From the NCBI GenBank assembly GCA_951406725.2, contig OX597831.1, forward strand, positions 75,454,001 through 75,518,000: a stretch of 64,000 bases of DNA. The letters are read 5' to 3'. The number at the start of each line of letters is the position of its first letter. Positions within the stretch are counted from its first letter, which is position 1. This document shows, piece after piece, positions 1 to 64,000 of this stretch. A program made the position numbers and the translations under genes. Below the pieces are notes generated by a model, which saw only the letters and a list, made by a program, of their open reading frames with translations, was not told the origin of the DNA and did no database searches. The stretch is from Octopus vulgaris. Its lineage: Eukaryota.

Positions 1-126
1 TATATATGGGTGTGTGTGATTGTGTATAGAAGAATATATTAATAAAAAGAATTCCAACCTTGTCTGTATATATATATGTATATATATATGTATATATATA
101 TATGTATATATATATATGTATATATA

Positions 127-828
127 TGCAGACGGCTAGCTGGATGGATTCTCCGAACTTTCAGAACAAGAGAGAAGGAGACACTGATGGTCCTATGGAA
201 AACATTTGTCCTCAGCCGCTTGGACTACTGCTCCCAACTTTGGTCACCACACAATATAAAACAAACAGCAGAACTCGAAGCAACTCAGAGAAGCTACACA
301 AAGAAAATCGTCTCAATGCAAAATGTCAGCTACTGGGAAAGACTGAAGGTATTAAACCTCTTCTCCCTGGAGCGGAGGCGGGAGAGATATGCAGTAATAT
401 ACATCTGGAAAATCCTGGAGGGTCTTGTCCCAAACTTTGGCATTCAAAGTTACTCCAACCGCAGAACGGGCGCCGCTGCGTGGTGCCAAGGATTCCAACA
501 TCACCATCAAAATACAGGTCCAGATACTGCAACAGCTTGGGTTTCAGAGGACCACAGCTTTTCAACATCCTCCCTAAATGCCTGAGAGACTTACATGGTG
601 TGGATGTGGGTTTCTTTAAAACTAAACTGGATCTCTTCTTGTTGGGAGTCCCAGATGAACCTACCTCACGACAGGAGACACGGATGCGGGCAGCAGCATC
701 GAACTCCCTTGTTGATCAAGTGCCACGTATCAGAGGTGGATTCACAAACTAGTGTGGCTCATTCAGCGGTGGTGCCCCAGCATGGCCTCGGCCTTCGGGC
801 TAAAACATTTTTAAGGATTTAAGGATTT
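127..828 (+). mobile_element. 5'-truncated CR1-clade LINE (RT C-terminal region, 3'UTR and (TTTAAGGA)n-type tail)
   Basis: ORF 76..585 encodes ...FVLSRLDYCSQLWSP...YWERLKVLNLFSLERRRER..., typical of the CR1 RT C-terminus. It continues after a frameshift as ...GPQLFNILP...FKTKLDLFL...PDEP and ends in a short tandem tail. Confidence 0.85.
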
Positions 829-1003
829 ATATGTATATATATGTATGTATATATATATGTATATGTATATGTATGTATATATATGTATGTATATGTATAT
901 GTATATGTATGTATATATATGTATATATATGTATATGTATATATATGTATATGTATATATATGTATATATATATGTATATGTATATATATGTATATATAT
1001 ATG

Positions 1004-1034
<31 letters not shown>

Positions 1035-1256
1035 GTATATATATATGTATATATATATATGTATATATATATGTATATATATATATATGTATATATATAT
1101 ATGTATATATATATGTATATATATATGTATATATATGTATATATATATGTATATATATGTATATATATATATGTATATATATGTATATATATATATGTAT
1201 TGATTGATTCTAGTTTCAGCTTATGAGCTGTGGCCATGCTGGGGCACCGCCATTTT

Positions 1257-1288
<32 letters not shown>

Positions 1289-1319
1289 GTATATATGTAT
1301 ATATGTATATACTTTGATA

Positions 1320-1858
<539 letters not shown>

Positions 1859-1873
1859 GTATATATGTATATA

Positions 1874-1943
<70 letters not shown>

Positions 1944-2025
1944 GTATATATATATGTATATATATATGTATGTATATATATATATGTATATATATGTATG
2001 TATTATATATATGTATATATATATG

Positions 2026-2086
<61 letters not shown>

Positions 2087-2114
2087 GTATAATATATGTA
2101 TATATATATATATG

Positions 2115-2152
<38 letters not shown>

Positions 2153-2343
2153 TATGAATATATATATATGTATATATATATAAATATATATATGTATATA
2201 TATATAATATATATATATGTATATATATATACATGTATATGTATGTATGTATATATATATAAATGTATATGTATGTATGTATATATATATAAATGTATAT
2301 GTATGTATATGTATATATATATATATACACATGTATATGTATG

Positions 2344-2382
<39 letters not shown>

Positions 2383-2490
2383 ATGTATATATATATATAT
2401 GTATGTATATGTATATATATATATATATATATGTATGTATATATATATATATACATGTATATGTATGTATGTATATATATATATATATAT

Positions 2491-2713
2491 AAACAATTGC
2501 AGCGTGGAAGGTGTTTGTAAGCCATTTAAGAAACACACAAAAAGCCGTTCGATTCACTTCAACATTTAAGTTTAATTTGTCAAAATATTTTCATCGCTTT
2601 AAGGTCGTCAGTGAAAATATTTTGACAAATTAAACTTAAATGTTGAAGTGAATCGAACGGCTTTTGTGTGTTTCTTAAATGGCTTACAAACACCTTCCAC
2701 GCTGCAATTGTTT
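2491..2713. repeat. Fold-back inverted repeat (~100-bp arms, ~18-nt loop), probable Penelope-like element terminus in (TA)n
   Basis: 2491-2593 is the reverse complement of 2612-2713 apart from one indel. Confidence 0.8.
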
Positions 2714-2764
2714 TCGTTTCAGCACACGATCTCAGATCAAATCACTTGCTATGCGAGTACATCT

Positions 2765-2825
<61 letters not shown>

Positions 2826-3068
2826 ATGTATGTATGTATGTATGTATGTATATATATATATACATGTATGTGTATGTATGTATGTATGTATGTATATATA
2901 TATATACATGTATATATATATATACATGTATATGTATGTATGTATGTATGTATATATATATATATACATGTATATGTATGTATGTATGTATGTATATATA
3001 TATATACATGTATATGTATGTATGTATGTATGTATGTATATATATATATACATGTATATGTATGTATG

Positions 3069-3107
<39 letters not shown>

Positions 3108-3127
3108 ATGTATGTATGTATGTATGT

Positions 3128-3159
<32 letters not shown>

Positions 3160-3407
3160 ATGTATGTATGTATGTATATATATATATATATATATATGGC
3201 TTAAGTTTTTCATTGTATGATTTGCCTAATAGTGGTTTTATCTTTAATTTAATATAATATATATATATCATCATCATCATCATCGTTTAACGTCCGTTTT
3301 CCGCGCTAGCACGGGTTGGACGGTTTGACCGGGGTCTGGGGAGCCAGGGGCTGCCCCAGGCTCCAGTCTGGTCTGGAAGTGTTTCTACAGCTGGCGCACC
3401 GCGAATA

Positions 3408-3444
<37 letters not shown>

Positions 3445-3573
3445 TAAAAGGAATTCCAACCTTGTCTGATTTTCACGTTTTATTTACAATCTTATAATGA
3501 TATATTATAAGATAATATATTATAATTGAATAAAATAAAATGAAATAGTAGAATGTTAAATGTTCATTCTGAT

Positions 3574-3618
3574 TGAACTAGTACTTTCATGCATTGAATT
3601 CTGCAATCTTCGGGTTCA
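3574..3618 (-). ncRNA. Minimal type I hammerhead ribozyme motif (C4 variant), Penelope-associated
   Basis: Minus strand: TGAAC-CCGAAGA-T-TGCA(gaattcaa)TGCA-T-GAAA-GTAC-TA-GTTCA; stems I and II pair and stem III is palindromic. Confidence 0.6.
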
Positions 3619-3749
3619 TGTAGTAGTGGTGACAGTCATGCTTCACAATTTTTGTATATGTATGTATGTATGTATCTATATATATATATATATTATATTA
3701 AATTAGAGATAAAACCACTATTAGGCAAATCATACAATGAAAAACTTAA

Positions 3750-3799
<50 letters not shown>

Positions 3800-3874
3800 A
3801 TGTATGTATATATATATATATATATATACATGTATATGTATGTATATATATATATATATATATACATGTATATG

Positions 3875-3921
<47 letters not shown>

Positions 3922-4811
3922 ATGTATGTATATATATATATATATATATGTATATGTATGTATATGTATGTATATATATATGTATATGTATGTATGTATA
4001 TATATATGTATATGTATGTATATATATATATATATATATACATGTATATGTATATATATATATACATATGTATATATATATATACATATGTATGTATATA
4101 TATATATACATGTATGTATATATACATGTATGTATATATATATATACATGTATGTATATATATATATATATATACATATACATGTATATATATATATATA
4201 TACATGTATATGTATGTATATATATATACATGTATGTATATATATATATATACATGTATGTATATATATATATATACATGTATATGTATATATATATATA
4301 CATGTATATGTATGTATATATATATATATACATGTATATGTATGTATATATATATATATATATACATGTATATGTATGTATATATATATATATACATGTA
4401 TATGTATGTGCATATAAATATATATATATACATGTATATGTATATACATATATATATATAAATATATATATACATGTATATGTATATACATATATATATA
4501 TATATATATACATACATATACATGTATATATATATACATACATACCTATACATGTGTATATCATCATCATCATCATCATCGTTTAACGTCCGTTTTCCAT
4601 GCTAGCATGGGTTGGACGGTTCAACTGGGGTCTGGCAAGCCCGAAGGCTGCACCAGGCCAGTCAGATATGGCAGTGTTTCTACAGCTGGATGCCCTTCCT
4701 AACGCTAGGATATATACATGTATATATATATATATATACATATACGTACATATACATATATATATATATATACATACATACATATGTATATATATATATA
4801 TATATATACAT

Positions 4812-4852
<41 letters not shown>

Positions 4853-5179
4853 CATATACATGTATATATATATATATATACATACATATACATGTATATA
4901 TATATATATATACATACATATACATGTATATATATATACATATACATGTATATATATATACATATACATGTATATATATATATATGTATATATATATACA
5001 TATACATGTATATACATGTATATATATATACATATACATGTATATATATATATATGTATATATATATACATATACATGTATATACATGTATATATATAAA
5101 TATATATATGTATATATATATACATATACATGTATATACATGTATATATATAAACATATACATGTATATATATAAACAT

Positions 5180-5210
<31 letters not shown>

Positions 5211-5478
5211 CATATATATACACATATACATGTATATATATACATATATATACACATATACATGTATATATATACATATATATACACATATACATGTATA
5301 TATATATATATATACATACATACATGTATATGTATGTATGGATATATATATATATACATATATACATACATACATGTATATGTATGTATGGATATATATA
5401 TATATACATATATACATACATACATGTATATGTATGTATGGATATATATATATATATATACATACATACATGTATATG

Positions 5479-5525
<47 letters not shown>

Positions 5526-5620
5526 CATACATGTATATGTATGTATGTATGGATATATATATATATATACATATATATACGAAAGAAGGTTTGAAAATGC
5601 AATTTTAAAAGATGTTTATT

Positions 5621-5663
5621 TACTTTACCGGTTTCACTCTTTGGAAAAAGATTGTCAAAAGTA
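5621..5663 (-). ncRNA. Minimal hammerhead ribozyme motif (U3-A8 variant)
   Basis: Minus strand: TACTT-TTGACAA-TCTTT(ttcc)AAAGA-GT-GAAAC-CG-GTA-AAGTA. Confidence 0.55.
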
Positions 5664-5945
5664 ACATGTAGAAGTTTGGTTGCGTTAATTATTGGTTGTT
5701 ACAAATTGCTACATTACATATATACAGTCTTTGGTAACAGGGACATGTTAAGGACATAAAAAAGTTTAGCAAGTTCCTTAAAATATTGGGCACAAAAGAT
5801 TACTACATAATTAATCATTCTTAAGAACATGCTTAAGGTAGTTTCCAGAAGGAATTATTAAACAGTTCAGTGGGTTATTGGTATTGGTATTGTATCTGTA
5901 TATTCAAACACGCACAGAATATTGGTTGACACAGAGTTCTACAAT

Positions 5946-5983
<38 letters not shown>

Positions 5984-6289
5984 TTTGGTCACAGGAGTAT
6001 GTTGAAATCATAAAAAAGTTTAACAAGTTCATTGAAATATTGGGCACAAAAGATTACAACAAATATATTATACATTCTCAAGATAATTTCCAGAAGGAAT
6101 TATTAGAAAGTCAGTAGTGCAAGCTACACCCACTGAAAATTATTAATCTGCACAGGTACTTCCTGTACTCCAAATCTTAGTAAAATCATTCAATTGGTTG
6201 GTTGACAGAAATCTAAAAATGCACTTGTAACCTACTCTAAAATGTCTCAAACAGATTCAGTAAATGACAAAAAAGGCTTGGGAATGTCA

Positions 6290-8318
6290 GGGGAACAGGT
6301 CTGGCTTGGCGTACTGCATGTATGGGAGCTCAAGAAATATTCCCTTAATATAGTTGCGCTCTCTGAAACTCGTGTCTCAGGTGAGGCTCGAGTAAATGAA
6401 CCGACTTGTGGTTATACTATCTTTTGGAGAGGCCTACCTAAGGGTCAGCGTAGAGAATCTGGTGTTGGGTTTGCTCTCAAGAATACATTAGTATCTTCCA
6501 TTGCAGAGCTTCCAAGTGGTGCATCTGAACAGATCACGTCATGCCGTATTAAACTGACAGTATTTATGCACCAACAGTGTCCCATTCTGAGGAAACTATG
6601 ACAGTTTTATGATGATCTAGCACAATTTTTGAGGAAAGTACCAATTTCTGACAAGCTGGTCATATTGGGAGATTTCAGTGCAACAGTTGGAAAGGACTAT
6701 GTTTCATGACCTGTTTTAGGTCGAATTGGATAATGTAATAAAAATGGAATAGCACTTTTGATGTTTGGTACTGAGAATAATCTGGTTGTCACCAACACTC
6801 TATTTAAGCAGAAAAATAGATATGAAACCACCTGGATGCACCCAAGGTCTAAGCACTGGCATCTCATAGATTATATGCTGATCAGAAAACGTGATATGAA
6901 AGACGTTTCTAGCGTTTGGGCCATGAGAGGGACAGAGAGCTGGACTGACCATCATCTAGTTTATGGAAAAATAGATTTTTCAATCATGCCTAAAATTCAA
7001 CAGTCTGGTCCTAAGGTGCCTAAAAAGTTAAATGTTGCAAACTTTGAATTATCAAGCAACTTACAAAGATTCCACGAGGCTATAGAAAGTATCAATCTTA
7101 ACCCAAACAATTTATGGGAAGATTTCAAAACAAAAGTATTTCAGGCTGCAAGTTTGTCAGTGGGATTTAAATCAAATAAGTCCAGTGACTGGTTCTCAGA
7201 TCAGCAGAAATTCATGATCTACTTTTAGAAAAACAAAACTTAGGCAATACACTTCTTTCTCAGTCCTTGAACCCCAACTCAAATGAAGCTTACAAAAAGC
7301 TGAAAAGAAAAGTGCAGACTGCTCTAAGGAAAATTAAACAGGAATGGTGGAATGATAGAGCAAAAGGGGCACAAGAAGCAGATGATAGAAATGATGCCAA
7401 GGGTGTGTACTCTTATGTTTAGGAGGTATATGGTCCCCAAATGTTCAATAGCTCCAGTGAGAATAGCAAATGGTCATTTGTTCCCAACTGACACTGCTTC
7501 TATTCTTAAGTGCTGAGTAGAACATTTTTCTGCACTTCTAAATTGACCATTATCCGCTGACATGAGGAAGATAGAAAAAAATTGAACACCTTCTAGTTTT
7601 AGATGGCTTTTGAACCAACCCTAAATGACATTTATTTAGCTGTGAATAAGCTAAATAAGAATAAGTCTCCAGGGTCTGATGGAATCTGTGCAGAGGTCTT
7701 GAAATATGGGGGTGACAAAATGTTTGAACTCTTAAATATATTAATTTATCACTGTTGGGGAACTGAGAAAGTGCCTCAAGACTGGATTGATGCCATTTTA
7801 GCCTCCTTCTATAAATCGAGGCCAAAGGATCTGTGTAGTAATTTTCGTGGGATTTCGCTTTTGTCTGTGGTTGGAAAGGTACTTGCCCGCATTTTGTTAG
7901 AACATTTAAATACCTTCATAGTTCCAAATATAATGTCTGAGTCTCAGTTTGGTTTTCGTTCCTCCAGGGGCACAGCTGATTGCATCTTTACTATCAGACA
8001 ATTACAAGGAAAGCGCATTGAACAGAATCTTGCTGTATACCATTGCTTTGTTAATTTGATAAAAGCATTCAATACTGTTAATCAACATGTTCTGTTGCTA
8101 ATTCTAAGGAAAATTGGTTGCCCAGAAAAATTTGTAAAATGATCAGAGTTTTGCATCAAGATATGAAAACTAGAGTTAACTTTAGTGGTAGGGTCTCTGA
8201 AACTTTTGCTATGGAAAATGGAGTAAGGCAAGGCGACCTTGATGCACCCACCCTCTTTGCAATATACTTTGCTGATGTGTTGTCACATGCTTTTCAAAAC
8301 TCTGAGGTGGGTATTGAC
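6290..8318 (+). mobile_element. Degenerate RTE-clade LINE (APE endonuclease + partial RT) with stops and frameshifts
   Basis: ORFs 6242, 6758, 7603 and 8118 give IVALSETR, GVGF, TWMHPRSKHWHLIDY, WTDH, KSPGSDGI, NFRGISLLS, ESQFGFR and GVRQG motifs. Confidence 0.85.
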
Positions 8319-8441
8319 AATTTATTGGCAAAAGAGACTGATAGTACTAGACTTACAAAGAATAAGTCCTGGGGTTGATTTGCTTGACGAAAGGCGGTGC
8401 TCCAGCATGGCCACAGTCACATGACTGAACCAAGTAAAAGA

Positions 8442-8479
<38 letters not shown>

Positions 8480-8715
8480 AGTTCGAGGGGTTTAATACCT
8501 CTAAGGGATAATTAAATCCAGAGTCGCTCCTAGCTGTTAGCTGGGTAGGTACAGTCTTTTGTAGGGTTGTACGGTAGCAAGTGATTCGGTTGGTAGACCG
8601 GAATTTAAGTTATATAAGAGAAGAAAATGGATATAATAACAATGGGAAACTTGTGGTTTATGCTAGGATGTCTTTAATTATATAGGTAACAAAGAAGGCT
8701 GCTTCTTCCTTCTTT

Positions 8716-9290
8716 GATGGGTGGCAGGTCCACTGCATATATAAAATATGTCCACTGCCAGCCGGTTCCAGTTGTGGTCTACTGGAATACTTCCCACCTC
8801 ATGTACGCCCGGAGCAGGGTCAATGGACTGGCACCTCTCACAGCTGCTAACCACTCTGCATGCTCCGTTTTGTTACATCGGAGTCGACTTTCCTGGCTAG
8901 GAACATCTTGTCCATCCCCATGTGATGTATGGTATGCAATCTCCGCAACTCTGAGTCACTCAGATGGCATACTGCAGCCACAGCCTGCTCTGCATCCTCT
9001 GGCACCTGCAACCAGGCTCGCTTTACCCTGGTCAGGACGTCTGCCCTGTTCTTCTCAGAAGGCACAAAGATCACACTCAGCTTCAGATCGAACTCAGCAG
9101 TTAGTTCATGCAGAATTCCCAGTGGAAGCTTTACCAACATCTCTGTGGCCCCTTTGGTCCGCACCCTCCGCTCATTGGTGATGACTGCTGTCAACCAACC
9201 AAGTACAGTGGCCGAATCAGTCCTGATTTCTATGGTGCGCAGCCCTCACTTCAAGGTTAGGTTCACCCCCTTCAACATGGGCTGTGATGA
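8716..9290 (-). mobile_element. Gypsy-type LTR retrotransposon pol fragment (RNase H C-terminus and integrase Zn-binding start)
   Basis: ORF 8847..9194: ...FVPSEKNRADVLTR...LHTIHHMG...; no LTR pair recognised. Confidence 0.6.
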
Positions 9291-9575
9291 GCTATGTGGT
9301 GTTGGTGGAGAGGATTGCAGATGGGGTAAACGGAAGTGAAGGATGCAGGAGCCAGTGGAAGAGCCACAGGGGCATGCACAGGCAGAAAGCACATGGGGCA
9401 GTTCAATGAGTGAGGGTGAGTGTGGAAGGACATGTTTTTCTTGACATTGATCGCTCATCCCACCTCAGTCAATAGGTTTCTGTATTTCTTTCTCCCTTTT
9501 GCTTCTTTTTCTGTTGTCTTTTTCTTTCATCACACAATAAGTTGGTTGGATTCACAACCTCTAACTCTCTTGGAA

Positions 9576-9613
<38 letters not shown>

Positions 9614-9974
9614 GGAGACATCTGCTTATTAATTATGATTAGGTATGTAAAAATTAATAAAAGTACTAAAAGAAAGCAATTATTAAAGGGTTGGCTGTCT
9701 GGAAATATTTTCATAAATTCGTGTTCTAAGAAATTCCCTATAATTTCCATTTCTTACGGTTATTGAATTTTTTAAACTCCAATTTCTCGTAAATTTAAAT
9801 ATTCATTGCATTCACTGCGGAGTATACCATTTTCAATTTCTGTCACTTTCCCTTTTAAGTTTTAATTCACTATTTGAAAAACTGATAATGTATACGTAAT
9901 GTAAAACTATTATTTATTGAATGAAAATGTTTAAAAATACCCGTATATTTTTTTAACGCGTATCCGACTCGTGG

Positions 9975-10265
9975 CCGATGCCAGCACCGCCTCGACTGGC
10001 TTCCGTGCCGGTGGCACATAAAATACACCAATCTGACCGTGGCCGTTGCCAGCCCCGCCTGGCACCTGTGCAGGTGGCACGTAAAAAGCACCCACTACAC
10101 TCACGGAGTGGTTGGCGTTAGGAAGGGCATCCAGCTGTAGAAACATTGCCAGATTAGACTGGAGCCTGGTGCAGCCTTCTGGCTTCCCAGAACCCCGGTC
10201 GAACCGTCCAACCCATGTTAGCATGGAGAACGGACGTTAAACGACGATGATGATGATGATGATGA
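9975..10265 (+). mobile_element. 5'-truncated copy of the RTE 3'UTR/tail ending GGACGTTAAAC(GAT)n
   Basis: Matches the 3' end of the large RTE at 54666-58330. Further copies at ~3268, 4560, 35757, 36295, 41661-42255, 47880, 52180, 52779, 58331 and 59272. Confidence 0.8.
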
Positions 10266-11226
10266 TAGCTGTGAGAAGAGCCTAGAAAATTGGGTAATTA
10301 GTATTAGAAGATGAGGAGCAAAACGTGTTACTGACAAGTACCCGAAACTTGTACCTTCTTCATGGTTTCCAAACATTCTATACCATTAAGCCAATATATT
10401 CACAAAGCCGTGGGAACGTGCATTTGTAAGTGCAAGTACATCAGGTTTACAAGGCTGTGCTCCACTAGTTTTTCTATGCCCTTGAACATCCCGTAAAGTA
10501 AGTTAGCTTAAAATTAGTTAATTAGTTCAATATATATATTGCAACATACCTCCAAACATTTGATCATATATAAATATTACCATGGTTCTTAAAAGTATAC
10601 AAAAAGCACAAAAGGTAAATATACTATATATTTTCATCAAAAATCGCCCTAAAGTTGATTTCCTACATGTTTTATCAGTTAAACTTAGTATTGTCCCAGG
10701 TACGTTCTCATAAATTCATCATGCTTTTCCATCTAGATTTACCTCCAGTTAACCCATTTGCATGCATCGTTTTTCTCCTGTTTGTCTTCCGTCAACCTGT
10801 ACATAACTGCACCTTCCATTTTCTGTTGTTTTTGTCCTGCTTAAAGGCACGTTTCTTTCCAGCCAAGCTTACTGTTTAAACCATGTTTGTGTTCTCCCAG
10901 TCAACAGCCTTATCATTACTGGTACTTTAAACTCTTCGGTTGCATATTTGTGTGAATAAAATCGTTTTTCTTGGGAATAGAAAAAAAAGTCTATCTTTAT
11001 TTCTTCTTTTGCTGGTGTCTCAAATTTAGGTTAAATCAGTGTTTCTCAAAGGGGAGGCCTATGGGACAGTCGGACAAGTTGTTTTGAGAAAATTTGGTTT
11101 AAATGTTTGACAACTCAGCACCGTCCATTGGACGGGGGGGGGGGGCGTTTTGCTCGTACACACACACACATATATTGTTGTATTTAGAAATGGTCATTTT
11201 GCCAGTTTAGCCAATAAAAACACACG

Positions 11227-11880
11227 GGATCTTTTCCTTTTGAACGGCAGTTTGTAACATAATTTCTAGGTAACTAAAAAGTTTTAAACTTCGTATACTG
11301 GTAGAATGTGTTTATAAAACATCATTTTCTCTTGGTTTTATTGAAAAAATTCTATGGTTTGTAAGATATTTCGTCTGAAAATCTGAGCATTTCGGCAATT
11401 TTAGCCAATCGATTACCTCGATTCAACTAAAATCATTTGCTGCGTCTAAAACTGAGACAACATTCTGTAACTAACCCTAACCCTAAATTTTTTTTCTTGA
11501 TTGTTAAATTAATTTAATTGTTACACGTGTAAAAAAAAAAACTAAAGCAATGGAAAATAATTTAAACAATTAACAAACAAAATAATTCTATAAGGGAAGG
11601 GTACCTCTTTTTTTCTTTGCAAATGTAAATAAACCCAATCTGTTTCTTAAACAAGGGACATATTCATACAGCACGGTATGTTTTGACTCCAAATGGACGT
11701 ATTTGATTGGTTAAAATTGCCGAAATGCTCGATTTTTAAGTGGAAATATGTTACAAACTATAGAATTTTCTCAATAAAGCCAAGAAAAAATGATGTTTTA
11801 TAAACACATTCTACCAGTATACGAAGTTTTAAAGTGTTTAGTTAACTAGAAATTGTCTGCCGTTCAAAAGGAAAATATCC
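11227..11880. mobile_element. MITE-like element with long terminal inverted repeats, lying between a second pair of inverted repeats (~11177-11226 and ~11965-12025)
   Basis: GGATCTTTTCCTTTTGAACGGCAG... at 11227 versus ...CTGCCGTTCAAAAGGAAAATATCC ending at 11880; the arms extend >150 bp. Confidence 0.7.
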
Positions 11881-12066
11881 AACACATGCACTATATATTT
11901 GGCCGAAATAAGATTTAGATTAATGTCCAAAATAAATAACGCTGAAGCAAAGTAACACCAAATATATAGTGTGTGTGTTTTTATTGGCTAAACTGACAAA
12001 ATGACCATTCCTAAATGCAATATCTGTTTCAACACACGATTTCACTTCAAAAATCTTGCAAAACAA

Positions 12067-12110
<44 letters not shown>

Positions 12111-12151
12111 ATTGATCATAGAACAAACATCAAATTCGTGTCAACGACTTC

Positions 12152-12606
12152 ATATATATTGCAACATACCTCCAAACATTTGATCATATATAAGTATTAC
12201 CATGGTTCTTAAAAGTATACAAAAAGCACAAAAGGTAAAAAATATATATGTGAATAAAAATGCAGATATTAGAACGGCCTATCAAGAAGCTATATACAAT
12301 TGACTAAAAATCTAAATAAAATAAAATACCAATTGACTAAAAACTTTTATTTGTTACTCCCCTCAAACAAAAAAGTTTCTTTCATAAAAACCATGGTAGG
12401 TCGGTCCAACCTTTATTTTATTTAGATTTTTAGTCGCATGACACGTTTTAGAATTTTTAGTCAATTGTTTATACCTTCTGGATAGGCCGTTCTAATATCT
12501 GTATTTTTATTTGAATATATATTTTTTTACCTTCTGTGTTTTTTTGTATACTTTATATGTTTAAGAACTATGGTAATATTTATATATGACCAGATGTTTG
12601 GAGGTA
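12152..12606. mobile_element. MITE-like palindromic element; one arm is repeated at ~10531-10620
   Basis: ACCTCCAAACATTTGATCATATATA...GTATACAAAAAGCAC on the left mirrors ...TTTTTGTATAC...ATGTTTGGAGGT on the right. Confidence 0.65.
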
Positions 12607-12610
12607 AGAT

Positions 12611-12649
<39 letters not shown>

Positions 12650-14583
12650 CTCCTCTCCTCTCCTCTCTCTGAACTTTTTGTCGAGATTTAAAAGAATGAA
12701 TGAAAAGGTTGGGTGTTCGACACCAATACCTGGCCAGGTATTTATTTAGCCCCTGCTACTGAAAACGAAAAAAATTACCGCATCAATTTCTTTTTATTGA
12801 GGCAGCATAATTATCTACACCCTTCCTAGTTCGCCTGTAAAGGATCGAATGCAGCACAAATCCGCAGACAAGAAGATACGCAGGACTGCGCTAGGTTTTA
12901 CTCCACCCCCTCCGTTTTCCCACACACGAGGTCAAGACGATTCCAACGAAAAAAAAAAAAAATGCAGGGAGACGAGGAATTTCCAAAGTTCCTCTCCCCT
13001 CTGTTTTCCACGGGAAAAAATGCCATTCCGACAGCTTATGAGGTCAACTAAGACGATTGCACTAAAAAAAAAAATAAATAAAACGCGGGAAAAAATTATT
13101 TACTACCGAAATTGAGTTTGGTGTAAAACTAAATTTGACAAAATTTTTTTTTGCTCAGTGCCTGGTTTATTATGGTGCGGCTGTGGACGTTGCTGTAGTT
13201 TATCAGAAAATATTTAGCTTATATCGTTTAATGTTATCTTCATACAATTTTAAATACAGGTCATATGCTGGGAAACTGAAGTTTTAACTATTTCACATGC
13301 CAACCACTTAATGGTTTGCATTAATGGACTTGTCAACTGGAAGATAGGAAGGGCAGCCATAACTGAATTGCATTTAGCAGTATCAGGTGTCGTGTATTAT
13401 TTGTCTTGTTCCACTCAGGATGTTTCTAAGAATTGCTTGTCTGATTTATAAAGAAATAGGAGAACGAATGAAGAATAAGCCAACAGATCAGGATTCCAGA
13501 GAAATTAGTGAACATCAACCTCCCTCCATCGCCCCTCAGTACTAAGACGAACCAATGAGAGAAGTCTGTGCGTGATCGTTGCACCTGCTTGAAATAGCAG
13601 CCAAATTTATCTTAAATGACACTCTATAGTTGTCAAAAACAACAACAATGGTTTGTGCATGTGTGTGACGAAGTTTATATTAGAAAATGAAAATAGAAAT
13701 AAGTCACAGGTAAATTTTTACCTACGCTCGTTTCATGAGACGGGCGTCATTGTTGAGGAAGGGCTTTCGAAATAGTAAACTTCTCATGGAGAAAGGAGGG
13801 ACAAAGAATTGGGTGGTTCTTTTGTTTTGTTAGTCATTTGACTGCGGCCATGCCGGAGCACCGCCTTTAGTCGAGCAAATCCACCCCAGGACTTATTCTT
13901 TGTAAGCCTAGTACTTATTCTATCGGTGTCTTTGCCGAACCGCTAAGTGACTGAGACGTGAACACACCAGCATCAGTTGTCAAGCGATGTTGGGGAGGAC
14001 AAGCACAGATACACATACATACATGTATGTGTGTGTGTATATATATATATATATATGGCGATCTTTCGGTACAAGTACCATAACTGCCAATTATAAACCC
14101 ACGTGGGTTTATTTAAAAAAATATCTTTTTCCTGGAAGTTAGGAGGAAACAAAGTCGGTGTGGGGGCACACTTGTGTAGGTAAACCCAGCGCTAGACAAG
14201 CAAATACATATCAAAGAAATTCCAACAGCGACCATCTCGTATTTCTAAGTAAATTTTTACTACGTTCCACTCGTCACATGAGACGTCTGTAAATTGTAAA
14301 CATTTACCGGAAAAGAGCAGGAAATTGTGGGTGGGGAAAATGCCAAGAACAAAAACATTGTTTCACAGAAGTAAACAACCAGGAGGAGGAGGAGTGGATG
14401 TGTGGTAAGTAGCTTGCTTACCAGCCACATGGTTCCAGGTTCTATTATAGCCACGGGCCGACCAAAGCCTTGTGAGTGGATTTGGTAGACGGAAACTGAA
14501 AGAAACCCGTCGTATATGTAAATATATATATATATACATACATACATACAGATATACATACAGATATATATACATATATATAT

Positions 14584-14643
<60 letters not shown>

Positions 14644-14949
14644 TGAAATGGATAAATGAATTATCTTGTTACGGATTATTCAAATTATAACCGATACCTG
14701 GGTAGCAAAAATCACAACAGAAAAATCACGGTTGAGGTTACGACCATATATATATATATATATATATATACTAGCATTATGACCTGTCGTTGCCGGGTCA
14801 TAGTGCTAGTGCATGTATATATGTGTATATATATGTGTACATATTACATGTACATCTATATATACATCTACACATAAAATACAAACTTATATCTTGATAT
14901 CGCTAGTGATAACAATACTCAAAATATATAACAGACTGGAATTGTAAGC

Positions 14950-15224
14950 CCGTCTCTTGCAATTTCGATCAATTGTATCTTGTCCTCCCTCTTGTATAGA
15001 AGTGTGGCTATAATCCAGCCTACCTCTACTGCTAGGGCGGGGGGCATTTTAAATTTTTATCCGGGACGTCCTACGTCCCAGATATAAAGGTAAAAATAAA
15101 ATATTTCCACTTTGCATGCTCCGTTGACTTGAACCTTGCTTCTATTGTGGCGAATTTACCGCCTCTGGTTAGATATCTTTCATAGTCGCACCAAGACACT
15201 TTTCGATGGTGCTTTCCTCCAGGT
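14950..15224 (-). pseudogene. 3' half of a decayed Tx1-type ORF1 (insertion target)
   Basis: Frameshifted peptides LEESTIEKCLGATMKD / YLTRGGKFATIEARFKSTEHAK / NILFLPLYLGRRTSRIKI align with ORF1 at 19139-20185 (IEEKKIENCLKPLMDKITYINRGKRYGTVEVRFTTEEIAK...NIVLLPLYRGKRTSKI). Confidence 0.8.
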
Positions 15225-15469
15225 TGTTTTATTATTACCCACAAGGGGCGAACATAGAAGGGACAATACAATCTGATGTGGGGTCAGACACACGAATGGA
15301 TTTTTACAATAAATCGAATTTAAAAATTTACATGAAATTACAAAATAGACACAAAATCGAATGATGGAACAGACCGGAAGACATTACGGGTGGAGTGGGT
15401 GCGGGTTTCGCTCGGACCCCACGAGCCCCGCCTCCCCACTGATACTTTTGGTTACGCTTGGTCTTACAT

Positions 15470-18400
15470 TTATGTTGTATCATTCACTCGCAACTTTCGT
15501 GCTACATCTTTCCATCGTTCTTCATACACTCTCCTAGTCAGGCATATTCTCTCCAGCCCTATCTTCCTTTTCAGGTGAAAGATGAAATAATTCATCAAAC
15601 CAGGGCCGGAGATGAACTTGCCTGACTGTAGACCTTTCATTCTCGTCTTCCATATCACCTCTTTCGCAATTGCTACTACAACGAGAAAACAAAACTTACC
15701 TTCTTTCGCGAGGAAATCCGGTGGGTCAATTTTTGTAATCGACTCAGTCGACAGCTGTACTCTTCGTGTACCTGACAACAGCTGTTCGGCATAAACCCAC
15801 ACCTCAGACACGTCCGGACAATGAACAATAGCGTGCGGGACGGTTTCCCTATCCCGCCCGCATCTTGGACATATCGGACTGTCTTGGCCACCGTGCCTTG
15901 CGAGTTTATCCCGAACAGGTAGAGCTCCTCTGTAGCATTGCCATGCCAGAGACTTCTGGAAGTTGTCCAGTGTCTTCGGCTCGAACGTACGTCGGAACAG
16001 ACTGGCCAGCTGATTATCGTCGAGACCTAGGGTTTCCCCCAAGGTATCTTCACATTCCGCCTCTACCAACCCTCTATAGAAGAATGTGGTGGAACCCTCA
16101 CCGCAGGCGTTGCCCGAGCGACGGAATAGCAGGAGAGCCTTGCGACACTCCGTGTACCAAGTGCCAAGTTTCGATCTACGATTCAGCCAGGTTTCCCATC
16201 CACCGAAACTAGTGAACTTGGGAAACATCAGTTTTGCTAGCAGAGACCACACCCGTTCATCATCCAGGTAGAGCCACAGATGTCTTAACCTCAGCGCATG
16301 TCTGCGCATCATCAGCCAAGGCATCCCTAGCCCACCCTTTAACGGTTGTTGACAGCAAGTAGAGCGTTTCACAAGTGGTTTCCCGCCCTTCCACAAGAAG
16401 TTGAAGAGCTGTCTTTCCAACTTGATCAACCACGAATCAGGGCAAGGAACGATGGAAAGGCGGTAGGTGATAACCGATGCGATAAACACATTGGCCACCT
16501 CCGCCCTCCCTTTCAGGGATAGCCACCGCCAAGACCAGATCTTGGTTACTGCAGCCACCCTGCTCGATACCTCGCCCCAATTCTTCTCTATTTGGAGGTC
16601 TGGACCGAACCAGACCCCTAGCAATTTAATCGGACCCTCCGTCCAACGTCCCACGACGCTGTCAGGAGGCATCGACTTGCCTCTCCAGGTGCCGAGTTGC
16701 AAGCCGACTGACTTTTCGCGATTAACTTTTGCTCCTGTCACCGTCTCGTAACCCTCTATGGCCTTGCCTACTTTATGTAGGTGGTCCATTTCGGTTACGA
16801 TGATGGTGATGTCATCCGCGTACGCTGACACCGATTTTCCACTACCTGGCTGTCTCGGGATGCCGCTCAGTTTTCGCAGTAATGGCTCAAGAGCCATCAC
16901 ATACAAAAGCGGGGAGAGTGGACACCCTTGATGAACCGAGCGCTTGATTTTGAACGGCTTCGACAAGAAGCCGTTCACCCGAACTACCGAGTCGATGTTA
17001 TCGTAAATTTGGATAATCCACCTGAGGAAGCCAAGGCTCAGCCCGAACTGTGCCAGAGCAGATACCAGGTAACGATGGTCGACCCTATCAAATGCTTTAG
17101 ATTGGTCTAATTGGACCAGTGCCCCACCCTTGCCAGAATCGCTATTAAACCCCTCTATAGTGTACCACATAAGATGGAGATTATCCTGAATGGTTCTGCC
17201 AGGAACGGCACATGTCTGTGCCTCCCCGATCAGACCATCCGCGACACGCGCCAATCTTTTCGATAACACTTTGGCCAAAATCTTCAACTCTGTGTTTAGC
17301 AGAGTGATGGGCCTGAAATTATCAATGCACTCCCCCTTGTTCGGGTCCTTTCTGACGAGTGTCACTACTCCCCGGCGCACAGATCTGGGTATAAGCCCGT
17401 TCTGCTGCCAGTTCGCATAGACCTCCGCCAGTAGGTGCCCGAACAAGTCTGGCATACTCTTATATAACTCATAGGGTAGACCATCTAAACCCGGCGCCTT
17501 GCCCGCGCCACAGTCCGCCATTGCCTCAACCACTTCCTCAGGCGTGATTGGCCCTTCACAGCCCTCCGCATCTCGCCCTGATAAGCGCGGCAGCCCGTCG
17601 AGTAGGTCCGTAAAGGCCCTCCTCCTATCCAGTCCGCCGCACTCACCGAAAAGCTGAGCGAAGTGCTCCTGAAAGGCCTCACACATCTCCTCGGGCTCGT
17701 TTATCAACTCACCTTGTTGGTTCGTCAAAGATCGAATCGTGGCATCGTTACCATGCTGTGCTTCCACCACTCGGGCCCATCTCACGGCGTTGATTCCTTC
17801 ACAACCCATATGGCGGATCCTAGCCCTGACAATGCAGCCCATGTGTTTGGCCTCAAGGTGCTGGTTTAACACCAGTCTCTTGGACGCCACCTGAGCCGCA
17901 GAGCCAGTTTTCAAGGCTTCCTCTAATTCCTTAACTAGAGTAGTTTCCCTTCTAGCCTCTCTAGCCACTACTCCTATGCTATATCTAATTGACTCGAACT
18001 TGATGGCTCGTTTGAGGGCATACCACCATTTGTTATTAATGATGGTACCAGATAGTGCCCTCTGAATTATATTCCTAATCCGGTCTTTGTACTCCTTAAT
18101 CGCCAAAAGGGACGTATTAAGTTTCCAGTAACCGGATCCTCTATTTTTAACCTTATCTATGTCAAGCTTACAGGTGACCATTTTATGATCACTGTAGCTG
18201 ATCGGGTAAAACTGTGGACACTTAGCTATTTTTCTGTCTACTTTTCTAATTAGTATTCTATCTAAATATGACCTGGAAGATCCGTCGCTGTTTGACCATG
18301 TCCACAATGGAGCGTTCGGAAATTCCAGCCTATAAGGATCTGCTAGCTCAAAGCGGCTTAGCAGTTCCATGAAGCCACTGTTACCTTTTCTATCTGAACG

Positions 18401-18853
18401 CGAGCCAACACAATCTACATCCGCTTTGCAAATTGTGTTAAAGTCTCCTAGCACAACTAATGAATGCGAAGTACCAAGAAAGTTTTCTAGTTCACGAAAA
18501 TAATCACTTTGCCCTGTACTGTTGGGTGCGTAAATTGCAACCAGTCTGATAACTTTACCGTTACTGAACGTCAAATCCATGACGACCAGCCTACCTTCTG
18601 GATCTGCAAAAATTAACTTTTTCTCAGAAACCCGGTTTCTTTTTATTAGGACCAACACCCCACTTCCGCCAGTAGAGAAAAAACTCTCGTAGCCGTCAAA
18701 CAGTGGGAGCAGACCTCTTGGCCCCTCTAACCGGGTTTCTGTAGCAACAAGAACATCTAAATTACGCGACCTGATATCATGCAGGAAGCGACCTTGCTTC
18801 CAGCCTGCTCCCAGGCCGCGCACATTCAAACAACCAACATAAATGTAATCCAT
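15470..18853 (-). CDS. Tx1-type ORF2 (APE endonuclease, reverse transcriptase, C-terminal CCHC zinc finger), 1127 aa, uninterrupted
   Basis: NVRGL, ETR, IYAPN, GDFN, YLDRI, SDH, GYWKLN, APGLDG, FRPITLLN, DQSKAFDRV, QGCPLSP, YADD and CPRCGRDRETVPHAIVHC motifs. Confidence 0.95.
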   Translation of the reverse strand: MDYIYVGCLNVRGLGAGWKQGRFLHDIRSRNLDVLVATETRLEGPRGLLPLFDGYESFFSTGGSGVLVLIKRNRVSEKKLIFADPEGRLVVMDLTFSNGKVIRLVAIYAPNSTGQSDYFRELENFLGTSHSLVVLGDFNTICKADVDCVGSRSDRKGNSGFMELLSRFELADPYRLEFPNAPLWTWSNSDGSSRSYLDRILIRKVDRKIAKCPQFYPISYSDHKMVTCKLDIDKVKNRGSGYWKLNTSLLAIKEYKDRIRNIIQRALSGTIINNKWWYALKRAIKFESIRYSIGVVAREARRETTLVKELEEALKTGSAAQVASKRLVLNQHLEAKHMGCIVRARIRHMGCEGINAVRWARVVEAQHGNDATIRSLTNQQGELINEPEEMCEAFQEHFAQLFGECGGLDRRRAFTDLLDGLPRLSGRDAEGCEGPITPEEVVEAMADCGAGKAPGLDGLPYELYKSMPDLFGHLLAEVYANWQQNGLIPRSVRRGVVTLVRKDPNKGECIDNFRPITLLNTELKILAKVLSKRLARVADGLIGEAQTCAVPGRTIQDNLHLMWYTIEGFNSDSGKGGALVQLDQSKAFDRVDHRYLVSALAQFGLSLGFLRWIIQIYDNIDSVVRVNGFLSKPFKIKRSVHQGCPLSPLLYVMALEPLLRKLSGIPRQPGSGKSVSAYADDITIIVTEMDHLHKVGKAIEGYETVTGAKVNREKSVGLQLGTWRGKSMPPDSVVGRWTEGPIKLLGVWFGPDLQIEKNWGEVSSRVAAVTKIWSWRWLSLKGRAEVANVFIASVITYRLSIVPCPDSWLIKLERQLFNFLWKGGKPLVKRSTCCQQPLKGGLGMPWLMMRRHALRLRHLWLYLDDERVWSLLAKLMFPKFTSFGGWETWLNRRSKLGTWYTECRKALLLFRRSGNACGEGSTTFFYRGLVEAECEDTLGETLGLDDNQLASLFRRTFEPKTLDNFQKSLAWQCYRGALPVRDKLARHGGQDSPICPRCGRDRETVPHAIVHCPDVSEVWVYAEQLLSGTRRVQLSTESITKIDPPDFLAKEGKFCFLVVVAIAKEVIWKTRMKGLQSGKFISGPGLMNYFIFHLKRKIGLERICLTRRVYEERWKDVARKLRVNDTT

Positions 18854-18862
18854 TACTTACCT

Positions 18863-20185
18863 TTATATCAGTGGTTCGTTTTTTTCTTTTTCTTCTTTGT
18901 TTATCTCTTTTTCCGGGCCTTGTGGGGGAGTCTGACGTAGGCCCTCGAATATATATGGAGATGTTAAATCCATTCTGAGCGGACCCACAACATGAAAGAA
19001 TTCGGACTTTATCCGCCCGTAATCCTTCCGGCCTATTCTGTAAACTATATAGTCATTCTTTTTCCCTATTTTTTCCACTTTGGCCATAGCTGCCAACACG
19101 TTCCCGAGTCTGTTGTTTGATGCCTTAACGGCCATATATCAGTTCATCGACTCTCTTTTCTTCTTTTGGATCACTCTTGGAGGGGTGGTTTCCGTTTTTC
19201 TTTTTTTTCTAGTGATTTTTGACCACCCCTCCTCATTGCTCTTTTTTTCCTCTGCCGCTGGTTCTGCTGCCTCTGTTACCTCCACACCTTCAGTCGTCCC
19301 TTCTGGGCTGCCCAGCGCTGCTTCTGGTGACACTTCATCTTCTTTTCCACCTGGCTGAGGTGCTTCCTGCGGTTTGGGTTGGGGTTGGCATTCCGCCTTT
19401 ACATGACCCTTCTTGCTGCAGCCGAAGCACCTCGGCTTTCTGCCCTCTACGAAAACTGTTATTCTCTCTTCTTCACTTATTTTAAGGGTTTCTGGAATCT
19501 CCTCCAGTGTTTGGATTTCTGCCTGAATGGCTATTACTATCCGCTGCCCTTTCCAGAATTCCTCCTCCTCTACTGTGGCCTGGAGGATGTTTATTTTTTC
19601 CTCCAGGCCTACCATGACTGCTGCCACCAGACATTCGGCATCTGTCTCTGGCGGAATGTTATTCATCGTGATTTTCGATGTTCTTTTTCCTCTATACAAG
19701 GGGAGGAGAACAATGTTCTCCGCTTTTATTGGCTCCATCGACAGTTTTTTTGCTATCTCCTCTGTTGTGAAACGCACCTCTACTGTGCCGTATCTCTTTC
19801 CTCTGTTGATGTATGTGATCTTGTCCATTAATGGTTTTAAACAATTCTCGATTTTTTTTTCCTCAATTTTTTGTATCATTTTGCTTGTCGTATTAAAGGT
19901 CTTATAGATTATTCTTCTTTTTTCGATTTCTTCATGTTTTTGGGCGTTTGAGACCACTGTCACTTCCGTGCCCTCTTTTGTAACACAGTCCGCATATTTT
20001 TTCAAGTCATCGACGTTTATTTTTTTGATTTTCTTACCAGCTACTTCTGAGAATTTTTTCGCTGGTGTTGGTGCTGGTGCAGGGGTTTCCTTTTTCTTTG
20101 GCGCCACCGCCTCTTTTTTCTTTGGCGACACCTCCGGAGATTCTTCTTCACTAGTCACGGGAGAATATGAGATGGGAGATTCCAT
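18863..20185 (-). CDS. Tx1-type ORF1 (gag-like, zinc knuckle CFGCSKKGHVKAEC) with one in-frame TGA at 19139-19141
   Basis: ATG at 20185 (MESPISYSP...). ORF 18863..19135 continues in the same frame one codon after the TGA. Confidence 0.8.
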
Positions 20186-20411
20186 CTCGAACAACTGGCT
20201 TAACAAGCCCTTGGTAAATTCAAGATAAATGGTATTTTTTCCCCCACGAAGGGGGGAACACCACCACAGAGTCCTCGCACGAAGGCTGACTTCAACAGTT
20301 GTACAACAATAAACAAAGACAGGTAGACACACAGTAGAATATAACGGAGAGAATAAATACGACGGCAAAATATAATAACTTACTATACACGCAATTAGCT
20401 TTCCTCCAGGT

Positions 20412-22129
20412 TGTTTTATTATTACCCACAAGGGGCGAACATAGATGGGACAATACAATCGGGAAAATGAATAATGAATTATGAAGTTTGTACAATGTGG
20501 TGTAATGCCCACTCGATCCCCGAAATCGAGCGGTTACATTTCGTCATTTGTTTTTTATTCGTCAACAATATTTTCCAAATAAAAACATTTTACACATTTT
20601 CAACATACATTTCAAAAATTTTACAAAGTTCAACATTTCTTTTTTTTTCAGAATTTAAAGTTCTTTTTATCATTTCCAAATTAAAGTTTTCACAATACCT
20701 TTTCTTTTATATATACTCCATTATGTCTACCAAATCTGAGTAAACTTCCATCGTTCGTGGCCACCTTGTAAGTCGGCATTTCATATGTTTTGACACGTTC
20801 TTGCCAGCTGCCTCGATGAACGCCTCAGCGTCGTTCTCGTGGACGAGTGCACCTGTTTCTTTCCATTCGGTGCCCATCCTGACCCACGTATATCCATTTG
20901 TTACGTTTATTAAATCTTCCATCTCCTCACAGTGCCTGTGATGGATCAACGTTCCATAGTATTTGAATTTTCTATTCGTACCTACGTTTTCTCTAGTTTT
21001 TCTCTTCGGACTTACTTCCTCTTTTTTCTCCTCCCTCGGTTTCTCTCTTTCTCTCTTTTTGCTTTCTCTTCTTTCTTTTCCCTTCTCTTGTCTTTTTGGC
21101 TCTTTGTCTGCCGTCTCTCTACCCTGTGCCTTATGTTCCTTTCCTGTTGTTTCTTTTCCTTTTTGCATACCATCTTTTCCTTTCTCTTGGTTCTGTTCCT
21201 TCTCTTGTTCTTTTCCTGCTTTTTCTCTTTCCTTTAATGTACTTTCCTTTTCTTTCTCTTGCTTCTGCCTTAGCTCCTTCTCCACTACTTCTGCACCTTG
21301 TGAATTTTGTTCCTTTTCTACTATCTTCTTCCATTTGTTTTCATTTTCCTTCAGTGCGCTGTTACTTCCCTTCTCTTGTTGTTTCTCCGTTATTTCCTTT
21401 TCCTTGTTTTCGCTGTTCTTTCCTTCGTGTTCGTTTTCCTTCTCTCCACTTTGTGTCTCTTTTTGCTCCGCTGTGAATTCATACAGCGGACATTCCTTTT
21501 TTATGTGCCCTCTTGATCCGCACAGGTAGCAATTCGGTTTTCTGCCCTCCACTATTACACTAATTGTTTTCTCGTTTTCTATTTCTATTTGGAAGGGAAA
21601 TCTTTCGATGTCTTCCATTGTGGCCATCAGCCACAACTCTACTCCAAATCCCTTCCAATTTACAACGTTCGTCTCCTTGATTGACCCTATTTCTACTTCC
21701 TCCTTTGCTGCCCCAATAATGGCTGTTACCAGCATTTCTGTTTTAATATCTGGGGGCACCTTTGGGACTCTTACCCGTACCCCTCGTCTTCCTTTATACG
21801 TCGGCCACATAGTGAAATTTTCGGCTTTCAGGACAGTGGAAGCCAATGAGGGCCACCACTTCCTTTGTTGCGCATCTCACCTCCACCGTACCATATTTCT
21901 TTCCTTCAATTGTTCTTTTCTAAAGAACACTTCTCTTATTCTAAGAGACTCGTCACTTTTTGTTGTGGCGACCCCCGCGTAAGTCTCCATGACTTGAGGG
22001 TCGACACACCTTCTATAAAAGGTTCAAACAATCAGCGGCAAACGCCTCGCGCGATTCAATTTTTTGACAATTTTTAACAGTTTGTTTTCAAATTTTCACA
22101 TACAAAATAACTCAATACACACGTGGATT
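20412..22129 (-). mobile_element. ORF1-only non-autonomous Tx1-family element (element A), ~1.7 kb
   Basis: It has an ORF1 homologue and its own 3'UTR, no ORF2, and the same terminal ~50 bp as element B. Confidence 0.8.
20707..21990 (-). pseudogene. Divergent ORF1 of element A (knuckle CYLCGSRGHIKKEC) with an N-terminal deletion and frameshifts
   Basis: ATG at 21990 (METYAGVA...), then frameshifted GKKYGTVEVRCATKE, then the open frame 21846-20707 containing VEGRKPNCYLCG. Confidence 0.75.
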
Positions 22130-22200
22130 GCGTTCCGCCAGGTGTTCAAATCTTCTTTTTTCTCTACATTGTATACTTTATAGACAATAGTCTTTTCTTT
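22130..22200 (-). pseudogene. 5' half of the decayed Tx1-type ORF1 target
   Basis: KEKTIVYKVYNVEKK/RRFEHLAER aligns with EKRRIIYKTFNTTSKMIQKIEEK of ORF1-B and joins collinearly to LEESTIEKCL at 15224. Confidence 0.7.
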
Positions 22201-22922
22201 AATTTAATTTTTTATTATCCATCTGGACTATTCCATTTCTGCACGCTTATTTTATTTTTAATTTATTCCCATTCATGTGAAACCACTTATTCAAGTTCAA
22301 GTCATTGATGCAATTTTATACCAATTGCTATTTTTACTTTTGTTATGTTATGATTATATTATACTTTAGTTTGATTTTAATTATTACTTACTACATATAA
22401 TTCAATTGTTATTATTATTTTTATTGTTAAAGTGAAAGTATCTGACATAAAATAGAAAAATGTTTTTTTTTCACTTTTAACACATAATACTGAAATAGTG
22501 GAGAAGATATGATATTGCTATGGGCTCGCTCTAGGCAAGAAGTTGAACATTTTTTTTGCCCATGAAACTACCTAAGTAAGGCATGTGTAAAATTTGAATG
22601 AAATTGGTTGTGTAGTTCTCAAGTTTTAGGGAAACAGACAGACACACATTCTCAGTTTTATATATAGAGAGAGATTTGTTGAATGAAACACAGAGCATCC
22701 TTAAAGAAATACAGTAACGAAAGGTTTAAAGTCAACTTTGCCTTTCATCCTTTCAGGGTCAACAAATGGGGTTGATTTAATTGGTATCAAAAGGGTTAAT
22801 GGCATTTGAACTCAGAACGTGCAGTCGGAAGAAATGCTCCTAAGCATATTGTCCAGTGTGCTAACAATTCATCCCCACCTCTTCCAAGACTTCAGGCCCT
22901 TGCGCCTTTTGTAGAAAGGATA

Positions 22923-22967
<45 letters not shown>

Positions 22968-22973
<6 letters not shown>

Positions 22974-23278
22974 TCTGCCTTAGCAAAAGCAGAGGTATTG
23001 TTTTCAGTTAAGTTTCTTTGTTTGTCCGTGGACAAGATATCTCAAGAACCACTGGATGGATTTGGATGAAACTTTCAAGGATGTTTGGCCTCATGACTGG
23101 CACGAACTGATTAGATTTTGGGATCAATCCGTTACCAGACAAGGATTCTGTATTATTTTTCCTGTTTACTTTCAATGAAGTATTACGAGATATTCTCATT
23201 TTAAAAATCATCTCCGGCTAATCGTTGAGAGGATGTTGGTGTTGCCTTGGCGGAGGCTTGCGCTCTCTGATTGCTCTG
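22968..23278 (+). mobile_element. HINE/DINE-like (Helentron-associated) non-autonomous element
   Basis: Begins ATTACCTCTGCCTT...GCAGAGGTATTGTTTTC and ends CCTTGGCGGAGG + GCGCTCTCTGATTGC: subterminal inverted repeats plus a 3' hairpin. Confidence 0.55.
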
Positions 23279-24907
23279 ATTGTTGTTGTTATTGTTATTA
23301 TTGTTATCAAGTTGGTGAGCTGGCAGGATCATTAGCCTGTGGCATAAAATGCTTAGTGGCTTTTCTTCTGGTTCTTTATGTTTTGGGTTTAGATTCTGCC
23401 AAGGTTGACTTGGCCATTCATTCTTTCAGGGTCAGTAGAAGAACTATCAGTCGAGCCCTATGGTCAGTGTAATTGGCTTGTCCCTTCTGCTTAAAATTGC
23501 TAGCCATGTGCCAAAATGACAAAGTGCATAATTTCTCATGTTCATCGATTTTGGTGATGACGCTTTTACTGACTGCAGATAACGATGACACACTTTGAAC
23601 CTCTGTTTCAAATGTAAGGTGTCACCTTAGATAAATTTTCTTACCTACAGCCTTTGTATTCAATAATAGATATTATACTTTGATCTTAGCTAAACGACCG
23701 AGACTAATGCACATGTCACCTGCTGATAAATGATGAGTCATTTGGCTTAAATTGTGTCAGTGATCAGGTTGCAGGAGTATCATGAAACTTGAGTTCAAAT
23801 CCTGCTGTGGTTCCAAATAACAGATCATACTATTCATTGCCATCATCATCATCATCATCATTATCACAACATTCACTTTTCCATACTTGCATGGATTGGA
23901 CAGAATTTGTTGAGGTGAATTTTCAATGGCGGGATGTCACCAACCTCACCAGTTTCCATAAAAGTTAATATTTCCCCTTGATCGCACATGTTTTCATGAA
24001 CGATTGGGAATGAAGTACACTGATTGCATGGTGATGACAGTTCCTTGCAACAGCTATGTGGTGGTCAGCCTGGAGCTGTAACAGGACACATCTTGCCCTT
24101 GCAACATAGAATCCAGTACAACATGTTGCATCATTGTGTCACTGGCGACTAAACTGGCACGTCCACTAGGCTTGCTTGAAACCCAGCAGAGCTGAAAGCA
24201 AGACCTGTCAAAAGGACAGATGGACCTAAGGTAGGTTCATCAACCATCTAGCAATACCACTGGCCTTCAGATTTTCCGAGTTGGTGTCTGGCATGCTGGG
24301 AAGTCTCTGGGAACGAGGCACCCCTTACCGTTTGTTGAAACATGTCTCTATAAGCTGCTTCAAACCCAAGCTACAATGGCTCTGATAATCAATGCTGACT
24401 TGGTCATCATATCCTCTGAGATGGTCAGCGGCTGATGGCAAGATGTGGTGCTATGGATCACATTATCCCTGAGTGTGTACCAATGTGACCAGGGACCACA
24501 AGTGAAATTGTATTCCCACTGAAACTCCAATCATAGTTTTTTGGTTGGAGCCAACTCATCTCCATCTTGGGTAAATGGCACCGAAAGTGCAAGTATGTTC
24601 ACTTTGCCCAAGGTGCCATACAGTGGGACTGAACCTGAGACTACAAGTTTGGGAATCAAATTTCTAAACCATGCAGCTATGCCTTGTGGCCCTGAAAATA
24701 ACTAAGATGACCTCATTAAACGTAAATTTTCATTTTGCTCTGTAATTTATTGTTTGGATGACTAGAACCATGACTTGAACAGATTTTATTACCCGCATCC
24801 CGTAGTCATGGGGATCTTGTGACAACTACTCGCTGCATAATCTAGGTTGTCAGCAGGTATCATAACAAGATCACTATGACTTTGCGATGCGAGCAATAAT
24901 TGAGGTT

Positions 24908-25160
24908 GTAGTAAAGATTGTTTGCCAACATAACATTGCAGTCCTGGTTTAGGACGAATGGTGCTGTAATTTTGCCCCAGGAGACATCGTCTCCAGCTGG
25001 GTATACGACATGATCTGTGCCCTTATATTTTCAAACAAGGGAATCTAGCAAATATAAGCTGGCATATAGCCAGCTGGAGACGATGTCTCCTGGGACTAAA
25101 TTACAGCAACATTAGTCGTAAACCAGGACTGCCATGTTATGTTGGCAAACAATCTTTACT
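24908..25160. repeat. ~250-bp palindromic (MITE-like) element; related shorter copies at 62857-62974 and ~63255-63330
   Basis: GTAGTAAAGATTGTTTGCCAACATAAC... mirrors ...GTTATGTTGGCAAACAATCTTTACTAC. Confidence 0.7.
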
Positions 25161-25306
25161 ACAAAGTACTGTTACTGAATATCTCTCGTGTTGTGAGATT
25201 TAAAAATAGTAAGTTTATAATTGAGATTATTGTCAATATTTTTGTTAAAATATAAACAAAATCGTATTTTATTTTATTTTGATTTTCTTTTTCCCTGTCT
25301 ACCCAG

Positions 25307-25444
25307 GTGTGTTGTTTCAATCCGGTGATTAAACTCAGAGTCCGCTCAGTTTGGAATATGCAAGCCACAAAGTCTGGTCGAATCCTGCTCTTCCTGGAAG
25401 ATATATTCCATTTGAAGGAAGTTGGACCGTTAGCCAATTCTGAG
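25307..25444 (+). CDS. MLYCD: Malonyl-CoA decarboxylase, probable N-terminal exon (VCCFNP...LANSE)
   Basis: Pyrimidine tract + CAG acceptor, GAG|GTGAGT donor, 138 nt, phase 0/0, in frame with the next exon. Poorly conserved region, so assigned from structure only. Confidence 0.6.
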
Positions 25445-25648
25445 GTGAGTTGTTTTGTCTTTATGTTGTTCCTTTTCACAATGTTTTACAATGGGCTCAT
25501 GGTTTGGGGTTCAGTCCCACTGCGTGACACCTGGTCTTTTACTATAGTCCCGGTGCACGTTTGAGTGTGCAGGCATGTACTTATATGTCTGTTTTGTCCA
25601 TGTGTGTCAGTGTGTGTGCTGTGTGTTAGTGATTGTGTGTGTGTGTGC

Positions 25649-25690
<42 letters not shown>

Positions 25691-25905
25691 TTCAAAATAA
25701 AATTCTTTCTTCAGATATTCTTAGACTCCCTCTAAGAATATCTGAAGAAGGAATATTATTCTGAAATATCATTGGACTATGGATGACTAAATTACAACAG
25801 GTATACACAGCCCATTGTCTGCATCATAGTGCATTGTTGTACCATTCAAAACAGTTTTTTCTTTTACAAACAATACACAATGCTTCAAGCGAACTACAAT
25901 ACTCT

Positions 25906-27094
<1,189 letters not shown>

Positions 27095-27124
27095 AAAAAA
27101 GGAGATGTCGAACACGAGTGGTGA

Positions 27125-27330
27125 TATATAAAAAGGAAATGAAGAAAATGCTGACAAATAATTGAAGTAATTTAAGTAATTTAATTAGGTGAATGTTCTT
27201 TTACCGGTTGCGCATTTGTTATGCTTACCATATTTTGATAAGCATAACAAATGCGCAACTGTAAAAGAACATTCACCTAATTAAATTACTTAAATTACTT
27301 CAATTATTTGTCAGCATTTTCTTCATTTCC

Positions 27331-27340
<10 letters not shown>
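27125..27340. repeat. Fold-back inverted repeat (~100-bp arms) with a hammerhead-like U3-A8 motif at its centre (~27232-27267)
   Basis: The arms are reverse complements around CCATATTTTGA; TTGATAA-GCAT(aacaa)ATGC-GCAAC...GTA lies next to the loop. Confidence 0.75.
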
Positions 27341-27419
<79 letters not shown>

Positions 27420-27423
<4 letters not shown>

Positions 27424-27479
27424 CTGAAGAGATGGTGGCGTGGATTTCCACCTCGGCATCCGAAACTCGGAGTTTTATC
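27420..27479 (+). ncRNA. Type I hammerhead ribozyme with canonical core
   Basis: ATAA-CTGAAGA-GATG(...GTGGA tt TCCAC...)CATC-C-GAAA-CTC g GAG-TT-TTAT. Confidence 0.7.
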
Positions 27480-27529
27480 ATGGCTACCGAATAATTGTCA
27501 CATATTACATTTACAGATATATATATATA

Positions 27530-27692
27530 GGCACAGGAGTGGCTATGTGGTAAGTAGCTTGCTAACCAACCACATGGTTCCGGGTTCAGTCCCACTGCGT
27601 GGCATCTTGGGCAAGTGTCTTCTGCTATAGCCCCGGGCCAACAAATGCCTTGTGAGTGGATTTGGTAGACGGAAACTGAAAGAAGCCTGTCG

Positions 27693-27751
<59 letters not shown>

Positions 27752-27960
27752 TTGTGTGTCTGTGTTTGTCCCCCTAGCATTGCTTGACAATCGACGCTGG
27801 TGTGTTTACGTCCCCGTCACTTAGCAGTTCAGCAAAAGAGACTGATAGAATAAGTACTGGGCTTACAAAGAATAAGTCCTGGGGTCAATTTGCCCGACTA
27901 AAGGCGGTGCTCCAGCATGGCCGCAGTCAAATGACTGAAACAAGTAAAAGAGTAAAGAGT
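27530..27960 (+). mobile_element. tRNA-derived CORE-type SINE, full length, with internal (TA)n and a CR1-like tail
   Basis: A/B-box head (TGGCTATGTGG...GGTTCAGTCCC), CORE-like GTGGCATCTTGGGCAAGTG, tail GGCGGTGCTCCAGCATGGCCGCAGTCAAATGACTGAAAC. More than 15 full or partial copies in the window. Confidence 0.85.
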
Positions 27961-28385
27961 AAATATATAAATATATATAAGGATAAGATCGTTAATTTAA
28001 AAATGAAATAACGATCTTATCAAGTGGTCAGCATGGAAAAAATAACCTTCAAAGGTAGTAATTATTAAAATTATAAATTAGGGTATCTACGAGATACCAC
28101 CATGCTGAAAATAGCAGCCATGATCTGACTCTAAAACCACCTTAATTGTCCGTATATCAACACGGAGAGAAAACAAAGAGACAAAATGAAACTAGTAAAA
28201 AATTACTGGATAATTCTAGATCCTGAGGCACAGGTGTGGCTGTTAGGTAAGAAGTTTGCTTTCCAACCACATGGTTCTGGGTTCAGGCCCACTGCATGGC
28301 ATCTTGGGCAAGTGTCTTCTCCTATAGCTTCAAGCTGACCAAAGCCTTGTGAGTGGATATGATAGGCAGAAACTGGAAGAAGCCC

Positions 28386-28417
<32 letters not shown>

Positions 28418-28444
28418 GTATGTATGTGTGTGTGTATATATATA

Positions 28445-28508
<64 letters not shown>

Positions 28509-28900
28509 CATATCATCATCATCATCTAGTGTTTTAAATCTGGGTTTTGTCCCCGTTAACAGGGGTGGTCAGATGTACCTCAATGCCATAACAACTGAGG
28601 TAGGCAGTTGCAGCCCACCCAAACCTTTGCTATCATGAGGCTTTTTTGGAGCTGGATTTTCTACAGGGAGCAGGCCCTTGCTTACCACCAACCTCAGTTT
28701 CTAGACATGAGTGGTCCCAAGACCAAGGCTTTACCATGATTTTTAAGAAATGTGGTGGAAAACTAGCTCAGTAAGGCAGGGACGCTTCTCCCTGAGACCC
28801 ATTTCAGAGCCTCCCCTCCCATTTATATATATACATATCTATATGTATATACCTGTATATGTATATACCTATATATGTATATATTTCTGTGTGTGTGTGT

Positions 28901-29133
28901 CTTATTTCTTTATTGCCCACAAGGGGCTAAACATAGAGGGGACAAACAAGGACAGACAAAGGGATTAAGTCGATTAGATCGACCCCAGTGCGTAACTGGT
29001 ACTTAATTTATCGACCCCGAAAGGATGAAAGGCAAAGTCGACCTCGGCGGAATTTGAACTCAGAACGTAGCGGCAGACGAAATACAGCTATGCATTTCGC
29101 CCGGCGTGCTAACGATTCTGCTAGTTCGCTGCC
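28901..29133 (-). mobile_element. tRNA-derived SINE with Nin-like central domain and Tx1-like tail
   Basis: Head GGCAGCGAACTAGCAGAATCG...GAGTTCAAATTCC, body CTTTGCCTTTCATCCTTTCGGGGTCGATAAATTAAGTACCAG, tail TTTAGCCCCTTGTGGGCAATAAAG. Confidence 0.85.
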
Positions 29134-29665
29134 TTCTGTGTGTGTGTTTGTGTGTACCTTGGTGTGTGCATGTATATGAGCTTGTGAGTGTGTTTGTATG
29201 TGTGTGTTGATGTTTGGCATGCATTGGTGTTTATATATATATATCTGTATACATTGGTATGTGTGTATGCGTATGAGTTGTGTGTGTCAGTGTGTGTGTG
29301 TGTTGGTGTTTATAAATATGTCTGTGTCTGTACCTCATGTATGCTTGTGTGCACGTGTGTGTGTGTGTGCATGCATGTGCATGTATGTGTGTGCATGTGT
29401 GTATGTGTGCATGTGCATGCAAGTGTGTGTGTGTGTGTGTGCACATGCATGTGTGTACATAAAGAGGAGAACAATGGTTTTTTTGCTAAAGTATTCCATT
29501 GTTCTTTTAACATTTTAAAGGGAACGATGCTGTGACTTGTATGTAACAAGCGACCTTGTGACACAGTTTGTGCCATTGTGCTTCGTTATCTGAAGTGATT
29601 AATTGAAGCAATTGAAACAGAGCGTACAAACACACACACATTTGTGTGGTAGATCTCTGTTATTC

Positions 29666-29896
29666 GGCGGTGAGCTGGCAGAAACGTTAGCACGCTGGGC
29701 GAAATGCTTAGCTGTATTTCGTCTGCCGCTACGTTCTGAGTTCAAATTCCGCCGAGGTCCACTTTGCCTTTCATCCTTTCAGGGTCGATAAATTAAGTAC
29801 CAGTTACACACTGGGGTCGATGTAATCAACTTAATCTCTTTGTCTGTCCTTGTTTGTCACCTCTGTGTTTAGCCCCTTGTGGGTAGTAAAGAAATA
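29666..29896 (+). mobile_element. Same SINE, full length, with a 15-bp TSD AGATCTCTGTTATTC
   Basis: TSD copies at 29651-29665 and 29897-29911. Confidence 0.9.
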
Positions 29897-30105
29897 AGAT
29901 CTCTGTTATTCGACGATGGGCAGCCAGCTGTTGATTCACCTGAATTACCTGTAATTTGTTACATTGTAACCCACCCTCACTGTGTGTTACTCTTTGTTAC
30001 ATTCTCCTTTCTTATGACGCTCATTTATTTCTGTTGTGTCGTGTCATATTGTACTTCCTAATTAATTGCAGTGTTACATAGAATCATTTGAACCCTTTTC
30101 ATACC

Positions 30106-30336
30106 TATTTCTTTACTACCCACAAGGGGCTAAACACAGAGAGGACAAACAAGGACAGATACACGGATTAAGTCGATTATATCGACCCCAGTGCGTAACT
30201 GGTACTTATTTAATCGACCCCGAAAGGATGAAAGGCAAAGTCGACCTCGGCGGAATTTGAACTCAGAACGTAACTGCAGACGAAATACGGCTACGCATTT
30301 CGCCCGGTGTGCTAACTATTCTGCCAGCTCACCGCC
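30106..30336 (-). mobile_element. Same SINE, full length, with a ~12-bp TSD CCTTTTCATACC
   Basis: TSD copies at 30094-30105 and 30335-30346. Confidence 0.85.
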
Positions 30337-30842
30337 TTTTCATACCGATGCCCTTCTCAGGGTATGTCCCTGTGTGTATTGCAGCATCATCGTCCCAGAT
30401 GTGGAAACGGTTCTCCAGCATCAATCAGAAGATAATTTATCAGTTAGCTCAAATGTTTATCCATCAACATCATCATCATCATCATCATACATCCATTTTC
30501 CATGCTGGCGTTAGCTAAAACAGTTTGACAGGGGTTGGCAAGACTGGAGACCTGCACCAGGTTCCAGTCTGTTTTGGCTTGGTTTCCACGGCTGGATGCC
30601 CTTCTTCCTAATGCCAACCACTACATAGAATGTACTGGATGCCTTGTACATGTCAGCTGGATGAAATACTTAGCGGTAGTTTACCTGCCGCTACACTCTG
30701 ATTTCAAATTCCGCTGAGGTTGACTTTGCTTTTCATCCTTTCGGAGTCGATAAATTAAGTACCAGTTAAGTACTCTGGCAGATGTGATCAACTGTCCCCC
30801 TCCCCTCAAAATTCAGGCCTTGTGCCTCTAGTAAAAAGGATG

Positions 30843-30892
<50 letters not shown>

Positions 30893-30904
30893 TATTATTA
30901 TTAT

Positions 30905-31066
30905 TGCCTTTGCACAGCTTCTAACGCTGGAGATGTACTATGGTGTCAGCTGTTCACTACTGGTGAACTAAGGTAACACCCCTTATTTTTCGAGCACCTT
31001 CCGGTGTATTTGAGCGGTTCCAAGTAGTGCTGTTTTCTGCAAGTGCTCCACCTTTATTGCAGCCCC

Positions 31067-31099
<33 letters not shown>

Positions 31100-31450
31100 C
31101 ATTCAGTAGTTTTATTATTATTATTATTATTCAGTAGTTTTATTTTTATAACAAGCTTTCACTTCACTACCGAGCGCAGCTCTGTGTGCCTTGGCTATGT
31201 GCTGTGGTTTGTTGTGATGCTCTTACAGTTACTTTATTGAAAGTGTTCTGCGTAGGATGTGTGCAGTGCCCAGTAGTCCAATTTTCTGTATGTTGTATAT
31301 ATTTGTAAGTCCTGGTGTTTTTTTGTTATGTATTTGTCTGAATATTTTTTTATTATACCTAATGCGCCTACTATGACAGGAATTGTTTCTGTTTTTAGAT
31401 TCCACATTCTGTTTACCTCTATTTCCAGGTCTTTGTATTTTGAAAGTTTC
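30905..31450 (-). mobile_element. Tandem 3' fragments of R4/Dong-like (REL endonuclease) retrotransposons in (TAA)n
   Basis: Minus strand: KYKDLEIEVNRMWNLKTETIPVIVGALG...IQKIGLLGTAHILRRTL, and a second LQKTALLGTAQI fragment; (TAA)n on both sides. A similar fragment lies at ~48420-48630. Confidence 0.75.
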
Positions 31451-31797
31451 TATTATTATTATTATTATTTTTCTGATTACTATGACTACTACTACTATTA
31501 TTATTATTTTACCCCAAATTGGCCCTAATCAAGAAAATCCATGATCAAGAATATCTGCACCATGACCATCCTGAGTTTTCTTTCATGCAAAGTTTACCTA
31601 AGACTACATTGTCTGATGTGTTTTACCGTATTTAAGACAGCAGATTTTTAACGTGAGGAAGTTTTGGCTGTAGATTGATTGAGCGATCATGTACACGCTA
31701 CGGTCGTTGGCTCCTGTTTTTCTTGTTTTGAAACCTGCAGTTTGGTAAGACGTGGCATTCCAATTGGTTAAAGCTGCCTTTGTTTCTGTTTCTTCAG

Positions 31798-31938
31798 AGA
31801 AAATGTAAAGCCTTTTGCACGTTCTATGAGAAGCTGATGCCCCAAGAGAAGAGTGTATTTCTTCAGATTCTATCTCGAGATTATGGTATAAATCAGGAAC
31901 TAGTGATGAAAACATCAAGGAACTTCATAAGTTCCAAG
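31798..31938 (+). CDS. MLYCD: Malonyl-CoA decarboxylase exon (RKCKAFCTFY...FLQILSRDYGINQ...SSK)
   Basis: TTCAG acceptor, AAG|GTATGT donor, 141 nt, phase 0/0; resembles the MCD N-terminal helical domain. Confidence 0.85.
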
Positions 31939-32311
31939 GTATGTATAGCTTTCAGCTTTAATTTTAAGAATCACACACACACACATACACTCATGCGCAC
32001 ACACTCATGGCTGTGTGGTTAAGCAACTCGATTTGCAACCATGTTTCAAGTTCAGTCCCACTACACAGTACCTTGAGCAAGTGTCTTCTACTATGGTTCT
32101 GGGTCAACCAATGCTGTATGAGTGAATCTGGTAGATAGATGCTGTTTGCATAAAGGCATCAAGCAATCTGCCTTTCCCTCTGAGAGAGAGGGCCTTTGTT
32201 GCCAGCAGGGGTAGGACCTACCTGAACTTTGCTCTATACGTATATGTATGTATGTATATATGTGTGTGTGTGTATGTATATATATATGTATATATGTGTG
32301 TGTGTATGTAT

Positions 32312-32350
<39 letters not shown>

Positions 32351-32351
<1 letters not shown>

Positions 32352-32491
32352 TTTATTTAAAGCAGCAGAAAATTCAACAAAACCTGTTACTCTGAGTTTT
32401 CCGTTGCCGTTCAGCAAAAACTGTCCGATGAACGGCAACGGGAAATTCAGAGTAACAGGTTTTGTTGAATTTTCTGCTGCTTTAAATAAAG
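32351..32491. repeat. Fold-back repeat containing a C4-variant hammerhead motif (32421-32458, +); homologue at 59590-59732
   Basis: CTGT-CCGATGA-ACG(gcaa)CGG-GAAA-TTC a GAG-TA-ACAG. Confidence 0.65.
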
Positions 32492-32587
32492 CATATTACT
32501 CTACCACTGGTATTTGAGTACTCTTTTTTCCACCTTGTTTCACATTTATGTGTTCACTCCGGTATATATATATGATGATGATGATGA

Positions 32588-32635
<48 letters not shown>

Positions 32636-32744
32636 ATGTATATATATGTATGTGTATGTATATATATATGTGTGTCTGTATATATATGTATGTGTCTGTA
32701 TATATATGTATGTGTATGTATATATATGTATAAATATATGTATA

Positions 32745-32787
<43 letters not shown>

Positions 32788-32790
<3 letters not shown>

Positions 32791-33453
32791 AAAGTTGGTT
32801 TGTGAAAGCACGTGGGTGAATATATAGAAAATAGTAAAGAGTGAAAAAACTACAGAAGGCTTAAATGTTAAAAAATATATATATTTGCGTCAATATGTCT
32901 GAAGAATATTAGAAAATTTAAAAAAAAATTTCTTCTCTTATAATGACATAATTTAAAAGAAAGACCGGTTTCGCGTGTAGCTTTTCAAATTTCTTGCGAC
33001 GTTATGTTTATGTTGAATAGAGTTTTCGTTATGTTTATGATCAGGAGAGTTCTAAATAAGGGAAGGTAGTGAGTGATTTCTTCCGGTGTAAGGGAGATAA
33101 TCGCTTAAAAATGTTTTCCTTTCCCTTGGTGTGAATTTCTCTGTATCAGTATGTTCGGATGGTTGAGTCTGGGCTTGTACTTTTCAATGAAGAATGTTTC
33201 CTTGTTTAGTCTAATTTGTGTTGATGATCCGAAAGCACATTGGTAAAATGGAAAGATTAAAAATTGTGGTAGTAGTTGCTTTGCGCATTTCTCAATGTGC
33301 TCACTAAAAGGTATCATTCTATATTCTGGGAATGCAATCTGTTGTCGATGCAGTGTGCATCTACGTCTGAGTGATAGTCCCGTGGAACCCACGTAGTCTT
33401 GGTGGCAGCCCGAGCATTTTATGACATAAATTATGTTTTCAGAGGCACAAGTA
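32788..33453 (-). mobile_element. 5'-truncated Penelope-like element: GIY-YIG endonuclease and 3' pLTR with a hammerhead motif (32957-32995)
   Basis: ORF 33105..33557: CASENIIYVIKCSGCHQDYVGSTG.SLRRR..LHRQQI...FSEHIEKC...RLNKETFFIEKYKPRLN; inserted in (TA)n. Confidence 0.85.
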
Positions 33454-33454
33454 A

Positions 33455-33491
<37 letters not shown>

Positions 33492-34747
33492 TATACATAT
33501 ATATACAACGGGCTTTCTGGTTTTTATAGCAAAGTGTTTGCTGCTGTGTTCAAACAATGGCTATAAATCAAAGGGAGAGAGAATGATTTGATTGCTTTTA
33601 TTTTGTGAATCCGTTTCTGCTTCATGCATCATCATCATCATCGTTTTAACATCCACTTTTCCATGCTTGAATGAATCAGATTTTCATTGGTTAGATGTCC
33701 TTCTTGTCACTGACCCTCGTTTGTATATCTTTTAATTATTTAAGTACATTTAATAATTGTTTAAATTTAGAGATGACGACCCCTGGTCCAAGAAAAAAAA
33801 AAGAGAACCCTTGGAATCTAAATATTATATTTATAGGTGCAGGAGTGACTGTGTAATAAGTAGCTTGCTTACCAACCACATGGTTCCGGGTTCGTCCCCA
33901 CTACTATAGCTTTGGGCCAACCAAAGCTTTGTGAATGGATTTGGAAGACAGAAACTGAAAGAAGCCTGTCGTATATATATATATATATATATGTTTGTTT
34001 GTCCCCCCCACCTTTGCTTGACAACCAATGTTGGTGTGTTTACTTCCCTGCAAATTAGCGGTTTGGCAAAAGAGACACCGGTATAAGAATGCAAAAAAAG
34101 ACTGTAGTTTGAAATTTCTTAGAAAATACAAGAATACCATTGATTTTCGAGAACCTTTGGGTTCCAAAGACTTTTCAGAATGCTCTCTTTTATTTCTTTC
34201 AGTCATTTGACTGTGGCCCTGCTGGAGCACCACCTTTAGTCAAACAAATCAACCCCAGGATTTATTCTTTGTAAGCCCAGTACTTATTCTATCAGTCTCT
34301 TTTGCTGAACCTCTAAGTTATGGGAATGTAAACACACCAATGTCTGTTGTCAAGCGATGGTGTGAGGGACAGACACATACATACATGTATGTATGTATGT
34401 ATGCATGGCAACTTGGGCAAGTGTCTTCTACTATAGCCTTGGGCCGAGCAAACCCTTGTGGGTCAATTTGGTAGACAGAAACTAAAAAGAAGCCCATCAT
34501 TCATTCATACATGCATGCATGCATGTATGAATGAATGAATGAATGAATGAATGATGGGCTTCTTTTTAGTTTCCGTCTACCAAATTGACTCACAAGGGTT
34601 TGCTCGGCCCAAGGCTATAGTAGAAGACACTTGCCCAAGGTGCCATGCAGTGGGACTGAACCTGGAACCATGTGTACTATATGTGTATGTTTATTATATG
34701 TATTTGTGTATTTATATGTATACCTGTTCTGTTTCTCTTCTCTACAG

Positions 34748-34885
34748 ACATCTGAACTCAGTTTATTGAAAGCTGGGGAAATGCTGCGCAATGCCCTCAC
34801 TCCGCAGTACAAGCAACTGTTTGTCAATATTGGTCGTATTGAAGGTGGCGTGAAATTCCTGGTTGATTTACGAGGGGATGTTTTG
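34748..34885 (+). CDS. MLYCD: Malonyl-CoA decarboxylase exon (TSELSLLKAGEMLRNALTPQY...GGVKFLVDLRGDVL)
   Basis: TACAG acceptor, TTG|GTAAGT donor, 138 nt; contains the MCD GGV.FLV.LR.D motif. Confidence 0.93.
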
Positions 34886-36691
34886 GTAAGTCTACTAAAA
34901 ATTTGGTTTCAGTTATTCTCTTATATAATTCCTTCATAGAAATAACATTCATTTATTTTTTCCCATCTTGAATCTTTTTTGGAACTAGTGAATTGTTTTT
35001 TTTGTCGTGTGAGGGTGACATGTAAAAAGCACCATAAGAATGTGGTCGATGCTAGTACCACCTGACTGGCTCCTGTGCCAGTGGCAGATACCAGTGTGAT
35101 GCAAATTGGCACCCATGCTGGTGGCACATAAAGGCACCCTAGTGTCGTGCAAATGGCACCCGTGTCAGTGGCATGTAAAAGCACCCATTACACTCTTAGA
35201 GTGGTTGGCGTTAGGAAGGGCATCCAGGCTGTAGAAAACTTGCTGGCCTTGTGCCTGAATTTGAAACCAATATTTCAGAGAAATTTTAAAATGTCAAAAA
35301 AAAAAGAAACTAAAACAAAAAAAAATCAATACCCCCCAATACAAACTATTTTTTATTTTTCATGGACAGTGGTTGGGTGCATCTTATCGATTTATTGGTA
35401 CAATGTACACACAGCTGTGGGAGGTCTGATTTTATCTATCTGAAAAGGTTTCCAGGAATCTAATCTGTGTGGTCGTTGCGGCTGCTGTTCTTGCTCAGAC
35501 TCAAAATTACTGAATCCGTTGATTGTATTGTGCTTTCTTTGTTTTTTTTTTTATTCTGTAGCCACAGTCTTCACTATATTACATTATTCAATGTGTTCTT
35601 CTGTTTTTGTGATTTGAGGGAGCTTTCACTGTTATTTCTACCTTGTTGAACAACCATGTAGAAGCTTTTGCATTTTAACAGTTTTTTTTTTTCAAATTCA
35701 TTTTTATACTTTATAACTCCATATATATATGTGTGTGTGTATTTATATATATATATATCATCATCATCATCATTGTTTAACGTCTGCTTTCCATGCTAGC
35801 ATGGGTTGGACGGTTCAACTGGGGTCTGGGAAGCCTGAAGGCTGCACCAGGCCAGTCAGATCTTCCTAATGCCAACCACTCTGTGAGTGTAGAGGGTGCT
35901 TTTTATGTGCCACCGACACAGGTGCCAGACAAGGCTGGCGAACGGCCATGCTCGGATGGTGTTTTCTGTTTTTTATGTGCCACCGGCACGGAGGCCAGGC
36001 GAGGCTGGCACGGCCACGATCGGATGGTGTTTGTTACGTGCCACCAGCACAGTGGCCAGTCGATACAGTACTGGCTACGGCCTCATTCGGATGGTTTTCT
36101 TATGTGCCACCGGCACTGGTACCACAAAACTACAAATTCCATTGATGTTCATCGATTTTGATTTGATTTTCACTTGCCTCAACAGGTCTTCACAAGTAGA
36201 GTTATATGTCCCAAGAAAGAAGGTATGCACAGGTGGACTGACTACGTCCCAGGTAGGGGCCATGGGTTATGGCCTCACTTGTCCTGCCGGGTCTGTTTTC
36301 CATGCTGGCATGGGTTGAGCAGTTCAACTGGGGTCTGGGAAGCCAGGAGGCTGCACCAGGCTCCTGTCTGATCTCGCAAAGTTTCTACAGCTGGATGCCC
36401 TTCCTAACACCAACCACTCTGACAGTGTAGTGGGTGCATTTTACGTGCCACTGGCACAGGGGCCAGAAGAGCTGGCATTGACCACAATCAGATGGTGTGG
36501 GGGTTTAGCCCGCAGGTGATCTAAACGATTAGGTACTCCAGGTAAGTGCTGTAATTGATTACTGGGGCTCCAAGGTTATAGCCAAGATGGTAGTTATGGA
36601 GCCATTGCAGATTTCCGATATAGTGGACATATAATTGTTAAACAGGACATCAAACGGTAAGGCAAGGCAAACATCTCAATACAATATTATT

Positions 36692-36911
36692 ACTCTCTTT
36701 TACTTGTTTTAGTCATTTGACTGCGGCCATGCTGGAGCACTGCCTTTTAATCGAGCAACTTGACCCCGGGACTTATTCTTTTGTAATCCCAGTACTTATT
36801 CTATCGGTCTCTTTTGCTGAACCGCTATGTAACGGGGACATAAACACACCAGCATCGGTTGTCAAGCAATGCTAGAGGGACAAACACAGACACACAAACA
36901 CACACGCACAA

Positions 36912-36954
<43 letters not shown>

Positions 36955-37117
36955 CGACAGACTTCTTTCAGTTTCCGTCTACCAAATCCACTCACAAGGC
37001 TTTGGTCGGCCCGAGGCTATAGTAGAAGACACATGCCCAAGGTGCCATGCAGTGGGACTGAACCCGGAACCATGTGGTTGGTAGACAAGCTACTTACCAC
37101 ACAGCCACTCCTGCGCC
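36692..37117 (-). mobile_element. CORE-type SINE, full length
   Basis: Reverse complement of the 27530-27960 family. Others at 43980-44366, 52410-52770, 58916-59252 and 63738-64000. Confidence 0.85.

Positions 37118-64000: not shown

Follow-up and report, generated by a model that had tools for sequence, protein, structure and literature searches.

A Helitron-type repeat of Octopus vulgaris as a probable landing pad for head-to-tail arrays of an L1/Tx1-group LINE and its ORF1-only relatives

In a 64-kb stretch of the Octopus vulgaris genome (contig OX597831.1, positions 75,454,001 to 75,518,000; hereafter the window), two retroelements stand head-to-tail inside a fragment of a retrotransposon ORF1, and that fragment is itself carried by a Helitron-type element. 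The locus raises the question of what the inserting elements recognise and how elements of different families come to be stacked at a single position. An earlier note on this DNA proposed that the elements are sequence-specific, that they target the ORF1 coding sequence of a related retrotransposon, and that amplification of this fragment by the Helitron may multiply their landing pads.

Structure of the locus

The layered arrangement described in that note is present, position by position, on the minus strand of the window. The outer element has Helitron-type ends, A|TC at 22674 and CTAG|T at 14774-14771, with a hairpin at 14801-14779. The A|TC of the 5' end is there as described, but the window carries one extra TC and most other copies begin at the position equivalent to 22672. 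The 5' part (22144..22674) is a short variant, the final ~57 bp of which code for the KEKTIVYK..FEH segment of the captured ORF1. The downstream half of the captured ORF1 occupies 14945..15224 and is deleted in a Helitron variant designated H2, for which the nick lies near 14948, while the 3' part with the hairpin and CTAG end spans 14771..14944. The original target site, H1, is marked at 15209..15224 by a 16-bp copy of the target site duplication (TSD), ACCTGGAGGAAAGCAC.

Two elements, A (20412..22129) and B (15225..20397), fill this site, and each is followed by ACCTGGAGGAAAGC, at 20411-20398 and 15224-15211 respectively; the first of these copies forms the internal A/B junction (20398..20411). 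The pair of junction copies is as first described, but the count was incomplete, for a third, variant copy, ACCTGGCGGAACGC, occupies the front (5') junction at 22143-22130 and carries two A>C changes that create CpG. The core of this variant recurs at other loci, and the front junction is likely to be derived in part from an RNA leader. A and B are two inserted retroelements, as described; B is an autonomous LINE, and A is a member of an ORF1-only family and not a broken LINE.

Element B has no poly(A) tail and ends in AATAATAAAACA. Its ORF1 (19139..20185) has 348 codons, with the C-terminal part running on in another frame to ~18862; in two other copies ORF1 is 437-448 aa long, and several ORF1 variants are paired with ORF2s that are ~97% identical. 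ORF2 (15470..18850) is open over 1126 aa and is predicted to encode an APE endonuclease, a reverse transcriptase (RT) and a zf-RVT domain (PF03372, PF00078 and PF13966). Against solved structures the best match of ORF2 is L1 ORF2p (E 1e-65), followed at some distance by R2 (E 4e-25), and among named RTs the closest is that of Argonauta hians (63%). The only hit named TX1 in the protein searches with B was a single fungal, automatically named protein of 26% identity, and no named animal Tx1 protein was among the hits. B is therefore classed, from these similarities, as a non-LTR retrotransposon of the L1/Tx1 group as a whole, with Tx1 not split from L1. A CCHC zinc knuckle in ORF1 is a feature of the Tx1 clade. 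Such a knuckle is predicted in the ORF1 of A (PF00098, E 1.9e-5), and zf-CCHC is found in protein-atlas look-alikes of B ORF1.

Element A has no ORF2. Its ORF1 has a ~195-bp deletion near the start and survives as an open remnant of 389 aa from stop to stop (20707..21876). A belongs to a family, A1, with 19 copies of ~1.93 kb. A and B share a 3' terminal motif (20412-20460 in A, 15225..15275 in B), which is likely the RNA handle for ORF2. The same motif is also the 3' terminus of a further LINE subfamily, which sits within the 5' UTR captured by the long Helitron form, and of short units that follow one another every ~185 bp in SINE-like sequence (L037:~950-1000; L111:2050-2423; L091:295). Elsewhere in the window (55920-57578 on the minus strand; 49079-52000; 3752-5522; 26000-27000) are a piece of a different LINE that includes an RT and shares 26% identity with B ORF2, as well as extended trinucleotide and (TA)n microsatellites.

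The Helitron-type repeat as target

On sequence grounds the outer element is a non-autonomous Helitron-type repeat. The 5' A|TC is kept in 65 of 105 distinct copies and the flanking A in 90 of the 105, a T follows CTAG in 101 of 103 copies, and the copies have a subterminal hairpin and include some head-to-tail pairs. A check of 74 copies for overlap at the target site found none in 28; most of the others gave even-length overlaps, which are read as (TA)n context. Pif1-type domains are abundant in the genome, and at 30 Pif1-type loci no linked Helitron end matching the non-autonomous element was found within 1.5 kb on either side. The repeat is estimated to have about 1,000 copies. A 21-base pattern of the target gave 508 matches on one strand (the reverse-strand count is inflated by a variable gap), and the downstream half of the Helitron gave 2,251 first-look candidates genome-wide. 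The possibility raised in the earlier note that the empty element is single-copy is ruled out by this copy number. A longer form has ~570 extra bases with a 5' UTR and an ATG, giving ~180 codons of ORF1. The H2 deletion variant lacks the H1 site and is found empty too (L064), and both empty forms are present in contigs of two other organisms.

Retroelement 3' ends are concentrated at the H1 site and its counterparts. A 30-base pattern from the 3' end of A and B had 111 exact matches, of which 100 were listed; two of these were the window's own and the other 98 were fetched and read by eye. Forty-one of the 98 lie directly before H1, 9 before H2, 28 at array junctions, 3 at a second pad termed H4, and 17 elsewhere. 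The Helitron site thus holds 78 of the 98 (50 directly on target and 28 inside arrays), and 102 exact filled terminal junctions were counted genome-wide, which bears out the proposal of sequence-specific insertion; the sequences downstream of the other A and B copies, tabulated for these 98, are non-random, as had been expected. Because the seed pattern misses C-type units, it does not see the 29 of 100 listed filled junctions that end in one. The 5' ends tell the same story: 94 of 95 A2 units are preceded either by Helitron flank (32) or by the 3' end of another unit (62). With multi-copy empty sites and 102 exact filled junctions, the suggestion that the Helitron multiplies landing pads for the inserting retroelements is also upheld.

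In both H1 and H2 the nick falls 7 nt past the same purine run. A short core is retained where copies landed off target: AC(A/C)T in all 6 H1-type events and ATTC in 5 of 8 H2-type events. Exact TSDs of 13-20 bp were found at L100, L123, L131, L132, L150, L167, L168, L179, L180 and L106, and about 12 of the 29 loci inspected yielded none. The 14-nt junction copy noted after each element of the window stands, but the modal TSD is actually 16 bp. At L099 (junctions at 3137 and 4815 in the fetched sequence) and L144 there are C-type units that terminate 10 or 26 bp upstream of the main nick, and sub-lineages would appear to use shifted sites within the same Helitron. H4 belongs to another repeat, a composite one of 2 kb or more that includes a mariner-like fragment (L285-L314; 36 exact matches). 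At 12 of 30 such loci a 3' end of the clade lies no more than ~75 bp upstream, with several different nick positions; H4 is also found at L118, L142, L148 and L281. Many other H4 loci have a variable 16-18 bp insert that resembles a junction scar.

Not all Helitron copies are filled alike. In a sample of 61 distinct sites, 8 were filled, all of them within the 29 belonging to the ACCTTC subfamily and none among the other 32 (Fisher p 0.0015), and that subfamily accounts for 94 of 100 listed filled sites versus 29 of the 61 sampled. The filled site of the window is one of the 6 exceptions.

The decayed ORF1 inside the Helitron is a real ORF1 homologue (tblastn E down to 1e-15), and its two halves rejoin in nature as the earlier note had them rejoin on paper, since, apart from the window, the 29 best-matching copies of the downstream half comprise 26 empty sites that are collinear and 3 filled ones. 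Over ~122 aa it is 25-41% identical to the ORF1s of the invading families, and so it is a distant relative of them. The nick lies inside this ORF1-derived sequence, in frame with the homologous domain, which would suit an element that recognises the ORF1 coding sequence of a sister retroelement, the Helitron having merely copied such a site. That explanation is nevertheless unlikely, and the claim of the earlier note that ORF1 as such is targeted is not sustained. The on-target matches are all Helitron copies, and no free donor of the captured ORF1 was present among the 42 loci from two donor-directed searches, nearly all of which run on into the 3' part of the Helitron (in L188 and L211 the end of the fragment could not be recognised, and four others have no site motif). 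The H2 deletion variant, which differs downstream of the nick, is used by a lineage of its own, and related lineages use the second repeat, H4, at whose site no ORF1 homology was found. An in-frame variant of the captured ORF1 has 178 exact matches at a place where most copies are frameshifted; it was considered as a possible free donor, and the loci inspected turned out to be Helitron copies.

Composition and origin of the arrays

Clustering of 227 segments gave B (53), A2 (48), C1 (22), A1 (19), C2 (16), A3 (8) and some small groups. No similarity to ORF2 was detected in 113 A and C units. Between families the ORF1 core has a dN/dS of about 0.09-0.13, with dS near saturation, a low ratio indicating that ORF1 is maintained by purifying selection. 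A1, A2, A3, C1 and C2 are thus interpreted, from sequence comparison, as five ORF1-only families of 8-48 units each that share the 3' end of their helper.

At least two units are present in 32 of 50 H1 loci; the unit counts are minimum values, and a sample drawn through 3' ends is biased toward arrays. Random filling at a rate of 13% would be expected to give about 7% multi-unit loci, which indicates that filled sites attract further insertions. Between the Helitron 5' and 3' parts, C units usually come first, then A units and finally B. Among mixed arrays, counting only those followed as far as the Helitron, B holds the last position in 26 of 26, and at L181 a C unit follows B. The largest array has 23 units, 22 of A2 and one B, over ~44 kb (C7:100087075-100131565; L274-L278), and another (C22:41946800-41961050; L279-L280) has 8 A2 units.

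The relatedness of units between loci bears on whether the arrays were built in place or spread as blocks. The nearest neighbour is at another locus for 24 of 33 A2 array units and 14 of 16 C1 array units. In 125 pairs of B copies less than 0.8% apart, the flanking Helitron sequences are a median of 6.5% apart, with a minimum of 2.8%, which indicates that the pads came first and were filled separately; co-transposition of arrays by the Helitron is contradicted by the same pairs. The Helitron is accordingly viewed, on these divergences, as a landing pad and no carrier of arrays, and the arrays as mostly independent insertions.

It is quite unlikely that blocks of units spread together, whether with the Helitron as cargo, by read-through retrotransposition of several units or by gene conversion between Helitrons, although a few observations point that way. 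One multi-unit block is common to L143 and L162, L121 and L122 are alike in composition and junctions, the units of one array tend toward similar age, and the divergences of A1 and B are correlated across loci (Mantel rho 0.55, p 0.007, 8 pairs), as are those of A2 and B to a lesser extent (rho 0.32, p 0.07). The A1-B correlation could stem from co-mobilisation or from shared age. Against block spread, no young B pair has Helitron flanks less than 2.8% apart, and the young B burst has the form of a star in which A1, A2, C2, B or bare Helitron lies upstream. Moreover, target variants private to a locus run through every junction of its own array (L099, L146). It is highly unlikely that the long arrays arose mainly when unequal crossing-over duplicated one or two founder insertions in tandem at the locus: the C7 and C22 arrays do contain several identical, non-adjacent units and most nearest neighbours of their units are within the array, as they are for 9 of 33 A2 units overall, but most arrays mix distantly related families and most units match best at other loci, so that local duplication probably applies to the two longest arrays only.

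The junctions between units bear on the direction in which the arrays grow. Terminal junctions have the plain target in 41 of 47 cases, versus a variant core in 55 of 81 front and internal junctions (with AACGC-form junctions filtered out). Of 12 pairs of neighbouring units from different families, 10 have the same variant core, where 10,000 shuffles gave a mean of 0.55 and a maximum of 5, and in the 23-unit C7 array the junctions drift stepwise from the target sequence toward the front. This sharing between neighbours suggests that newcomers likely insert into the upstream TSD copy, as in Drosophila R1, landing at the front junction and copying a TSD of ~16 bp. Growth from the front allows, though it does not predict, the B-last order. 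No age gradient along arrays was found from the load of private mutations, the upstream neighbour of the same family being younger in 13 cases and older in 13.

The variant junctions are also enriched in changes to C that create CpG, which occur in 49 of 90 front and internal junctions versus 1 of 47 terminal junctions and 4 of 78 empty sites. Selection for promoter activity or fold-back synthesis could underlie these CpG-rich variants. Many variant junctions form short palindromes, and one common form resembles a YY1 site.

Insertions away from the Helitron give an indication of what the element RNA contains. Five full-length off-Helitron events (L148; L150-152, one event; L281/L142/L283, one lineage; L302; and L181, a rearranged locus) start with GAAC, TTGAAC or ATTGAAC, which is Helitron flank, and in four of the five this leader is followed by a target-like string; the H2-type copy L180 has no leader. 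The RNA thus likely carries a short Helitron-derived leader and would come mainly from front units. The sole mismatch case pointing to priming by 3' read-through (L168) is equally explained by CpG decay.

The type of site used tends to be inherited. All 9 H2 copies of B fall in a single clade, and H2 copies have an H2 copy as nearest neighbour in 4-5 of 5 cases for A1, 3 of 4 for A2 and, less cleanly, 4 of 6 for A3; they are somewhat older. Since the A and C families encode no endonuclease, their site type would have to be inherited through the RNA, a preferred helper lineage or timing. The H1 and H2 lineages of B differ at 17 endonuclease columns (28 versus 5 open copies), none of which falls in the loop before YLDR, presumably the specificity loop of the endonuclease.

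Proposed mechanism and related systems

It is fairly probable that autonomous B and at least five ORF1-only relatives insert at one fixed Helitron site, with newcomers likely entering at the front, and that head-to-tail arrays are built in this way. A distant ORF1 supplied the Helitron with ~180 codons and a 5' UTR by capture; the repeat then multiplied, and separate insertions colonised it later. B ORF2 would nick after ..GAAC, prime reverse transcription on the shared 3' motif and cut the top strand 16 nt downstream, and it would mobilise the ORF1-only families in trans. Transcripts may start 4-7 nt upstream, within the Helitron flank, and the end of the cDNA would then anneal over the TSD and write leader-borne variants into the new front junction, from which the next insertion would copy them. 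A more tentative extension, possible yet doubtful, would have the array work as a queue: productive RNA would come from the front unit alone, which starts its transcription in Helitron flank. Families might then compete for insertion at the front, the 14-20 nt junction might evolve as a heritable, RNA-borne promoter and address tag, and the endonuclease-free ORF1-only elements might obtain and inherit their target site by RNA-DNA pairing, without choice by a protein.

Each single ingredient of this system has a precedent. Tx1-clade elements that target DNA transposons include, in the available text of one source, Xenopus Tx1 in the piggyBac Tx1D, crocodilian Tx1-Mar and SINEU-3 in Mariner-N4_AMi, and Tx1-9_AMi in a Harbinger (PMC4494074). 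As described there, these too involve an APE-type LINE, a fixed site in a high-copy non-autonomous DNA transposon and non-autonomous partners at the same site (PMC4494074). The octopus pad differs in being a Helitron-type element with a captured ORF1 of the same clade, and the partners are ORF1-coding families rather than SINEs, in arrays of up to 23 units. In 28S rDNA, the TSD on the 5' side of an existing Drosophila R1 copy serves as the insertion site for new copies, and the RNA of melanogaster-type R1 has 6-27 nt of upstream target, according to the portions of the account available (PMC2718515). Tandem growth at the 5' end is probably common to both systems, with a TSD of 14 bp in R1 (PMC2718515) and ~16 bp here. 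Unlike rDNA, the octopus target is a dispersed selfish repeat, and the octopus arrays mix six families and have inherited, CpG-rich junction variants.

HeT-A, TART and TAHRE likewise combine head-to-tail non-autonomous Gag/ORF1 elements with RT-coding helpers and add an RNA tag from upstream DNA, so far as the accessible part of the source describes them (bioRxiv 10.1101/782904). They occupy chromosome ends, whereas the octopus elements use an internal nicked site with a TSD, and the octopus tag would come from Helitron flank instead of the 3' end of a neighbour. HAL1 elements are also non-autonomous LINE derivatives that encode only ORF1, as stated in the available text (PMC5753468). The A and C families work like HAL1 but are no HAL1: HAL1s are mammalian L1 derivatives, the ORF1 of A and C is of the zinc-knuckle type of the local clade, and here five such families are site-specific and stacked with their helper.

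An annotation of octopus repeats lists active L1-Tx1 and Helitron families and, in its available text, mentions no nesting or targeting (PMC13282606). A search of the open-access literature, in the text available, found no Helitron-targeted Tx1 system with queues of ORF1-only partners. The combination of a Helitron pad that derives from ORF1 of the same clade, passengers from five ORF1-only families, mixed arrays that probably grow at the front and inherited CpG-rich junctions appears to be undescribed.

The system is, to judge from its copies, genome-wide and recently active. It adds to the safe havens of site-specific LINEs a Helitron-type repeat that has multiplied a fragment from the clade to which the invaders themselves belong. 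It also presents a young community of several families of ORF1-only passengers under selection, with copies 0.1-0.5% apart. Repeat libraries would merge these nests into chimeric families. With about a hundred dispersed, independently filled sites on dated pads, the poorly understood 5' joining of APE-type LINEs becomes testable, and the same sites make it testable whether the target is chosen by protein or by RNA.

Follow-up and report, generated by a model that had tools for sequence, protein, structure and literature searches.

A 14-bp site in a decayed LINE ORF1 apparently entered twice, by an L1/Tx1-type LINE and an ORF1-only partner, in Octopus vulgaris

In the window, i.e., the whole stretch of 64,000 nucleotides of Octopus vulgaris DNA analyzed here, two LINE insertions were found at a single 14-bp site within a repeat-family relic at one locus. 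On the minus strand the order is an upstream target copy (T1), element B (1.7 kb), a middle copy (T2), element A (5.2 kb) and a downstream copy (T3). The chances seem to us evenly balanced that this arrangement arose by serial insertion with R1-like priming and a later mutation of T1. Even conservatively, a sister LINE’s ORF1 appears to serve the LINE and its ORF1-only partner as a safe haven. A literature search turned up no report of a LINE targeting the ORF1 of a sister LINE; the Tx1 clade is known for targeting DNA transposons and LTR elements.

The two elements and their target copies

Element A (15225..20397, minus strand, 5173 bp) is an intact two-ORF LINE of the L1/Tx1 type with 0 lesions over 1475 codons. 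Its ORF1 (19139..20185, minus strand, 348 aa), which has Octopus homologs, comprises two RRM-fold domains and a CCHC-type knuckle; the AlphaFold model reaches a mean pLDDT of 91 and the best Foldseek matches are tandem-RRM proteins. The uninterrupted ORF2 (15470..18853, minus strand, 1127 aa) contains an N-terminal APE endonuclease (Exo_endo_phos), a reverse transcriptase (RVT_1) and a C-terminal zf-RVT according to Pfam, and among solved relatives it is closest to human L1 ORF2p (E 1e-65, vs. 4e-25 for R2). The APE-RT-zinc architecture of ORF2 and the RRM and CCHC modules of ORF1 place A in the L1/Tx1 group. In a reverse transcriptase tree of 61 rows (60 of the 62 hits kept), none of which is a labelled Tx1 reference, A falls into a 13-row group with a support of 84/86. 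This group also holds the fish ORF1-ORF2 protein P0171, whose domains PF23057/PF23058 we take to be Tx1-type, and which the ORF1 profile matched at the knuckle alone. None of the three window ORFs was found as an exact entry in the protein collection.

Element B (20412..22129, minus strand, 1718 bp) is a HAL1-like, ORF1-only non-autonomous LINE: it carries an ORF1 and shares its LINE 3′ end with the autonomous partner, and neither the ORF list nor the homology search revealed an ORF2 within its interval. The ORF1 of B (20707..21990, minus strand, ATG at 21990) was delimited by tblastn with P0008, P0005 and P0160 together with the ORF list. It has lost approximately 65 codons near 21900 and has one frameshift near 21850, after which 380 codons are open, and it is 56% identical to the O. 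vulgaris protein P0005. A zf-CCHC domain is scored in the ORF1 of B and not in that of A, where the C-x2-C-x4-H-x4-C pattern still aligns. As both ORF1s are just 29% identical, B does not derive from A by simple internal deletion. B-like ORF1s (56% identical) are multicopy in O. vulgaris, and six of seven consecutive accessions (CAI9715245-49, 51) are near-identical B-like ORF1s recorded on a contig of a single length; this clustering suggests that tandem insertion may be a habit of the family. A similar motif lies at the same offset at the 5′ ends of A and B (15/18 nt), a weak similarity matched by 440 of 5000 shuffles, suggesting that the elements have defined starts.

Both elements end in a common 49-nt tail. 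The tail of B (20412..20460, minus strand, AATAAA at 20415-20420) is identical at 48/49 positions to that of A (15225..15273, minus strand, AATAAA at 15228-15233, ending 3 nt before T3), and neither has a poly(A). The preliminary description had reported a block in which 15211-15273 and 20398-20460 agree at 62 of 63 positions, and this was confirmed, the sole mismatch being 15259/20446. The block is composed of the 49-nt tail and the 14-mer T and its homology ends abruptly at either side; beyond the 49 nt no relationship between the 3′ UTRs of A and B was detectable (152 of 2000 shuffles score equally). The two downstream 14-mers, T3 (15211..15224) and T2 (20398..20411), the latter separating B from A, are indeed identical (ACCTGGAGGAAAGC on the minus strand), and the upstream 14-mer T1 (22130..22143) reads ACCTGGCGGAACGC on the same strand, differing from T2/T3 at 2 of 14 positions, namely positions 7 and 12 of T (22137 and 22132). 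For the 17-mer proposed earlier, 14 nt hold as a clean repeat, and the extra ACA matches T1 only with a one-base gap. Within the window, 3 T-like sites are seen vs. approximately 0.58 expected by chance at ≤2 mismatches, and 8 are seen vs. 2.3 expected at ≤3 mismatches. As a bare string, T1 by itself is statistically not significant. It represents a real upstream boundary since the ORF1-like frame of the flank crosses T1 and is picked up again in phase beyond T3.

Microsatellites dominated the repeat scan of the window. Self-BLAST and tblastn were used to look for other copies of the tail or the elements within the window, and the matches listed comprised the 63-bp pair and, apart from it, just an RTE-like reverse transcriptase that is unrelated. 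In bacterial and archaeal genome contigs, the search for a second locus returned 0 hits for the 24-mer and 19 pattern hits for ORF2, of which 0 were confirmed.

The host ORF1 relic

A decayed ORF1 from a sister LINE family of the octopus is encoded in the two outer flanks, a feature absent from the preliminary description, so that T is coding sequence of another LINE. The upstream part (22144..22200, minus strand) is identical at 13/16 positions to residues 35-50 of P0123 in tblastn and has one frameshift ahead of the codons leading into T1. The downstream part (14943..15210, minus strand) consists of four colinear segments in changing frames with three frameshifts and one stop. It is matched by tblastn with P0123, P0086, P0077, P0155, P0055, P0046 and P0154, and the ORF1 of A also matches it (E 7e-6). 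By these alignments the flanks are shown to read as one colinear ORF1 relic broken at T. The A2 search for more host-family proteins recovered just 4/5 of its own members.

In the host ORF1 frame T1 reads L-A-E-R and T3 reads L-E-E-S, the latter comparable to F-E-E-S-T-I-E in P0086. At the differing codons, the T1-specific residues A and R occur in 0/62 homolog rows each, and the T2 residues E and S in 10/62 and 7/62 rows, respectively. Judged from these homologs, T1 is the derived copy at both differing sites, and T2/T3 have the predicted ancestral host state. The host relic has accumulated 5 lesions in approximately 340 bp vs. 2 in approximately 1300 bp of B (p 0.008-0.026), a lesion load about 9 times that of B. 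With no stop in 380 codons and a tail identical at 48/49 positions, B looks younger than the relic.

Two other kinds of target were considered and rejected. An RNA gene (tRNA, snRNA, 5S) is not indicated by the 25 Rfam matches in the 14-24 kb region, all of which stay below the gathering score and are mostly AT microsatellite. Self-targeting of the element’s own ORF1 is not supported, as the homologous codons in A are not target-like.

Priming and the origin of the target asymmetry

Transcript cleavage typically occurs 10-30 nt downstream of AATAAA. In both elements AATAAA lies 9 nt from the element end; it is separated from T by 3 nt, and T itself ends 17 nt downstream of it. Together with the lack of poly(A) at either junction this suggests that the RNA may end with T in an R1-like manner, and the 14-mer is probably part of the transcript and used for annealing. 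The 3′ junctions of A and B are precise, identical and free of an A-tract, as known for R1-type priming. Folding of the tail or of a tail-target hairpin was no better than that of shuffles in three tail windows (z -0.29 to 0.46), arguing against a structured 3′ tail, and no ribozyme or other Rfam family reached the gathering score in the 14-24 kb region. The transcript-borne guide postulated in the preliminary description is supported, by inference from the AATAAA position, the missing poly(A) and the R1 precedent, whereas the overwriting of the locus does not follow in the way it was argued. The identity of T2 and T3 had been taken as support for an RNA-borne target, but a second element landing in T2 duplicates T2 regardless. 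Since T2 = T3 is expected from serial insertion, only the comparison of T1 with T2 is informative.

In the serial insertion that we favor, the poly(A)-less LINE A and the ORF1-only element B carrying A’s tail would have entered the same 14-bp site successively. The transcripts would pass through the tail and be cut after AATAAA, thus ending in the donor’s T. By analogy to R1, the endonuclease would nick the bottom strand where T starts, the T of the RNA would pair with the freed locus strand, reverse transcription would begin precisely at the end of the tail, and cutting of the top strand 14 nt farther along would create an ordinary target site duplication (TSD) templated by locus DNA. Element B would have inserted first, giving T-B-T, the upstream copy would have gained two A-to-C changes later or at 5′ joining, and A would have entered the intact middle copy, duplicating it to T2 = T3. 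The RNA-carried target would serve for priming and not for overwriting. This is supported by the host ORF1 that is colinear across both sides, by the precise junctions without A-tract and the equal position of AATAAA in both elements, and by the intact codons of A vs. two lesions in B, which fit A as the later arrival. Moreover, T1 is derived at both sites, as its decay predicts, and the neighboring B-like accessions suggest a tandem insertion habit. Serial insertion is weakened by the young look of B, as T1 needs two hits after B’s insertion, both in T1 and zero in T2. The probability of two differences in 14 bp after B’s insertion was calculated as 0.02-0.15 (1-2 B indels counted; rates assumed), and two post-insertion hits in T1 are somewhat unlikely. 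At assumed indel/substitution ratios of 0.05-0.1 the likelihood ratio in favor of T1 being already decayed and T2 coming from elsewhere is approximately 7-38, and over all 54 settings it is 7-270, rates being assumed throughout.

Alternatively, the locus might already have decayed to T1, and the downstream copy might derive from an RNA ending in the family T, which we regard as possible but doubtful. This would require a bottom-strand cut that falls on, or close to, the downstream end of T, or else trimming of the primer beyond position 12. The reverse transcriptase would then copy the T of the RNA, and the apparent TSD would be a pseudo-duplication with the locus T upstream and the RNA T downstream, regenerating the consensus target for the next insertion. 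This overwriting gains from the ancestral state of T2/T3 and the derived state of T1, from the relic being about 9 times more lesioned than B (likelihood ratio approximately 7-38 in central settings), and from the AATAAA position that places T in the RNA. Furthermore, R1 copies outside the 28S sometimes take up ≤14 nt of downstream 28S sequence (PMC2718515). However, its support consists of two bases at one locus and a non-canonical cut geometry is required: in R1-type annealing the target is not overwritten, since priming is by the cut strand of the locus, which also serves as template for the downstream copy. All copies share the first 6 nt of T, so that an R1-type primer 3′ end would pair untrimmed, and L1 extends primers with 4 terminal matches, mostly unprocessed (PMC3649969). 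The endonuclease must also act on a site with a mismatch 3 nt away from the nick, and simple end-copying would leave a T1-like copy after T3, where none is present. That this octopus LINE family targets the sister LINE ORF1 and installs an RNA-borne 14-nt target at each insertion is a speculative proposal that we consider unlikely. If true, a consensus landing pad would be written behind the element even in decayed hosts, leading to tandem stacking with the ORF1-only partner, and what looks like a TSD would be a pseudo-duplication templated by RNA, the element bringing along a short guide of its own by which the junction is edited as well.

Two improbable explanations place the origin of the asymmetry elsewhere. 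T1, or its last 8 nt, might have arrived with the 5′ end of B from a donor with a decayed T, if the upstream flank was co-transcribed and annealed during second-strand synthesis; T2/T3 would then be locus sequence. Both mismatches do lie in the half of T1 adjoining B’s 5′ junction, and upstream target is present on the RNAs of R2 and melanogaster-type R1, through which variants are passed on, among them duplications with 1-3 substitutions (PMC3774820, PMC2718515). The 5′ junction of A has no such variant, the similar, though weak, 5′ motif of A and B suggests defined starts, and the Rfam search yielded no ribozyme at threshold. Just as improbably, the outer flanks might stem from different host copies, if B copies had undergone ectopic recombination or gene conversion with one another or if the assembly had been joined across the repeat. 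This would explain the asymmetry without new chemistry, and the apparent clustering of B-like ORF1s in O. vulgaris favors unequal exchange, but a given locus will rarely undergo such events, nothing pointing to a breakpoint was found and the colinearity of the flanks extends to the level of codons. It is very improbable that B is a one-off chimera (a template switch from A’s tail to another ORF1 RNA) or that the 63-bp block is a long duplication from an insertion of A behind B, with the site self-targeted via tail homology: the tails are identical at 48/49 positions vs. 29% for the ORF1s and the rest of the 3′ UTRs is unrelated, but the difference of T1 and T2 is left unexplained, B-like ORF1s are multicopy in O. 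vulgaris and ORF1-only partners are already a known class (PMC5786205).

Because the repeat family that contains the target is decaying, variants differ from locus to locus, making the origin of each TSD copy testable from genome sequence alone. Elements targeting rDNA cannot answer this, as their targets are homogenised. Thus, an old question becomes addressable: which strand or template gives rise to each TSD copy, and is read-through RNA ever written into the 3′ junction? If overwriting is general, it would mean that an APE-type LINE cuts in a new geometry and would bear on RNA-only gene-insertion tools; if not, the T1/T2 asymmetry would be ordinary decay.

Comparison with known systems

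A direct precedent for annealing through an RNA-borne target is R1 (R1Bm, Drosophila R1) in 28S rDNA, whose transcript is believed to include target sequence from the downstream side and to pair through it with the bottom strand once this is cut (PMC2718515); read-through annealing of R1Bm is also mentioned in a passage citing the original work (PMC7265360). As in R1, an APE-type two-ORF LINE, a 14-bp TSD, a junction without poly(A) and tandem arrays with one TSD between the elements are found (PMC2718515). In R1 annealing normally leaves the target unreplaced, and the incorporation of downstream 28S is occasional and occurs at non-28S sites. Unlike the R1 clade, the octopus elements appear to target LINE ORF1 coding sequence and not 28S rDNA or telomeric/microsatellite sequence, and the ORF2 of A is nearest to L1 ORF2p among solved structures. 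For R2, in which upstream cleavage is performed by a ribozyme, it is established that the RNA carries target sequence, which spreads together with substitutions (PMC3774820), similar to what is considered here. In contrast to the octopus elements, R2 does so at the 5′ end and has a single ORF and a restriction-like endonuclease, and no ribozyme was found at the octopus locus.

With its 5′ UTR, ORF1 and LINE 3′ end and without ORF2, element B resembles HAL1 (half-L1), HeT-A and Ag-Sponge (PMC5786205, PMC5322556), from which it differs by the lack of a poly(A) tail and by its location at a specific site. In one further study and its supplement, L1-Tx1 elements are given as counts alone (PMC13282606).

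For the Tx1 clade, the part of the literature consulted describes insertions of Tx1L into Tx1D, Tx1-Mar into Mariner-N4_AMi, Tx1-8_Crp and Tx1-4_AMi into LTR elements and Tx1-9_AMi into Harbinger, and the targets listed there are DNA transposons, LTR elements, snRNA genes and microsatellites (PMC4494074). The octopus host differs in that it comes from a sister non-LTR family and is an ORF1 homologous to that of the invader itself, and the partner B codes for ORF1, unlike the SINE partner of the Tx1 clade. Nevertheless, as in the cases described in that source, an L1-related animal LINE appears to use other transposons, even old and disrupted ones, as sequence-specific safe havens, and a non-autonomous partner takes part in serial tandem insertions around the TSD (PMC4494074).

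Two tandem elements within an ORF1 relic

On the minus strand, the locus is arranged in the order flank, T1, element B (22129-20412), T2, element A (20397-15225), T3 and flank, with T1, T2 and T3 being copies of a 14-nt target sequence T. It was confirmed, as described before, that the blocks 15211-15273 and 20398-20460 match at 62/63 positions, that the minus-strand 14-mers T2 (20398-20411) and T3 (15211-15224) are the same and that T1 (22130-22143) differs at 2/14 positions, i.e., 7 and 12, each A to C. Sequence comparison showed that the 63-bp block, whose ends are sharp, consists of a 49-nt tail, the last 49 nt of A also present at the end of B, and T. Upstream of this block no relatedness of the 3' UTRs of A and B was detected (152/2000 shuffles score equally well). 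Three 12/14 matches to T were seen in the window versus 0.58 expected by chance; since a match of 12/14 means little by itself, T1 has to be backed by other evidence, and the flanks give it. The feature formed by T1, T2 and T3 is real.

The outer flanks carry the decayed ORF1 of a sister LINE family. A homolog profile search resulted in 1259 proteins at E up to 0.001, and each flank was searched separately with the 150 listed of these 1259, yielding one upstream segment (22200-22153, minus strand) and four colinear downstream segments (15219 to 14943, minus strand); A ORF1 also matches the downstream flank (15175-15040, E 7e-6). This relic has four frameshifts and one stop in ~340 bp. The reading frame entering T1 (R-F-E-H-L-A-E-R) picks up again in T3 (L-E-E-S-T-I-E-K-C-L-G), which identifies T1 as the real upstream boundary and, together with the colinearity of the relic, T as 14 nt of sister-LINE ORF1 coding sequence. 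P0123, the closest host-like protein among the homologs listed, is identical at 32/50 positions across the flank segments and has F-E-E-N-T-I-E at the site, and the homolog P0086 has F-E-E-S-T-I-E. Among the 62 domain rows spanning the site (out of 182, some near-duplicates), the first variable codon of T is E in 10 and A in none, the second S in 7, N in 2 and R in none. Judged by these homologs, the derived state is that of T1 at both differing positions, although the positions are variable. From this one locus, general targeting of the host ORF1 by the element seems slightly favored. The own ORF1 of A was rejected as target, its homologous codons not being target-like. In four Octopus gene models (P0003, P0005, P0159, P0160), ORF1 starts at the first Met right after the target-homologous position, which could be an annotation habit or reflect interruptions at this site.

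Element A (5173 bp) is an intact LINE with two ORFs. ORF2 (1127 aa) contains APE endonuclease, RT and zf-RVT domains and has human L1 ORF2p as nearest solved relative (E 1e-65; R2 at 4e-25), while ORF1 (348 aa) is confidently predicted (pLDDT 91) to form a pair of RRM-type domains plus a knuckle; 7/7 matches in its first homolog search were named Octopus proteins. In an RT tree A grouped with a fish protein (support 84/86), the domains of which we take to be Tx1-type. As this placement is loose and the tree is without labelled Tx1 reference, membership of A in the Tx1 clade is no more than likely.

Element B (1718 bp) encodes one ORF1 only, with zf-CCHC. Identity of this ORF1 is 29% with A ORF1 and 56% with O. 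vulgaris P0005. Close to its start ~65 codons are missing, and a single frameshift precedes a stretch of 380 open codons. The missing codons, across which the ends seem to be joined in short purine microhomology at 21895-21904, include the segment homologous to the host-ORF1 insertion site, which could be chance or an escape from self-insertion. Among seven consecutive O. vulgaris accession numbers (CAI9715245-CAI9715251, the P0005 cluster), six encode B-like ORF1s that are nearly identical and whose contig has one and the same length, which suggests that B-like units form a tandem array. A motif matching at 15/18 nt (20374-20391 and 22106-22123, minus strand) begins 6 nt inside the 5' ends of both A and B; it is weak by shuffle test (440/5000) and a possible internal promoter element. 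In the B 3' UTR (~20500-20540, minus strand), an 11-bp-stem hairpin lies shortly before the shared tail (z -1.65 for a 120-nt window, 9/200 shuffles); none was seen in A.

A probable target copy on the element RNA

AATAAA is located 9 nt from the end of both A and B, the hexamer ending 3 nt short of T and 17 nt short of the end of T, and neither 3' junction has a poly(A) tract. Cleavage occurs 10-30 nt downstream of the hexamer and would thus leave T on the transcript, and T is probably carried on the element RNA. Folding compared with shuffles revealed no unusual structure in the 3' tail. For R1, the available text of PMC2718515 describes 3' flanking target sequence that presumably pairs with the cut bottom strand, resulting in invariant 3' junctions, and one 14-bp TSD between tandem copies; R1Bm is dealt with in a citing passage of PMC7265360. 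Of the earlier proposal of an RNA-borne, overwriting target, the presence of T in the RNA is made probable by the AATAAA position, the missing poly(A) and the likeness to R1, whereas neither the identity of T2 and T3 nor R1-type annealing as a means of overwriting holds.

Origin of the difference between T1 and T2

The identity of T2 and T3 is uninformative, as an element entering T2 copies T2. We give an even chance to an ordinary TSD arising at the insertion of B, with T1 changing later; A would then have inserted into T2 and duplicated it. A is plausibly the later arrival, since it is free of lesions.

Overwriting, i.e., a downstream T copied from RNA and replacing the locus T, is possible and rather doubtful. 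In standard TPRT, synthesis is primed by the cut strand of the locus, and with R1 geometry the downstream copy would therefore be locus-templated even with annealed RNA; for the locus T to be really replaced, the bottom strand would have to be cut close to where T ends downstream, and the prior for such an unusual cut is, in our judgement, low. All copies of T agree in their first 6 nt, and an extra T1-like copy after T3, expected if the RNA-end T were copied after a standard nick, is absent. Primers having four matches at their terminus are extended by L1, in most cases without processing (PMC3649969, available part). The only informative comparison is that of T1 with T2 on the two sides of B at this one locus, and it leans towards overwriting. 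B is less lesioned than the relic (2 in ~1300 versus 5 in ~340 bp, 380 in the test; p 0.008, 0.026 minus the stop), and its divergence, given 380 stop-free codons and a single mismatch in the 49-nt tail, is 0.6-2.3% counting 1-2 indels. At this divergence, two differences between the copies flanking B have a probability of 0.02-0.15. For T1 having decayed before insertion and T2 coming from elsewhere, the likelihood ratio is 7-38 with indel/substitution ratios set to 0.05-0.1 and 7-270 across all 54 settings, these ratios and the relic ages being assumed. The calculation leaves out clustered mutation, 5'-joining errors and endonuclease preference for intact sites, all favoring decay, and its 'elsewhere' also takes in two further explanations, each improbable: T1 carried in on the RNA 5' end, for which R2 with upstream 28S on its RNA is a precedent (PMC3774820, in part), and recombination or mis-assembly between loci. 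Other explanations are given very little weight.

Neighboring features and relation to known systems

Pieces resembling exons of a gene for malonyl-CoA decarboxylase are present at 51854-52042 and 59954-60436 (plus strand; Pfam MCD, E 2e-9 and 2e-5). A broken, presumably RTE-like LINE at 55534-58371 (minus strand) retains parts of RT and endonuclease as well as a PHD-like motif, and a second RT remnant lies at 7618-8139 (plus strand). A GIY-YIG-like ORF at 33105-33560 (minus strand; E 0.007, below the curated cut-off) is probably a Penelope-like remnant. Moreover, there are microsatellite arrays at 49100-51850 (~2.7 kb ATT/ATC) and 25800-27100 (~1.3 kb AT) and a long MITE-like inverted repeat at 24930-25160 (arms near 25080-25160 and 24915-24995).

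RNA-borne target sequence in junctions is already known: in some R1 copies the junction includes downstream 28S, at most 14 nt (PMC2718515, in part), and upstream 28S enters R2 junctions (PMC3774820, in part). Neither a LINE that targets the ORF1 of a sister LINE nor a junction analysis of octopus L1-Tx1 was found in the literature searches; subscription papers, Repbase entries and supplements may describe the family already. The available text of PMC13282606 gives counts only (13 recently active L1-Tx1 families in O. vulgaris), and that of PMC1919474 and a Chlamydomonas preprint adds nothing decisive. The octopus elements are alike to R1 in junction structure; by target they are not R1. B resembles HAL1 as ORF1-only partner sharing the A tail (PMC5786205, PMC5322556, both in part), but the ORF1s of A and B are far apart. 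Insertion into another mobile element and serial tandem insertion of a partner are shared with Tx1L and Tx1-Mar (PMC4494074, in part).
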